From a virus, in the IMG/VR virus record IMGVR_UViG_3300011118_000005, positions 2,682 through 66,681 of that record: DNA of 64,000 nucleotides; one strand, given 5' to 3'. The notes under the pieces were generated by a model. That model did no database searches. It had not been told where the DNA came from and saw only the letters and a list, made by a program, of their open reading frames with translations. This document shows, in pieces, positions 1 to 64,000 of this stretch (positions are counted from its first letter, which is position 1; each line of letters begins with the position of its first letter). The translations under genes were made by a program, and so were the position numbers.

Positions 1-10
1 ACTGTCGGTA

Positions 11-469
11 TCATTCGTGACTCTTATCCAATACTATGTCTAATATAAAGAATATCAAAAGTACACAGAGTGCGACCATACAGCACACTATGGTTGCTAC
101 AGCTAATGTAATAAACACCGGGTGCATTGGCTGCTCCTCGGACTCCTCTAGCGCCCATTTGTATGATACAGGTATGTACGATGTTCCCCAATTATGACCA
201 ATCGTGAATAGTGTGGCCGAGAATTGTCCGCTTCTTTCGTCCGTTCGCACCGACCATTTATTTGAGGCAATGCGGGTAACTTCCAGGTCGGAAGTAGTCG
301 TCCAAATCCTTACGTCTTGGTACCTTGCGGGGAACCGCAGATATGGCATAGAGAAGATCAAAGAATCGCTTGTCGAGCCCGCTTTTGAAGTAACTTCTAA
401 GCAGTTTTCTGTGGGCGTCAGCGGAGTGGGCTGGTTCGCGGTCAAGGCTAATAATATAATTGTAATCAT
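11..469 (-). CDS. hypothetical membrane protein
   Basis: 152-aa ORF with hydrophobic N-terminus and a long C-terminal hydrophobic segment. Confidence 0.55.
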   Translation of the reverse strand: MITIILLALTANQPTPLTPTENCLEVTSKAGSTSDSLIFSMPYLRFPARYQDVRIWTTTSDLEVTRIASNKWSVRTDERSGQFSATLFTIGHNWGTSYIPVSYKWALEESEEQPMHPVFITLAVATIVCCMVALCVLLIFFILDIVLDKSHE

Positions 470-531
470 TTCTTATTTTTTTCAGATCCTCGAATAGTTT
501 CTTCCGCCTGTCCTCAATCGACATTTTAGCG

Positions 532-714
532 CTATGGGGTTTGATTGAAACTGGTATCAATGGCATTAGCCGAACTATCGAAACTTCCTGCTGTAGCATA
601 CGAAAGCAATTGAATCGAGAATAGACAAGCTCCGACGATGAGCGATAGCATGACAGCATACTCAACAGTCGTAGGACCATCTTCGCTCGACAAAAAATTC
701 TTGATAAAACGCAT
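532..714 (-). CDS. flp: Flp family type IVb pilin
   Basis: MRFIKNFLSSEDG/PTTVEYAVMLSLIVGACL: short leader, Gly cleavage site, EY Flp motif at +5/+6, hydrophobic helix. Confidence 0.85.
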   Translation of the reverse strand: MRFIKNFLSSEDGPTTVEYAVMLSLIVGACLFSIQLLSYATAGSFDSSANAIDTSFNQTP

Positions 715-738
715 AGTGTACTCCAAGGGTCAAATTTA

Positions 739-978
739 TTATTGATTATCTAAGGAACAGCATATATCCGTTATGCCGGAGTTCAATTCCTCCCTTAAAT
801 CTCTTACCTCTTCTGATGCGCTACCTACGTTATCGGCGAGTCGATTCACCGCCTCAATCAGTGGGTGCAGTAAGGAAGCCACTTCCCCATACTCCAGAGG
901 GGAACTAGGCATGGATAAATTCTCCAGGGCTTTTACACCGTTCGTCATCATATCGAAGTCTTGTGCACTCCAAGTCAT
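739..978 (-). CDS. hypothetical protein
   Basis: 79-aa ORF preceded by an AGGAGAG RBS. Confidence 0.55.
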   Translation of the reverse strand: MTWSAQDFDMMTNGVKALENLSMPSSPLEYGEVASLLHPLIEAVNRLADNVGSASEEVRDLREELNSGITDICCSLDNQ

Positions 979-998
979 AGTTCTCTCCTAAGTTAAAG

Positions 999-1315
999 TG
1001 GAGGCGTGGGGAATCGAACCCCAGTGCCGTAATCTCTCCATGTGAGCGTCTACAAGTTTGTCTGCTAACCGCAGCGGCTCGGTGGCCACCTTGAGCGGCT
1101 TACTTTAAGTTACCTGACAGCCGCAGTCAGGACCGAGCCACATTGGTGACGGGCATCAGAGGCGTTGTGGCGACCCCTCTGGACCCGGCTGCTAGGCAGC
1201 GAGTGCGTAGTTTGCTTCAGCGCTTGAAGGTTCTGGTCGGCTTTTTAAGTGGCCCGCTGACCAACCACTACTTGCAACTCACACTTTGACAATCCGGTCG
1301 ATACCAGTCGCCCCC
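999..1315 (-). ncRNA. ssrA: tmRNA, tag peptide (A)AEANYALAA
   Basis: 5' GGGGGCG pairs with 3' CGCCTCC-A including a G3.U Ala determinant; T-arm TGGGG-TTCGATT-CCCCA; internal frame GCT GAA GCA AAC TAC GCA CTC GCT GCC TAG at 1221-1192; CCA not fully encoded. Confidence 0.95.
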
Positions 1316-1322
1316 TCTACAG

Positions 1323-1541
1323 TCAGATTAGAAGATGCTCATTGTCCACGTACCGGTCGATACCTTGACCAAGGAACGCCTCACCGTCCGGGTCGGACTT
1401 GTTCAGCAGCGCGGCGATGACCATAGCATCATACTCATGACACTCCAGTATCGTGAAGGCTCCCCTTGCACTTGAGTACATGACGAAGCTGGTACACTCC
1501 GAGCCTCCCTCAGTCTCTACATAGTAATGTGGCATAATCAT
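1323..1541 (-). CDS. hypothetical protein
   Basis: ORF with AGGAG RBS directly upstream of the tmRNA. Confidence 0.55.
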   Translation of the reverse strand: MIMPHYYVETEGGSECTSFVMYSSARGAFTILECHEYDAMVIAALLNKSDPDGEAFLGQGIDRYVDNEHLLI

Positions 1542-1563
1542 ATAGTTTTTCTCCTGTATCTAT

Positions 1564-1592
1564 ATAGTAGCTTACGGAATCCAAGGAGTCAA
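1564..1592 (-). promoter_or_regulatory. sigma70-type promoter upstream of the small ORF and tmRNA
   Basis: TTGACT-17bp-TACTAT. Confidence 0.6.
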
Positions 1593-1593
1593 G

Positions 1594-1974
1594 TTAATTC
1601 CGGTGTAATTGCTGCCAATCGCTCTTGAGGATTTCCCAGCTATCGAAGTGCATACGGCCAAATATTTCGGCCAAAGCCTCACAGGCGTCCCTAGCGTACA
1701 CGACGCACTCGATGCCTTCTGGCATAGCCTCCATTTTAGTAGGTGGGAACTCTCCCTTGATGGGCCACACTTGCGGCCTGTCTTCATCAGCATCCTTGAA
1801 GTAAACTACAAAGGGCCGCTCATTAACACCGCAACGGTTCATACCGTTCAACTTAAAATTGAGCACCCGGAGACCGGGAGTCTTACCGGTTTGGATGTAC
1901 CCCATGCCAGACGCGACACCCAACACTTCGCCGTCACCGCTCACTACAACATGTACTGTATCGCCAGTATTCAT
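1594..1974 (-). CDS. hypothetical protein
   Basis: 126-aa ORF in the coupled minus-strand gene run. Confidence 0.6.
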   Translation of the reverse strand: MNTGDTVHVVVSGDGEVLGVASGMGYIQTGKTPGLRVLNFKLNGMNRCGVNERPFVVYFKDADEDRPQVWPIKGEFPPTKMEAMPEGIECVVYARDACEALAEIFGRMHFDSWEILKSDWQQLHRN

Positions 1975-2297
1975 TACGATCCTCCTAAGATTAGTTCTAC
2001 GTTGATTGGCTCATCGCACAAAGCACACTTCTGGTATGTGGTACCAGTCTCTTCCCAGGTGATGTTGCCCTCCAAGATCGAGCCCGCGAGATAGGCTCCA
2101 CGAATCCTAGCAGCCCGCCTTTTCTTCTTGAGGCGGGCCGTCCTACACTTCTTGCCTCCGACACGGTCCTTCCGCGCGACTGCCTTGTCTTGCTGGTGGC
2201 GGGTCTTTGGCATCTTGGGCGGCTTTTGGTCGGTGAACCAACATTCCCTACCAGCGCCATCGGCGATAACCAGGGTCTTGCCTTCTAGGTCGATCAA
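1974..2297 (-). CDS. hypothetical basic protein
   Basis: Lys/Arg-rich ORF with AGGAG RBS and C-terminal CxxC. Confidence 0.55.
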   Translation of the reverse strand: MIDLEGKTLVIADGAGRECWFTDQKPPKMPKTRHQQDKAVARKDRVGGKKCRTARLKKKRRAARIRGAYLAGSILEGNITWEETGTTYQKCALCDEPINVELILGGS

Positions 2298-2307
2298 TGG
2301 ATTCTCC

Positions 2308-2868
2308 TTAATTCTCAGCAGTAATCTTGTTTTTTAATGAGTCCGATAAAGGTGTGGTTATAACCTGCTTGTCAATCTCAACGAGTTCACCGTCTATAAT
2401 GGTTTTCTTGTAGGTAGTCTCCTGTCGATGCGTAGCGCGGTTGCTAGGCATCCCGTTTGCCATGCTACCAATGTATACTACCTCTCGCCCAGTAACCGCA
2501 GCTTCCTGTTTCAGAAGTTCATTCAGTCTCTCGGCGGCAATCTCCTCAGCGTGCGATTCGTCTTTGGCCCAGAACACACATAAGGCTCCTATATAGTCTC
2601 CCCAGCTAAGTTCCTTCCACTCGTGCTCCATACAGTCATTGGAGACCCTTTTCAATCGATCTCCGGTCTGGCCATAGGCATTTTTGATCTCATAGGTGTA
2701 CTGCCACAAGTCCATTGGCTCAATATCAGGCAACTTCTGATCGAGTCCATGGTCTTCAACGTAATCATAGTTGTAATAATTGCGGAAGGCTTCTGCATCC
2801 TCTTCGGTAGAAAACACGCCTTTGATAGTGTAATCCGAATAGTCGCCATGTGTTACAATGTAAATCAT
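2308..2868 (-). CDS. hypothetical phage protein
   Basis: N-terminal IYIVTHGDYSDYTIKGVFSTEEDAE, a common small phage domain. Confidence 0.65.
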   Translation of the reverse strand: MIYIVTHGDYSDYTIKGVFSTEEDAEAFRNYYNYDYVEDHGLDQKLPDIEPMDLWQYTYEIKNAYGQTGDRLKRVSNDCMEHEWKELSWGDYIGALCVFWAKDESHAEEIAAERLNELLKQEAAVTGREVVYIGSMANGMPSNRATHRQETTYKKTIIDGELVEIDKQVITTPLSDSLKNKITAEN

Positions 2869-2875
2869 TTCTTCC

Positions 2876-3064
2876 TTATCTCCCAGATACAGACCGAGAC
2901 CCAGACCCAGACCCAGACCAAGACAAAAACCCAGACCAAGACCAAGACAAAAACCCAGGCCAAGAACAAGGCCAAGAATCAGATCCAGACCTAGATCCAG
3001 ACCTAAACCGAGACCTAGACCTAGACCCAGACCAAGACCGATATTTATATTTTTTGGATTTCAT
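2876..3064 (-). CDS. Ser-Arg/Trp/Gly dipeptide-repeat protein 4
   Basis: MKSKKYKYR followed by SWSGSRSRS; start overlaps the upstream stop (ATGA). Confidence 0.6.
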   Translation of the reverse strand: MKSKKYKYRSWSGSRSRSRFRSGSRSGSDSWPCSWPGFLSWSWSGFLSWSGSGSGSRSVSGR

Positions 3065-3237
3065 CGTTTACTCCAAGACCCAGACCCAGACTGAGACCGA
3101 GACCCAGACCAAGAACCAGCCCACCACCAAGATGGAGACCAAGACCCAGATCGAGACTGAACCACAGACCTGGACCCAGACCAAGACCTAGATAAAAACC
3201 TAGATAGAGACCGATATTTCTGTTTTTTGGATCTCAT
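3061..3237 (-). CDS. Ser-Arg/Trp/Gly dipeptide-repeat protein 3 (58 aa, below the ORF-track cutoff)
   Basis: Manual translation MRSKKQKYRSLSRFLSRSWSGSRS...SGSGSWSKR*. Confidence 0.6.
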   Translation of the reverse strand: MRSKKQKYRSLSRFLSRSWSGSRSVVQSRSGSWSPSWWWAGSWSGSRSQSGSGSWSKR

Positions 3238-3240
3238 TAT

Positions 3241-3429
3241 TTATGTCCCAGACCGAGACCAAGACCGAGACCAAGACCGAGAACCAGACCGAGACCAAGA
3301 CCGAGACCAAAACCAAGACCAAGACCAAGGCCTGCACCGAGAACAAGGCCCAGACCCAGACCCAGACCGAGACCAAAACCAAGACCAAGACCAAGGCCCA
3401 AACCGAAATTTCCGTTTGTTAGATTTCAT
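3241..3429 (-). CDS. Ser-Arg/Trp/Gly dipeptide-repeat protein 2
   Basis: MKSNKRKFR followed by WSWSWFWSRSGS. Confidence 0.6.
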   Translation of the reverse strand: MKSNKRKFRFGPWSWSWFWSRSGSGSGPCSRCRPWSWSWFWSRSWSRSGSRSWSRSWSRSGT

Positions 3430-3676
3430 AGTTGCCCCTAGACCTAGACCGAGCCCAAGACCCAGACCCAGAACCAGACCGAGACCAAGACCAAGACCCA
3501 GACCGAGACCAAGACCAAGTCCCAGACCGAGACCCAGACCGAGACCAAGACCTAGACCAATACCTAGACCAATACCTAGACCAAGACTCAGGTCCAGACC
3601 AAGACCAAGACCGAAACCCAGACCGAGACCCAGACCGAGACCAGGGGCGATATTTATTTTTCTTAGAAGTTGTCAT
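3419..3676 (-). CDS. Ser-Arg/Trp/Gly dipeptide-repeat protein 1
   Basis: MTTSKKNKYR followed by WSRSGSRSG; ATGA overlap with the upstream gene. Confidence 0.6.
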   Translation of the reverse strand: MTTSKKNKYRPWSRSGSRSGFRSWSWSGPESWSRYWSRYWSRSWSRSGSRSGTWSWSRSGSWSWSRSGSGSGSWARSRSRGNYEI

Positions 3677-3933
3677 TTCACATCGCCGAATGATTCAATT
3701 GCCGAGATCTGCACGTATGCCGCTTTTCCCGGCAATTGTTGAGCATCTCTCCATCCTGGATCAGAAAAAGATCCAGTCTCATACACAATTGAGGCATCTT
3801 CCAATTTGATGCAGGTATCATTGATACCGACCAATTTGCCAGTGTAAATATAATTCATACACCAGACGGCAATCGGGTTTCCGAGGTATGCTGCCAATCC
3901 TTCATTCTCATTGTCTTCAACAATTACTTTCAT
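3673..3933 (-). CDS. putative Sm/Hfq-like fold protein
   Basis: 86 aa; LGNPIAVWCMNYIYTGKLVGINDTCIKLEDA resembles Sm1 and YVQISAIESF resembles Sm2. Confidence 0.55.
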   Translation of the reverse strand: MKVIVEDNENEGLAAYLGNPIAVWCMNYIYTGKLVGINDTCIKLEDASIVYETGSFSDPGWRDAQQLPGKAAYVQISAIESFGDVK

Positions 3934-3963
3934 CTCAAAATCTCCAGGTCAAAGGGGTTAAAA

Positions 3964-4530
3964 CTAACTTCGCTTCCTCTCGATTATGTTGTGCCCAGGG
4001 CAATCTTTCAGGTACCAAAAAAACTCATCAGCGATCCAGGGCCGATAGTCGCCCAGGTAGCTCTTGGCGTGGTCCACCCCCACGTCCATTGAGCGGCGTC
4101 CAGGAAGGCCCAGCGACATACATGCCTCATATACCGCATTGTGGTGGACGTGTCCGTAGGCGTGATATGTGCCGTAGTGGCAGCGGTCCCAGTAGGCCGT
4201 AGGGTAGTGGCAGCACCAGACTCGCTTGTCTCCGACTTTGATCATCTTCTGTTGCCACACATTGCCACCGAAGACCGCGCGGGTCTTACGCTCGTTGTCA
4301 TGGTTTCCCAAGATGAAGAACGTATGTCGGCACCTGATTTGAGGACGCCAGCGCCCAGGCTTCTTGTAGGCGAAGTCTCCCAGAATCACTAGCGTATCAT
4401 TTCGGTCAACGTGACTGTTAATCTGGTCCAGGAGATGCTCATCGTGCTGTTTGCAATCCACGAATTGTGGCCTAGTCTCCTTGACTAGGCCCTCACAATT
4501 GAAATGTGTGTCGCTGGTGAACCAGATCAT
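3964..4530 (-). CDS. calcineurin-like metallophosphoesterase
   Basis: SDTH, LGD, GNHD, HYP, YGHVH motifs. Confidence 0.9.
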   Translation of the reverse strand: MIWFTSDTHFNCEGLVKETRPQFVDCKQHDEHLLDQINSHVDRNDTLVILGDFAYKKPGRWRPQIRCRHTFFILGNHDNERKTRAVFGGNVWQQKMIKVGDKRVWCCHYPTAYWDRCHYGTYHAYGHVHHNAVYEACMSLGLPGRRSMDVGVDHAKSYLGDYRPWIADEFFWYLKDCPGHNIIERKRS

Positions 4531-4952
4531 GCTTCTTCTCTCGGCAGTCTTAATCGCTGTCGCAATTGTTCGATAAGTATCTTAGACGATGGCTCATAAA
4601 CCCAGCCAAAAGCTAACAAGAACTTTAGCATCTTTTCATGTAGTTCAGCGGTTGGCATCCTTTTAGGTAGTTTAATAGGTGGATCTCCTGTTACCTTATA
4701 GGTTTTTACTTTCATGCCGGAGTTCGGGTCTGTCTTGACGCCAGTAGTCTTTAGGACACCCATCAACTCTAACTCTCGCACACGGGGCGCTATCCTGCGG
4801 AAGTCTGTAGGCACTCTTCCAAGGACTCCGCAAACATCGGCTTGAGAAAAATTCTCCGGCAGCTTGCAGGCACACTCCAGGACTTTTGCTCGGGCCTTTG
4901 ATATGCGACCATCAGATATTGCTTCGTAATATGCCTCAATTGAAGTATTCAT
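4527..4952 (-). CDS. winged-helix DNA-binding protein (paralogue of 9973-10383)
   Basis: MNTSIEAY start; PRVRELELMGVL wHTH-like motif. Confidence 0.6.
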   Translation of the reverse strand: MNTSIEAYYEAISDGRISKARAKVLECACKLPENFSQADVCGVLGRVPTDFRRIAPRVRELELMGVLKTTGVKTDPNSGMKVKTYKVTGDPPIKLPKRMPTAELHEKMLKFLLAFGWVYEPSSKILIEQLRQRLRLPREEA

Positions 4953-5148
4953 ATATTTCTCCAGGCCCAGTTTATCGAATAATATATTGAAGCATAGTGC
5001 CGACGTTCACGTTCTTCCAGTCTTTGTCGGACCCATTTGTTCATTTGGAAATTTGGATCTCTCCGGGCCTGCATTATGGCCTCTGGGCTATCTGAATATT
5101 GTAGCAGTTCTAATTCTCGGCTTGTCATAGTCTACAGAACTCCTTATC

Positions 5149-5688
5149 CTAAAATTCATACCCGGTTAGCAGAAGATCGGTGGCGAACCGTTTAGCCACT
5201 GCCGCCTTAGTCACATCGTTGTAGTACACTCGGTAATCTCGGTCTCGCTCCAGCACGCCATAGGGCTCGGTTTTCACCGGCTCCATTCCGGCTTCTAACA
5301 TGAGATTGTGGAGATCCTCTTCCAAATTCTCGAATCTCAGTACACGATTCGCCCATTGCAGACCGTAGTAGTACGGGTCATTATCCTCTACGTAGTATCC
5401 GCTTTTGAACCCGCCTAGCACATAGGGCTCAAATTCTCCAGGCTTCGTCCGTACCCCACGCTCCTCAAAGTGCCAATTGAAATACCAGGATACTGCGAGA
5501 TCGAATGGATTACGAATGGTGCAGGCAACAATGCCTCCATCTGCAAGGATCTGCTCGCATCTTTTAGGGACCGCAGTGTGGTGCCCGTCGTGAGTATCAC
5601 ACCCAGCAGCCACTAGCGCCTTTCCAGTGGCCCGGCTCGCCGTGCGAGGGTGCCCAATAAAGGCAAACTTGTCGCCTAGCACATACAT
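5149..5688 (-). CDS. sulfotransferase-family-like protein
   Basis: FIGHPRTASRA (PAPS loop-like), IRNPFDLAVSWY, LRFENLEED, DYRVYY...DLLLTGYEF. Confidence 0.75.
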   Translation of the reverse strand: MYVLGDKFAFIGHPRTASRATGKALVAAGCDTHDGHHTAVPKRCEQILADGGIVACTIRNPFDLAVSWYFNWHFEERGVRTKPGEFEPYVLGGFKSGYYVEDNDPYYYGLQWANRVLRFENLEEDLHNLMLEAGMEPVKTEPYGVLERDRDYRVYYNDVTKAAVAKRFATDLLLTGYEF

Positions 5689-6785
5689 TCTTCATCCTCC
5701 CAAGGATACGTGCCGTCGACAGTATGGTAGGCGTCGTACATTCGTTGTACTACCTGCTTCACTTCTTCTTTATCCCAATTCAGTAGCATACGCTTGGACC
5801 AATTGCCAGCCCACGTAGTGGCGGCATCGCAGTAGCGAAGATTCCGCGCGTGGTTCTCCTGGATTTCCTTGCTCGGAATTTGTTTGCGTAACGCACTCAT
5901 CTCCTCGCCCATCGCATTTGCTGTACCTTTCCACAGTTCGATTGTTCCTTTGGCTTTTGCCAATTTAGCTACTAATAAATTGACGCCCTCTCTGTCGGGA
6001 ACCTGTTTGCGGGCTTCTTGTAAACTATCTTCCAACAACGCTATGTAATCCATTGTTCTTTTGTAGAACTCCAACTTCTCCTCAAGTTCTTTTACCCTTT
6101 CCTGCAAGACAATTCCTTCGCCTGCCATTACCTCATTTGAGGCAGCTATTTCGACCCAATATCTTATTGCTTTTTTACAGGCTTCCAATTCATTCACTAA
6201 TTTGTACTCTCTGTCGGGAACCTGTTTGCGGGCTTCTTGTAAATCCTCCATGTTTGAGCCAGCTATATTGACCCACTGTTCCACTGTTCTTTTGGAGATT
6301 GCCAATTTCTCCTCAAGTTCTTTTATCCTTTCCTCTAAAGCATGATTGTCGGTCACTTCCCGGCAAGCATTTCGATTCCCCAGCAGGCTATAAATACGAT
6401 GATATTGATCATTGTATAGCCGGGCTTTCTTGACCCAGAAAGTGCGCTCCTTTTGAGCCTCAGTCACGTCGTCGTTCAAGTCATTGACTTCGTCTTCCAG
6501 TTCATCGATCCGATCTTCATTACCTTCAATGATACCATTCAAGGCGGTTATCTCTTTTTCACATTTGGTGACGTACTCAGAACCATCTTGAATGGACTCA
6601 AGCTGGTCATTAGCCTTATCCAGTTCGCACTTTGTGTCCTGCAATTCTTGCTCAGCAAACCTCAAATCCGTGGTTCTGTTCTCCAAGATTTTAGCGAGGC
6701 GGGCCGTTTCATGGTAAGCAGAAACGGACCTTTTTTCTATCTCTTTTTCTACAAGTTGGTCAATATGGTCAGTTATTTCACTCAT
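5676..6785 (-). CDS. coiled-coil protein with internal ~73-aa duplication
   Basis: Heptad-rich; ER[IV]KELEEKL...LQEARKQVPDRE occurs twice. Confidence 0.7.
   Translation of the reverse strand: MSEITDHIDQLVEKEIEKRSVSAYHETARLAKILENRTTDLRFAEQELQDTKCELDKANDQLESIQDGSEYVTKCEKEITALNGIIEGNEDRIDELEDEVNDLNDDVTEAQKERTFWVKKARLYNDQYHRIYSLLGNRNACREVTDNHALEERIKELEEKLAISKRTVEQWVNIAGSNMEDLQEARKQVPDREYKLVNELEACKKAIRYWVEIAASNEVMAGEGIVLQERVKELEEKLEFYKRTMDYIALLEDSLQEARKQVPDREGVNLLVAKLAKAKGTIELWKGTANAMGEEMSALRKQIPSKEIQENHARNLRYCDAATTWAGNWSKRMLLNWDKEEVKQVVQRMYDAYHTVDGTYPWEDEECMC
5988..6243. repeat. 37-bp exact direct repeat (5988-6024, 6207-6243) within a 219-bp periodic duplication
   Basis: ctctctgtcgggaacctgtttgcgggcttcttgtaaa present twice. 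Confidence 0.9.
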
Positions 6786-7086
6786 AGTATCCCCCATCGG
6801 CATCGCAGTCATCTGCGTAATCGTGTAAGTAGGTATGGTCAAATTCATTTTCCAGGTGGAGCCAAGCCAGTTCCTGAACATCCTCTTCCCAGGAGTTAAA
6901 TTCTCCTCGCTTCAAGTCATACTCCACGCCTATGACTCTATTGACCTGGACTCCAGTAATCTCTATATCACCTCCCTCTGGAGGGTCCATGTAGGTAGCA
7001 GGTATCAGTAGACTCCGGTCGAACTCTACAGTGACCTCAACAGTGAGAGCGTTAAGGTAAACCTTTGTATCAAAACTATACGTCAT
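6778..7086 (-). CDS. hypothetical protein
   Basis: Acidic ORF with PATYMDPPEGGDIEI; start at MTYSF inferred. Confidence 0.55.
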   Translation of the reverse strand: MTYSFDTKVYLNALTVEVTVEFDRSLLIPATYMDPPEGGDIEITGVQVNRVIGVEYDLKRGEFNSWEEDVQELAWLHLENEFDHTYLHDYADDCDADGGYYE

Positions 7087-7570
7087 AATCTTCCTTTGTC
7101 CAGCGGTCGAGTAAATTTTCCAATGCTTCACCAAGCTCTCCGGAGCCCCAACCCATTTCACAGTCGTGCAAAAAGTTTTTTAGCAGGAGCAAATCTGTTT
7201 TATAGCAGTCATGGTCCTTTTCAGCAATGTTCTGCCGTCTCCATTCGTGTAATCTTTTCAGCGCTTGGGCGTGATTCTTCCTATGCTTTACCACAACCGC
7301 CCACAAATTCTTTTCCTTGGCCCTGGCCCGTTCCTTTCTTTTCTTAGCGTCCCTGGCCTTTTTCTTGGCGGCGTTAGCGGACCTCTCTACTTGCATTTCG
7401 CTGGATTTCTTAATACTCATCCCAGCCCTTTTCAGCGCCTCAATCGTCTTGGCTTGTCTTACTATAGCATCAGGGTCGCCTGCCTCTACCTTCGCTTGAA
7501 ACTCCTGTTCCTGTATTTCACACTTCTGTGTGAACCCAGCCAGCCAGTTTAATTGTTGTGGTATTGCCAT
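7076..7570 (-). CDS. hypothetical basic protein
   Basis: 164-aa ORF in the gene run. Confidence 0.55.
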   Translation of the reverse strand: MAIPQQLNWLAGFTQKCEIQEQEFQAKVEAGDPDAIVRQAKTIEALKRAGMSIKKSSEMQVERSANAAKKKARDAKKRKERARAKEKNLWAVVVKHRKNHAQALKRLHEWRRQNIAEKDHDCYKTDLLLLKNFLHDCEMGWGSGELGEALENLLDRWTKEDYDV

Positions 7571-7583
7571 ATCATAATTCTCT

Positions 7584-7642
7584 AAAAGGGGTGGGGGCGG
7601 GTGGTGGACAAGGCCACCCGCCCCAAGTTCACCGCACCCCCC
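7584..7642 (-). terminator. intrinsic terminator
   Basis: GGGGCGGGTGG/CCACCCGCCCC stem nested in GGGGTG/CACCCC, followed by TTTT. Confidence 0.7.
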
Positions 7643-7648
7643 ACACCA

Positions 7649-9028
7649 TTATACACACAGTTCGACGATCATATCGAAAGCAAAGTTTTGGAAATCCCGG
7701 CTGCAATCAGTGCTGCCGGTAATGTAGTGGGCAACCTCTTCGATGGCAGTCTTCAAAGCGATTTTGCCGCCTAAGTCTTCTCGGATCGACACCTCGCTGC
7801 TCCCTGGAGTGTAGAAGCCGAGGCACTCGCCTTCTCCGTCCATAAGCTGCTTGAAGCATTTGACTCCAGGCTTGCTCTTGCCGCCTGTCATCCCGACAAC
7901 CTCACACCAGCCCCAGACTTGATCCACAGCTTTCTGCGCTTCCTCGGTAATCTCACAATCAATCCTCCCGGCTGCGCCAGCTTTACCCAAAACAGTGGCC
8001 ACATTGTCCACTCCCATATCTTGGGCAACCTTGACAAAGGCATCTGACTTAACCACTTGGACATTGTGTCCCTTGGCCTTAACATGCTCAGCAATAGGGC
8101 TTCGGCCCATCATTTCAGAGGCAATCACAGACTCGCCAGCAAAATCTTTCCATCCCTGAACCCAGTTCTCCTTTACCTCATCTGAATCACAGTATCCGAG
8201 ATAATAGTCGTCCAGGCCGCTTTCGTAAACATCGCCTTCCGAGAGTTTCTTGAAAAATTGGGTTAGAATTTCAGGAGTGGCTTCATTGATAATCTGGCCA
8301 ATGGTGCCTCGCAAAGCATACTCACTGCTATTGCGGCTTTCATCGATATCGATCTGGCTCGCTTTGAGATTATAGTCAAAGACGGCTTGCGACCTGGACG
8401 ACAATTCTCGGATTTTCACGCCCTCTCGGAAGATTGTAGGTCCGGAAGATTCAGGGTTCTTTTTGAGAAATGTCTGATTCAGGGCATCGGGGTTGCCCGA
8501 AAAGTGGAGGAAATTCTTGCCGAGATCCCTATGAAATTTCCTAACTTCTTCGTTATCGTAATCGATAAATACTCTAGTGGTTCCAGACTTATTCCGAATC
8601 TTGTCAACAACGGTGACAGTGGGAAGTTCGTCTCCCACGATTTTCGCCCAGTCAATTGCGTTTGACACAAACTCTCGGAGAGCCATGCTGATCTCGGTCC
8701 AATCCAGTTCTCCAAACTCCGTGGTCCATGCGCAATCAATTATTCGATTAGTCTTGCCCTTGCATTTGCACTTAACTGGATACGATTCCCGAACTGTACC
8801 ATCGGCATCTGTAACGTAATCGGTCTCAAAGTAAAAATCAAGGGTCGTGCCATCCGTGCAGACTTTGAAAGGGATTCCAGCACGGAGCATAATGTTGATT
8901 CCATGCTTATTGCCAGACCCGAACTGGCCAATGGTTCCGTCACAATCGGAATAGCGGGCTCCACTGCAACCAAGGCGAGTGAAGGCAGTGATGGGGGCGA
9001 TTCCGGGGTTTTCGATCATCAGGTACAT
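7649..9028 (-). CDS. GHKL-type ATPase-like protein with permuted motif order
   Basis: IENPG, IGQFGSG, then ALREFVSNAID; C-terminal EEVAH. Confidence 0.7.
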   Translation of the reverse strand: MYLMIENPGIAPITAFTRLGCSGARYSDCDGTIGQFGSGNKHGINIMLRAGIPFKVCTDGTTLDFYFETDYVTDADGTVRESYPVKCKCKGKTNRIIDCAWTTEFGELDWTEISMALREFVSNAIDWAKIVGDELPTVTVVDKIRNKSGTTRVFIDYDNEEVRKFHRDLGKNFLHFSGNPDALNQTFLKKNPESSGPTIFREGVKIRELSSRSQAVFDYNLKASQIDIDESRNSSEYALRGTIGQIINEATPEILTQFFKKLSEGDVYESGLDDYYLGYCDSDEVKENWVQGWKDFAGESVIASEMMGRSPIAEHVKAKGHNVQVVKSDAFVKVAQDMGVDNVATVLGKAGAAGRIDCEITEEAQKAVDQVWGWCEVVGMTGGKSKPGVKCFKQLMDGEGECLGFYTPGSSEVSIREDLGGKIALKTAIEEVAHYITGSTDCSRDFQNFAFDMIVELCV

Positions 9029-9067
9029 GGTGTAGTCTCCAGTGAAAATAAGGTGAACTCTATTAAC

Positions 9068-9096
9068 AGTCTACACTGCGGAACCGTCGCTGTCAA
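9068..9096 (-). promoter_or_regulatory. sigma70-type promoter
   Basis: TTGACA-17bp-TAGACT followed by TAATAGAGTTCAC. Confidence 0.7.
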
Positions 9097-9310
9097 ATCT
9101 TTTATTCCATTTTTGCAATATTATGTCTTTGGCCACTTTTGTAACATCATAGTGACCTGCGAACCGGTCCCACATTTGAGTGTCTTCAACGAATCCACAG
9201 CCACAATCTCTGCAACGGATGCTCACAGTATCCGGTGTGTAGCCATGGTCGCCCAGGTGTGACCTTATCTGAACTTCTTTTCCACAGAATGGGCAGGGTT
9301 TGATATTCAT
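9071..9310 (-). CDS. Lar-like zinc-ribbon protein
   Basis: IKPCPFCG...IRCRDCG...KWNKR. Confidence 0.65.
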   Translation of the reverse strand: MNIKPCPFCGKEVQIRSHLGDHGYTPDTVSIRCRDCGCGFVEDTQMWDRFAGHYDVTKVAKDIILQKWNKRFDSDGSAV

Positions 9311-9972
9311 GATAATGTGTGAAGTACCTGAACCAGTTCATATACAACCCAGGATGCACTGTCGCTTGATACACTTTGCTCTGCCAAGGCGTCCAGCCCT
9401 TCTTGCCGAGTCTGGTAAGTACCAAGAACTTTTATCAAATCGTCGGAACCTGCTTGTTCATCTCCAACACAGTATTTTTGGAGCCTATAATTCATTTGTT
9501 CACATAGATAAAAAGAACAGGATGGAGACCAGGGCAGTAGCTCCAAGGATGAAAATAATCCCGGCCTGTAACAGAAAAACCATCAGGCGTATGGGATGAC
9601 GTTTGCTTATTCTGTTAAACTCTCTCTTGTCATGGATAAAAGGATCACTCACCCTGTCAATTGGGTATCCCTTTACCCGAATGTTGCGATACTTGACTAT
9701 CTCATCACCAATCACAGAATTTCTTTGGATTAAATTGGCCCAGTATTCCTTAGATTTGTGTTTCATTTTACCAACAATCGTAGTTTGTTATGTCCTTTTC
9801 TTCCCCGCTTTGATTATCCTTAACGACACAGGCGGTCCCTATTCCGCAACCGGAGAAGCAATAAGTTAGGCGCAGTCCTACGCCTCCCAGACACCCTGGC
9901 TCATTTGGAGGCAAAGTTTTGACCCATTCACGGAGTGTATCCATTTCTTCTTCATAAATCGTAAATATCTTT

Positions 9973-10383
9973 TTAGCCATTTTCGTTCACAAACTTTCTC
10001 AATTTAGGTTCTAATGACCAAGCAGTGGTTCCGTTGTCCAGGCACCTCAAAAGAACTTCGACCTCTCCCCGATTCAATCTAATGGTCTTCTGCTTTGATT
10101 TGACTTTAGTTGTGGGTGCTGCTACCAATGCGTATGTCTTCACTTTGTTAGTGGAGACAGGATCGATCTTGGTGCCAATACATTCGATAACCCCGCTGTC
10201 CTCTAGTTCCGCGAATCGAGGATGAAATGACGATGAAGTATCTTTATAATTTCGGTCCACGTCTCGCTGACTGACCCCATTTTGTCCAGGATTCTTCAGC
10301 ATGAATTTAATTACATCCCACTGACGGTTGCTAATGAATCCAGAATCTTTTGCTTTTTGATATGCTTCAATTGATGTATTCAT
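9973..10383 (-). CDS. winged-helix DNA-binding protein (paralogue of 4527-4952)
   Basis: MNTSIEAY start; PRFAELEDSGVI. Confidence 0.6.
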   Translation of the reverse strand: MNTSIEAYQKAKDSGFISNRQWDVIKFMLKNPGQNGVSQRDVDRNYKDTSSSFHPRFAELEDSGVIECIGTKIDPVSTNKVKTYALVAAPTTKVKSKQKTIRLNRGEVEVLLRCLDNGTTAWSLEPKLRKFVNENG

Positions 10384-10533
10384 TTTGTCTCCTTAGACAA
10401 TTTGTCTACTTGTTTCCGAAGAACGCTGTTTTCCATCCATAGAGTATGGTAATTATCTCGCCAAGTCCAAAGAGTTTTATTATCTTCTTCCAGATTCTTA
10501 TTATGTTCTTCCAGATTCTGGATGTATTGGTCT

Positions 10534-10884
10534 TTATCCATTGTAATCCTCTAATGCTTCGGTAATCAGGAAAAGGTTCTCTTGTGCTACCGATGCCCGC
10601 GCGGAAGCATTTTGCTCATGTTTGATCAAACTAGCATCCAGAGCCTTGAGTGCGCACAACTCGGTGGGGTGCAACCAGATATTGCCTTCCTTACTGATAT
10701 TCGATTTGTATCCGCAGCATCTTATGAGTTTTTGCTGCTTCTCGTCATGGTGGTCATTCACAATCTTATACTGCTTTGGTGTTTCGACCACGCGACCGCA
10801 GTACGTCTTAATCTCTTTGTCGTGATGAACCCAGGATTCATGGACTTCGGCAGCCCACATCTTTATCTCTTTGTGCTTAGCCAT
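10534..10884 (-). CDS. hypothetical protein
   Basis: 116-aa ORF with RBS. Confidence 0.55.
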   Translation of the reverse strand: MAKHKEIKMWAAEVHESWVHHDKEIKTYCGRVVETPKQYKIVNDHHDEKQQKLIRCCGYKSNISKEGNIWLHPTELCALKALDASLIKHEQNASARASVAQENLFLITEALEDYNG

Positions 10885-11127
10885 TTGCTTTCTCCAGTTC
10901 TGGATAGTCCCGGCGAAACTCTATTGGCACCATGTGAAACAAGTTATCGGCTGATGCTATATTCGTCATCAAGTCGGACTTGTAAGACCTGAACCCAGGC
11001 TTCCGTTTACCAGACTCCATGACTTGGAAGGCTGGCCCTTTAGGCGGGAGGAAGGCAACTCGTTGCTTGCCACTGTATTCAAATGTTTTCCACATAGTAG
11101 CCTCAGTGATAGTGTGAACTCTATTAG

Positions 11128-11156
11128 AGTATACACTACAGATTTTGGGCAGTCAA
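11128..11156 (-). promoter_or_regulatory. sigma70-type promoter
   Basis: TTGACT-17bp-TATACT followed by TAATAGAGTTCAC. Confidence 0.7.
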
Positions 11157-11157
11157 A

Positions 11158-12741
11158 TCAAGACTTGGCAAATTCTTCCATCACTTTAGGCACCGCCGAA
11201 TCGAATCCCACTACATCCAACATTCCTGGATCATTCGGATCAGCGATAGAGAAGTCGTTAGCGACCATACCGAAAACAATCAGCTTGGAGTCAATGCCCA
11301 TTGCCTGCCGGTATTCTTCGAGAGCAACGTGTGGATGCTTACGACCGGCCCAGGTCTCATTATCGGTATAGACACAAAATACGTCAACCGGAATCTTGTG
11401 CTCTAAGGCGTGAACCATTGGCAATGCACAGTCTGTGCTATCAAATCGCAAATTACTTATCTTTTTAAGCACAGTTTGCAAGCCGTCATTTGGCAGGATG
11501 CCAAGGTCATGAAATGTACTGCCAAAGCCGAAGGCATAAGCCTGCGGCTCAGTACGATAGGCAACCATTGCCATGCACCCTGCTGCCATAGCACATGTCA
11601 CTGGCGAGTTATTTATGTTGTGGAATGTCATAGAGCCAGACACATCGATCCCTAGCAGGAATCGTTTATTCGTCGCAGTCAATGCGCCGAATGAGGAGTA
11701 AAACGCCGCATCCAGTGCGTTGATTATATTCTGGTCTGGGGTCCAAGACAGGCTCCCACGGAAGCCTGTTCCCTGTTTGTAGGTAGCAAGAGCCAGAAGA
11801 ATCGAGAACGGGTGCAACCGCCCCTTGCGGACAAACTCTTCATCACGCAACCGCATAGTGACTTGGTTGGAAGCATCAGACAATGGCGACAGGAGACCTA
11901 GACTGGTCATTTTGCCCAGGTTGCGGAGCATAGCCGTAGCTGGCATATTCTGCAACAGAGCATCCCAGACTTGCGGGCTGTTCAGTGCCTCTGTAGGCAA
12001 GTGCTCCCGAACTAAACCGTAAGCGCGGATCAAGGCGACAATATCGGCACAGTCGGTGGCCCCTTTGGCTAACTCGACACCCTCAAGAAGCGTATTAGGA
12101 TAATCCAATTCCCTGGCAATAGACCACTTGTCATACTGAGTGACATACTTGAGCACGTCATTCAGCCCAGGATTGTCGGTCTTTGGGTGTGCTAGACGCA
12201 GCACATCACGATGCGACCAGCCACCTCGCTGTGCGTATTTGGTGACTTGCATCGCAAGTTGCCTTGGAGACTTGTCGAGATACCAGTCGGACACCGCGCG
12301 ACGGAGTCCAGTGCCCCAGCCTCGAAGTTCATTCACAGCATCAACAAACTGAAAAAGATGGGTACCGATTCGACACACCTGATTAAGAACATTCAGCGCC
12401 AACCTGGACGATTTTGGATCTGCCGCAGCTAAGGCGAGCGCAAAGATAGCGGCATCATTCTTCGCAGCACGTCCATTGGTGCTAACGTCTACGATCAGAT
12501 TGACCGTGCGCTCAGGGTCGGCAGCCAAGGCTTCCTGGACACACTTAGCGTTCTCACGAGTTAGCTTCCGCTCGGAAGCGTAGTACGTACCGCCCTCGCA
12601 ACCAAGAATCAGGAACCGTTCCATACGCTGGAACACGTCCACTTGAAAGGTGTAGCCGCCCGCCGAATTTTTAACCTGAATGTCGGAAACGGGCTCGGAC
12701 TGCGGAGTATTGGCGGCAGTGATGTGTTGAACGTAAGACAT
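11158..12741 (-). CDS. rsr: Ro60/TROVE-domain RNA-binding protein
   Basis: QVKNSAGGYTF, RFLILGCEGGTYY, TKYAQRGGWSHRDVLRLAHPK, AMLRNLGKMT, vWA MIDAS DVSGSM, YTDNETW, MLDVVGFDS. Confidence 0.97.
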   Translation of the reverse strand: MSYVQHITAANTPQSEPVSDIQVKNSAGGYTFQVDVFQRMERFLILGCEGGTYYASERKLTRENAKCVQEALAADPERTVNLIVDVSTNGRAAKNDAAIFALALAAADPKSSRLALNVLNQVCRIGTHLFQFVDAVNELRGWGTGLRRAVSDWYLDKSPRQLAMQVTKYAQRGGWSHRDVLRLAHPKTDNPGLNDVLKYVTQYDKWSIARELDYPNTLLEGVELAKGATDCADIVALIRAYGLVREHLPTEALNSPQVWDALLQNMPATAMLRNLGKMTSLGLLSPLSDASNQVTMRLRDEEFVRKGRLHPFSILLALATYKQGTGFRGSLSWTPDQNIINALDAAFYSSFGALTATNKRFLLGIDVSGSMTFHNINNSPVTCAMAAGCMAMVAYRTEPQAYAFGFGSTFHDLGILPNDGLQTVLKKISNLRFDSTDCALPMVHALEHKIPVDVFCVYTDNETWAGRKHPHVALEEYRQAMGIDSKLIVFGMVANDFSIADPNDPGMLDVVGFDSAVPKVMEEFAKS

Positions 12742-12771
12742 GTCGACCCTTTCAAAAGGTTAGAATTATTA

Positions 12772-13014
12772 TTAGCCCAGAGCACCCCAGTCAAAGCCGT
12801 GCTCGAAAGATACCATGCCGTTTTCCTCGGCCCATTTCTTCAAGTGGTAGGCTTCACTTTCAAAATAAAACCTCTCACCTGGATTGTCCGGATGCTCGGC
12901 TGGCAGCCTACCTTCAATGCAAACAGTGTCGGCGGTATCATTGCACACTCGGCGATGAGTGAAGCCTTCCCCGTCAGTCACTGCAACTACATAAAAATCA
13001 GGTACTTTATTCAT
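12772..13014 (-). CDS. hypothetical protein between the Y RNA cluster and rsr
   Basis: 80-aa ORF with AGGAG RBS. Confidence 0.6.
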   Translation of the reverse strand: MNKVPDFYVVAVTDGEGFTHRRVCNDTADTVCIEGRLPAEHPDNPGERFYFESEAYHLKKWAEENGMVSFEHGFDWGALG

Positions 13015-13032
13015 CTATACTCCTAAATAAAA

Positions 13033-13094
13033 AGAGGCAAGTTAGTGATTAAGGAAAAGTATTTTAGCCAAATAACCCTTAATCTTCGGCCTCT
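13033..13094 (-). ncRNA. mini Y RNA (copy C)
   Basis: AGAG-GCCGAA-GATTAAGG-GTTAT-loop-CCTTAATC-ACTA-ACTTGC-CTCT; bulged-C Ro-binding helix; upstream of rsr. Confidence 0.8.
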
Positions 13095-13096
13095 AG

Positions 13097-13225
13097 CGGT
13101 GGGGGCTGGAATCGAACCAGCGACCTCCAGTTCCGATAAATAACCCACAGCCACCGGCCTCCGCGAGAGGCAAGTTTTCGGTAGTGGATAAATACTGGCG
13201 CTCTCCCAATCTGAGCTACTCCACC
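13097..13225 (-). ncRNA. tRNA-like Y RNA (YrlA-related) with a 62-nt Y module replacing the anticodon loop
   Basis: Acceptor GGTGGAG/CCCCACC-G, D arm GCTC/GAGC, anticodon stem CCAGT/ACTGG, T arm GCTGG-TTCGATT-CCAGC; insert contains ACTTGCCTC-TCGCG-GAGGCCGG...GGGTTAT. Confidence 0.85.
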
Positions 13226-13229
13226 AAAA

Positions 13230-13299
13230 ACGAAGGCAAGTTGGTGACTAAGGGGTAGGTAATTGATATTCATGATAACCCTTAATCTTCGGCCTTCGT
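13230..13299 (-). ncRNA. mini Y RNA (copy B)
   Basis: ACGAAG-GCCGAA-GATTAAGGG-TTATC-loop-CCCTTAGTC-ACCA-ACTTGC-CTTCGT. Confidence 0.8.
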
Positions 13300-13309
13300 G
13301 TATTATATT

Positions 13310-13371
13310 GGTGGCAAGTTAGTGACCAAGGGGTGTCGTAGTTGGAAGATAACCCTTGATCTTCGGCCACC
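13310..13371 (-). ncRNA. mini Y RNA (copy A)
   Basis: GGTG-GCCGAA-GATCAAGGG-TTATC-loop-CCCTTGGTC-ACTA-ACTTGC-CACC. Confidence 0.8.
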
Positions 13372-13381
13372 GTATACTAAT

Positions 13382-13410
13382 ATTATACTTTCCAGGAATC
13401 AGTTTGTCAA
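13382..13410 (-). promoter_or_regulatory. consensus sigma70 promoter of the Y RNA-rsr unit
   Basis: TTGACA (13410-13405)-17bp-TATAAT (13387-13382), 10 nt upstream of the first Y RNA. Confidence 0.85.
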
Positions 13411-14085
13411 GAACTTTACGCCACATTTTTTCATAATTTCAAAAACCGGGCCGGGGTCAGATCCATCATAGACCTCTTTTGCATCCCAGTCTTCAATGGC
13501 TTGATTGTAGAAAACTTCATCGATAGCCCACTTATCTAGGCCATTGTAGCGAGTAATGTCGTACCGTTGTCCATTGGGCAACTCTATCGCCCAGATCGTC
13601 ATTTCTTTGCCGTTAAAAGCTGGAAGACTCATTGATAAGTATCCTTTATTTCTCTGTAAAGATCAGCCTGCATACTTTGAGCCTCAGCGAGAGCCAATTT
13701 AAGGTCCGACACAGTGAGTTTAAGATTGGTTACTTCTTCCTTCAACTCTGTGTTCTCTTGCTTTAAGGTTTCATAGTTATGCTTGTAAACTTTCAGTACC
13801 TCAGCCTCTACGGTATCTCTCTTTACAAAAAACATGGTTAACCCCTATGAAGATGATCACGATAAAAGCTATTGGTATCTTTCAATTCTTCTCGAAGGTC
13901 GTCTCGTTCCTTCTTCAGAGTATCAATGTCGCCTCTAGCGTCAGCCAAGTCACATCGAAGCTCGAAGTTTTTCTTCTCTAAATCGGCGATTTCTTTCCGA
14001 TCATTCTTATGAACCAATTGGTACTCGTCCCACACTTCCTGACGCAGTATCACAATCGGTGAACCATCTATGTCTGTACTCGGCA

Positions 14086-14814
14086 TCAAACTAACCTTTC
14101 AGAAAAGAGAATAATCAATATTGCAATAGCTGCACCAATAATCGTATCGACTCCGTAGTGCCACCCAGTAGTCAAGGTAGCTAGGACCACTAGGATGTTC
14201 AGAGCCACTCCAGGGGCCTTCAGCCATCCCTTAGCAGCCGCCATCAGGAACAGAGCCCACATGGTGTGGAAGCTAGGAAAGGTGATTAGGCCCTCTCCGC
14301 TGCTACACAGCACGATCCCAGCAGCGCGGCACATCTTGGCGTGCTCCAGGTAGGCTTCCTGTCCTGGATTCATCTCTAGACCATAATAGTGGAATGGGCC
14401 AATAGCAGGGAACAGGCACAGGAACACCAGACAGATCGTGGAGCCTATGATGAACCTCTTGATAAACACTCCACGGTTAGAACTGAGGATCAGTACCAAG
14501 GCAGTCTGGAGGCCCAAAGAGGCGTATGCTAAGTTGAATAGAAGGTCCATAGCTGGCCGGTCGCGAACCCAGGCGACAATAGAAGGCACATGGATTCCCA
14601 GCATAGAGTCAGCCTTAGCCAGCACGTCATCGTTGAATTGCTGGTCGATTCCAGCGGCTAAATACATCATCGGAGCATAGAAGCCTCCCCAGGCCACCAG
14701 GGCTAGGGTGGCAAGTAAAGGATTCCTGAAATTAGGATACTTCCAATAGTGCTTTAGTGCAATAATCAGCAATAAAGCTACTATAATCGGTTTTGCTATT
14801 TCAGAGAACGGCAT
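14086..14814 (-). CDS. PAP2-family membrane phosphatase/phosphotransferase (Aur1/IPC-synthase-like)
   Basis: Multiple TM helices, FPAIGP, FPSFHT, WHYGVD. Confidence 0.85.
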   Translation of the reverse strand: MPFSEIAKPIIVALLLIIALKHYWKYPNFRNPLLATLALVAWGGFYAPMMYLAAGIDQQFNDDVLAKADSMLGIHVPSIVAWVRDRPAMDLLFNLAYASLGLQTALVLILSSNRGVFIKRFIIGSTICLVFLCLFPAIGPFHYYGLEMNPGQEAYLEHAKMCRAAGIVLCSSGEGLITFPSFHTMWALFLMAAAKGWLKAPGVALNILVVLATLTTGWHYGVDTIIGAAIAILIILFSERLV

Positions 14815-15194
14815 CAGAATCCAATCTCCCATACTCTTACAACTCGGTGTCGGCGACCAGAGGTCCAATCAATGATCTTGCCATTAACGGCTGCTAAAAC
14901 ATGACCGCTGGTATGAATCAGGAATCGTCCTTTCTTTGGCAGTTGTCTTTCCAGTGAGGTCACGGTTTTGGCCGTGAAAATCTCGGTCTCTTGGCAAGTC
15001 AGGTTGAGTTCCTTAATTGATTCCCATAAAGTAGGCCAAGGGGTGCCTCTGCCTTTGCGTCGACCGTTCTTGGCAAACATTTCGTTGACGTACTTATAGG
15101 GCAGATTGCTCAGAGCGGTGACGGCTCGAACAGCACAATCTTTCTTCTCTCCAAGGGACAAAGCCTGCTTATGAATCTTTTCGTAGTCATTCAT
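14814..15194 (-). CDS. hypothetical phage protein, possible Cys-His hydrolase fold
   Basis: DCAVRA...SGHVLAAVNGKIID. Confidence 0.55.
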   Translation of the reverse strand: MNDYEKIHKQALSLGEKKDCAVRAVTALSNLPYKYVNEMFAKNGRRKGRGTPWPTLWESIKELNLTCQETEIFTAKTVTSLERQLPKKGRFLIHTSGHVLAAVNGKIIDWTSGRRHRVVRVWEIGF

Positions 15195-15225
15195 GTTATA
15201 GTCCTAAGTGTTGGTGAACACTATA

Positions 15226-15253
15226 AACCTACCATACTATTTGACCATGTCAA
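15226..15253 (-). promoter_or_regulatory. putative promoter
   Basis: TTGACA-16bp-TAGGTT followed by TATAGTGTTCAC, a variant of the shared leader. Confidence 0.45.
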
Positions 15254-15901
15254 GACTCGATTGAGAAAATATTATTGAAATGTTGATAAGCCACGTCGAA
15301 CGGAGGCGAATTATAATTCCTAGCTTGCATGAACTCGTCTATATCCTGATGGACTCCCAGACTCACCAACTCGTTGAAACACTCGTCGCAAATGTAACCA
15401 TACTCATAGTGATATCGGTCACACATGATATTACCGCAACCCCGGCGATTACATGGTAAGACACTCATTCTGGCATTTTCTCCGCAATCGCATGGAGCCC
15501 AGCAGCCACTTCTTCAAGGCCCGATTTAATCATCACAGCCAAACCTTCAATTGAGCCCATGCCTCCAGCGCCATCTTTGCCTATCTCCTTGCATCCTTTT
15601 GTAATGGCCTCTGCCAATATACTTGCATGAGTTACATCCATAATTATCTCCTAGTTAAGTTAGCGTCGTTTATTAGAACCCAGTGCTTAATTGAGAAATT
15701 GCTGTCATATACCCAGGGGGCGCAGCTTTCTCTAGGTAAGGTTCAGGCACATGCTCAGCACTATGCCCATCTGACAACAGTACAGTATAAGTTAGTTGTT
15801 TACGCTGGTGTGCCGGTCCTTCCTTTACTACAACCACGCGACCAACTTGCCCCGCATAGAATACACCAGTAATTTTCACACAAGAGCCATAGGTAAACAT
15901 T

Positions 15902-16252
15902 TTAATCCTCTTCATCTTCAAAAATCTTGAAAACTGCTTGGAAAATTTCTATCGCCTCAACCCTAGTCAAAGGTCTGCCGAGTTTCTCACTATACTCGCA
16001 ACACGCATCTGTGCCTACTTTCCAAGCCTTAAAGTTAGAGTCTGTTGTGCAAAGCAATAGATTTAATTCTCCGTATCTTACTGTTTTTAGTCCGTCTATT
16101 CCGTAATGTTTTAATATATACTCCGGTGTAGGATTGTCGGAATGATCCATCAACGTAAGAGCATCGTCAATACTCACTCTCAGCACAAGATCAATATCTG
16201 AATCTTTGTTTGGAGTCCCGTAACAACGGCTACCAGTTATAAATGAGTTCAT
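15902..16252 (-). CDS. minimal Pol-beta superfamily nucleotidyltransferase
   Basis: FITGSRCYGTPNKDSDIDLV (hGS...DxD). Confidence 0.7.
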   Translation of the reverse strand: MNSFITGSRCYGTPNKDSDIDLVLRVSIDDALTLMDHSDNPTPEYILKHYGIDGLKTVRYGELNLLLCTTDSNFKAWKVGTDACCEYSEKLGRPLTRVEAIEIFQAVFKIFEDEED

Positions 16253-16501
16253 TCTTTCGGTATCCTGTACTCAAAGATAGCATCTGATCCAGTAATATCA
16301 AGTTCTGCCCCACACCCACGGCACGATAATCCCATACTTACTTGCTGAGAATCCCTGATAATGAATGGGTCCACTGGAATCAGTCGTTCCTCCAAACCAT
16401 AGACCCATTGGAAGGAGTGTATCACGATCTGACTACCACACAACGGGCACTTCAAACCATCCCAGACTGGTTTACCATTGACATAAACATTTTTTAAGTC
16501 G

Positions 16502-17572
16502 TTATTCGTCATCCCTAGCCCCTTTCCGACTCCGGTAATCCACGCTTACCGATTTCAGAATTATGCGGTTTCCACGGTAGTCAATTGTCTCCTTGACTGG
16601 CTTGATAACGCACCCTTCGCGGCCCTTGAACTTACACCTCACCTCCTCGAATTTTGTATTGCCGTATGTGTACTCATCGACTTTCTCCTTTGAGAACGGC
16701 CCACGATAAAGCTCTGGAACCATAGGAATCCCATGCGACGAGCATACCAAACACATATCATTATAGTCCATGTATTTTCCGTCTATCGAGATATCGAACA
16801 CACGCATCTGTGGCGTCTCGATTCCGTAATCCAAATCCTGGATACCAGGACCGAAGATTTCACCATAAACAACTGCGCCTTCTGACGCATGTAGGCTGGA
16901 TAGCAAGCCTTCAATTTCATGTGTCATGTATTTCCAATAGAGTCCAGGCCCCTCCTTACGTCGAATCTTGTGTGAGCCAGCGGCGTAGTTCCAAACATGG
17001 CCATCCGGTGTATAGTCCAGGATCAAGCCAAGTCTCACATTGGTCCCATGAATCTTTTCGGTGATTACCACCATGATCCCATCCTCGATGAGGTTTGGAT
17101 ACCGCTGAAAAGATTCAATGTTAGTGTACCTCGGAAAATTGTACGATTCCTGCTCAGCGTCTCCGGCACCAACACGCACAGGAGGGATGTACTTCTTGGC
17201 ACCGAAGTAGTCAGTGGCATCCCGGCCCCACTCGCCCGGCCCATTGATCTGCTCGCCAAATTCATGTACCGGAACCAGGAAGCCATGACTCGGCAGCCCA
17301 CGGAGACGGCAGGCCCCAACTCGACATTGGCTCTTACCCTTGTCTCCTGGAAACGTAGCGTGCTTGAGATACTTCTCCACGCCCAGCTTGATTGCCACCT
17401 CTTCGGGAAGCAAGATATCTGGAGGGAAGTAAACAGCGGCATCACCAACCTTAAAATTATCTCGGCCAGTGACTACTTGGTATCCAAGCACCTGAACCAC
17501 ATCCAAACGATCAGCATCAGGATGGTGCTTGACCTCATTGACTCGCTCTACGCTAATTATCGTTTTGCTCAT
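16502..17572 (-). CDS. ATP-dependent RNA ligase, DRB0094-type
   Basis: N-terminal HPDADRLD...RLRGLPSHG domain; TEKIHGTN motif I, YGEIFG, VFDI, REGCVIK, ILKSVS. Confidence 0.9.
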   Translation of the reverse strand: MSKTIISVERVNEVKHHPDADRLDVVQVLGYQVVTGRDNFKVGDAAVYFPPDILLPEEVAIKLGVEKYLKHATFPGDKGKSQCRVGACRLRGLPSHGFLVPVHEFGEQINGPGEWGRDATDYFGAKKYIPPVRVGAGDAEQESYNFPRYTNIESFQRYPNLIEDGIMVVITEKIHGTNVRLGLILDYTPDGHVWNYAAGSHKIRRKEGPGLYWKYMTHEIEGLLSSLHASEGAVVYGEIFGPGIQDLDYGIETPQMRVFDISIDGKYMDYNDMCLVCSSHGIPMVPELYRGPFSKEKVDEYTYGNTKFEEVRCKFKGREGCVIKPVKETIDYRGNRIILKSVSVDYRSRKGARDDE

Positions 17573-17786
17573 TGTCCTCTTCCTCCAAGCAGCACATGGC
17601 CTCTTGAAATTCTCGGTCTTCTGAGAAAAAGTCTCCGTCATCCCAGTCGTGTGACCTCAGCGACCGAATCAAATCCTCATAGATCCCTTCGCGAAGCATT
17701 GGGCTATCTACCCACATATTGATAGACTTAATCATATCTTCAGCTATATCATGCCCGCCTTGCCATCCCATTTTGCTCTCCTTTGA

Positions 17787-18047
17787 TTACCAGTTGTCAC
17801 CATGTAATTCTACCATTTGGTTACATGCTTGGCTGTAACCTTCCCAGTTATCGTACCCTGCGGCACCCAAACACATAAACCAGTCTCTGTCAAGCTGCTG
17901 TTCTTTCTTGACCTCAACCAGAACCTCAACTACTTTGACTAATAATTCATCCATCTGTTCTGCTGTCATGGCCCAACACAAGCCAGTTTGTTCCTCACAC
18001 ATATTGATGGCTTTGTTGATACTCTCTAACGGTTCCTTGCTACTCAT
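17787..18047 (-). CDS. hypothetical protein (tandem paralogue)
   Basis: SKEPLESINKAI...QQLDRDW. Confidence 0.6.
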   Translation of the reverse strand: MSSKEPLESINKAINMCEEQTGLCWAMTAEQMDELLVKVVEVLVEVKKEQQLDRDWFMCLGAAGYDNWEGYSQACNQMVELHGDNW

Positions 18048-18325
18048 AATTTCTCCAGTTTGTTGTTATTTCCTTGACGTTTGGACACTTCTGTCATAGC
18101 ATTATGGTATCCTTTCCATCCTGAATGTGCTAAACATTTGCACCAATTTACTGTGTCAATGTCTCTCTGCTGTTCGTCTCTAATATCAAGCAGTGTACCT
18201 AACATAATTTCAATTGTTTCTTCTACTGCATCAGGTGACATGATGCAAGTGAGCCCAAAAACATCACGGCAGGTAGTAATGGCCTTGTTGACGTTCTCTA
18301 ATGGTTCCTTGGTCAGGTATCTCAT
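18044..18325 (-). CDS. hypothetical protein (tandem paralogue)
   Basis: TKEPLENVNKAI...QQRDID. Confidence 0.6.
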   Translation of the reverse strand: MRYLTKEPLENVNKAITTCRDVFGLTCIMSPDAVEETIEIMLGTLLDIRDEQQRDIDTVNWCKCLAHSGWKGYHNAMTEVSKRQGNNNKLEKL

Positions 18326-19532
18326 GGCTTCTCAGCATTACTTCAAATGTGGATAGATATACTTTTTACAAAACTCTTCAAATACAGGACTCCGTTCGCA
18401 ATCTTTGATCTCAAACTTTATCGGTAGTGGCCCTGTGTTCACTCGCTCCCAGCAATCCGCACAGCATCTCCAAACGCTCCCGTCTAAGTCCCACCTCGCC
18501 GCAAGCGTCGTTTTGATCTGGTTGCATCTCTTGCAGAAACCTTCTTTCTCCTCGAAAGGGGAGAACAAGTCTTCGCCCATTTCTTGATCTCCCGCTCGGC
18601 GGCGAGGCGTGTGCGGTACGTTCTCATGTGGACAATCATCCTCCACCCAGACAACTCCGAGAGACGCAGAGCATAGTAACGTGTTGGACCCCCTAATAGG
18701 CACTCCAATTCTTGAACCCTGAACTGGCCGCACTTTGACTCCCAGGTCATTCTGTTGGTTGTACATGTTTTATCTCTACGACCTCTTTTGTACTCAATCA
18801 TTTCTTGAAAACATTTCTGGTTTGTGTTCTTCCGCGAGCGACCTCATTTTTATGGGATCTATGTCCTTTGTATATTCTCTTTCTCCATAATAACCATACT
18901 GACCAATTATGGTGTAGAATCCATACACATTGTTGTCCTTATGAAGTGACCGGTCGATGTAGTGGCAGATATCCGTTTCCTTAGCCAATGTCATTCCATG
19001 ATAAGGGCCACCGTACAGATAGTATTTATACTCAGTCTTGTTCATCACAAGGGTCCAACTTGAGTTGGTTCATCCGATAAGCCTGTCGGACGAACACAAG
19101 AGCCATATCTTTTTCTGTGCCCCAGTATTCTTCATCTTTTGTATTATCCATTGTGCCCAGGACTGCGTCACACAGTAATCCAACTTTTGTTTCCGTTAGC
19201 CATTTGCGAAAGAGTTTCTTGTCATGTTCCTCGGCTGTTATTTGATTCTCAAATATTTCTCCGTCACCTGTCCTGTAAACTGTAGCTATCATTTTTCTGC
19301 CTTTGATCGAAGGAATCGAGTCACGTCACGTAGATAGTATCCATACTCACAAAATGTTTGCCCAGTCATAAAATGCGTCCAGGCTTCCTCGGCTTCTGGG
19401 AACCATGTATCTATCCAATCCAGCGGTATGGTCAGGCCAACGCTCTCATGAATCTGCAAGATAGTGAGAATGGTTCCACCGCGCTCAAAATCTTCGCAGT
19501 CTCGTTCAATTAAATCCAACACTTCTTGGGCT

Positions 19533-19838
19533 TTAGCCGGAGTAATCAATTGTAATCTCCTGTCCTGGTTTTATCGGCTTGATAACCTGTAACTCAAAGC
19601 ACCCCTTGTCTTCCCACAATTCCGCATTTGGGTTATCTGAGTGGTTCAAAAAAGCAAATGGTGAGAAGAACTCATAGGCTTTTCCGTCTTGATCATAAGC
19701 CGCTCTAGGGCCGGGCTTTTTTGTCACATAGCTTGGTATATGGAAGAATTGTCCAGGGCTCAACTGCACCCAGGCAAAGACGCCCTTGCCATGAATTTTA
19801 CTTCTACTCACATAAGCTGCGCTGGTATGCGGTATCAT
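19533..19838 (-). CDS. minimal SET-domain methyltransferase
   Basis: SKIHGKGVFA, FLNHSDNPNA, IKPGQEITIDY. Confidence 0.85.
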   Translation of the reverse strand: MIPHTSAAYVSRSKIHGKGVFAWVQLSPGQFFHIPSYVTKKPGPRAAYDQDGKAYEFFSPFAFLNHSDNPNAELWEDKGCFELQVIKPIKPGQEITIDYSG

Positions 19839-19849
19839 TTTCTGTCACA

Positions 19850-20497
19850 TTACCCAAAGTCGTATAATTCTAATCCCGTTAGCAACCAATCATTTGTATC
19901 CTCATGATACGCCCAGTTCCACGGGCGGGGGACCAACAAGGCGCATCCACCAGTCAGGGATTTGTCCTTTTTGTATATGAAATTCATGCAGTTTTCAGCG
20001 GAGTCATCAATTAACAGCACTCCAGGCTGCGCTAACCACTCTTTGCGAGGAGTCACCGAATACTGGCGCTGACACCATGATGGCAGATTCTTATCCATCC
20101 AATCATATTTTCCGGCCAAACAGTCTCCACATTTGGTAGGTGCAGTAGCAATCTGCACGTTTTCCCTACCCACTAAACGAGCACAATTATCCAGGAGCCA
20201 AAATTGCTCACTCTTGGGGGCAATGGCCCACATTCGGCGGCTAACTTTCTCCCACCACTCTGGCACCGGAATCGGATCTTCCCCGGTCATTTGACTCCAA
20301 GCTGCAACAATATCATATCCAACTTCTGTGGGATACTTATCATAGTCCATAGGCCCGCATTTTGCCCCGTAAGCCCCCAACAGGTGCATCGTAAGGCTGT
20401 TTAGCGTATCATCAAGATCAAGAACAATCCGTTCGATTTTCTTCTTTTGCCGCTGACGCTCCTCGGCCTCACAAACTATTCCAGGCATGTGTTCCAT
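19850..20497 (-). CDS. HAD-family 5'(3')-deoxyribonucleotidase-like protein
   Basis: LDLDDTL, IATAP, GKYDW, LLIDDS, PRPWN. Confidence 0.8.
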   Translation of the reverse strand: MEHMPGIVCEAEERQRQKKKIERIVLDLDDTLNSLTMHLLGAYGAKCGPMDYDKYPTEVGYDIVAAWSQMTGEDPIPVPEWWEKVSRRMWAIAPKSEQFWLLDNCARLVGRENVQIATAPTKCGDCLAGKYDWMDKNLPSWCQRQYSVTPRKEWLAQPGVLLIDDSAENCMNFIYKKDKSLTGGCALLVPRPWNWAYHEDTNDWLLTGLELYDFG

Positions 20498-21494
20498 TAT
20501 TGGTTCCTCAGTAATTGAAGTTGCTGTCTTTATAGTGTTTGCCAGCTAGATACCCGGCTTGATAAGAATCATTTTTCTCTCGTTCAAGGATTAGTTCGCA
20601 GTCTTCCTGGAGGTTGTAGATTTTGGTGATAAACTCTTCGTCGATTCCGACGTTCTCTATTTCTTCGATGAAGCCCTCAAATAAGTCAGTCAACATTGTA
20701 TGCACCTGCCTTGCCGCTCTGCGCTCCATACAGTGTAGCGTACATCAAATCTTTGAAAATGCTCTGGGCTGCTAGATTGGGTGAGGGTTTTTCCTTTTTT
20801 GCATCCTCCATGCCTTCCTGATACCCGGCTACAAAGTTTAAGGCCGAAATAATAACCTCATGTATTTCGGCAGAAAAACAAGAAGTACCTATCCGCAATT
20901 CAAATGTTCCTTTAACAAATGTTGAGGGATGTAGAACAGGTGTCGGGAGATCGCAAGACTCGCATTTTTTAACCAATTCGTCCCAATCTTCTCTAGCTGG
21001 ACTCATTCAAATATTCCTTACAGTAATTGATGCACATTTGTACCGAAGTGTCAATGTCATAGTAGCATCTGTTGTAGTGGTCTGGGATTTCCACAATAGT
21101 CACCCACATTTTCATTATCAGACGAGGCTCAGGAAACCCGCACTCATCACACAATTGTTTCAGTTCTTCCCATTTATCCATTCTGAATCCTGGCACCCTG
21201 TCTCATAACCTGACTTATACTCTGTAAGATCGTCGTGGGCTTTATCGGCGGCACCTTGAGCGTACCCTTTTTGATAGCCTTCTTCATGGCAAACATCCTT
21301 GGCCTCAGATAGCCCGTCACAATGGCCATCGCTGTATCCTTCTTCCGAGCCGAGATCCCAGGCGTCCCGCCAAATGAGCCTAAAGTTGTCAATCTGACTT
21401 GCCAAGGCCAAATTTTTTGACAGCAACTCGGCAAATCTTGCCTCGAACAGATCTTCGCCTTCAAGATAAATTTTCATAATAGTCTCCTACTGTT

Positions 21495-21522
21495 ATTATA
21501 CATCGCCCGCCAAGGTTGTCAA
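21495..21522 (-). promoter_or_regulatory. sigma70-type promoter
   Basis: TTGACA-16bp-TATAAT then AGGAG RBS of 21160-21477. Confidence 0.65.
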
Positions 21523-21672
21523 GTGTTTTCTTCCAAATTTGGCAAACAATCGTGGCAAATAAAATTCTCCCAGGGCAGTAACCATCTATCGCAAGTGTCG
21601 CATTTCATAGATAGCTCACATTCCTCACAGAACTCCCAGAAACCTCCAATAGGCTTGCCGCATTTCTTGCAT

Positions 21673-22146
21673 TTAGACACGTTCGACTCCGATCTTGTAC
21701 TCGAACTGGATAATGTCCAGCAGCCCGCCACGGTTGGGGGCAATACGGCTTCTGGCCATCTCTATGAAATACTTGGCATCTCTCCAGGCTCCCAGCTTAC
21801 CATGATCCACAGGATACTCAGCCTCAAACTTCCACTCTCCCCACTGGTCTGATCCCCATTTGGTGCGTTCCATCGCCACCCATTTGTATCTAGTCTTGGG
21901 GTAGGGCACACAGTAATCGTAATGATTGCTTTTGACAAGATTCCACACCCACCGAGGGGTATCGTGGTCCCTGCACTCCTGTCTAGTAAACCATGACTTA
22001 CCGCACTTCGGGCAAAAGCACCACCCGCTGATAGGGTCTCCTCGCACCTCCACAGAACGCTCGCACCAGTTGCAAATGTAAATGGCGCAACCATCACTCG
22101 TGTGCTGGTATCGTCGGTACTGTCCAGCTAGTGTGGGCGTTCTCAT
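21673..22146 (-). CDS. zinc-ribbon hypothetical protein
   Basis: CNWC...FCPKCG. Confidence 0.55.
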   Translation of the reverse strand: MRTPTLAGQYRRYQHTSDGCAIYICNWCERSVEVRGDPISGWCFCPKCGKSWFTRQECRDHDTPRWVWNLVKSNHYDYCVPYPKTRYKWVAMERTKWGSDQWGEWKFEAEYPVDHGKLGAWRDAKYFIEMARSRIAPNRGGLLDIIQFEYKIGVERV

Positions 22147-22385
22147 ATTCTATATTCGTCACGCTCTCGGCGCGTCGCCTCAAGGTCGAACACTAGATAT
22201 TTCGTTTGCATCCGTAGGTCGCTCAGCGCTTCCTGGATCAAATGCAGAATCCGTTTCCTGCGCATGACGCCATCTTGGACTCTATCTAATGCAGGCATTA
22301 AATGCTTTCGCCAATTTGCCGGGAGGTCCGCCATAGCTTCCTGCAAAGCTACAAGATCTTTCGGCAGTTCTCGATATTCATTCAT
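22143..22385 (-). CDS. small helical protein of a Planctomycete-type family (often annotated transcriptional regulator)
   Basis: RRKRILHLIQEALSDLRMQTKYLVFDLEATRRERDE; family recalled, not searched. Confidence 0.65.
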   Translation of the reverse strand: MNEYRELPKDLVALQEAMADLPANWRKHLMPALDRVQDGVMRRKRILHLIQEALSDLRMQTKYLVFDLEATRRERDEYRI

Positions 22386-23050
22386 TCTACTTTAAGTATA
22401 CCATCAAACTTAGCCAAGTCAAATCCTTTGAGGAATTTATTTATCTTTGCGGCAGTAGGGCAATAGCTCTCCTCATCATCAGTACCTGTGAGGGTTCCAA
22501 CAAGGAGACCCACACTCACTGCCGGTCCTCCAGACATGCCATCGATTGAGGTTCCCTTGACACTAAAGGCCCTTTCATCCCCATCTCCTTTCTGTGAAAA
22601 ATCATACCACTTATAAAATTCTGATTGCAGACTCATGAAGTGCTTCCCGTATGCAAATCCCATGACGGAAATTGAATCACCTTCCTTTGGATCTGTTTTT
22701 GCTATCTTTACGATAGGCAGAAGGACTGGCGCAATTTCCAATAAAGCCAAATCTTGCATCTTATCTTGTTTGACGATCTCGGCTTTAACCACAGTGCCGC
22801 CCAGCATAATTACTCGGATATCTTCTGTTGAGATTCCAACGAAAAGATGGTTGCACGTGAGAACAAGATCCCTTCTAATCAATGCGCCGGAACCAGAATC
22901 AAACCCTCTTCCATAATGTGCTTCTATTTTAACAGCGTACCCAGGCTGAAAAACAGGTACCGGTTTTGGATTTTCACCAAATGCCGTTACAGCATAGGAT
23001 AAAAAGTAAAGCCCTAAAAGTACAAAAGCAATCCTCTGACAAATTTTCAT
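22382..23050 (-). CDS. secreted trypsin-like serine protease
   Basis: Signal peptide; GSG, LTCNH, DLALL, GMSGGP. Confidence 0.85.
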   Translation of the reverse strand: MKICQRIAFVLLGLYFLSYAVTAFGENPKPVPVFQPGYAVKIEAHYGRGFDSGSGALIRRDLVLTCNHLFVGISTEDIRVIMLGGTVVKAEIVKQDKMQDLALLEIAPVLLPIVKIAKTDPKEGDSISVMGFAYGKHFMSLQSEFYKWYDFSQKGDGDERAFSVKGTSIDGMSGGPAVSVGLLVGTLTGTDDEESYCPTAAKINKFLKGFDLAKFDGILKVE

Positions 23051-23051
23051 T

Positions 23052-23789
23052 TTATTTCTCCAGTATAATTATTGGGGTATCAAACTCCTCGGCCAAATGG
23101 CCGCAATATGTATCCGAGATCTCATACATGGTCACATCCAATCCCTTACCTTCGGCAGCCCGACCCATCGTACCAGTACCAGCAAATAGGTCGGCAACCC
23201 TGTCTCCTGGCATACAAGAGAAGTCCAGGCATCGCTCATAGAGTGCTTCATTTAGTTGAGTATTGTGCCACTTTCGTCGTTGCTTAGAGTTTCCTGTGAC
23301 ACGGTGGATGGCCCAAACATCTGGTGGAATCTTTCCTCTTGGGTCCGCTCGTTTGTCCCCCATCTTTTGTCTCTCGGATTCAATACGTACTGCATCTGGG
23401 TAGGTGACAGCGCCTTCCCGCATAAGTCGTACCAGCGGCCTGAAGCATCGACTGAAATCATTACGCATGTTGTAGCCAAAGGTGACGTACTGCATAAACC
23501 AACGAATTTCAACTTCTTCATCGTGGAACCACCACTCATTTTCTTTGTTCTCCAGAATGGAACCCATGAGTCCAATATTATTAGGATTGATTGAGACCCA
23601 TAGGATATCGCACACACCAATTGCTTGCAGCGTATGAGCAAGCAATTCACGGTACATCTCAGGGGACAAGGTATCTTCGTAGTCCTCATACGACAAGTCA
23701 ATATTGTCAGGAGGATCTGCAAAAATCATTTTATATTTTTCGCCCGACTCCCAGAGGCGGTCACGAAAGTCACAGTTATAAAGTCGCAT
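23052..23789 (-). CDS. N4/N6 DNA methyltransferase (beta class)
   Basis: ADPPD motif IV variant; DVW...HNTQ; DLFAGTGT motif I. Confidence 0.85.
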   Translation of the reverse strand: MRLYNCDFRDRLWESGEKYKMIFADPPDNIDLSYEDYEDTLSPEMYRELLAHTLQAIGVCDILWVSINPNNIGLMGSILENKENEWWFHDEEVEIRWFMQYVTFGYNMRNDFSRCFRPLVRLMREGAVTYPDAVRIESERQKMGDKRADPRGKIPPDVWAIHRVTGNSKQRRKWHNTQLNEALYERCLDFSCMPGDRVADLFAGTGTMGRAAEGKGLDVTMYEISDTYCGHLAEEFDTPIIILEK

Positions 23790-24743
23790 CAGTCACAGTC
23801 CCCTTGGATTCGATGGATAACATTTTCAACTTCATCTCTTTCTTCTCGGCTTACAGAATAAAGGAGTTCCCACAAAGCGTCAATGATCAAATTGAAATCT
23901 TCTTCGCTTATACTGATTACTCTATTCATAATATCTCCGCAAAATCTATTGCTCGGTCCCACATGTAGGATGTGGGTTCAAACCTAGCACAAGGTGACAT
24001 CCTTTCAGAGTAGGCATATAATTCGTCATTGAAATGAGGATCAAATGTGCATCCAAAGTCAATCAACGTAGTATAATTCCATGGATATAATAGCAGTTTT
24101 TCTCCACCATGATTGGTACAATTCTTATACCGAATCTTCAGTAGACAGTAGCCACGAACATCCTGATGCTTCAGAATTTCATAATCAGACATATCCGGCA
24201 CCCCGGAATCAGAACTACTCTTTTTCATGCAACCCATTACTTATACCTTTCGACCAGGATGCGACTCAAGGTACAAATGGCAAACAATGACATTTGCCTC
24301 ATGATGTTAATGTCAACCTCGACAGTCTTCTCCTCTTTCTCAGGATCGGTCTTCATCATTGTTGCATAAGCCTCCAGGATGCTCTCAAGCTGTCCCGAAT
24401 CCAGATCTTTCACGTAGGACTTGGCCGACTTATTCATGTCAATCCCTAGCTTGTAGAAGGCGTCCCGCCTTGCTTTCTTCTGTTGCCTCACATTCAATTT
24501 ATTCTTCGCTACTGGAATCGGCTGATTCATCGGATACCTTTCTGGTTACAATATGAAGTTCGGCAGCCCAATCGCCGGGCTCAATCGAACAGTCTGCATC
24601 ATAAAATGAAATCACAAATGTGGCGCTCGGCAACCCCCTCTGCTCTGCGTCATTTGAACAGGCATTGGCCAAATCAACAAGACCTTGCCTAATGGATTCA
24701 TTGTCGCCAAAAGCCATGATTCTGTCTACACAATCTTGATGGA

Positions 24744-25232
24744 TCAAAATACACTCCTTTCAAACACGTATGCGTCCACAGATTCTCCATACATGATGCC
24801 GTAGTTGTTAATAACCTCTCCAGTCGGATTAAACCCGACCTTATTCAGGAATCCAACCACATTGTCAGGATCATCTGGGATGCAATGTAATTCTGGCACA
24901 CTAATCTGAATCTTGTTTGCCTTTTGACGGCGAGCGTCTTGAACACAACTGTCTATCAAAATCCTGGCCAATCCTTTGCGCCGATAGTGTGGCAAAATAC
25001 CTAGACGAAGAAATTTGACAATTTGATCATTTATATGTTGCCACATTGCAAAACCAACAGGCTTTCGGGCCAACTCCATTACCACCACTCTAGGCTCTCT
25101 GCTGCGCCCTGAACCGTTCACCAGAGCCTGCCAATTCTCAATCGATAGAGGATAATTGTACGTCTTGATATCGAGAGCCACCAAAGTGTTAATATCAGTT
25201 GGTCTAGATAACCTTATGAGGGGCTCGTTCAT
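24744..25232 (-). CDS. GNAT acetyltransferase
   Basis: LGILPHYRRKGLAR acetyl-CoA loop; FLNKVGF. Confidence 0.85.
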   Translation of the reverse strand: MNEPLIRLSRPTDINTLVALDIKTYNYPLSIENWQALVNGSGRSREPRVVVMELARKPVGFAMWQHINDQIVKFLRLGILPHYRRKGLARILIDSCVQDARRQKANKIQISVPELHCIPDDPDNVVGFLNKVGFNPTGEVINNYGIMYGESVDAYVFERSVF

Positions 25233-26209
25233 TTGAATTTATATCCTTCCTCTCTAGCAGACCTAAGTGCCGGATGCAGATCGATGGGCATCCGTGCCTG
25301 TCTGTCTAGCAACTCGCATAATTCATCAGACTCCTCCCGAGTCATGTCATCAAAGATGTGACCACTTTTTATTGTAGCCCAACAGGTTGTGATTCTGGTC
25401 AACAAGGAATCCTGGTAGGCTTCGCTGACGCGATTCATGTGTGTGGCAAATTTGGCGCGGGGCAGGTCGCGAGTTTTTACAGGTCGGCAAGCAATCTGCT
25501 CCATCCGCACAACAAAGTTCTCAGAGCCAACAGGCTCTCCCAGAAGCCAAGCATAAATAGCCAACTGGTCGGCCCAGTAGTCACACTTCTCTTCAAGATA
25601 CAAATCCTCCACCATAACATCCTTGTAGGCATCGCCACGGTAATTCTTGTACGGCTTCCCATTGGTAGTTGAATTATAAATATCCCTGGCAATCTGGTAT
25701 CCTTTGAACGGAGAGGCTCCATATTTTGAAGTAGACCCATTGACCTTCCAGTCAGTGACTACATGCACTTCTTGCTTGGTGATGTACCGAAGGTCAGGCT
25801 TGCCGAGCATAGGTACTCCCTCGATTTCTCCTTCGACTGTGAACTCCATTTCAGGGGCATAAGGACTCCTGGATATGTCTGCAAGGAGGGCACCGTAACT
25901 TCCACACTCGACGTATTGCTGGAAGAGATCCTCACCTCGTTCCCTGGCAATGTCTCGAACAAATTCTTCGACTTGGGACTCGAATATAGTTTCGCGATCA
26001 TACATTGTTCCTTTCGTGGCCTCAGCACCAAAAATATCTGAATGAATTTGATGCTTAACAAAACCATCAAAGGCCGAACCTACAGCCATGAATGTTTCTT
26101 GTGGCGGTCTCTGCGTCTTAACGTCACACAGATATCGCTCATAAAATTCTCGACGATTTTTCTCAAACTTGGCCAAGCTAGATGGCGATAAGTATTTGGG
26201 TGTTCTCAT
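25229..26209 (-). CDS. PD-(D/E)xK exonuclease (RecB/Cas4-like)
   Basis: YLSPSSL, E...GKPD...TDWKV, QLAIY. Confidence 0.75.
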   Translation of the reverse strand: MRTPKYLSPSSLAKFEKNRREFYERYLCDVKTQRPPQETFMAVGSAFDGFVKHQIHSDIFGAEATKGTMYDRETIFESQVEEFVRDIARERGEDLFQQYVECGSYGALLADISRSPYAPEMEFTVEGEIEGVPMLGKPDLRYITKQEVHVVTDWKVNGSTSKYGASPFKGYQIARDIYNSTTNGKPYKNYRGDAYKDVMVEDLYLEEKCDYWADQLAIYAWLLGEPVGSENFVVRMEQIACRPVKTRDLPRAKFATHMNRVSEAYQDSLLTRITTCWATIKSGHIFDDMTREESDELCELLDRQARMPIDLHPALRSAREEGYKFK

Positions 26210-26647
26210 TATTTTCTCCTTTTAACCAAGTCGACCATAACATCTAATGAAAATCGATAACCAGGAAGTGCTGCGTCATAGTGACAACTATATCTAACAG
26301 GCAGGATTTCATGAAATACTTTTTGTATACGCATACGGCCAACTGCCTCAAAATTATATGAAACAATAAAATCACAATTGTTCATAAATTCAGCTAGCTG
26401 ACGTAATGCAGGTAATATATATTCTTCATAGAAGATATAGTATCCGTCTTCTCTTTTTACCAGAGCTTGGCTATCATGCTCTGACAAACCCCATTGACAA
26501 TACAAATGATCTCCAGGCTTTTCGCTATCAGAAAACATCTTTTTTTGAGTCTCTTCAGGACACCTGATCACTGGCACCTTAACCAGCTTCAAAAGTTCAT
26601 CGGCCAAATTCAATCTCATACCATCTAATGCCAAAAAATCAGTCACT

Positions 26648-27322
26648 TTAATCCTCAAATTGGTAACCAGTCAGTTCTAGATCCTTACCCCACCGATCCT
26701 CAACTAATTTTTGATTCCCAGGACTATAATATTCCCTGTAATCTTGGGATCTATTCGACTTGCCGACATGCTCTAGTTCTGTTACTTCCATTCCTAATTC
26801 GTCTTGGAGAATAGGAATCACAGAACCAATGACTTCAAAAGGAATTGTATAATTGGAATAAGGGACGCCAAAATGGTATAGTTCAGGGTCAAGATATTGG
26901 TGGCCACGGCACATAATTTTATTGAGCCACCTACCAAAATCTTTTTGTGATACAGCGGTCTCCGTGAGTCCCTCTGCCTCGGAATTATATGCTGACGGCA
27001 TAGCTCTAGCATACCATGAAACCAAAACATCAAACATATTACGTTTGACACAGGAGACCATTCCACCATACTCCAAAAACATCTCACACACTTCAACATC
27101 CATGTCATGATGCCCGCCCAGCATCAAAGTGCCACCTTTGTGTAAAGCCTGAGAGACCGCCCTGGAAGCCGTTCGAGGGTGTGCAAGAAAGACAAAACCA
27201 CCTTTGCCATTCTCCCGCAAAAGATCCTCATTTCTCTCTGCCCATCTTTTCCATTGGCTTGGGCCTATCACACCCGGCTTCACCGGTCCTTGAGGCAAAT
27301 GTTTTCCGTAGATATACATCAA
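26648..27322 (-). CDS. sulfotransferase-family-like protein (paralogue of 5149-5688)
   Basis: FLAHPRTASRA, RNMFDVLVSWY, DYREYY...DLELTGYQF. Confidence 0.75.
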   Translation of the reverse strand: MMYIYGKHLPQGPVKPGVIGPSQWKRWAERNEDLLRENGKGGFVFLAHPRTASRAVSQALHKGGTLMLGGHHDMDVEVCEMFLEYGGMVSCVKRNMFDVLVSWYARAMPSAYNSEAEGLTETAVSQKDFGRWLNKIMCRGHQYLDPELYHFGVPYSNYTIPFEVIGSVIPILQDELGMEVTELEHVGKSNRSQDYREYYSPGNQKLVEDRWGKDLELTGYQFED

Positions 27323-27999
27323 AGATCTCCAAACACAGCAGGTAATTTCTCACAGAGCCTGTCATACAGGCTGCCAAAGATTCCACGAATCTCCCATTGC
27401 GCGTGAGGGTTCAAAGCACGCTCTTGAAATATGTGCCGCCACATACGCAAGTTTGCAGTCATGACAATCTCAGTCTTGCTCGCATTTGGCAGAACGAATC
27501 TGGCATCCTCTGGCTTTACTTTACGCAGAATCAATTCTAGGTACTGCCTATAAGCAGTATCCATTGCCCACAACCAAGCCTGTTGCTCCGGAACCATTGT
27601 TATCGAGCATTGGTCTTTATTGCATCGGTACAGATTGGTATAAACATATTCTCCAGGCTCAAAACCTATACTAGGTGGACAAATTACTTTGAAGCTATCC
27701 TTTTTTCCGTAATTGCAATACCGCTGACTCTCCTGGCTGTAAGAGGCCAGACGATGCCTTACGATCTGATGCGAGCAAGCCCTGCTGCACACAATCCGGA
27801 CGCTAATGCTCTCATGCTCCAAGACCGAAACATGGTTGTTTCGACAGATCATACGCACAAACTTGTCGGCAGACTCATCTGTGATTCGTTCCTCACTTTT
27901 GTAACAAGTGCGACCTGCCAATTCCAATCGGCGTGTTATCTCATCGAAGTAAGGACCATCATCGATCCAAGACCATCCAGGCTCTACGATTGTGATCAT
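27319..27999 (-). CDS. thyX: FAD-dependent thymidylate synthase
   Basis: HVSVLEH, RHRLASYSQESQRY, PEDARFVLPN, HAQWEIR. Confidence 0.96.
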   Translation of the reverse strand: MITIVEPGWSWIDDGPYFDEITRRLELAGRTCYKSEERITDESADKFVRMICRNNHVSVLEHESISVRIVCSRACSHQIVRHRLASYSQESQRYCNYGKKDSFKVICPPSIGFEPGEYVYTNLYRCNKDQCSITMVPEQQAWLWAMDTAYRQYLELILRKVKPEDARFVLPNASKTEIVMTANLRMWRHIFQERALNPHAQWEIRGIFGSLYDRLCEKLPAVFGDL

Positions 28000-28604
28000 T
28001 TTCCGGTGCTCCCAAAGCCGCCTTCTCCTCTCGCCGTTGCCTCCAAGTCGGACACTTCGGCTACAGGGAAATTGGCACAAGGTGTGATGATGACCTGAGC
28101 TACACGGTTTCCTTTTTTGATACAATAAAAATTGTTTTCAGTATTGTGGAGCAACACTTTCCATTCTCCACGATAATCGGAATCAATGACTCCACCGAGC
28201 ACAGTGAGGCCATAATCACAGGCCAAGCCGGATCGGTCGGCAATGCGACCATAGTAGCCCTTGGGAATGGCAGCTTTGATATCCAATGGAATCACGCCTA
28301 CTTCTCCGGATCGGATATATACCTCCTCAGCAGCATACAAGTCATATCCTGCTGCTTCACCACTTCCCTTGGTTGGCAGGGTTCCGTTGCAGCCGACTTC
28401 GACTGAAAATAGCGGAATTGATTCGAGCAAATTAGGATGGACTTCTCCAACAGTCTCGGTCCACTTTCTCACGAGTTCTTCACGGTCATGTTTCTTCGAC
28501 AATTCTTCCTCTTCATACTCCTTCAACAATCCTTTTGTATTCTTTCGTAGCTCACGACGTAACTCTCTGGCGATTTGTACTCCAATTGTTTCTTTAGTCT
28601 CCAC
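27996..28604 (-). CDS. dut: trimeric dUTPase with N-terminal extension
   Basis: AAGYDL, RSGL, GVIDSDYRGE, RVAQ, RGEGGFGSTG. Confidence 0.96.
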   Translation of the reverse strand: METKETIGVQIARELRRELRKNTKGLLKEYEEEELSKKHDREELVRKWTETVGEVHPNLLESIPLFSVEVGCNGTLPTKGSGEAAGYDLYAAEEVYIRSGEVGVIPLDIKAAIPKGYYGRIADRSGLACDYGLTVLGGVIDSDYRGEWKVLLHNTENNFYCIKKGNRVAQVIITPCANFPVAEVSDLEATARGEGGFGSTGK

Positions 28605-30243
28605 AAGATCCTCCCTTAGTTATGTCGCACACATCTGTGGTCTGTTCGACCATTTCGGTGCCGGTTGCTTTGACAGCTTCATCGTAGGACACAGGAGTCA
28701 GAGGCTGCCCGTCTCTGGCCCCGTCAGGGTAACATGTGATTCCACGGAGCCCAGGAAGATACTTAATCAGCATATCCCCGAAGGCCCGTACTGTACCATC
28801 ATTATTGTGTTCAGATCCCCAGTGTGGTAGATTAACAGTTGAACTGATTCCATGGTCCACCACTTGCTGAATCCAATGCTGGAAGTTCACTCGTCGTTCC
28901 ACATCCGCAGACAAATCAAAGGCATCCTCGATAGCATCTGGCCTCACCCCATTATCAATCAATCGCTTGGCAGTTGGATCTATCACATACTGGTAATGCC
29001 AAGTTGTGTGCTTCAAATATCGTCTCTTATAAGCCACACAAAAGACAGGCTCAATGCCGCCAGTTGTCTCCGCTATAATAGAAATAGTGCCAGTTGGTGC
29101 AATAGCTCTGGTCTTTTTTGGGCGTGAGATTTCATATTCATCGGCCAACCGATGAGCAATTTTAGTGGCCTTCTTATATTCTTTGAGCCACTGCCATAAT
29201 TCATCATCTGGCGCATAAGGCTTGCCTCGCTTCAGCAGCCACTCGTGTACTCCCATTAGGCCCAAACCGAGGCGACGATTCTTAGTTCTAATTTTGTCTA
29301 CCTGAGAGTAAGGCACGTCGGAGTACATGGTGCCAGCCAACAGGTAATTTACCCCTAGCTCAACCAGATCCTTGAACTCCTCAAGAGTATCGATACGTGC
29401 CAGATTCAGGGAACCTAGATTGCAAATATCGTCTTCATGCGACGAAGTGACTTCGGTACAGGCGTTCCGATAAACCTCATTAGATTCTCTGCCACAGTTG
29501 ACAGAGAACCCAGGTTCCCCGGTTACCACCATCTGTTTGATGGTATCCCAGTACACAATATTAGCTAAAGAATATTGTGGATGCTTTTCGTCAGCATACG
29601 CCGAAAAGAAATCATCATTTAATCCTGTCGATATATTTGTGTAATCCAGTGTGGCTGGAAAATTGAAATCCTCTTTCTTTAGCGCCCTAACGGCATCAGA
29701 CCAATCCTTGATATGTATGAACTTATGTATATCAGGGTGATTCCACCTGAGACCAGCCCAAATAGCTGAGCGGCGACTGCCGCCTTGCATAATCCCTCTG
29801 CCGCACTCATTAAGCATTTGCATCAAGGCAATGGGTCCGGTAGCCTTACCGCCTGTTTTGCGGATAATAGAACCTTCTGCGCGGATATCACTATACTCCA
29901 CGCCAATTCCCGCACCCGTCATTAAAGCCATAGAACTTTTTTGGAGGAGATCTGACCACCCCTCCCTGGAGTCGTGCGCGCCCAGGAGAAGGCAATTCTG
30001 TACCTGATGATACTGGCGTCCGCTTGCATACAGGTAACGTCCTCCAGGAAGGAATTTCTTCTGCGAGATAGCTCGGCAGGTATCCTGCGCTATCTTGTTC
30101 CTCATTGTAATACCGATGGCTCTTAACGGGTGTTTGGTAGCTCTGTAGGCGATGTTCTCCCACGTCTCTTTTTCTCCTTCTTCAAGTTTATGTGCATACT
30201 TGTGTTGCATTATCTTCAATGCAAACTCTGACATTTCACACAT
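28594..30243 (-). CDS. nrdJ: compact ribonucleotide reductase, likely class II (B12-dependent)
   Basis: PGGR, QNC, GEPG, NACTE, ICNLGSLNL, APTGTIS; no small-subunit gene nearby. Confidence 0.88.
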   Translation of the reverse strand: MCEMSEFALKIMQHKYAHKLEEGEKETWENIAYRATKHPLRAIGITMRNKIAQDTCRAISQKKFLPGGRYLYASGRQYHQVQNCLLLGAHDSREGWSDLLQKSSMALMTGAGIGVEYSDIRAEGSIIRKTGGKATGPIALMQMLNECGRGIMQGGSRRSAIWAGLRWNHPDIHKFIHIKDWSDAVRALKKEDFNFPATLDYTNISTGLNDDFFSAYADEKHPQYSLANIVYWDTIKQMVVTGEPGFSVNCGRESNEVYRNACTEVTSSHEDDICNLGSLNLARIDTLEEFKDLVELGVNYLLAGTMYSDVPYSQVDKIRTKNRRLGLGLMGVHEWLLKRGKPYAPDDELWQWLKEYKKATKIAHRLADEYEISRPKKTRAIAPTGTISIIAETTGGIEPVFCVAYKRRYLKHTTWHYQYVIDPTAKRLIDNGVRPDAIEDAFDLSADVERRVNFQHWIQQVVDHGISSTVNLPHWGSEHNNDGTVRAFGDMLIKYLPGLRGITCYPDGARDGQPLTPVSYDEAVKATGTEMVEQTTDVCDITKGGSCGD

Positions 30244-30695
30244 TTATTTATTCCTTATCCTAATATGATGAACCATGAGGATGGCACAAGAAAGGAAGGA
30301 CTCATCTTTGTCCTGCCATTTATTGTCTCTCCACCATAGACTAGGCTCTGTTTCAATGATGAGAGTGCGTACCCACTCTTTTCGGTTTCCTCCCTTTGGC
30401 CTCAGTGAGACAGTAATTAACCATCGAGGAGGGTCATAGTCATAATCGCGAAGTGGCATTTCAACCTCCAAAGAAAACAGACCAAGCCCAACAATAGGCA
30501 GAATACCATGCGGCTAGGAATATGAATACGATAGACACATAAAAAGTCAACGTAAGAAAGAAGCACGTAATGCTTATCCACTCTTTCATCTCTTTCAATA
30601 GTTCCTTTATCATCAGTTCCCCTATATATCCATGAACAATACAAAGCACACGACAACAACCAACGCGACCACTACTAATATTGAAAACGCCATTA

Positions 30696-31784
30696 TCAGT
30701 TACTCTTTCTGTTATATCGAGCGTCTTTAGGAATCCCTGAGTCACTCAATTCCCGATATGTAAACGTCACACAATCTCCTAGCTTGAACAATTTACCCTC
30801 GACGCCCTCCGGCATAATCTGCCCTGGATTCTTAGCAGCATGGTCCGATGCCATGACACTACTAAACTCTCTTTCATCGTTAGTGAGCCCAGCCAATTCG
30901 AGCCTCTTGCCCTTATAGTTCAGCACTAAGGCACCGATCATGCCTAGCAACTTGCTCCCCTTATCTGTCTCAGCACCAGAAGTGAATCCCACAATAATAC
31001 CCTCATCATCCAGGGCTCCTTTGACCTTGAGCCCGGAATAATTTCTCTGGGGCTCCCACTTGCTGCTCGGATCTCGAAGAAATAATCCCTCCCCGCCTTC
31101 GAGGATGACTTTCTCTTTGCGTCCCAATATCACAGCCAAGGCATCATCATTATCCTCTGGAAGTTTTGTCTGGTGGATTAGAAATGTCGTCTCATTGAAG
31201 TTGTCAACCCATTCGTTTAAGTTGGCCAACTCCACGGCAAACGTGGGACCCCCAGTCAGCGTGAACCAATCTTCCTTTTGCCCTATATCCAAATCGTCCA
31301 GCCATTGCACAACGCCACGAACATCTGTCAATTGTTGACTATTCTTTATTTCGCCATCTTGCGCAAACGACTTGAAGTCTGGCGTGCCAAAAATCCCATA
31401 GCGGATATTTTCCCATTCGGAATCTACTGGCACCTTCTTCTTAATGATGCTCATAACCTTCTGAAAATTGCCGCGACCGGCCCAGAGTTCTCCATCTAGA
31501 GGAGTACATGGAAGAGTATTCAGGAACCAATCTGGAGCCATAATAGGATTACCGTAGCGGCTCCAGAGGCCGGTTGCAACTGGTTTAATTCGCTTCTTAG
31601 GCTGACCATTCTTTGGATTCAGGAGTCCAGCCCAAGGCACTTTGTGGGTCAAAAGTTCGCGAGTCAACCCACCATCCCAAAAGCACCTGCCACCATCTAG
31701 CTTTTCACTCATATACCAGCCACTTATTTGATGCTTCTCAGGATCAAATTTTTGGCTCAACATTAGCAATGTTCTTCGGGCCAT
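30696..31784 (-). CDS. ATP-dependent DNA ligase
   Basis: SEKLDGGR, LDGELW, GEGLFLR, LKVK, C-terminal OB fold. Confidence 0.93.
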   Translation of the reverse strand: MARRTLLMLSQKFDPEKHQISGWYMSEKLDGGRCFWDGGLTRELLTHKVPWAGLLNPKNGQPKKRIKPVATGLWSRYGNPIMAPDWFLNTLPCTPLDGELWAGRGNFQKVMSIIKKKVPVDSEWENIRYGIFGTPDFKSFAQDGEIKNSQQLTDVRGVVQWLDDLDIGQKEDWFTLTGGPTFAVELANLNEWVDNFNETTFLIHQTKLPEDNDDALAVILGRKEKVILEGGEGLFLRDPSSKWEPQRNYSGLKVKGALDDEGIIVGFTSGAETDKGSKLLGMIGALVLNYKGKRLELAGLTNDEREFSSVMASDHAAKNPGQIMPEGVEGKLFKLGDCVTFTYRELSDSGIPKDARYNRKSN

Positions 31785-32271
31785 TTAATTTTCCTTTTTC
31801 TTGGTAATGAAGAGTCTCGGTGCGTGCTTGCGTATTTTTGTCCTAGTGAGTATTTTCTCCAACTCATCAATGTACTTATTTTGACAGGAGATGATGTGCA
31901 TATCGTGGGAGACCATTTTCTGTAGCTCACCAGACCACTCCTGCTCCAGCCGCAAATGTGACGCAGAGATCGTCCATGAGGCAATCAGAAACAATGAAAA
32001 AATACATTGTATGACAACCCAGAATCCAAGCGTGTCAAAACTCTTATCAAATCTCATTTTTCAATCCTCATTGCAGGGGTTGGCAAGTGATTTTCCTCGA
32101 TGTACTCCTCTAGGTATTCAATGTGGCTTTCAAGTTTCTCGATCTTAGCAGACACCTCAACGTAGCCAGAAAACATCATAGCAGCGCCAACGATAATCAT
32201 AAATAAGGCAAACAGAAAGACTGGAAAAGCATCACAAAAGATTCTGTGTAAAAAATTAGGAACGATGATTT

Positions 32272-32952
32272 TCATATTTCACCCAATATTTTTGAGACAT
32301 TGTTGATGGCTTGAATCTCTTCTTCGGTCAAATCTTCTTCCTCCAGTCCGTGGTCGTTAGACATACACATGAGTATGACTGATCTAAAACTCTCCCTATC
32401 CTGGCGACTAAGAGATTCGAGATCATCTAGCATATCGACCCAATCTAGCTCATCGTCTATTCTGCCCATATCAAGATCTTCCCTAATGTTCTGCGCATAA
32501 TTGTATTCAACTTCGCAGCCGCTGTCTGCCAGTCTATAATTGGTTGATCGGCTGGCCGAGAACATCGCCCGAGAATCATTCAGCATCTTTTCTATCTCAG
32601 AGCGGATTGCCCACCAAAGCGCTCCTTGAAAACTGGAAATCTCTGTGTCAATTTTCAATCTATTTACAACTTTGAGTGTAGCTACAAATCCTTCAGAGAC
32701 CATATCTTCCTCAAACCTTTGAGTCTCAGGCCAGTTGGCCAGAAACCTGCCTACCAGTATACTCACAAAGTGCGAATAGCCCAAGACGATTTTGTCTTTG
32801 CCTTCTTGTCTGATCTCCTCGGTCCCTCCATAAAGCATCTTTTTTCTAGCGGCATCAAAATCTTCATTGGAAATACTTTTGCATCCGTTTAACAGCGGGT
32901 GGTCTACTTTGACGCATTTTTTCTGTATGTCTGATAGTCTTATTATTTTCAT
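32272..32952 (-). CDS. possible sigma-factor region-2-like regulator
   Basis: FEEDMVSEGFVATLKVV...FQGALWWAIRSEI resembles sigma 2.2-2.4; start inferred from ATGA overlap. Confidence 0.5.
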   Translation of the reverse strand: MKIIRLSDIQKKCVKVDHPLLNGCKSISNEDFDAARKKMLYGGTEEIRQEGKDKIVLGYSHFVSILVGRFLANWPETQRFEEDMVSEGFVATLKVVNRLKIDTEISSFQGALWWAIRSEIEKMLNDSRAMFSASRSTNYRLADSGCEVEYNYAQNIREDLDMGRIDDELDWVDMLDDLESLSRQDRESFRSVILMCMSNDHGLEEEDLTEEEIQAINNVSKILGEI

Positions 32953-33437
32953 ATTTGGTGCATTTTCAGAAACTTTTTTATCACAAAATTGGGCGCAGGC
33001 ACTAGACCTACCAAAGATCCCTCTGAGTTTCTGTGTAGCAATTCGTAGCTTCGTCCTGTACTTGGGTCGTGCGCCTTTCGGTTTAACCATGATATTGCGT
33101 GTGGGATTCCGTTTTGGTTTTTGCCTATCAATACACCATCCGCATCCATCAAATGACAAGCAAATCTGATATCAAGATTACGATAATACCGTTCAAAAGT
33201 TATGAGTGTCTGTTTATCAGTAATAGGATTCAAAGATGCCGGGTATAAATGAATCTCTGTGAAGGCATATTCTTCAGAAAAATATTCAATCAATTCTTGC
33301 GTATTAAATCCACGCTCGCTTCCATCATGCCCAAGCCATTCAATGGCCGATGCAGGATTAGTTTGTGTGGCATGACAAAAGGCATCAAGGACACAAGACT
33401 TCTCATTAAGTTTCGATATTGGTACAATTGTCTCCAT
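32949..33437 (-). CDS. hypothetical protein, possible Cys-His fold
   Basis: SCVLDAF...PHAISW...HDP. Confidence 0.5.
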   Translation of the reverse strand: METIVPISKLNEKSCVLDAFCHATQTNPASAIEWLGHDGSERGFNTQELIEYFSEEYAFTEIHLYPASLNPITDKQTLITFERYYRNLDIRFACHLMDADGVLIGKNQNGIPHAISWLNRKAHDPSTGRSYELLHRNSEGSLVGLVPAPNFVIKKFLKMHQI

Positions 33438-33443
33438 GCTGCT

Positions 33444-33472
33444 ATTATACCCCTCCAGAGGTAGAAAGTCAA
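33444..33472 (-). promoter_or_regulatory. sigma70-type promoter, leaderless geometry
   Basis: TTGACT-17bp-TATAAT-6nt-ATG. Confidence 0.65.
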
Positions 33473-33867
33473 GTATTTTCTTCTAAAATTTCCTGAATAA
33501 TTTCCTCCGGGTCATCCAGGTATCGGTCGTATCTGGGTTTCCAGTAATCCCTGAAATTAGGAGGCTTAAATAGTTTAGCATACCACTCTTCAGAGGGGTA
33601 CATCATGATCCACACTCCAAGGCCCCTGGCTTCCCATTTAGGCCACTTCTGACACTGTCGCTTGGTGTACTCATGTTTACCTTCTACCTTTACATCGATC
33701 CATCGGTGCATATCCAAGCCCTCATTCCAACAGTAGAGGTCAGGGATGCCGTGCTGAAAAGCATTTCCGTGCATCTTCTCTACCATCCAACCGCGCTGCT
33801 CAAGGAAAGTTATAATCTTGTCCTGGAGCAAATCCTCTGGTCGGCTGCGGAATCTAGGCTTCCTCAT
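33469..33867 (-). CDS. VRR-NUC/Holliday-junction resolvase-like nuclease
   Basis: PEDLLQDKI, GIPDL, WIDVK. Confidence 0.8.
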   Translation of the reverse strand: MRKPRFRSRPEDLLQDKIITFLEQRGWMVEKMHGNAFQHGIPDLYCWNEGLDMHRWIDVKVEGKHEYTKRQCQKWPKWEARGLGVWIMMYPSEEWYAKLFKPPNFRDYWKPRYDRYLDDPEEIIQEILEENT

Positions 33868-34334
33868 GATGCGTCAATAATCTCAAGTATTGGCTCCACT
33901 TTAACATCAGTCATGTTTCTCACATAGATATCCGAAAGGATAATACCTTCAATATATTTCGCCATACTGCGTGCATGTTGCTCAGAAGACACATCTTCTG
34001 CGTGGCCAAATCCTTTCACAGTTACTTGCAAGTACACTGTCTCAATCATAATTTATCTGTCGTTTCTCTTGCGCGTTGGAAAATAGAACTGCCAACCATC
34101 TCACCTCCATCATACTCAAATTCCACAATCGGCCCAGCTTCCCAAATATATTCACCAGTTTCACAAATGAATTTGACCATCAGATAGTCATTCATTTTAG
34201 GCTGTCTCCTTGCCTTGCCACCGGATGGTACTGCGAACCAAATATCCGCTATGTCTTTCCGTTTTTCGGGAAACCATTCTGGTTCATGTATGTTGAGACC
34301 TTCGATAGTAAGTGTGCGAAATGTCGCACCACTT

Positions 34335-34604
34335 TCAGAGATTACTGCAATTTTGATTTTCATAATTTATCTCTTTACAAGATGAGAACAACATCTCATC
34401 TTCTAGAAGTTTCAGAGCTTCCTTAGCCCATTCTTCAGGAATAAATGGCCCATTTGGATCAATAGGCGTAAGCGGTCTACTTTTTATTACCAAAGGAAGT
34501 GCGTCCGGTTTCGGCATCCCAGGCATCAAAACAAACCCAGCAGTGGCCGCAAGACCACCGCTGAGCCATTTCATAAAATCACGCCTGTTACCCTGCGGTA
34601 GCAT
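34335..34604 (-). CDS. small protein with twin-arginine-like signal
   Basis: NRRDFMKWLSGGLAATAG. Confidence 0.55.
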   Translation of the reverse strand: MLPQGNRRDFMKWLSGGLAATAGFVLMPGMPKPDALPLVIKSRPLTPIDPNGPFIPEEWAKEALKLLEDEMLFSSCKEINYENQNCSNL

Positions 34605-35055
34605 AGTTCTCCTCATAGATTCTATGGGCCTTGCCGTCCATGTCAACTCCCAAAAGATCCAGCAGTCTCTCGCGCTTGTGCGCGTTCCACCCTACGATCC
34701 CAGACTGGCAGCATAGTGCTCTTAGTTGCGGCGTGGTAAGACTGACTACCCATGTCTGAAACTCATCGTTGCATGTTACTGTTCGGCTCATTGTATCTCC
34801 AAATTAAGTCTTGCATGGCTTCTACAAGAGTCATGCTTAAATGAACTGCTAAGTAAAATTTCCTTTCTTCACTACTACCTTGAGTCGGTCGAATACAAAT
34901 TTCCTCTATGCGGTACTCATGGACCGTTAGAACTGCCGGTCTCCTGCCACATGGCGAAGGGTCAGTTAGCCTCAGAATCGGACAGTGAGTGGTATTCATT
35001 ATCCTTCCGTCAAGAGACTCCGGTCCACCAACCACCAAAACATTGATATTATTCA

Positions 35056-37479
35056 TCACATACTCCATCCGATAATGCGGCCATTTTCTCCGTCGCCTTT
35101 TTCGGCCCAAGATTTGTTTCCAGTGAACCACTCGATAGATGTTAATGGCACATACTTAACCTGCTCAGCCACTTTGTCCTCAATCCGCTGTTCGATCTCT
35201 TTAACAATTTCAGCCGCGCTGACCGCAGCAATTTCATCATGCACGCTCATGAGAGTCAATTTATAATCATGGATGCCTTGCGGCTGGGTTTCCCATATTG
35301 CGGCCTGAGTGCCAATGGTGAGTTCGCGACCGGTACTCTGAATAACATGATTATTGGCCGCGCGGATAATCTTATTCTGGATCGAGAAGCACGCACCATA
35401 CAAAGCCGAGGAAATTGCGCCGACAATAGTCTGTACCCTATTCCGGTCTTTCCTATCCCGCTGTACCTTTAGTGTCAACTTCTGCCATTTCGGCGGAAGA
35501 TTTTTGACTGTGTCCCAAACCATTCGTTGAATCTTATACTCTGTCTCAAAGTATCGACGGAAACCATAAATAGATTCTATATATTTATCCTTTACTTCGT
35601 GGTATGTCATGGAACTATCTGCGCCTTGCTTGATCGAAGAAAACCTATCAGTAATTCCTTTCTTGGTCGCAGCCATTTGGGGGTATTTTCTAAGGATTTT
35701 ATTAAAAGCCTTTCTGGCTATTTCCTCATCCACATTACAGTTGCGGGCCAATGTCCCAAATGTGCCACCATACAAAGTCAGAAATACGGCAGACTTACCT
35801 TTACCGTATCTTTCGTCCCCTTCCTCAGAGTGGTAAGTCTCCATGATTTCTTCGTATGTTGACTCATATAGTTCGGCGGCAAACTCCGCATGAAAGGATC
35901 TACCAGACTTCAAAGAATCCATTAGATCCTTATCATTCATAACAGTGGCCGCAATAGCAACCTCCTGACTTGAATAATCGCCAGCCGATAATATCAACCC
36001 TGGATCTGCGAGTACAAACAAGGATCGGACTGCTGGAGAATGATCGATTCCGTGGAAATTAAGTCCTCCTGCGCCGGACATTCTTCCGCTCTTTGCTCCA
36101 ATGACGTTGAAGTCTGGATATGCCCTGCGGGCAAGAAGCAATTTATTGAAAAGCTCGACTCGCTTGGTATGCCGTCGAATCTTTTCGATATGCTCCAGCC
36201 GTCCAACAACAGGCATTGCTCCTGGACCGCAATAGCCAAGGCCGTTGCATCTTTGGCAATCTCCACCATTCTCTCCTTGAACTCCTCCATCCCCCGTCTC
36301 TCCTCTACCTTCTTCTTCATCTCGACAAAAACATTCTTCTCGTTCATCTAAAACAAACTCCTTTTTAAGTATATCTATTACTTTCTGGTCACAACCGCCA
36401 GCCAGTAGAAGCTGTTCTTCAGGATCTAACGCTGCTGACACGAATCCTAGCACTTGCTTGGGTGAATTTACATTCAATTTTGCACCGCCTACTATCTTCA
36501 GTGATTCTTCCGACAACTTCTTTGTCCCTGCTAGATCGACAGCGAATCCACGAAGACGAACAGACGCTACCTGACAGGCCAACAGGGAATCACGATCCTC
36601 GACCGGTGCGTCGAAGTATGTATACAGCTTGCTGAGCATCACAATGTCATCTTCGGCATACTCTTGGGCTTTAGTATTTCTCGCCCAGTGTTCAATATGA
36701 CTTTTCAATAACGCTGGCCAAGTAGGCTTATCTTCATAGAGCCAATCTCTCTCAGCGTTAGTCAATAGCTTGACAAATGGTGCATATCCTAGTTCGGCTG
36801 GTGCAGTGGCGTGAGCAATATCTTCAAATTTGTGTTCGACATTATGGTCGCATAGAAATGCCGCCAGATGCTTCAAAGAATTGCTAGGAGTAAATGATAG
36901 TTTGAGATCTTGGAATCCAAGATCAAGTTCTCCTGTTTCTGTATGACAGTCAGATATAGACCACCTTGGACCATTTGGCTTACTTCTCTTGGCGAACAAA
37001 ATCCACGGCAGGGCTTGGGCTTTCTCCTCCAGCATACATCGCAACGGCTCTGCTAGGCCAATGGGAACCCTGCGAATCCAGATAGGCTTGGCATCCATCA
37101 GGCTGGATTGGTATTTTCCCTGTTGCGCCAGAATCATGGTATCCACGCAGGCCCTTGGCTTGAGGCACTTGCCTAACCGAGAAGTGTACTCCATCTCTGC
37201 CCAGTAATCCATGTTGAAGTCCGTAGGACGAAACAGCCTGCCTGCTGCGTCTTGTTGGTTAAACATATTGTAAATCTTGGACAGATGGAACCAGTCGAAC
37301 CGCGCATTGTGAAACACCACCAACCCATCGACGAACATCTCAATCAAGTCTAAGGTGGACTGAATTGGCTCTAGCCAAATGTGATGGAGGTGTACGGGTC
37401 CGCCGTGCTCGGCCCATTGAATAGTGACCGGGACTCCATGGAAACCGCAAGTCTCTGTATCAATCAGATGTGTCTTCAT
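35056..37479 (-). CDS. polA: family A DNA polymerase with 3'-5' exonuclease domain
   Basis: DTET, HNARFD, YAEDD; SGRMS, DYSSQE (motif A), KSAVFLTLYG (motif B), VHDE (motif C). Confidence 0.93.
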   Translation of the reverse strand: MKTHLIDTETCGFHGVPVTIQWAEHGGPVHLHHIWLEPIQSTLDLIEMFVDGLVVFHNARFDWFHLSKIYNMFNQQDAAGRLFRPTDFNMDYWAEMEYTSRLGKCLKPRACVDTMILAQQGKYQSSLMDAKPIWIRRVPIGLAEPLRCMLEEKAQALPWILFAKRSKPNGPRWSISDCHTETGELDLGFQDLKLSFTPSNSLKHLAAFLCDHNVEHKFEDIAHATAPAELGYAPFVKLLTNAERDWLYEDKPTWPALLKSHIEHWARNTKAQEYAEDDIVMLSKLYTYFDAPVEDRDSLLACQVASVRLRGFAVDLAGTKKLSEESLKIVGGAKLNVNSPKQVLGFVSAALDPEEQLLLAGGCDQKVIDILKKEFVLDEREECFCRDEEEGRGETGDGGVQGENGGDCQRCNGLGYCGPGAMPVVGRLEHIEKIRRHTKRVELFNKLLLARRAYPDFNVIGAKSGRMSGAGGLNFHGIDHSPAVRSLFVLADPGLILSAGDYSSQEVAIAATVMNDKDLMDSLKSGRSFHAEFAAELYESTYEEIMETYHSEEGDERYGKGKSAVFLTLYGGTFGTLARNCNVDEEIARKAFNKILRKYPQMAATKKGITDRFSSIKQGADSSMTYHEVKDKYIESIYGFRRYFETEYKIQRMVWDTVKNLPPKWQKLTLKVQRDRKDRNRVQTIVGAISSALYGACFSIQNKIIRAANNHVIQSTGRELTIGTQAAIWETQPQGIHDYKLTLMSVHDEIAAVSAAEIVKEIEQRIEDKVAEQVKYVPLTSIEWFTGNKSWAEKGDGENGRIIGWSM

Positions 37480-37668
37480 TTCGCAGATCAAACGCTCTAG
37501 CTTGTTCGGCTTGTTCTTCAGAGATATATATGCCGCCTAGTCGGCAGCCCATATATCCATACTTATCTACTTTGTCAAACAGGGCTTTATTGCCGCTTAT
37601 CTTAACGACATTCCTTTTCTCAATTGTGCCTCCCACTACATCATTGGCCGGATATACATATACTAATA

Positions 37669-38418
37669 TCATTGCTCGTTATCCTTGATGAGAGTCATCA
37701 ATAAAGTCTCGCTAATTTCGCCAAGAGCCCAGCGCAGAACATGCACATGTTGCATCATGTCGATTTCCATCAGCCTAGTCATCAAAGCCTGCACCTGCTT
37801 CTTAGGACGAATGGCTTTCCGGTTTGAGTATTTCTCAGCCATTTCCTGTGTTGTCATGCCTTCTTGCTTACCCTGTACGATAAGCGCTGCGGTCGCTTTC
37901 TGCTCTGCCTCTGTCTTGGAAAGCAACATGTTCACATCAGCCGCCGACAAGTATCCTGCTTCGACCTGCGCAATAACCTCTTCAGGTAGTCTCCACACTT
38001 GCCATCGGTTTCGGACCCATCCTCTTGATTTGCCGATTTCACGAGAAATTACAAGGTCGCTAATATCTGGATCGTATGCCCTATATAGCATACGACATTG
38101 TTCCCAATATTCAGGGTTTTCCCTCTCCAGATTCTCGACAATATTAAGCACCTTGGATTTGTGCTCATCGACTTCCCTGACATGGCACTCAACCTCAGTG
38201 TGGCCCAAAATAGTGGCGCAGGCAACCATTCTACGATAGCCAACAACAAGCTGGTACGCATAAACGGTTTCATGCTCTATTGGTCTGACCACCAACGGAT
38301 GTATCAAACCATGTGTAGCAATAGAAGCCGCAAGCTCTGCACAGGAGTCCGGCGAAAACTCATCACGAGAGACATTTTTGCTATGGTCTACCAGTATATT
38401 TGCTACTGGAATCTTCAT
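37669..38418 (-). CDS. ParB/Srx-like protein
   Basis: GLIHPLVVR, VGYRR, ENLERE, HTH. Confidence 0.85.
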   Translation of the reverse strand: MKIPVANILVDHSKNVSRDEFSPDSCAELAASIATHGLIHPLVVRPIEHETVYAYQLVVGYRRMVACATILGHTEVECHVREVDEHKSKVLNIVENLERENPEYWEQCRMLYRAYDPDISDLVISREIGKSRGWVRNRWQVWRLPEEVIAQVEAGYLSAADVNMLLSKTEAEQKATAALIVQGKQEGMTTQEMAEKYSNRKAIRPKKQVQALMTRLMEIDMMQHVHVLRWALGEISETLLMTLIKDNEQ

Positions 38419-38636
38419 CAACGCGCTCCTGTATATGGGGCTAATGAACATTTCTCGCCGCACGACCCAGTCATAAGTCGGCAATCTTGAACAACACACA
38501 TCGTTTCCGATACCCCACCCTCTACCCGGTCTATTGTCTGCACTCGCACCAAAACAGTTTTAACACTGACTTTGGATGCGTAGGTGCGAGTAATCGCCAA
38601 GTCGTCGGACGTAGAATCAAGTAAATGCCACATTTT

Positions 38637-39062
38637 TTATTCCCTGTAAAAGCCATCGTAGTCATTGTAATTAGCTGAACCGGCATCCCAAGCACCGTGT
38701 TCTCTCACCATTGGCTCCCAGCCATATTGTTCATACTCATCCATTGAATCATCTCTGGGAGGGCACCCAATATCGCTTGGTCTCATGTATTCAATAGAGG
38801 ATGCGTGCGGTCTCCCTGATTCTGGGTGGTGGTTGACCAGCCGGGTTCCAGGAGGCCGAGGTCCAAGGAACGCCGCAGCCAGAATATCGATGATGGCAAA
38901 GCGTCCTGTGATTCCACATCTATCCAGAGTAACATGGGTCTGCGATGAGGAATTGAATAATACAGCCTCCGGGTCTGTCGGTTTTCCCTCAGAGAACATG
39001 CCATCACTGCTGATAACATACTCTCCCTCGAATCCAGGGACTTCTTTCCAAATGCGGTCCAT
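38637..39062 (-). CDS. NUMOD4-domain degenerate HNH-like protein
   Basis: IWKEVPGFEGEYVISSDG, AAAFLGPRPPG; HNH residues altered. Confidence 0.6.
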   Translation of the reverse strand: MDRIWKEVPGFEGEYVISSDGMFSEGKPTDPEAVLFNSSSQTHVTLDRCGITGRFAIIDILAAAFLGPRPPGTRLVNHHPESGRPHASSIEYMRPSDIGCPPRDDSMDEYEQYGWEPMVREHGAWDAGSANYNDYDGFYRE

Positions 39063-39063
39063 T

Positions 39064-40326
39064 TTATTTCTCCATTATCTGATAACGTACCGGACCAGCT
39101 TTCTCGCCCTCTGTACGCATTTTAATCGGTAACCGCCACGTCACCCCATTGTGCTTATGGACTCCAAAGATAGTCTGCGAAGGACTCCCGGCTTCATCAA
39201 TGTTCTGATAGCTGTACTGGTCACATGCCAGCCACGCGCCGTTGCCGAGCATCGTCGCACCGCCTGAGACCTGGACTTGGCCCTCGGTGTGGAAGTGGCC
39301 AGAACAGAAGTAATGGACCGCTCCCTTGTGCAACGGCACAATGGTCTGCGACTTGCGCTTCGCACGAGCCCAGGTCTCGGAACTGCCTTTCTTCCCATGC
39401 CCATGATGGCAGAAGAAGTTCCATCCCTCGATCTCTTTGATCGTGCTGAGCCCCGCTGGGAACTCGAACTTCACGTTCTTGAGATTCTGGCAATGTACCT
39501 GAGCGATCTTCATAATCAGAGTGTCGTGATTCGCGGCCACGCTCTGTGTGTGGAACTCAATTTTATCGGTGAGGCGTCCGTGATTGCCAACGATGCTCAA
39601 GATCTCAATCTCGGCAAAGTAGGCAGACAACTCTGCGAACATCTGCGAGAACAACTGCGCAATGGCCAAATCATTGGTGAATGGATCTCCAAAATACGAA
39701 CGTCGGTCGGCATTGTGGATTTGCCCAGAGGTGTAGTCGCCGAGCCCCAAGATAACCAACTTGCGGAACTTGAAGTTCGATAACGAAACCATAGTGAACT
39801 TTAGCAATTCATCAATCAGAACCTCGGCCCGACGCGCCGCCACCGGGAAATCGAAATCTTCTAGGCCGTCGACCTCTTCCGGGGTGACTACTTGGTCACA
39901 GTGAGGGTCAGACAGCATTAGCACCAAAGTCTCTTCAATGGCTTGGCCGCTTATCTTCGGCAGCTTAACCGGCTTGACGGCCCGGATAGGGGTGATGATT
40001 GGTGAGAGTTGCTCCACAATCCCGTCGACAACGGCAATCCGCTTGCTGGCTGCCTTGAGTTGCCGCTTCAGCAAATTACGCTCTTGGCGGCAGTTCTCAA
40101 GTTGGCCAAACAAGGCGACATTTTGAGTTTCCAGATTCAGATGCTTGGGCTGTCCACCAGGAATCCGTTGTGCCTGCAATAATGGCTCAACTGCTTTGTA
40201 AGATCTGTTAGTGGCAATATCGCTGACCATAGAACGACTGATGCCAAACTTCTCTCCAATCTCTTTTTGGGTCAGTTTGTTTTCGAGAAGAAGTTGCTTG
40301 ATCTTTTTTACATTGCTAAGTTTCAT
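39064..40326 (-). CDS. HTH-fused calcineurin-like metallophosphoesterase
   Basis: N-terminal LTQKEIGEKFGISRSMVS; SDPH, LGD, GNHG, HHGH, GHFH. Confidence 0.85.
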   Translation of the reverse strand: MKLSNVKKIKQLLLENKLTQKEIGEKFGISRSMVSDIATNRSYKAVEPLLQAQRIPGGQPKHLNLETQNVALFGQLENCRQERNLLKRQLKAASKRIAVVDGIVEQLSPIITPIRAVKPVKLPKISGQAIEETLVLMLSDPHCDQVVTPEEVDGLEDFDFPVAARRAEVLIDELLKFTMVSLSNFKFRKLVILGLGDYTSGQIHNADRRSYFGDPFTNDLAIAQLFSQMFAELSAYFAEIEILSIVGNHGRLTDKIEFHTQSVAANHDTLIMKIAQVHCQNLKNVKFEFPAGLSTIKEIEGWNFFCHHGHGKKGSSETWARAKRKSQTIVPLHKGAVHYFCSGHFHTEGQVQVSGGATMLGNGAWLACDQYSYQNIDEAGSPSQTIFGVHKHNGVTWRLPIKMRTEGEKAGPVRYQIMEK

Positions 40327-40502
40327 TATTGCTCCCGTTGATTATTATATGCCACTGCTTCTGTTGACTGTTATACTCCTGCGTCAAAATATCTACTACC
40401 TTACGTTTGAAATCCGGCCAATCCCTAAGCATCTTATCTGGGTCTCGTGGCGCAGGCACTAAATGATCTGGAATGTTCATATTCTTTTCATCTAGGATCA
40501 TG

Positions 40503-40802
40503 TTATTGCTCCACGAATGGGTTAAGTATGGTTACGGGCTCGACATATCTGGTTGTTATGTAATCTCGACTATAGGTCACTCTAGACCGTGACGCATTAG
40601 CCGGTATCCTCGGACTCGGATAATATGTCCTCTTTCTCTCTTTCCGGCGCGGACGATAGTAATATGATTCAGGTACCACATATATTACTTTAGGGCCTGG
40701 ACAAGGACGCTTGCGGGGTGGGCGCAAGTCATAGTCAGGGAATTGATAAGCCGATGCACTGGAGCACATCAAAGCGATGATTGTGATTATAATGTATCTC
40801 AT
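40503..40802 (-). CDS. small exported hypothetical protein
   Basis: Signal peptide MRYIIITIIALMCSSASA. Confidence 0.55.
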   Translation of the reverse strand: MRYIIITIIALMCSSASAYQFPDYDLRPPRKRPCPGPKVIYVVPESYYYRPRRKERKRTYYPSPRIPANASRSRVTYSRDYITTRYVEPVTILNPFVEQ

Positions 40803-40808
40803 ACTAAT

Positions 40809-40837
40809 ATTATATCCTGTAGGATATACAATGTCAA
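40809..40837 (-). promoter_or_regulatory. consensus sigma70 promoter with palindromic operator-like site
   Basis: TTGACA-17bp-TATAAT; TATATCCT-gt-AGGATATA inverted repeat at 40811-40828. Confidence 0.75.
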
Positions 40838-41406
40838 GCAAAATCTTTCAATAAAATAAATTACTTCTTATCCAAACCTTCCCAAGTACCAGAATACTCG
40901 ACAAGTTCAACCTCCAAATCATGATCAGTATCTGGCACCATTTCGTCACGTAGAATTTTATCTACTTGTTCCATTAGCTTCAACGGATTCAGCCCAGAGA
41001 CTCCAAATAAATTCACCTCTAATTTCACATAGCTCATTTTAGTCTCCTTGGTACTCAGACACCACTAATATGCTGGAGTGGCGTGTTTTGGAAAAATGCC
41101 TCAAAAAAGTGACTTATATATAGATTCTACGTCGACTGAAAAATCTCTCATCATCGAGCCTGGATTGGCAGAAGTAGGCGGCAGGCGTCCCTAAAACGGT
41201 CTGGGTGGAACTTGACAGAGACCTCACCGAAATCCCCATCTGCAACCACGGTTCCTAGTCGCTTCAGCTTGCGGACCACAGATTTATCGTTTGCAGCCGC
41301 TACTAGGAATTTGCCATCTTGGTAGATGTGGCCGAACTTGCAAATGAGGTTTATCGTATCATATTCGTGCTCTGTAATCTTCCACCCGGAGCCACGGGAC
41401 AATTTT

Positions 41407-43200
41407 TTAATCGTCTTCATCTTCATCCTCCTCATCGAACCCAAGGGATTCTTCGATCACTCCTAGCGACAGGTGTTCAAGTTCTTTGTTATCATTCAGA
41501 GTATCCAGGACAAGTTGGTCCACTGGTAAGTGTATTAAATCAATGATGTTGGCTCCCAGGGTAATGTCCATCGACATACGATGAATCCGGTCTTGCATTT
41601 GAAGTCGGTGCTCAGCCGAGAAATTATTATCATAGAATAACAAGGTGTGAGCCAGCGTAAGGGTCAATCCAAAACGCGCGGAACCAGGGTTACAAACGAA
41701 GCACACTTTGCCGTGGTTCTCTTCCCAGAAATCCATGGGATCATCTTTGATAAAGCCTCCCTGATTATCATAACAACGCCATCCTCGACCATCTACACAC
41801 GTCACAGCCCATCCACGACCTTTACACACATCTAGGATACGATCAATGCTGCCCTGGAAACTAGCTGCTACTACAAGCCTTCCATGTATCTCGTTTTCAT
41901 CTAGTATATCTCGCAGAGCATTATCTTTTAGACATTTGACTCTTTTCGTCTGCCTCTTATAATCAGGGATAGTTTTGTTGCCAAGGCATCCTGGACAGGT
42001 TCCTTCATGTGGATAGTCGTATACGCCGGTGCCTTTACATACTGGACATTCTTTTTCACCGTCTGCGGCATTGACATATTGGAACCCGCTGGATAAGGCT
42101 CTCATCCAAGTCAAAGCTGTGATAGCATTTGGAGCAATCTTGCATAGTGACTTAGCCACACGAAGAGTCTTCTTAGACGGCTCCAAGTTGATTTTTCTAT
42201 ACTTCTTTGGCGGCAGTTTGAGCCAATCCTTTTTGCGATAGACAGGCATCAAACCTTTATACCTATTCGGTAGCCGCGCCACTTCTTCCTTACGCCACCC
42301 AGTTCGGCTGCTATGTTTAATCCCATCCATATCCTCAATATCTTCCATGATTGCATACCTGCGCTCAAATGCGCGGAAAGAGCCTTCTTTGATAAATCCA
42401 GGCCAAGCAATCTCGCACTGTGACCATAGATCAGTTGGATGCTTGGCGCTCGGCGTGCCAGATAAGAGAATTACATAGCCTTCTAATCCATGCTTCTCTC
42501 GGATAAGGTCAGCAATTGCTTGCGCAGCAATAGACCTCTTTGAAGTCGGAGTTTTGAGTGCAGATGATTCGTCAAAGAAAATACCGTCTGGCGGAATCAA
42601 TCCATCAAACTCATAACGCATTATTTTGGTGAGTCTCTCATAGCTCATCATCCTAATTTTTATGCTAGGGTCTGAGCCCCACTTTTTGAACTCCCTCTCT
42701 ACTGAGGCCAGTGCAGACTTGGGGCCAACAAACCACCATTCCTTCTTACCGGATCTTTCCATGATCTCTATGGCAGCCAGAGACTTGCCTAGCCCCTGCT
42801 CAGCAGCTAGTATTTGGTATCGATACTGTAGCCCACGACTGATCATGTCGATTTGCGCAGGCTTTATTTCTAAGCCTAATTGCTTAAACTGAGGTCGGTC
42901 GAACTGTTCCTTCTTCATCAATTCAAGAGGCCGTTTCCACCACACATACATATCCTCGCCCCAGAGATGCTGAAGCTGGAAGACATTGCGGTGGCAATTT
43001 TTGATCGACCACTTTTTGATGGGTGGTTCATCGCGACCGTGCCATTTGTAACCTGAGAAGGTTTTGATAGCTCGATTTAGAATCTTGGAGAACCCAATTT
43101 GCTGAAACCAAATATCATCTTCGTCCACTTTAAGTCCGACTGCGAACTTATAGATATACTTACCTTCTTGGACCTTCAGTTCTTTGCGAAGCAGGGACAA
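41407..43200 (-). CDS. SNF2-family SF2 helicase with zinc-finger insert
   Basis: QGLGKS, DESS, SGTP, GLTL, QMQDRIHR; TTG start after an AGAGGA RBS inferred. Confidence 0.88.
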   Translation of the reverse strand: MSLLRKELKVQEGKYIYKFAVGLKVDEDDIWFQQIGFSKILNRAIKTFSGYKWHGRDEPPIKKWSIKNCHRNVFQLQHLWGEDMYVWWKRPLELMKKEQFDRPQFKQLGLEIKPAQIDMISRGLQYRYQILAAEQGLGKSLAAIEIMERSGKKEWWFVGPKSALASVEREFKKWGSDPSIKIRMMSYERLTKIMRYEFDGLIPPDGIFFDESSALKTPTSKRSIAAQAIADLIREKHGLEGYVILLSGTPSAKHPTDLWSQCEIAWPGFIKEGSFRAFERRYAIMEDIEDMDGIKHSSRTGWRKEEVARLPNRYKGLMPVYRKKDWLKLPPKKYRKINLEPSKKTLRVAKSLCKIAPNAITALTWMRALSSGFQYVNAADGEKECPVCKGTGVYDYPHEGTCPGCLGNKTIPDYKRQTKRVKCLKDNALRDILDENEIHGRLVVAASFQGSIDRILDVCKGRGWAVTCVDGRGWRCYDNQGGFIKDDPMDFWEENHGKVCFVCNPGSARFGLTLTLAHTLLFYDNNFSAEHRLQMQDRIHRMSMDITLGANIIDLIHLPVDQLVLDTLNDNKELEHLSLGVIEESLGFDEEDEDEDD

Positions 43201-43848
43201 ATTATTTCCTCTAAAGTAATGGGGCTTCTCTAATATGCCAATGGTGGCACGCCATGTACTCATCCATAGTATTGATACCTGCCCAGGGATATTTTTCTCT
43301 AATATTATTAAAATCTTTTTCTCGAAGTTGGGCAAGTATAAGCTCGGCGTGCGCAAAGGTATCAGTAGTGACTGCCACCACGTCATCATTGCAACAAATA
43401 ACATGGACTATTTCAGGAGGCAAGATTCTTCTCCAGATATTTGATAGCTTTTGGCATTTCATCGAGTTCAGTCTCAAGATTAGGATCTTCTGAAACCTCT
43501 TTGTGAACCTCCATTATACATGGTAGATCATCAACTGTCAAGGATAATCTCGCAGTTTTATCTATTTTTATGCAGCCACCATAGTTCTTGGTGTTACATA
43601 GTTCTTTCTCATCTACCATATCGTGGTACACAGCGAAGCTCAAAACTCTACTGATTAAATCCTCCTCCGAAGGGCTCATAGGATAATAGCCTTCCTTGGA
43701 CATAAAGACAAACATCTTTGAAATAGCTACTGCGTGCTTCTTCATTATCTTCATCATTATACCTTATCTTAGATTGGTAGGAGTATTCAAAAGCCAGAAG
43801 GAACAGCAGATCATTATAGCTGCAAAGATAGCTATGGACACCCACATA

Positions 43849-44412
43849 TTATCTCCTCGCCACTGCAATCTGAATCAATCTGGCCACCACCTTGGCATCC
43901 TCTAAGGCGGTATGCGCAACCACACCCTCAAGACCAGCCCTCTTCATACATTCCTCTGTGTTGGGCAACTCTGAATCCTTCAGCGGGTTCCAGTACAATT
44001 CCCCAGGGTCAATAACCCGTCGACGGAATACCTTCTCCACGTCCCATCCTGGTAGGCATCGCAGAAACCGATCATCAAACCCAGCGTAATTCTTACCAGC
44101 CACATTGTAAGGGCCTCGATTCCCAAAATATGGTATCAGAAAATTATGAAGGTGGGCTCGTACCCATTCTGGTCTAAGAAACAGATATTTGTCTTCATCT
44201 CGCTCCGCGATGCGACGAAAGATTTCGGGGTGCATTGAGAGGGCGTAAGGCTCACCCTGATAAACCGGATGCACCACGTAGCAATGAAACTTTGGTGGAT
44301 TCTCAAGCGGTGTCAGCCAGTCATCGATGACGGCCCCTACCTCAATCACTTGGCAGGTTTTCTCATCGAGACCAGTAGTCTCAATATCAACGGAAACAAA
44401 ACGACAATCCAT
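43849..44412 (-). CDS. DEDDh 3'-5' exonuclease
   Basis: DIETTG, FD, HTALEDA. Confidence 0.88.
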   Translation of the reverse strand: MDCRFVSVDIETTGLDEKTCQVIEVGAVIDDWLTPLENPPKFHCYVVHPVYQGEPYALSMHPEIFRRIAERDEDKYLFLRPEWVRAHLHNFLIPYFGNRGPYNVAGKNYAGFDDRFLRCLPGWDVEKVFRRRVIDPGELYWNPLKDSELPNTEECMKRAGLEGVVAHTALEDAKVVARLIQIAVARR

Positions 44413-44679
44413 AGTTCTTCCTATTGTAAAATGTAATAATCACGGACGTAAAGCCAGTCTCGTTTCACCTCCGAGTCCATTGGGAGCACAGACCTACCTA
44501 ATCTGATATGTGGCGGGCCATCACGGTCCCCAGGACACACATCCACACGACCAATTGTGCTAACTCTGGCATCAAGCCACCAGCACAGCGTATCTTCGTG
44601 GTTTACCGGGACTACTAACTCTATTAGTTTGCCTTCCAGTGAGGTTAATTTAATAGCATCTCCAAGATCTCTCATAATC

Positions 44680-44892
44680 TCACAACCTCCACTTATGGAC
44701 ACCATACAAATCTAATACTCCCATCAGGATTGAAACACCTATTAGCGATGACAAGCCGCTCTGATACCCGACGACAGCCCAAATCACATTACCGCAAAAC
44801 ATTAGCCACAGCCCACGCACCCTCTTATGGGCTATGTCAACACTGCCCAGTGCCATAACAGTGTTGCCGATCCAGCCAATGATATCAATCAC
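44680..44892 (-). CDS. small three-helix membrane protein (PnuC/SemiSWEET-like)
   Basis: IIGWIG, GNVIW, LYGVHKW. Confidence 0.5.
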   Translation of the reverse strand: MIDIIGWIGNTVMALGSVDIAHKRVRGLWLMFCGNVIWAVVGYQSGLSSLIGVSILMGVLDLYGVHKWRL

Positions 44893-45749
44893 TTATCCAG
44901 ACCCCATATTTTGTAATCTTTTGCTCTCCCAGACACTTGAACAGCGAGGTCAAACGCATAGTTTGTTAGTTTTTGCACGCCTGGATAATCAAGAGTGTCG
45001 GCATCATCTGCTGGTGTATGGTACAACTGACTACCGTCTGTGTTAACGGTAATCACAGGGACTTTCACCATGACGAATGACCTATTATCGCTAGGTAATC
45101 TGCCTCCTCGATAAGTTACCGATGGTGCAAAATCATACTTTTCAAATATCTTGGCAAGATCCTTTTTAGGCCAACTCCTTTTAACCATTGGGGTAGTATC
45201 AAGATGGCCAAGCATATCCAGGTTTAAGGCAAAGACAGGCTGTGCATTGTCTTTATCAAAATCTCCATCAAATGGATTTTTGCAGAACACTTTGGAACCA
45301 ATTATACCAACCTCTTCGGCTGTGAACCAGACAAATACCACAGACCGGGCAGGTTTGTCTGCCTGAAATCGTCTAGCCAATTCCAATAAAACAGCAGATC
45401 CGGAGGCATTATCATCAGCACCATTCATGATTTTGCCTCTCCTGATACCAAGGTGGTCTAGGTGGGCGCATACTACAATATACGTTTCAGAATGGGTTCC
45501 GTCAATGTATGCAATTAAATTATTACAATCAATTCCGGCAAATTTAACCGGCTGATAGAATGTTGGAACCCCTATTTTATCAAGGGCAGCCACAATATAC
45601 TTCTGTGAATCGACCAGACCATCAGAGCCGATGCCACGGCCCTCCCTAGCATCATCTGCTAGGTATTCAATGTCTAACTTAATCTGATCTACTTGGGCGT
45701 AGGATAGAGTTGAAAAAAGTAATGCAAAAACAAATACAATAGTTCTCAT
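44889..45749 (-). CDS. secreted M28-family metallopeptidase
   Basis: Signal peptide; AHLDH, GADDNASG, AEEVG, LNLDM, YHTPAD. Confidence 0.9.
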   Translation of the reverse strand: MRTIVFVFALLFSTLSYAQVDQIKLDIEYLADDAREGRGIGSDGLVDSQKYIVAALDKIGVPTFYQPVKFAGIDCNNLIAYIDGTHSETYIVVCAHLDHLGIRRGKIMNGADDNASGSAVLLELARRFQADKPARSVVFVWFTAEEVGIIGSKVFCKNPFDGDFDKDNAQPVFALNLDMLGHLDTTPMVKRSWPKKDLAKIFEKYDFAPSVTYRGGRLPSDNRSFVMVKVPVITVNTDGSQLYHTPADDADTLDYPGVQKLTNYAFDLAVQVSGRAKDYKIWGLDK

Positions 45750-46435
45750 TTTATCTCCAGGTCGTTACGTGGTTATGAGGGTGGTTAGGTGAGTGACCAA
45801 CGTGTTTCTCCGTCAAAGTCGGAAACTTCGACAAATTCTGGGTCTTTCAGCCCCTTGGCAAATTTCATAGCGTCCCTGAAGTAGTCAAAATCCCTACTGT
45901 AGGTTTTGCCTTTATTGTCGGTCCAGATGACACAGAAGTCGTTTTCGTCGTACATGCCGGTTCTTTCGTTATACATGGTCTTTCTATTTCTCGGTTAGTG
46001 GTTGTGACTCCAACCATGTCAAGGTATCTTGGTCACCAATAACATGATTCAAATGTCCATTCAGCCTAAACAAGATTGAGTGAGTCCAAACCGCTTTCTC
46101 ACTAATCTCCATGGTACTCTTGACTTCGTGGACAATTTCTTCATTTTCATCATTTGTCACTTTGTGGACGACTTCCAACGTGTCACCAGGATTAAGATAT
46201 ATCGGTGAGTGGAACTTGAACGAGCCTACAATTTCAATCATTTTATCTCCAGGTTAAATAGGAAACTCCCAATCCACAACTAATAGATCTCCGGCGAAAC
46301 ACTCCACATCCTTCTCGAATTTGGTTTCATATCCATACTTTGTAGTCCTAACTACTGCCACGCCTTTGTCGGCTACCGAGCCATCTTCTGATATCAGAAC
46401 CCAATTAACCTTCTTGGATGATTGGTCAAACTGCC

Positions 46436-46939
46436 TCATTTATGCTCCAATAGAAGAAATGTGCCATCATGACTATCCCTGGTTTCCCAGCCCTCAAACA
46501 GGAACCCTAATCCCTTCTGGCACATGATAGTATACATCTGATTAAACGCTTGTCTGGTAGTGGGATACTGGTGTGAACCGCTCCCCTCGATTATGGCGTG
46601 AGTCCAATCCTCCAGGCTTCCAGAAATGAGCACACATCCTATCTCTTGTCTGAGAGACAAAGAAGTCGAAAGATGTGTCATACCTCTGGTATACTCTATA
46701 ATCTCACGTAGATTATCAATCATACCGGCTACCAGGAATCCTATATGCGTTACGGCCCCGGACAGGTCCACATCCTTTCTTGCAAAATCACGTAGAATAT
46801 TTATGTCATCAACCAGTTGACATAACCCAGGTCGCAAGTCTGCAACTTGTACGTGATTGATCCCTGTGACACTCCGTGAGGCATCCATAAATGCCCCGAG
46901 GTCTAAACGAGTCTCGGATACCAGGGCTACTCCAATCAA
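46436..46939 (-). CDS. hypothetical protein
   Basis: 167-aa ORF with TTG start, coupled to its neighbours. Confidence 0.55.
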   Translation of the reverse strand: MIGVALVSETRLDLGAFMDASRSVTGINHVQVADLRPGLCQLVDDINILRDFARKDVDLSGAVTHIGFLVAGMIDNLREIIEYTRGMTHLSTSLSLRQEIGCVLISGSLEDWTHAIIEGSGSHQYPTTRQAFNQMYTIMCQKGLGFLFEGWETRDSHDGTFLLLEHK

Positions 46940-47229
46940 AATTGTTCCTCCTCCTCTTCAGTGTCTTCGATTACGAACCCAGGAACCCCGTTCCAAAGAT
47001 AATCAAAGTTCACAGTTGCTTGTTCAGGTGACTCACCATAAGCGATGACACATTTCATAGGGTCAGGGTCACACTCAAACAAACATACCCATCTTGACCC
47101 ATCTCTGGTGACTGATATAGGCAGTTGTCGGCTAGGTCGGAAAGTCGTCATAAGCGAGGCGACATTCAATTTTGCCCTCTGCAATTTTACTTTGAGAATC
47201 TGTTTCTTTAATTGTTGGATGCCAAACAT
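46936..47229 (-). CDS. HicB-like fold protein
   Basis: WVCLF...IAYGESPEQATVNF resembles the HicB N-domain; acidic tail. Confidence 0.45.
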   Translation of the reverse strand: MFGIQQLKKQILKVKLQRAKLNVASLMTTFRPSRQLPISVTRDGSRWVCLFECDPDPMKCVIAYGESPEQATVNFDYLWNGVPGFVIEDTEEEEEQF

Positions 47230-47291
47230 TTTGTTCTCCGAATAAAAACTACCAATGGCTCATCCATGAGCCAGAGGCAGTCCACCCAAGA

Positions 47292-47981
47292 TTAACGAGA
47301 TTCGTCCTCGTCCGCAAGCTCCGGACCATTGGTTTCCGGATTCATAAACTTAACAATCTCCTCAATTATCGATTCGATATCTGGCAGATTGGTAATCGGA
47401 GCCGAGCACTTTCCAACTTGTGGCGCGTGCCAACTATACCGAGGACGTTCGATATATTTTGCCCTCAGAGTGAACGGGATGGGGTCTGCTGGCTCCACCC
47501 CTTTCCTTTCAGCGTCTTCCTCCGTCACAGGAAGATGTGCGCCCATGAGTCCGGATTCCATGCGGGCCGATTTGTTCCCGCAGAAGAACTCATAAAAAAC
47601 TCCAGTATTGCGCTCAAACAACAAGAACGATGGACCCCACATGCAGCCAGAATCCTTCTCACCGGCGCGATCTACAATCTCCTGGTAGACCTCATCTTCC
47701 TCATCAAACACAGCCAACGGTGGCTCGGACGTAGTGTCCAATGCCTTGTTCCGACAGGCAAATGCCAATACGTCGATGCTATCTCCCAAATCAATAATAC
47801 CATCGTCTCCAGTTGGTACACCATAGTGACCAGGAGCAATCAGACCTTTGTCGACAAACTTGCCCTTCGTGACAAGTTGCAATCGAGGAAGGAAGTTAGA
47901 CTCAGCACCATACTTGGAAAAGTCAACTACGCTTGTCGATGGGAGGTTAGTTAAAGTGGCAGCCATTAAAGCATTACTCAT
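47292..47981 (-). CDS. putative ssDNA-binding protein
   Basis: FLPRLQL, YSWHAP, acidic C-terminus, located in the replication cluster. Confidence 0.5.
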   Translation of the reverse strand: MSNALMAATLTNLPSTSVVDFSKYGAESNFLPRLQLVTKGKFVDKGLIAPGHYGVPTGDDGIIDLGDSIDVLAFACRNKALDTTSEPPLAVFDEEDEVYQEIVDRAGEKDSGCMWGPSFLLFERNTGVFYEFFCGNKSARMESGLMGAHLPVTEEDAERKGVEPADPIPFTLRAKYIERPRYSWHAPQVGKCSAPITNLPDIESIIEEIVKFMNPETNGPELADEDESR

Positions 47982-48876
47982 CAGTTTTCTCTCTTTCAAT
48001 AGAAGATTGTTCAGAAATCCGTTTTTTCAGTAATTCGGCTTCCTTTGCCTCTAACAACTCGCGGCGTTCGAGTTCTGTGGCTAATGAAGCCTTATCAGTT
48101 CTAGTACACCATTTCAGTGCTGCTTTCCAGCCATCCAAAGCAGAGGCTGCATCCACGCCACTCAACACTGAAGCGGCCACAGTGGGAAATTCTAGTTCGT
48201 ACTTCACCTCCTTTAAGTTTCTTAGTCTATAATTGCTTTTCAAATTGGTTAAGATTCTGGACGACTTTTTATCACTTCGTAGTTGTCTGATCTCAGATCT
48301 AATCAATTCCCGTAACTCTGACTTTGATAAAGATTCCATTAGCTCCAAAATGGAATCCTGCCTCTGTACTGGCAGCTTGCTTAGCTCAGCCCCCATTTTA
48401 ATCGCAATCTTCCCTTTTGTCAAGTATTTTTTTCCTAATTGGGAAAGATTTACCAGATTTAATATCCTTTTAACCCAGTCTGGGTGTTGAGATAACGAGT
48501 GTGCTAGCTCATTTAAGGACATAGTCTGCTCTACATTGATTATTTTCCACAGGCGGGTGGCGTATTCTATTGGCTCGACTTCGATTCTTTTTGCGTGACA
48601 TATAAGTTGTAATTTTAATACCTCCATTTCTGTCATTGGAATCAGGATACAAGGAACCTCTTGAATAGACAGATCAAGGGAGATCTCTAATCTATGGCAC
48701 CCCTCGATTACTTGCTGTGGGTCCACATTGGATCTGACCAATAATGGCTGTAGGATTCCGTAATCCCTGATTGAATCCCGTAGCATTGTGTATTCAAGGG
48801 TGTTTTTTCGCACCGTCCTGAATTGAATCGGGGATCGAACTAGGTCTGCTGTATTTATAAATTCTAACTGTTGCAT
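47974..48876 (-). CDS. ParB/Srx-like protein
   Basis: GILQPLLVR, EGCHR, HTH. Confidence 0.82.
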   Translation of the reverse strand: MQQLEFINTADLVRSPIQFRTVRKNTLEYTMLRDSIRDYGILQPLLVRSNVDPQQVIEGCHRLEISLDLSIQEVPCILIPMTEMEVLKLQLICHAKRIEVEPIEYATRLWKIINVEQTMSLNELAHSLSQHPDWVKRILNLVNLSQLGKKYLTKGKIAIKMGAELSKLPVQRQDSILELMESLSKSELRELIRSEIRQLRSDKKSSRILTNLKSNYRLRNLKEVKYELEFPTVAASVLSGVDAASALDGWKAALKWCTRTDKASLATELERRELLEAKEAELLKKRISEQSSIEREKTDE

Positions 48877-49475
48877 TGATTCCTCTATCTACTAATAGTC
48901 CCACTTTTCAAAAAAGTTGGCATAATTCTCAAAATTATAACAAAATAATTTTAGGGGGATGGGGAGTTCTGTCAAGAGGCTCAGGAAGAGAACTTCCTGT
49001 AAAATTTTTTGCTTGGCCTAATGAATAAAAGCCCCTTTCCCCTTTTTACACATAAGAGCCTGAACAGAAGTACAGTATCAAAAAGAAAAAGCATTAGTAT
49101 ATAGTTTATTATGAATTACATTTAGATTGTTCACATAGGGGTTTTCCTTATTGAGACTCCCCATCAATAACCATAAATAATTTCATAGCAACAACTTATG
49201 ATGGGGACTACTGGCGGCATTTTTCCCCTTTTTTACTACATTTTTGAATTTTAACTTCTACCCCTACAGAGGTATTTTTACTTTTTTGACTTTTTTTAGA
49301 TAATTATGACCACTTTCTTCAAAAATGGGACTATTATAGGGTAGAAGTTGCTCACTTATTTTTTCAACTTGCGCACTCTGTAAAAAGTTGGGGGAAATGG
49401 GGGCAAAATGGGGGGAAAATAATTCCCAATCCCCACCCCTTATTTGGGTGGAAAATAATAGAAGATGGAGTATTT
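48877..49475. promoter_or_regulatory. AT-rich divergent intergenic region; candidate origin or control region
   Basis: ~600 bp non-coding at the strand switch; 35-bp inverted repeat at 48893-48927 and 49302-49336. Confidence 0.65.
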
Positions 49476-52142
49476 ATGACTAAAATTCGCGACGGAATCC
49501 AGCAGTTTCTGACGGCAAGAGAATCAGAGAGTCCATACCTTATACCCAAATGGGATAAGGATTTGGAATCACAGTACCTAGTACACCAAGGAAATATTGA
49601 AGTAGAAGGCAGTGAGGGAGTCTGGACAGATGGCCACGATACTTGGTGTAACCATAGGTGGCCTAGAAACGCAGGCACAGATCCCAATTACTCAGACCGA
49701 ACCCTGACATTCTCTCCAGGCACTTGTTTGAAGAGGTTTGGCAGTACGTGGTGGAATTTCAGAACTAAACGATCAGTGGCAGTGGCATTAGATATAGATC
49801 TTGAAGGCACACACGCAGAATCTACAACAACGGTGACGCCTGCCAAATTGGCAGAATTGCAAAACAAACTAAGAGTATTACCATATATTACTATGGTACG
49901 ATCTTCAAGTGGTGGTGGTATACATATTTATGCCTTCTTTGATGAAGACAACCAGCCGGTTGCGGCTAACCACAATGAGCACGCACAAACTGCAAAGTCT
50001 TTGGTGGCAAAGATTTCCGACGATCTGAAATATAATCTACGTCAGCACATGGACGCCGTTGGCGTAATTTTTTGGCTCTGGTCTTGTGATTCACCAGAAG
50101 GGCATGAAGGGTATGACCTAATAAAAGAGCAAACTGAATCTCTGAAAGCTAGCGATTTAGTACCGTATAAAGATGCCGATTTGGTTGGGCCAAATGATAA
50201 CATAAAATTATCAGGTTATAGTGAAGATGGCCAGAGGGTGGTCAATGAGGAGCAAGGTGGTGGGTATAAGGTACATGAGATTGAGCCGGAACACGCTGAG
50301 TTTCTGAAGGAACTTGAAGATATGGGCTTCTCATTTATATGGCAGCCAAGCCACAATATGGCACATACTCATACTGTTGCAATTAAGAATTTGTATGAGA
50401 AGCGTGCAAAAGAGGGACGACCTCTGCGCGGGATGTTTACTACGGTATCAGCAGGCTCAGATAAGTCTAAACCAAACTGCTATATTACTCCGCGCCCAGA
50501 TGGAGTGTTCCAGTGCAAGAGGTTTGGTACATCTACTGCTGAAACTCCTATATGGAACACAAGAGATGGAGATACTTGGTGCTATATAAACCAAGAGACT
50601 CCAGTATTGCAGGTGATGAAGAAATTTGCCAAGACTTATGAACCAAAGAAAATGGTTTTTGAGGCCGACGACTTAGAGTTGGCAATGAAGACATTTGGCA
50701 AGACTCTTGGTGAGTCTATCAACTCTATTCTGGTCCCTATCACGGTGTCAGTATCAAATGATGGTATTATGACTGCCTTCTTTGAAGGTGATGGAAATTA
50801 TGAAGGTTGGAAACCAAACAAGAAAGGTTTCTCACGCCAACTACCGGTGGTACATAAGAAGATTGTATTCACAAAGTCCTTATTGGAAGAAGCAGATGCT
50901 TTTGTAAGGCATGTTGTGACCCCAGACTTTGAGCCATTTGGATGGTCTTTGAAATCGGGAGACCATTGGGTAATGTATAATAGTTATGATCCTGTTGCTT
51001 GTGTTGTGAAAAAAGTATTTGGCAAAGATTCAGAGTCAATTCGTGCAGAAATGACACAAAACCCCTGGATTCTTCACCATTTGCCATTTGGAAAGGAATA
51101 CCCTGGTGGTAGATTATGGAATCGACATTCCCCACAGTTGGCTATTGAACCTGCATCAGAACCGGGTCCACACCCACATTGGGATATGATAATGGACCAT
51201 TTGGGGAAGTCGCTGGATTCTACAATCGAAAATGCTAGCTGGTGTCAAGAATGGGGAATACATACTGGTGCAGATTATCTTCGATATTGGCTCTCAGCAC
51301 TTATTCAAGATCCTTTGGAGCAATTGCCATATCTATTTTTCTATGGCCCTCAAAATGCTGGTAAATCTATCTTCCATGAATCCATTAGTACATTATTTAC
51401 ATGTGGGGTTACCAGCATTGGAAATGCACTAAGTAGCAATGCTGGTTATAATGCTGAAATTGCCAATGCAGTTATAGGTTTTGTTGAAGAGAAAGATTTG
51501 TCAGGGGATGGCAATTCTGCCTATTCAAGAATCAAAGAATGGGTTATGGCTAAGACCATGTCTATTCATAAAAAGGGCCATACTCCATACGATCAGCCTA
51601 ATACCCTGCACATTGTGCAAATGGCTAACCGTGCCAGAAGTGTCTCAATGGAAGACGGAGATACCAGGATTACTGCAATCCTTGTGAACATATTAACTAA
51701 AGAAGTGCCCAAGAAGGTTATGTTTGAGGCATTAGCAAAAGAGGCCCCATTTTTCCTAAGAACAATCCTTACGATTAACATCCCTCAGAGTCACACTCGT
51801 CTACGTATTCCAATGATAGCAACACAGCATAAGAAAGATTTGGAGCGAATGAATCAAACTCCATTTGAGGCTTTCTGTGAGGATGTTTTATATCCGCGAA
51901 GTGGACATTTGGTGAAGGTGTCTGATTTCTATTCTAGGTATCAAACTTATTGTACCGAAAAGAATAGTGAAGCAGAGAGGAAATCTCATGTATTACAAAT
52001 GTTGAGGAATAGGACCGATAAATACTTGGTCGGTATTGGTACTGGAAAGCAAATTTATATTGCAAATATGTCTTTATCCTCAGATGCCAAATCTAAAAAA
52101 CTTCTTTGCTTGAACGATAAAGGCAGATTAGTCCATGTATAG
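49476..52142 (+). CDS. primase-helicase (AEP-like N-terminus, SF3-like C-terminus)
   Basis: LDID, SSSGGGIHIY; Walker A GPQNAGKS, FVEE, MAN, DTRI. Confidence 0.88.
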   Translation: MTKIRDGIQQFLTARESESPYLIPKWDKDLESQYLVHQGNIEVEGSEGVWTDGHDTWCNHRWPRNAGTDPNYSDRTLTFSPGTCLKRFGSTWWNFRTKRSVAVALDIDLEGTHAESTTTVTPAKLAELQNKLRVLPYITMVRSSSGGGIHIYAFFDEDNQPVAANHNEHAQTAKSLVAKISDDLKYNLRQHMDAVGVIFWLWSCDSPEGHEGYDLIKEQTESLKASDLVPYKDADLVGPNDNIKLSGYSEDGQRVVNEEQGGGYKVHEIEPEHAEFLKELEDMGFSFIWQPSHNMAHTHTVAIKNLYEKRAKEGRPLRGMFTTVSAGSDKSKPNCYITPRPDGVFQCKRFGTSTAETPIWNTRDGDTWCYINQETPVLQVMKKFAKTYEPKKMVFEADDLELAMKTFGKTLGESINSILVPITVSVSNDGIMTAFFEGDGNYEGWKPNKKGFSRQLPVVHKKIVFTKSLLEEADAFVRHVVTPDFEPFGWSLKSGDHWVMYNSYDPVACVVKKVFGKDSESIRAEMTQNPWILHHLPFGKEYPGGRLWNRHSPQLAIEPASEPGPHPHWDMIMDHLGKSLDSTIENASWCQEWGIHTGADYLRYWLSALIQDPLEQLPYLFFYGPQNAGKSIFHESISTLFTCGVTSIGNALSSNAGYNAEIANAVIGFVEEKDLSGDGNSAYSRIKEWVMAKTMSIHKKGHTPYDQPNTLHIVQMANRARSVSMEDGDTRITAILVNILTKEVPKKVMFEALAKEAPFFLRTILTINIPQSHTRLRIPMIATQHKKDLERMNQTPFEAFCEDVLYPRSGHLVKVSDFYSRYQTYCTEKNSEAERKSHVLQMLRNRTDKYLVGIGTGKQIYIANMSLSSDAKSKKLLCLNDKGRLVHV

Positions 52143-52347
52143 AATATCTTTAAGGCAATCATCTGATGATAGGGAGGTAGTCGGTTTCACTACAGATTTG
52201 CCTTCGCATGAAGCTGTGTGTGCGATGGAAAAGATTTGGATGGGGTCCGCCAATGAATGTTATATAGATGTATGTAGATTGGTGGATAGTCCATTATCGG
52301 ATACGGCCAATTTTCGAGACCTTGTAGATTATGAACTGGAGGATTAA

Positions 52348-52968
52348 ATGAAAATTATTGGGCTTGGGCATTACTCTCGAACTGGTAAGGATACACTTGC
52401 CAACATGATCGTGGATCATTGCTCAGATCTGGGCGTGAAAGCTAAGAGGGTTTCTCTTGCATGGAAGCTAAAGCAAGTTTGCCACGAGTTATACGGGTGG
52501 GCCGGTCTCCGTGAGCCTGAGTTTTATGATACCAAAGAAGGAGAGGGGTATCGTGAACTGAAGATTAGAGCACTCGATATGACTCCGGTGGAAATTTGGG
52601 TTGCCTTCGGGACTCCAGCAGTCAGGGATAAGGTATATGACCGAACATGGATTGACTACGTCCTGCAAACAGACCACGAATGTGATGTGTTGGTTGTACC
52701 CGATATCCGCTATCCAAATGAGGTAAAGGAGTTTCGTCTAGCTGGTGCCAAATTGATCAAGGTGGTAAGAGAGGGATTTGGTCCGAGGAACACTGAGCCA
52801 GATCTGGCACTATTGGGCTGGGGAGGCTGGGATCTAATAGCTGGTCCCTCGATGAAGTCACTGTCGCGGCAAGCACAATCACTGGCTGAGTGGGCGGCAT
52901 GTGACGAGCTATTCCCCACCCAGATCGATGAGGTGAAAGACATGCTTTTGAAACTGGAGGCAGTATAA
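52348..52968 (+). CDS. deoxynucleoside monophosphate kinase
   Basis: GHYSRTGKDT, LAWKLK, PDIRYPNE. Confidence 0.85.
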   Translation: MKIIGLGHYSRTGKDTLANMIVDHCSDLGVKAKRVSLAWKLKQVCHELYGWAGLREPEFYDTKEGEGYRELKIRALDMTPVEIWVAFGTPAVRDKVYDRTWIDYVLQTDHECDVLVVPDIRYPNEVKEFRLAGAKLIKVVREGFGPRNTEPDLALLGWGGWDLIAGPSMKSLSRQAQSLAEWAACDELFPTQIDEVKDMLLKLEAV

Positions 52969-53564
52969 TGGGATTAGTGACATTCAACGCCAATGTCCTA
53001 GCCCCACTGGACATTGAGACAACAGGCAACACAGCGGGATACCATGAGATTATTCAGATTGCCATCGTTCCATTAGATGACGACCTGAATCAAATGGACG
53101 TATCTCCATTCTACATGAATATACGCCCAGAGCACCCGGAGAGGGCTCAGAAGGATGCCACGAGAGCACACGGCATTAGCCTAGATCGGTTGGAGCATTG
53201 TCCAAGAAAGGATCAAGTTGCTGACACACTGGAAGAATGGTTTGTCAATCTTAATTTGCCTATGGATAAAAGATTGATATTCCTTACACAGAACGGTCTT
53301 TTTGATATTCCGTTTATTAAGCATTGGCTTGGCAATGTGGCGTTTGACAGATACTTTTGTTGGATAGGAAGGGATACCATGCACTTTGCTTGTGGGTTGA
53401 ATGATCAAGCTGCGTTCAAGTGCCAACCTGTGCCATTTACTGGAGTAGGTTTGAAGCCCTTGGCGAACAAGTTAGGGATTGAACTTAGTAACCATCACAA
53501 TGCCTTGGCCGACGCAATAGCGACAGGTAAGGTATACAAAGAACTATTGAGGTTTGAATTATGA
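52968..53564 (+). CDS. DEDDh 3'-5' exonuclease
   Basis: DIETTG, QNGLFD, HNALADA. Confidence 0.9.
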   Translation: MGLVTFNANVLAPLDIETTGNTAGYHEIIQIAIVPLDDDLNQMDVSPFYMNIRPEHPERAQKDATRAHGISLDRLEHCPRKDQVADTLEEWFVNLNLPMDKRLIFLTQNGLFDIPFIKHWLGNVAFDRYFCWIGRDTMHFACGLNDQAAFKCQPVPFTGVGLKPLANKLGIELSNHHNALADAIATGKVYKELLRFEL

Positions 53565-53914
53565 CAGAGTATGAGAAGTTCCCAGCACCCGAATTGCCAT
53601 TAGATGAGATTGCCTGTAAATTTATGTTTACCATGGATGCTCAAGATTATATCGATAATGTAAATATCCCAGACGAATCGGGGTGGCCAAGCAAGGAGAA
53701 TGTTTTTCTTGATACTGTCAATCTTGAAAATTCAATATACTGTGATGCAGAACAGTTTCGCGTTATCAGAAGGATCTGCGAAGAGATCAAAAAGATACAT
53801 AGCAGAGGAACCGGTGTTGCCTTTGACGCAGTGAAGCTGAGGGGCCTACGCAATGAGTGTGTCAACATGTCCCGTATCTTTGATATCATGTTGGCGGAAA
53901 TGAGAGAAAAATGA
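53561..53914 (+). CDS. hypothetical protein
   Basis: ATGA-coupled ORF. Confidence 0.6.
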   Translation: MTEYEKFPAPELPLDEIACKFMFTMDAQDYIDNVNIPDESGWPSKENVFLDTVNLENSIYCDAEQFRVIRRICEEIKKIHSRGTGVAFDAVKLRGLRNECVNMSRIFDIMLAEMREK

Positions 53915-54207
53915 GAGAATACAAATTAGAAAAGGTATCGTTTGACAAAAAAGTCATCGATAAGATTTGCTGCGATCTGTGCGGCAGAGAGGGAGTTAAA
54001 GATGGATGGGAGTCTGGCTACTATGAAGTAAATGAAACCGAAGTCGAGGTCACTGTTCATCAGAGAGAAGGTAAAGCTTATCCTGATGGTGATTGTTGGG
54101 GTACCGAGTACATCATAGATATGTGTCCAGAGTGCTTCAAGAACAAATTAGTACCTTGGATCATAAGCCAAGGTGGTATACTAGAACAGAAAGATTGGGG
54201 TTCTTGA
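53911..54207 (+). CDS. zinc-binding hypothetical protein
   Basis: CDLCG...DMCPECF. Confidence 0.65.
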   Translation: MREYKLEKVSFDKKVIDKICCDLCGREGVKDGWESGYYEVNETEVEVTVHQREGKAYPDGDCWGTEYIIDMCPECFKNKLVPWIISQGGILEQKDWGS

Positions 54208-54208
54208 T

Positions 54209-54502
54209 ATGAGATATCGTTTCAGAATCAGCGGAACCATTGAACCACACCTACATCAGGAGTTAGTTGACTACCTCCAGGAGAAAGAATTTGAGGTGGT
54301 GGACCAGATTTATCAATTGGTCCCGGTAGGTGGGCTTGTTGCTGTGTCCTATGAATTTTACACAGAAGGAAAGGACGCTGAAGAAGCCACCTCTATTGCG
54401 CACTTATTCCAGGAAGCCACGGTAGAGATGGAGGATATATACGTCAAAGCACTATTAGACATTGAGGCAGAAGAGTTCTGGCACCGTCTTCATGGTTATT
54501 GA
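54209..54502 (+). CDS. hypothetical protein
   Basis: 97-aa ORF in the operon. Confidence 0.55.
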   Translation: MRYRFRISGTIEPHLHQELVDYLQEKEFEVVDQIYQLVPVGGLVAVSYEFYTEGKDAEEATSIAHLFQEATVEMEDIYVKALLDIEAEEFWHRLHGY

Positions 54503-54783
54503 CGTTTATTGCGGCGGTCTTTCGGTGTTTCGATTTTACGTGGATTCGCGATGCCCCTGGAGAACTTAATCTTTGGGGGTTTTATTCTTTTCTTCAAACA
54601 TTTTCTACAGGACATCGGAAAACCTATGAATATTGAACAAAAAATAGAAGTTTTGAAACCCAAGTTGTTAGACTTGAGAGAAGATCTAAATTACCTATAT
54701 GGCTTACGACATTCTCGCCGAGATGAGCTTATAGCCGAACTCATGTGCGCTAGAGATGCTTTAGAAGATCTAATAAATGCTCT

Positions 54784-55356
54784 TTATCGCTCCGACCAAA
54801 TCGAATCCGCGAGCCCCCATTCAATAGCCTCATCGGATGAGAAATAGAAGTCTTCTGACTTTTTCGCCCGGTCATCCCACCACTTGAAGGTCTTGTTGCT
54901 TAATTTGGCAATAAGAGTTGTCCAGGCTTTTTCCAGGATCTTCAAGTGCTTCATTTCGGCCTCTAATTTAGTCGTCTTGCCTTCCATCTCACACGAGCCA
55001 TCGTGGTGCATGAAGAACGTATGCTCCGCAACCCAGCGATGGCCCTTCTCCCCTGCCGCCAGCAGTAGAGGGGCGGCACTCATGCACTTGCCAAAGGCAA
55101 ATGTATGCACCGGGCATTTTATAGTCTGGATGATATCGTACAAGGCCAAAGCGTCATAAGTATTGCCCCCGTAAGAACTTATGAATAATTCAATCTCTTT
55201 ATGCTCATCGTTTGTCTGCATAAGGTATAGCCCTTTAATGCAGTAGTCAATGGTGGTTTCGTCTATTTCACCGAGGAATATGCGGCGATTAAGGACATCA
55301 ATCCCCTTATCAAAATAGGCGTTTACCCACTCGCTATCAAACTGTAATTCTTTCAT
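54784..55356 (-). CDS. clpP: ClpP-family protease
   Basis: RRIFLG, ISSYGG, GKCMSAA (catalytic Ser), FMHH, DFYFSSDEAIEWGLAD. Confidence 0.92.
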   Translation of the reverse strand: MKELQFDSEWVNAYFDKGIDVLNRRIFLGEIDETTIDYCIKGLYLMQTNDEHKEIELFISSYGGNTYDALALYDIIQTIKCPVHTFAFGKCMSAAPLLLAAGEKGHRWVAEHTFFMHHDGSCEMEGKTTKLEAEMKHLKILEKAWTTLIAKLSNKTFKWWDDRAKKSEDFYFSSDEAIEWGLADSIWSER

Positions 55357-55373
55357 GGCACCCTCTCAAAGGT

Positions 55374-55414
55374 AAAGGCCCGACCCGCCTACGATGGCAC
55401 AGCGGGCCGGGCCT
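55374..55414 (-). terminator. intrinsic terminator-like hairpin
   Basis: AGGCCCGGCCCGC/GCGGGTCGGGCCT followed by TT. Confidence 0.6.
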
Positions 55415-55420
55415 ACATAG

Positions 55421-56149
55421 TTAAATATTGGCAACTCCAGGATACAATCCTACAATAGAATCATAAGCGTCGTCAGTGCCGTCTTCGTAGACTGCTTGCA
55501 AGGTCAGATCCTTGATCAGCCCATAACGCGGCCTCGACTGGCCTACACTCTCTGGCCTAGTCCAGACAGTGGCATCCCCAGAAGCCTGGAGGGTACCAGC
55601 AACCACATTCAGTTCATAAAGAGCCTGAGTGGCCTTCCGGTCACCTTGTCCACCAGTGGTCCGTGTGACAGTCTGAGCGCCTCCAATACCTGTGACACTA
55701 CTGGTATCAATAGTGATAATTACAGGCATCTCGCCAACTGAATTTTCGCACAAGAAATCACAGTATCCATCACTGAGACCAGCCGAACCTTCCTCAGAGA
55801 CCGAAACGTCACCATTCGTCCAGCTAGTAATGCTGGCCGTTGTGGCAGCAGTGTCGATTGCGCCTTCAATCGTGGCAGCCGTTGCATTATATGCAATACC
55901 AGCAGTGGTGAATGTCTCACCAGTTGTGTTCATCACAAACGTGAGAGCAAAGGTGCCCGCAGAAGGTGTTCCGGTCAACTGGTCAATCCGGTCATTTTCG
56001 TCGGCAGCCGCGTAGACAGACCCAATAGTGGGGTCATATCTTACAGCCTTCGACAAAAGCTGTTCAGCCGAGGACCGGCTAATACCGGATCTTGGCTTTG
56101 CGGGAGCAATAGTTTGGCTTCCCGTCGTTAAATCTGTGTAAATTCCCAT
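55421..56149 (-). CDS. probable virion structural protein
   Basis: Thr/Gly/Ala-rich GTFALTF...TAGIAYNATAATIEGAI. Confidence 0.65.
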   Translation of the reverse strand: MGIYTDLTTGSQTIAPAKPRSGISRSSAEQLLSKAVRYDPTIGSVYAAADENDRIDQLTGTPSAGTFALTFVMNTTGETFTTAGIAYNATAATIEGAIDTAATTASITSWTNGDVSVSEEGSAGLSDGYCDFLCENSVGEMPVIITIDTSSVTGIGGAQTVTRTTGGQGDRKATQALYELNVVAGTLQASGDATVWTRPESVGQSRPRYGLIKDLTLQAVYEDGTDDAYDSIVGLYPGVANI

Positions 56150-56173
56150 AAAAATCTCCTCTTAAAAAAGTGG

Positions 56174-56773
56174 TTAGAATCGTCCAAGCGGACAATGCTC
56201 AGACGCCATTGCTAGCTTATTGGCTAGCGGAGAGGAATCCTTACTGACCTTACATCCACAGTTTTTACACGCATGTTTGTCTGGGTCGTACCTGCTACAT
56301 CCCTGGCAGTGTTCCTCAAACAATACTTTGATCTCTTCCTCAGATCGAGTTGGCCTTCCATTAGCAACCCACCGCCTAACGGCTCCAAAGTAATTTTTTA
56401 CTTTATCGCCAAAATTTGCCTCATGCTCACGGGTTTCAGAATCGCATCGATTGCAGATCTCAGGATTGACTCCGAGATCTGTAATCGAGCAATGTTGGGT
56501 TCCATCCTTATGGCCGTACCTATACGGACACACAGGATATTCGCCCGGCTGCGGTTTGATCACCGGCAGTTGACTTAATTGTTTTGCTATGCGGTCTCTC
56601 TTTAATGCTACCTCGCAGGGAACCGCCTTCTTTTTTCTAGCCATGCGGACTGGGCAGACTTCACATTGGTCCTGCACTACTATCTCTCGGTAGAGTTCAG
56701 CAGACTTGTTAATGCAGCGGAATTGCCGCTTGCCTTTATAATTCTCTTTCTGTCGCTTTGAACAGTCTACCAT
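56174..56773 (-). CDS. Cys-rich protein
   Basis: CQGC...CKNCGC...HCPLGRF. Confidence 0.7.
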   Translation of the reverse strand: MVDCSKRQKENYKGKRQFRCINKSAELYREIVVQDQCEVCPVRMARKKKAVPCEVALKRDRIAKQLSQLPVIKPQPGEYPVCPYRYGHKDGTQHCSITDLGVNPEICNRCDSETREHEANFGDKVKNYFGAVRRWVANGRPTRSEEEIKVLFEEHCQGCSRYDPDKHACKNCGCKVSKDSSPLANKLAMASEHCPLGRF

Positions 56774-57093
56774 TGTTTCTCCGGACAGTGGTTTGATGGA
56801 TGTTGACTCCATATATCAGTTGGTATTACTTGATATGGCATCTTAGAACAGGTTTGTTCGTGGACTTTGAAAAGCGGGCAGCTTTTACACACATTATGGA
56901 CAGATTTAATCTCCTCATCAGACCGTCGCGGAAACTCGGCTTCCATTGGAGGGTGGTCAAATCCTCCCTCCCTATCAGGGCATTGGCCGCAGATGGTATC
57001 GTTGACGAATCTTCCATGTTTAATACAGAACTCGGTAATGAGACCCATATTGATAACAACCATCACGTTTTTATGAGTACATTCTATCATCAA
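56767..57093 (-). CDS. Cys-rich protein (related to its neighbour)
   Basis: RSDEEIK...CKSCP...HCPEKQW. Confidence 0.65.
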   Translation of the reverse strand: MMIECTHKNVMVVINMGLITEFCIKHGRFVNDTICGQCPDREGGFDHPPMEAEFPRRSDEEIKSVHNVCKSCPLFKVHEQTCSKMPYQVIPTDIWSQHPSNHCPEKQW

Positions 57094-60000
57094 TCTAACT
57101 CTGGGGCAGTGTCAGGGTCTCCATTCTTTAGACCAGGAGCCAAGGTCTCACCAGAATCCGCACCGGGGGCGTTTTCATCTCCAGGAGGTTCATTAACATC
57201 TTCACATTCACCAAAGGCCCCGGAACCCTCGATTCCAGTGATGCCACCGGCAGCATAAACATCTGTTTGATTTGCAGCGTATCCGCAATTGGCAAACAGT
57301 GCTTGTGCCTCTGCTTTCTTTGCTGATTGAAACGCTGTGGCGGCGAATAAAGCGCCAAATGAATGACAGAAAGTATGCAGTCCTGACTGGCATGGACGAC
57401 CCCCAGTGGTCGGCCCACATGGTCCTCCAGTGGGGCAGGGTTCGCCTTCTGCCTGCACAGTGGTAACATCAAGAGGAGTCACATAAGTTACTGTAACCTC
57501 ATATACGCATCCTCCGTTGGCTGGTCCTGGATCTCCGCAAGCATTTTTATTCTCTTTATCATCATTGGTTCCAGAGCCACCGCCGCCGTTTAATCCACTG
57601 GCTTCAATGCCGTCTAGTTTATCCTCAAAGTTTTTGTTCGCGAGCGGCTCCACGATCCTGATAATTGGCTCAACGTCGTCTGCGATTTCAGCACCCGTTG
57701 CCAAGTCGCAGACGAGAGTGGGGAATGTATCGCCGAGATCCGAAGGGTGTTTATCGCCATCGGTCGCGAGGACCGCTGTGTCCGGATCGTAACCCCCACG
57801 AAGAGGATGACCGATTGGCGGTATGACTTGGAAGTCGTAGCCATCTCCCGATTGCCCTTCTGCACCATCAAGAGGATGGATGGATGCCTCCACTTGCTGG
57901 CTCGGCCACGCCCAGAAGTATGGCGCATTAGTGCCGGATAAAATTGGGGTCCACGCTTTGAATTTGATCGTATTGGTATCAACATTGTAGGCTGCTTCTT
58001 GTATGATAATCTTAGTTGTTGGGAATTGATCAATGTCTAATGTAATACAATCAAAAACATCCCAGTTCAATTGCGTGATAGGTGTCTCAAATTCCACGAT
58101 TCTCCATGTATTTGATTTTTGGATCATCCAATAGGTGGCAGACTTCTGTATGGTGTCAAAAGTATTTTGTGTAAAGTAGTCATATTCTTTATTAAACATT
58201 CCATACTTTGGAATATTGTTCTTTAGGACAAAATCAAAATCAACTGGATCATTTTTATTGACCCCGGCCTCACCTTCCTTCCACGATATCTGGTGCCGGG
58301 TCTCAAGATCTTCGGTTTCCGTGTGACTAAAACTAAAAGTCTCCGTCAGAATATCACTCTCAGTTAAAGTCCTAAGAGAGGTTGGTTCTGGTGAAAGATA
58401 CGTTATATACATTACGTCATCTCGGATATATATGGCGCAACGGGCCTGATAGGCAATATCCCGTATTAACTGGAGTACACTTGGCCTCGATTTCACAAAG
58501 AAATTAGATGGGTAGTTTGTGAGACTGGATTTTACGGAGGCGAAGGTTGTTGTGTCTACCGTATAATCAGTGTACTTTTCAACCAGCCACTGGATGATAT
58601 CCGCTGGGTTCGGGCCTACAGATGAGGTAAATGAAACAAATAATTCGTCGTCCCATTCTTCATCATCAATTGTTGATAATGGAGATTCCAACCATATTTC
58701 TACTACATCGTATCCTGTGTAGTCAGTAGTATGGACTGTATACAAATCCGAGTCTACCTCAGTCAATAATGAGGTATCCCCGTAAGTCCTATATGCAGCC
58801 ACTTGATCTACAGTACCCGGAAGAAGGGAAACTATGTTGATAATCTCTGATTCTTCCGCTAAAAATACATCTGTTCCAGCAGGTAGCCAAATGAAATTAC
58901 CTGCCTCAAACTCGTTATAGTATCTCCATGATTCACCGGAACCATTTCTAACATCCTCCCCAAACGATCCACCTCCTTGAGCACAGGTTGCAGTGTCAGT
59001 GGGAAGATCATCTCCACCTTGATACCGCCAACCTAATCCGGCATCGCTAATCTGTTGGCATGGCGGGTTATCTATGGTTGCATTAGCTGGATGGTCGGTA
59101 CTGATGACGAAGAATGATTCCCCCGTCATAATTCCTGTGTAACGTACCTCGCCAATTTTAATAGTAATTCTTTCGCCTTGTGGGAAGTCTTCTCCATTGC
59201 GAACCGTAAATGGATTCAAGACGTATTGCTCTTGCTGTTCTTTTTCCTGCAAAATTTTACATATTTCATTGAACCTTCTATCCAGGCACTGTTGGTCTTC
59301 TTGCGTATTGCGCACATTATATTGCTGGTCCAACTCTTGAGTAAATTGTTCAAGTGCTGCTTCATAGGCATCTATGTTGGCAAAAGATAGCTGAATCATT
59401 GCAGACGAGTTCTTGAACTTATTGATAATAGTAGTTCGCTGTATTTGTTGCTCTGGAGTAAGTTGTTTTTTGACATTGGTTGTAACCAAAGCACATTGCA
59501 AGTAGTTGGCTTGGCACAGACGTTCATCGAGAGTTGGATCAGGAACCCCGATTCCTTGAGCTAGGAATCCTTTCCTCAAGGCTGTCACCCGCACCGCTTC
59601 CATGTTGCAGACTTGCCCGAAAACGAGGGGCCAGGGCTTGTTAGCTTCGCCAGGTGGGACGAAGGGGAAGTCCCCATCCTCCATCGTAAAACCTGCCTCG
59701 GAGTCTTCCACTTTAGAAAATACCGAGAAGGATAAAGTTCTATCAGATTCATTCCACGTATAAGGGGAATTAAGCACGCCCTCAAACATTAAAGCCTTGT
59801 CTGTTACTGGTAGACCTTGGAATGTAAGATATACTCTAATTGGCCGCAAATGAATATCATTATTATCTATGGTGTTTCTAAGAGACCCATCAGCGTCGTT
59901 GAGAATTAGATTAACACTTTGGCTATCAGACCCTCCGCTGACAATAGTTGTGGTGTCGAATTGTCCTATACTTTGTATCAATGGGTACGGGTAATCCTGT

Positions 60001-60131
60001 CCGTTCAATTTTCTATCAGTATAGGCTGTGAACTCAGTACCATTCCAAGAAATTTCTACCAGCACCATTGGCTCACCGCCAAATTGCTTATCAATCTCAC
60101 CCTGTATAGCTGTGGAAAATGTTCTTGGCAT
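57090..60131 (-). CDS. tail tip/baseplate hub-like protein
   Basis: >1000 aa; WPLVFG, NPADIIQWL, Cys-rich C-terminus; in the structural cluster. Confidence 0.7.
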   Translation of the reverse strand: MPRTFSTAIQGEIDKQFGGEPMVLVEISWNGTEFTAYTDRKLNGQDYPYPLIQSIGQFDTTTIVSGGSDSQSVNLILNDADGSLRNTIDNNDIHLRPIRVYLTFQGLPVTDKALMFEGVLNSPYTWNESDRTLSFSVFSKVEDSEAGFTMEDGDFPFVPPGEANKPWPLVFGQVCNMEAVRVTALRKGFLAQGIGVPDPTLDERLCQANYLQCALVTTNVKKQLTPEQQIQRTTIINKFKNSSAMIQLSFANIDAYEAALEQFTQELDQQYNVRNTQEDQQCLDRRFNEICKILQEKEQQEQYVLNPFTVRNGEDFPQGERITIKIGEVRYTGIMTGESFFVISTDHPANATIDNPPCQQISDAGLGWRYQGGDDLPTDTATCAQGGGSFGEDVRNGSGESWRYYNEFEAGNFIWLPAGTDVFLAEESEIINIVSLLPGTVDQVAAYRTYGDTSLLTEVDSDLYTVHTTDYTGYDVVEIWLESPLSTIDDEEWDDELFVSFTSSVGPNPADIIQWLVEKYTDYTVDTTTFASVKSSLTNYPSNFFVKSRPSVLQLIRDIAYQARCAIYIRDDVMYITYLSPEPTSLRTLTESDILTETFSFSHTETEDLETRHQISWKEGEAGVNKNDPVDFDFVLKNNIPKYGMFNKEYDYFTQNTFDTIQKSATYWMIQKSNTWRIVEFETPITQLNWDVFDCITLDIDQFPTTKIIIQEAAYNVDTNTIKFKAWTPILSGTNAPYFWAWPSQQVEASIHPLDGAEGQSGDGYDFQVIPPIGHPLRGGYDPDTAVLATDGDKHPSDLGDTFPTLVCDLATGAEIADDVEPIIRIVEPLANKNFEDKLDGIEASGLNGGGGSGTNDDKENKNACGDPGPANGGCVYEVTVTYVTPLDVTTVQAEGEPCPTGGPCGPTTGGRPCQSGLHTFCHSFGALFAATAFQSAKKAEAQALFANCGYAANQTDVYAAGGITGIEGSGAFGECEDVNEPPGDENAPGADSGETLAPGLKNGDPDTAPELD

Positions 60132-60517
60132 TATACTTTCTCCTCCAAACTCAGAGTCCACCTATAAACTTCACCGCTAGGATAGCCTCCGGCCCTTCCT
60201 TCCCCAGCAAGCTCTAATGGATTGATGGTGATGTATCCAATTATTCCTGTACTATTATGGTCAAGGACTCGAACTGCGTCTCCGGAATATGCTTCAACAA
60301 ATTGCTCAGTCTCTCTTGCTTTGTCTTTTGTCCCTAAAAAGTCCCATTGATATACCTGCCTTGCACGTTTAGACTTGATGTATGTATACAATGTTCCATC
60401 CATCGCTCGCATGGTTTGCACAGTCGCGGCAAGATTTTTTTGATTGCCCTCTCGTGGGCTTGGTAAAACAAGAGTGCTTTGTAAGAGAGGATACGGTCCT
60501 TGTACTATGAATGTCAT
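60131..60517 (-). CDS. distal tail-like protein
   Basis: RAMDGTLYTY...W pattern typical of small tail proteins. Confidence 0.6.
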   Translation of the reverse strand: MTFIVQGPYPLLQSTLVLPSPREGNQKNLAATVQTMRAMDGTLYTYIKSKRARQVYQWDFLGTKDKARETEQFVEAYSGDAVRVLDHNSTGIIGYITINPLELAGEGRAGGYPSGEVYRWTLSLEEKV

Positions 60518-63360
60518 GATGTATAAACCTTTTCAGTAATACTTATGTTATTCATATTTACTGTTGTGGTAGTATTGTTATTGGCCCAACCAACCATTGC
60601 TATATCTTCTGACAATAGTTTTTCCTCCGCTCTGACTTCGGTCCAATCAGTTTCCACAGTATCTTTGGCATACCAAGTAGCCGTCCACGTACCGGCACCA
60701 CCTCTAGTGTCTAATTGTAATCGAAGATCAATATCATCAGCTTCTGCTTTTAGAGTGCCGTCTGAAAAGTCTACAGTATCGGCCTCGCCTGAAGTATTGT
60801 CTCCAAGCCTACAAGCATTTTTCTGTGTGGCGCTTATATTTCGTAATACAAATCCTACTTTCAATGTTGTAGGATCAAATGCCCCGTACGCCGAACCGCC
60901 TTTATTGTTTGGGGCAGCATTGAGACCTTCTCCCAAGAAGAATGTAGTTTCATTTCCAGAGGACTCAGCAAGCGATCTGGCCTCCCACTCAATGTCATAA
61001 ATAGTGCCGCTCTGTGGTGCGAATGGGTAATAGGCCCCGCTGTTTATAGCTGTCTGCGATCCATCTGCTTGATAATTCTCGTGAGCCGACCATGTACTGG
61101 TGCCGGTATCTGGTGATTGCCCATGGAGATCTACTGCTCCTGAACCACTAAAATCATCTGCTAGTACGGGGGTCTCATTCACAGCGGCAATAGTGTCGTA
61201 GAATGTGATAGTGTCAGTGAGGCTATGAGCCAGGATTCCAGATACAACGATTTCATCTGTGAGCCCAATGTCGTGGGACAGAGATCTTCCCCAATCGGCA
61301 TTTAGCAATACTGAGTCGCTTATGGTGAGTTCCTGGTCTCCCTGAGACCCATCGAGTTGAATACCCTCAAACTCAAATGTCATAGTCCACCAACCATCAC
61401 GATCCTCCACTGCCACCTCATTCGGTGTAGTGATGATTCCTCTCCATGAGATTCCCTCCCAATCATGTAGCATAATTTCTATACCAAGATTTGTTTGGAA
61501 GAAATCGAGCAAATCGTTAATCTTGTCGGGACAATTTCCTTTTCCATCACTCAGTGCTACAATAGTGAATAACAGTGTATCTATTGACGGCCAATTTGGG
61601 TCTTGATATACACTAAGTTCACCGCCACGGGTTTCACGGTTAATTCTTGTGTAACCTATGCGGTGCCTGTCATCAGTCTCTGGTGACCGAAGATACAATT
61701 TTTCCTTCGGACCAGATAATGTTTCTAGCATGAAGTTCGCATTAAATGTTAATGGTTCCTCTGGTATACCAGAAGCAGGCCCAGAACCTTCAAATCGATT
61801 GTATTGTTTTGTGACACACGGATTATCGATGAAATAGGCTGTCGCATCCTCTATAAAATCTGTGTCTGATAATGATCTAATAAATTCATTCTCGGTTTGC
61901 ACTACGTCGGTCAATAGCATAATCGAATTTGTTATATTAGCTATGCCGACTGACACAAACTGCTGAAAATTTAGATCACTATCTATAGGATGTATTCTAG
62001 CACCAACGTCTGTTAATGCCAGTGTGTTTGATGCTACTAGATCAATCCCGCGCCTAGCATTATCTCCAGTGAGATTCAGATCATGCTCTATTTCTATTGC
62101 CGCCCATGGTGCCCCGAAGCAAAAGGATACTGCATCCCTAATTCCAAGATGTTGTGGTAGGGCAACATTGATCGGCCCAATTTTAACAATATCTTGAGTT
62201 AAGTTGAGATCGTCTTCAAGATTCTGAAAAAGACCAGTGTCCACGGTCTGTACGAAGTTCAAGACGCTAGATGGTACTTGGCGGTCGCCAACTACATTTA
62301 AGTGTATTACACCATGTTCCAGTTCTAATTCATTTTCAACTGGTTCAGTCTCAATAACCTCCTGAGTAAATGCTAACGTATTAGATACGCTTTTGTTAAT
62401 ATCTTGTAGTTTGGCTGCTTCAGATACAAACGATATTGGGTCATTTACAGTCTTTGTAAAATCACCAGTCCCAATTGCTTCATCAGTTAGGCTGAGATCG
62501 TGCGCCGCGCTTCTTGGAAATACTCCAGTAGCTACTGCTTCATCAGTTAGAGAAAGATCATCAGCTTCTTCTTCTTCATGTATTGTTGCACTTCCTATGC
62601 CATTAGCAATAAATATCATTGGCTCAAACATGGCCAATGGATTTTCACCTAACATTATCAGTTCGGAAGGAGATAAGGTACGATTGAATACCAAAAAGTA
62701 TCGGTAAACTGCCAAGTCACTTCCGAATGAAATATGGCGTCCAAGCTCCAATTCATTTGTGGCATCTGCTGTTCTGGCGGCATTACTTGTGATTGAGGCG
62801 ATTACAATCCCATTTTGCCAAATTTCCATCCCACGGTCGCCAGATACGAAGGCCCAGTTATCATCTCCCACAGTTGGGTCACCGCTACCGTGAGTTGTTG
62901 TATTTACTTGTGAGGTGCCTGGAGTGTTTCCACCAAATGCCCAATAGGCCGCTCCGTCCGTCCACTTCGGGATGCCGTTGCAGAATCTGGTAGCAACTAT
63001 GCTATCAGACCCGAAAGCCCCACCTTGGCGCAATGTTGCATCAGTTTTTTCATACCCCATTAAGATAGTAATATTGTTCAGAGGTATGATGTCATCCATC
63101 GCACCTAGAACTGTTCTATCGCCAGTAGAATCATGCTGATGGCCCCATTTCCCATTAAACCAAATTACATCTCCGGCACCAGTGGTTCTTTGATTGCGAC
63201 CCGACAAATCTCTAAGATATTGTGTTGGGCCATCGATCTGTGGGGCAATACCCCACACCAAACTCTCTCTTAGAGTTGGCAAAAATGAGTCAGCTTTATC
63301 CCTAGCAACACCAAATTCGATTGCCGGAACTATGCCTCTATTTAATAAGATTTGAGACAT
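60514..63360 (-). CDS. tail protein with LamG/ConA-like N-terminal domain
   Basis: MEIWQNG...LELG...VFNRTLSPSE; repeated DDLSLTDEA-like units; TRGGEL tail domain. Confidence 0.7.
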   Translation of the reverse strand: MSQILLNRGIVPAIEFGVARDKADSFLPTLRESLVWGIAPQIDGPTQYLRDLSGRNQRTTGAGDVIWFNGKWGHQHDSTGDRTVLGAMDDIIPLNNITILMGYEKTDATLRQGGAFGSDSIVATRFCNGIPKWTDGAAYWAFGGNTPGTSQVNTTTHGSGDPTVGDDNWAFVSGDRGMEIWQNGIVIASITSNAARTADATNELELGRHISFGSDLAVYRYFLVFNRTLSPSELIMLGENPLAMFEPMIFIANGIGSATIHEEEEADDLSLTDEAVATGVFPRSAAHDLSLTDEAIGTGDFTKTVNDPISFVSEAAKLQDINKSVSNTLAFTQEVIETEPVENELELEHGVIHLNVVGDRQVPSSVLNFVQTVDTGLFQNLEDDLNLTQDIVKIGPINVALPQHLGIRDAVSFCFGAPWAAIEIEHDLNLTGDNARRGIDLVASNTLALTDVGARIHPIDSDLNFQQFVSVGIANITNSIMLLTDVVQTENEFIRSLSDTDFIEDATAYFIDNPCVTKQYNRFEGSGPASGIPEEPLTFNANFMLETLSGPKEKLYLRSPETDDRHRIGYTRINRETRGGELSVYQDPNWPSIDTLLFTIVALSDGKGNCPDKINDLLDFFQTNLGIEIMLHDWEGISWRGIITTPNEVAVEDRDGWWTMTFEFEGIQLDGSQGDQELTISDSVLLNADWGRSLSHDIGLTDEIVVSGILAHSLTDTITFYDTIAAVNETPVLADDFSGSGAVDLHGQSPDTGTSTWSAHENYQADGSQTAINSGAYYPFAPQSGTIYDIEWEARSLAESSGNETTFFLGEGLNAAPNNKGGSAYGAFDPTTLKVGFVLRNISATQKNACRLGDNTSGEADTVDFSDGTLKAEADDIDLRLQLDTRGGAGTWTATWYAKDTVETDWTEVRAEEKLLSEDIAMVGWANNNTTTTVNMNNISITEKVYTS

Positions 63361-63872
63361 TATTGGCCTTCCTGTGGCGCTGGGATGAGAACAATAGAAT
63401 GGGAGTCACCCGAGCTTGCTAAAGCTCTAGTCAATGACCAGTTGACAACAATGGGGGCAACATATCGGCCTGTGAGTTTGATGAAACATCTGCCCTGTAG
63501 CTCATCAGTAGCAGTAGTAGACACTGCCTTTACCGCCCTACAAAACAAAGTATTTTCTGCTTGATCCGGGGTGGCTGTGCCTTCAGCGGAAGATGTTGGG
63601 TCGGCAGTAAGCTGCCCGTCGAATCCAGTGACGGCATTGCTTTGTGTGAACCATAGCTCGACTAGATCACCAACTGCTGGTGCGGCTTCATAACCATCGA
63701 TGTGTAGCACAACTTCATACCAGTTTGGCCTTGGTGAGGAGCCCAAATCTAGGTATGCTCCGACTGCTATGCCTCCACTAACCGCAAGGCCACCAAGATC
63801 AAGCAATTTATCGCCGCCCGAGTCGGTCCAAGTTGTGGAAGTCTCTGATGCTTGGTATGATTTGGACGCCAT
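63360..63872 (-). CDS. probable structural protein
   Basis: 170-aa beta-rich ORF coupled to the tail gene. Confidence 0.6.
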   Translation of the reverse strand: MASKSYQASETSTTWTDSGGDKLLDLGGLAVSGGIAVGAYLDLGSSPRPNWYEVVLHIDGYEAAPAVGDLVELWFTQSNAVTGFDGQLTADPTSSAEGTATPDQAENTLFCRAVKAVSTTATDELQGRCFIKLTGRYVAPIVVNWSLTRALASSGDSHSIVLIPAPQEGQ

Positions 63873-63884
63873 AGTTCTTTCCTA

Positions 63885-63920
63885 GAAGACCCCAGCCCGC
63901 CCCGAAGGGCGAGCCAGGGG
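63885..63920 (-). terminator. hairpin with C(UUCG)G tetraloop
   Basis: CCCCTGGCTCGCCC-TTCG-GGGCGGGCTGGGG-TCTT. Confidence 0.7.
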
Positions 63921-63930
63921 AGAGGGTGGA

Positions 63931-63999
63931 CTAACCACTGACAGTGTAGGTAATCTTCAATGTATCACCATTGACGGCGTTTACAACAGACGCAAAGGC
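63931..63999 (-). CDS. C-terminus of a structural protein (truncated by window edge)
   Basis: AFASVVNAVNGDTLKITYTVSG*. Confidence 0.5.
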   Translation of the reverse strand, partial: AFASVVNAVNGDTLKITYTVSG

Positions 64000-64000
64000 C

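Follow-up and report, generated by a model that had tools for sequence, protein, structure and literature searches.

A tRNA-shaped Y RNA carries a permuted Y module in place of the anticodon loop beside a phage Ro60 gene

Upstream of a Ro60 gene in a viral contig lies an element that has the frame of a tRNA and carries a circularly permuted Y-RNA module in place of the anticodon loop. The window, i.e., the whole stretch of DNA analysed here, comprises 64 kb of one 66.7-kb contig. The element is located on the minus strand, which also carries 87 of 107 ORFs. We put the probability at roughly 75% that the element is a conserved non-coding Y RNA gene of the YrlA kind that has the gene order of a tRNA, is processed like a tRNA, and binds Ro60 via a capped helix. 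At the gene level, it is a circular permutation of the published YrlA, in which the order is Ro 5′ strand, GGUUAYC, small hairpin, T arm, looped acceptor, D arm, and Ro 3′ strand (Chen 2014; Wang 2018). It belongs to a widespread topological variant of the YrlA class of Y RNAs and is not a YrlA in the sense in which that family has been defined and modelled. The open order apparently has not been described before. It does not appear in the available parts of Chen 2014 (supplements 3–5 included), Wang 2018, the phiLo Ro60 paper, and the 2026 tRNA-mimic preprint, or in full-text searches; a mention in Y-RNA reviews is possible.

Table 1. Features of the array, the tRNA-shaped element, and the Ro60 locus (window coordinates)
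Feature	Position	Strand	Evidence or remark
Predicted sigma-70 promoter	13382..13410	−	TTGACA, 17-nt spacer, TATAAT; consensus match 12/12
Plain Y-RNA hairpin a	13308..13374	−	RF01656 26.2 bits; R3 88.7 bits; hairpin in array MFE
Plain Y-RNA hairpin b	13230..13300	−	RF01656 37.6 bits; R3 80.6 bits
tRNA-shaped Y RNA (the element)	13097..13225	−	RF00005; ARAGORN insert mode; own models R1 and R2; covariation in 22 relatives
Acceptor stem strands	13219–13225 / 13098–13104	−	
D arm	13200–13216	−	
Anticodon-stem strands	13194–13198 / 13127–13131	−	
Permuted Y module (62-nt insert)	13132..13193	−	halves align to neighbours, order reversed
Upper stem of insert	13184–13189 / 13143–13148	−	base-pair probabilities 0.8–0.93
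Ro-type helix (lower stem) of insert	13167–13173 / 13154–13161	−	bulged C at 13156; probability 0.99
Cap loop UCGCG of insert	13162–13166	−	
GGGUUAU motif of insert	about 13140–13146	−	
Variable loop AGGUC	13122–13126	−	
T arm	13105–13121	−	
Discriminator G	13097	−	
3′ trailer CUA	13094..13096	−	C74 encoded, CCA not; read directly
Plain Y-RNA hairpin c	13031..13098	−	RF01656 30.1 bits; R3 81.7 bits
80-aa ORF between array and Ro60	12772..13014	−	AGGAG upstream
Ro60 gene, 527 aa, TROVE + vWA	11158..12741	−	Pfam vWA_Ro60 1.6e-62, TROVE 2.2e-49

Direct reading of positions 13097–13225 gives an acceptor stem of 7 bp (GGUGGAG/CCCCACC) with one A-C mismatch, an anticodon stem of 5 bp (CCAGU/ACUGG), and the T loop UUCGAUU. 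All tRNA core and elbow positions are in place, namely U8, A14, G15/C48, G18G19, G53-C61, and the UUCGA of the T loop. In a 1-kb Rfam search, RF00005 scores the element at 45.6 bits (E 2.5e-8; gathering score 29 bits) with a span of exactly 13097–13225, and the alignment skips 59 nt within the anticodon loop. Every feature listed in the first-pass annotation of this DNA was found again at the coordinates given there, on the minus strand. The anticodon-stem strands are 62 nt apart instead of enclosing a 7-nt loop; therefore, the element is no decoding tRNA. As it has no anticodon loop, the earlier suggestion that it might act as a decoy for anticodon nucleases is unsupported. With inserts allowed, ARAGORN reports the element as the sole tRNA-like call in the 66.7-kb contig besides the tmRNA, and the intron mode labels it tRNA-Arg. 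Default ARAGORN and a whole-window Rfam run at gathering thresholds do not report the element; it is detected only with the laxer filters of the short Rfam search or in ARAGORN insert mode.

The first half of the insert aligns locally to the 3′ part of the neighbouring hairpins (positions 55–66 of 69 in the downstream hairpin) and the second half to their 5′ part (positions 20–29). Therefore, the order is reversed, which agrees with the reversed motif halves noted earlier. The insert runs from the motif with which the neighbours end (..AACUUGCCUC) through the UCGCG loop to the motif with which they begin (GAGGCCG...GGGUUAU). The 5′ strand of its lower Ro helix reads GCCGGUG and thereby departs from the published GNCGAAN0-1G; the helix and the bulged C are present. 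The consensus of the family described below is GCCGAAG, with a U-A pair in 48 of 89 units and a U-G pair, i.e., the G-for-A variant found in the window, in 12 of 89. The YrlA of M. smegmatis, a binder of Rsr, reads GCCGGA in the supplementary alignment of Chen 2014. The fold stability of the element is not significantly different from that of shuffled sequences (z = −0.36). The proposed structure lies 9 kcal/mol above the MFE, with a probability of 0.43 for the D arm and 0.55 for the T arm. In the MFE structure of the whole array, the U-rich leader and the acceptor 5′ strand pair with CCACUACCGAAAA of the insert (13180–13235, minus strand), which possibly represents an alternative fold of the precursor.

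The element is the third of four Y modules in an array upstream of the phage Ro60 gene. All three plain hairpins have the Y-RNA signature, which consists of a lower helix in which GGC-C-GAAG faces ACUUGCC and one C is bulged, of an upper stem, and of a loop starting with GGGUUAUC; in hairpin a, the bulged Ro-type helix is GGCCGAAG / ACUUGCC, followed by the upper stem and the GGGUUAUC loop. The hairpins were scored with RF01656, the model of nematode stem-bulge RNA (a Y homologue) with a cut-off of 38 bits, and with R3, our own plain-hairpin model. Both the plain phage hairpins and RF01656 contain GGGUUAUC and CAC(U/C)AACUUG, and the best hairpin reaches 37.6 of the 38 bits; UUAUC is thus common to the phage hairpins and an animal-derived model. 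The putative promoter, recognised by its consensus match, is located ~8 nt upstream of the first Y hairpin. The 3′ U-run of hairpin b ends directly at the 5′ end of the element, the stem of hairpin c begins 3–4 nt past the discriminator, and hairpin c is again followed by a U-run. Farther downstream, at a distance of 290 nt, the same strand carries the Ro60 gene. Its product, the presumed protein partner of the element, matches Xenopus Ro60 (PDB 1yvp, E 1.7e-130) and D. radiodurans Rsr (2nvo, E 1.6e-118). The 80-aa ORF in between has no match in Pfam or PHROG and no tblastn match in 182 related loci.

The contig, which looks like that of a lytic phage, carries genes for a DNA polymerase, ribonucleotide reductase, thymidylate synthase, DNA and RNA ligases, a head protease, and tmRNA. 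The tmRNA is full-length (window 996–1315, minus strand; RF00023, 104.7 bits), has the tag AEANYALAA, and lies ~10 kb downstream of Ro60 on the same strand. An Rnl-type RNA ligase (16502–17641, minus strand; PF09414 plus the PHA02142 OB domain) is found 3.3 kb from the locus, and a metallophosphoesterase is encoded at 3964–4530 (minus strand); both genes are part of the early-gene block to which Ro60 belongs. Besides the RNA ligase, nothing in the contig ties the locus to tRNA repair; neither Pfam nor PHROG revealed a CCA-adding enzyme, an RtcB, or a polynucleotide kinase there. Over the region, contigs from four DNA runs either were identical in sequence or consisted of short tRNA-like fragments, and neither variants nor joints were seen. 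A DNA search of a phage collection gave only a weak Ro60 match, to Streptomyces phage Daubenski.

To follow the design beyond the window, Ro60 loci were collected from viral contigs and GTDB genomes, 182 in total and 167 after duplicate removal. In these 167 loci, ARAGORN in insert mode made 91 tRNA-shaped calls with inserts of at least 25 nt, and 90 of the 91 were on the Ro60 strand. Base-shuffled copies of the same loci gave 2 calls in total. Given this recurrence, chance is excluded. R1, a single-sequence covariance model of the window element, found 95 matches of at least 100 nt (93 unique), and its remaining matches were ordinary tRNAs. R2, a model from 22 window-type members, found 127 long matches; their first and last seven bases pair at 7/7 in 82, at 6/7 in 18, and at 5 or fewer positions in 27. 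Filtering of these matches (acceptor at least 6/7 in cis, T at least 4/5, D at least 3/4) left 90 matches, 89 of them unique, in 53 non-duplicate loci, and 31 of the 53 loci have a single unit.

The relatives score 39–52 bits on RF00005, and the Ro-helix motifs are conserved in the insert of all 89. The cap has at most 7 nt in 73 of the 89 units; it is UUCG nine times and a GNRA loop in several cases. Many phage contigs carry such units, and so do bacteria, among them Plesiocystis pacifica and MAGs of Polyangiaceae, other Myxococcota, Planctomycetota, Fimbriimonas, Longimicrobium, Gemmatimonadaceae, Chloroflexota, and Deinococcales. The Ro60 proteins of these relatives have 40–61% identity to the window Ro60, which argues against recent copies; the nearest one (61%) is from a Planctomycetota MAG, where the open form is also present. 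R3 further revealed plain Y hairpins that abut the tRNA-shaped units with spacers of 0–10 nt in at least six other phage loci (L003, L008, L043, L047, L076, and L080).

Covariation was assessed in a MAFFT alignment of the 22 window-type members, which had been hand-picked for the anticodon stem. In this alignment, 87.8% of the cells are paired compared with 65.2% after shuffling (0 of 500 shuffles as high) and 36–46% with the partner slid; by stem, the acceptor reaches 97.4%, the anticodon stem 99.1%, the T arm 95.5%, and the lower Ro helix 87.7%. Paired percentages are inflated by selection, since the choice of the 22 rows raises the value of the anticodon stem and the 89-unit set was filtered on acceptor, T, and D pairing. 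Changes on both sides occur in 7/7 pairs of the acceptor, 5/5 of the anticodon stem, 6/7 of the lower Ro helix, and 4/5 of the T arm. Unlike the percentages, the diversity of pair types cannot be produced by row selection. For the anticodon stem, it includes CCAGU/ACUGG, ACGGU/ACCGU, GCUGU/ACAGC, CAAGU/ACUUG, AUUGU/ACAAU, AAAGA/UCUUU, and CCGAG/CUCGG. The upper Y stem is misaligned by MAFFT (54% paired); a model alignment of the family gives 77.7% for the upper stem and 92.9% for the lower helix, this alignment being fitted to the model.

YrlA (RF02553; S. Typhimurium, M. smegmatis) and the element both adjoin Ro60, the latter on the same strand, and both have a bulged Ro-type helix with a GNCG(A/G) 5′ strand and the GGUUAYC motif. 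Both also have a tRNA-like D arm, T arm, and 7-bp acceptor as a second module, with the Y stem at the position of the anticodon arm. They differ in where the RNA ends. In YrlA, the ends are in the Ro helix and the acceptor is looped, whereas the element ends at the acceptor and has its Ro helix closed by a cap, which has 3–5 nt in this form and reads UCGCG in the window, so that the acceptor strands are outermost. The first-pass annotation had drawn the same contrast with typical YrlAs, and the accounts in Chen 2014 and Wang 2018 bear it out. It had also proposed a check with the YrlA covariance model; RF02553 (cut-off 69 bits) gave no match at E up to 10 in 12700–13700. Two canonical loci (L172 and L158) score 44.2 and 39.2 bits on RF02553, and the model matches Nocardia loci, which read as the canonical closed form. 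In L021, the match is only partial and links the T arm of a unit to the D arm of the following one.

Tandem arrays of open units allow the published YrlA order to be read as spanning two neighbours. In 36 adjacent unit pairs, the acceptor pairs at 6.94/7 in cis, an average helped by the filter, vs 4.69/7 in trans, where the paralogy of the units raises pairing above random. We also surveyed 168 sources by motifs only, i.e., by D-arm and T-arm motifs followed by acceptor partner pairing of at least 6/7. This gave 62 open long units in 41 loci (9 ambiguous) and 69 closed-only units in 58 loci; therefore, both gene orders exist. The first-pass annotation had described open-acceptor versions as reportedly rare and named a Gloeobacter case; rarity does not hold in view of 41 open and 58 closed loci, and the name Gloeobacter is absent from the main text and the searched supplements of Chen 2014, where Gloeocapsa is present.

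Chen 2014 reports few YrlAs in cyanobacteria and delta-proteobacteria, some of them with a longer “acceptor stem,” and discarded matches that overlapped annotated tandem tRNAs; Table S1 of that paper places Plesiocystis YrlAs at 105262–105417 and 105422–105628. The Plesiocystis pacifica SIR-1 contig (L108) has three tRNA-shaped units at 105200–105330, 105363–105494, and 105576–105704, corresponding to 4268–4398, 4431–4562, and 4644–4772 in L108. Therefore, each published call begins inside one unit and ends inside the next. The acceptor pairs at 7/7 in cis for every unit vs 5/7 in trans. The two permuted gene orders explain the scarcity of YrlA in delta-proteobacteria in the earlier model searches.

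The published YrlAs of Caulobacter phage CcrColossus were considered as open-order examples and rejected, since they read as the canonical closed form; R3 found no plain-hairpin match in this phage. In one of its YrlAs (L183, record 109288–109117, minus strand), the T arm is succeeded by an acceptor 3′ strand, A, CCA, a UUCG-capped hairpin, the acceptor 5′ strand, and the D arm, an arrangement like that of a permuted tRNA gene. Part of this YrlA is annotated as tRNA-Gln in GenBank.

On a FastTree tree of 158 Ro60 proteins, which is a quick one with heuristic labels, the open/closed label (36 vs 53 rows) needs 12 changes compared with a shuffled mean of 28 (minimum 21); therefore, the label is clustered, yet it has switched repeatedly. 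We are thus dealing with one Y-RNA family in two circularly permuted gene orders, which alternated repeatedly along the Ro60 tree. Duplication in a tandem array with subsequent loss of the outer halves would be the obvious route for such a switch.

C74 is encoded in 69/89 family units, compared with 122/151 ordinary tRNAs from the same loci, and the full CCA in 8/89 and 34/151, respectively. U at position −1 is present in 34/89 units and 81/151 tRNAs, with a T background of 21%; in the window, the U-run is found there. The YrlA of M. smegmatis is cleaved by RNase P, CA is added after the encoded C, and the Rsr immunoprecipitate contains the two halves as major species (PMC4201824). Thus, a Ro60-bound open acceptor is a known in vivo state. 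As the plain hairpins abut the units at 0–10 nt, cuts at the tRNA ends would release the neighbours. These features and the M. smegmatis precedent indirectly support maturation like that of a tRNA (RNase P, CCA completion), which is plausible and the most likely course; as proposed in the first-pass annotation, it would also cut the array into units.

We propose the following course of events for the element. The array would be transcribed from the consensus sigma-70 promoter, with the tRNA-shaped unit as the third of four Y modules. RNase P would then cut at the 5′ end of the element, a 3′ tRNA-maturation route would trim the RNA to C74, and a CCA-adding enzyme would complete the CCA. With the same cuts, the plain Y hairpins on either side should be released. 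Once mature, the RNA (~130 nt) is predicted to bind Ro60 through the capped helix, and the tRNA body with its free acceptor end would be presented as the effector-binding end.

Other explanations of the locus were weighed against this proposal. An ordinary decoding tRNA gene with a removable intron would account for the intact tRNA frame and for the tRNA-Arg label of the ARAGORN intron mode. The introns known from bacterial tRNA genes, however, belong to group I and usually have about 200 nt or more, and the insert with its 62 nt is far shorter. The 1-kb Rfam scan gave no intron family at E up to 10, the Ro-helix motifs recur in the insert of 89 relatives, and the anticodons and intron positions given by ARAGORN differ arbitrarily among homologues. 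Together with the position next to Ro60, on its strand in all but one of the calls, this makes an intron very improbable. We give hardly any credence to a decayed tRNA pseudogene with a chance insertion and no function. Although the acceptor mismatch, the lack of an encoded CCA, and the fold z-score would fit such decay, there are compensatory changes in every stem across distant phages and bacteria, and position and strand are conserved. It is just as far-fetched that we have read a canonical YrlA in the wrong frame, with the Ro 5′ strand, T arm, closed acceptor, and a downstream D arm as the true order. In the window, the T arm is followed by a plain Y hairpin and not by a D arm, and RF02553 remains blank here at E up to 10. 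The published tandem-array calls do use the YrlA frame, and pairing of the acceptor in trans is above random, but it falls clearly behind pairing in cis in the adjacent units; moreover, 31 loci have one unit only, and in 73 of 89 units a loop of at most 7 nt caps the Ro helix.

A further possibility is that the tRNA frame is a device for processing and stability only, serving as punctuation of the array and protection against nucleases without an effector role, while Ro60 would still bind the helix. The tight spacers to flanking Y hairpins in the window and six other phage loci are consistent with it, as is the precedent of the engineered tRNA scaffold. The acceptor sequences vary freely, too, so that a common aminoacylation identity is not apparent. 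Yet the D and T arms deviate little in sequence from the tRNA consensus, closed-acceptor YrlA has retained this domain although it cannot act as punctuation there, and 31 of the 53 loci have a single unit. Hence, we regard this explanation as unlikely and retain a Y RNA gene of the YrlA kind in tRNA gene order as our preferred reading.

Several known RNAs share parts of this design. Like the predicted product of the element, the cleaved YrlA of M. smegmatis has an open 7-bp acceptor and an encoded C completed to CCA, and is bound to Ro60. Its open end, however, results from cutting a closed precursor and it consists of two pieces, whereas one continuous RNA is predicted for the element because the Ro helix is capped. 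D. radiodurans Yrn1 (RF01053) is also a Y RNA with tRNA-like T and D features in the normal tRNA order, but its Ro-binding stem, which the RNA ends form, replaces the acceptor stem (Chen 2014), while in the element the corresponding helix is in the place of the anticodon loop. RF01053 had no match in the 1-kb Rfam scan around the element.

Engineered tRNA scaffolds (Ponchon and Dardel; PMC3753655) likewise keep the acceptor, D, and T arms and have a protein-binding hairpin instead of the anticodon stem-loop. They are processed by the tRNA enzymes of the cell, are protected from nucleases, and bind their protein in E. coli (PMC3753655). These scaffolds are man-made; the element is a natural counterpart, linked to Ro60. 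Permuted tRNAs are discussed in Wang 2018.

As to gene order, circularly permuted tRNA genes and two-piece tmRNA are other cases of one RNA family with two gene orders related by permutation. Both are RNAs different from the element, and permuted tRNAs are re-joined to normal tRNAs.

The element design is present in many phages and bacteria beside Ro60 and seems to have been unrecognised so far; annotation pipelines will label such genes as odd tRNAs or pseudo-tRNAs. That the open-acceptor form is widely distributed, and that its C74 is conserved to the same degree as that of true tRNA genes, points to an importance of the acceptor end itself. Open-acceptor Y RNAs might be one-piece, CCA-ended tRNA bodies permanently tied to Ro60, whose free acceptor would be functional, i.e., charged by a synthetase, bound by EF-Tu, or recognised by CCA-adding or tRNA repair enzymes, and which would bring Ro60 and its partner exonucleases to the machinery of tRNA handling or translation. 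We consider this idea speculative and rather improbable. If it is true, the role in the phage could be to police or rescue tRNAs during infection, and a sizeable share of the published myxobacterial, perhaps also cyanobacterial, “YrlA” calls would be mis-framed across two units.

In three MAGs of Myxococcota and Chloroflexota (L128, L114, and L104), Ro60 is located within long arrays of ordinary tRNA genes (at least 20 in L128), and tRNA-shaped Y units are interspersed among them. A Deinococcaceae MAG (L115) has a Yrn1-like RNA at 1369–1489 (RF01053, 53.5 bits, below the cut-off of 80) as well as two open-acceptor units at 1908–2031 and 2059–2190, the former followed by an encoded CCA.

There is also a second architecture (L128 4355–4479, L153 1594–1718, L108 4644–4772, and others), in which the Y module lies between the D arm and a mini hairpin of 3–5 bp that directly precedes the variable loop. 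Of 34 strictly parsed cases, 19 have a 7-nt loop of the anticodon-loop-like form Y-U-NNN-R (~2 expected by chance), and 16 also have A38. The “V arm” of YrlA may thus be a vestigial anticodon arm. An extra GNRA-capped mini hairpin occurs right after the 5′ strand of the anticodon stem in some window-type units, namely in L030 (4487–4620), L008 (4915–5049), L139 (2292–2429), and L070 (4313–4447). A structured junction is suggested by GGA, which most window-type units retain immediately ahead of the 3′ strand. Three further units (L088 1192–1319, L090 2270–2415, and L119 2103–2228) have a fully paired acceptor and a T arm and are without a D arm; in L088 and L090, the GGUUAYC motif and a small hairpin replace it.
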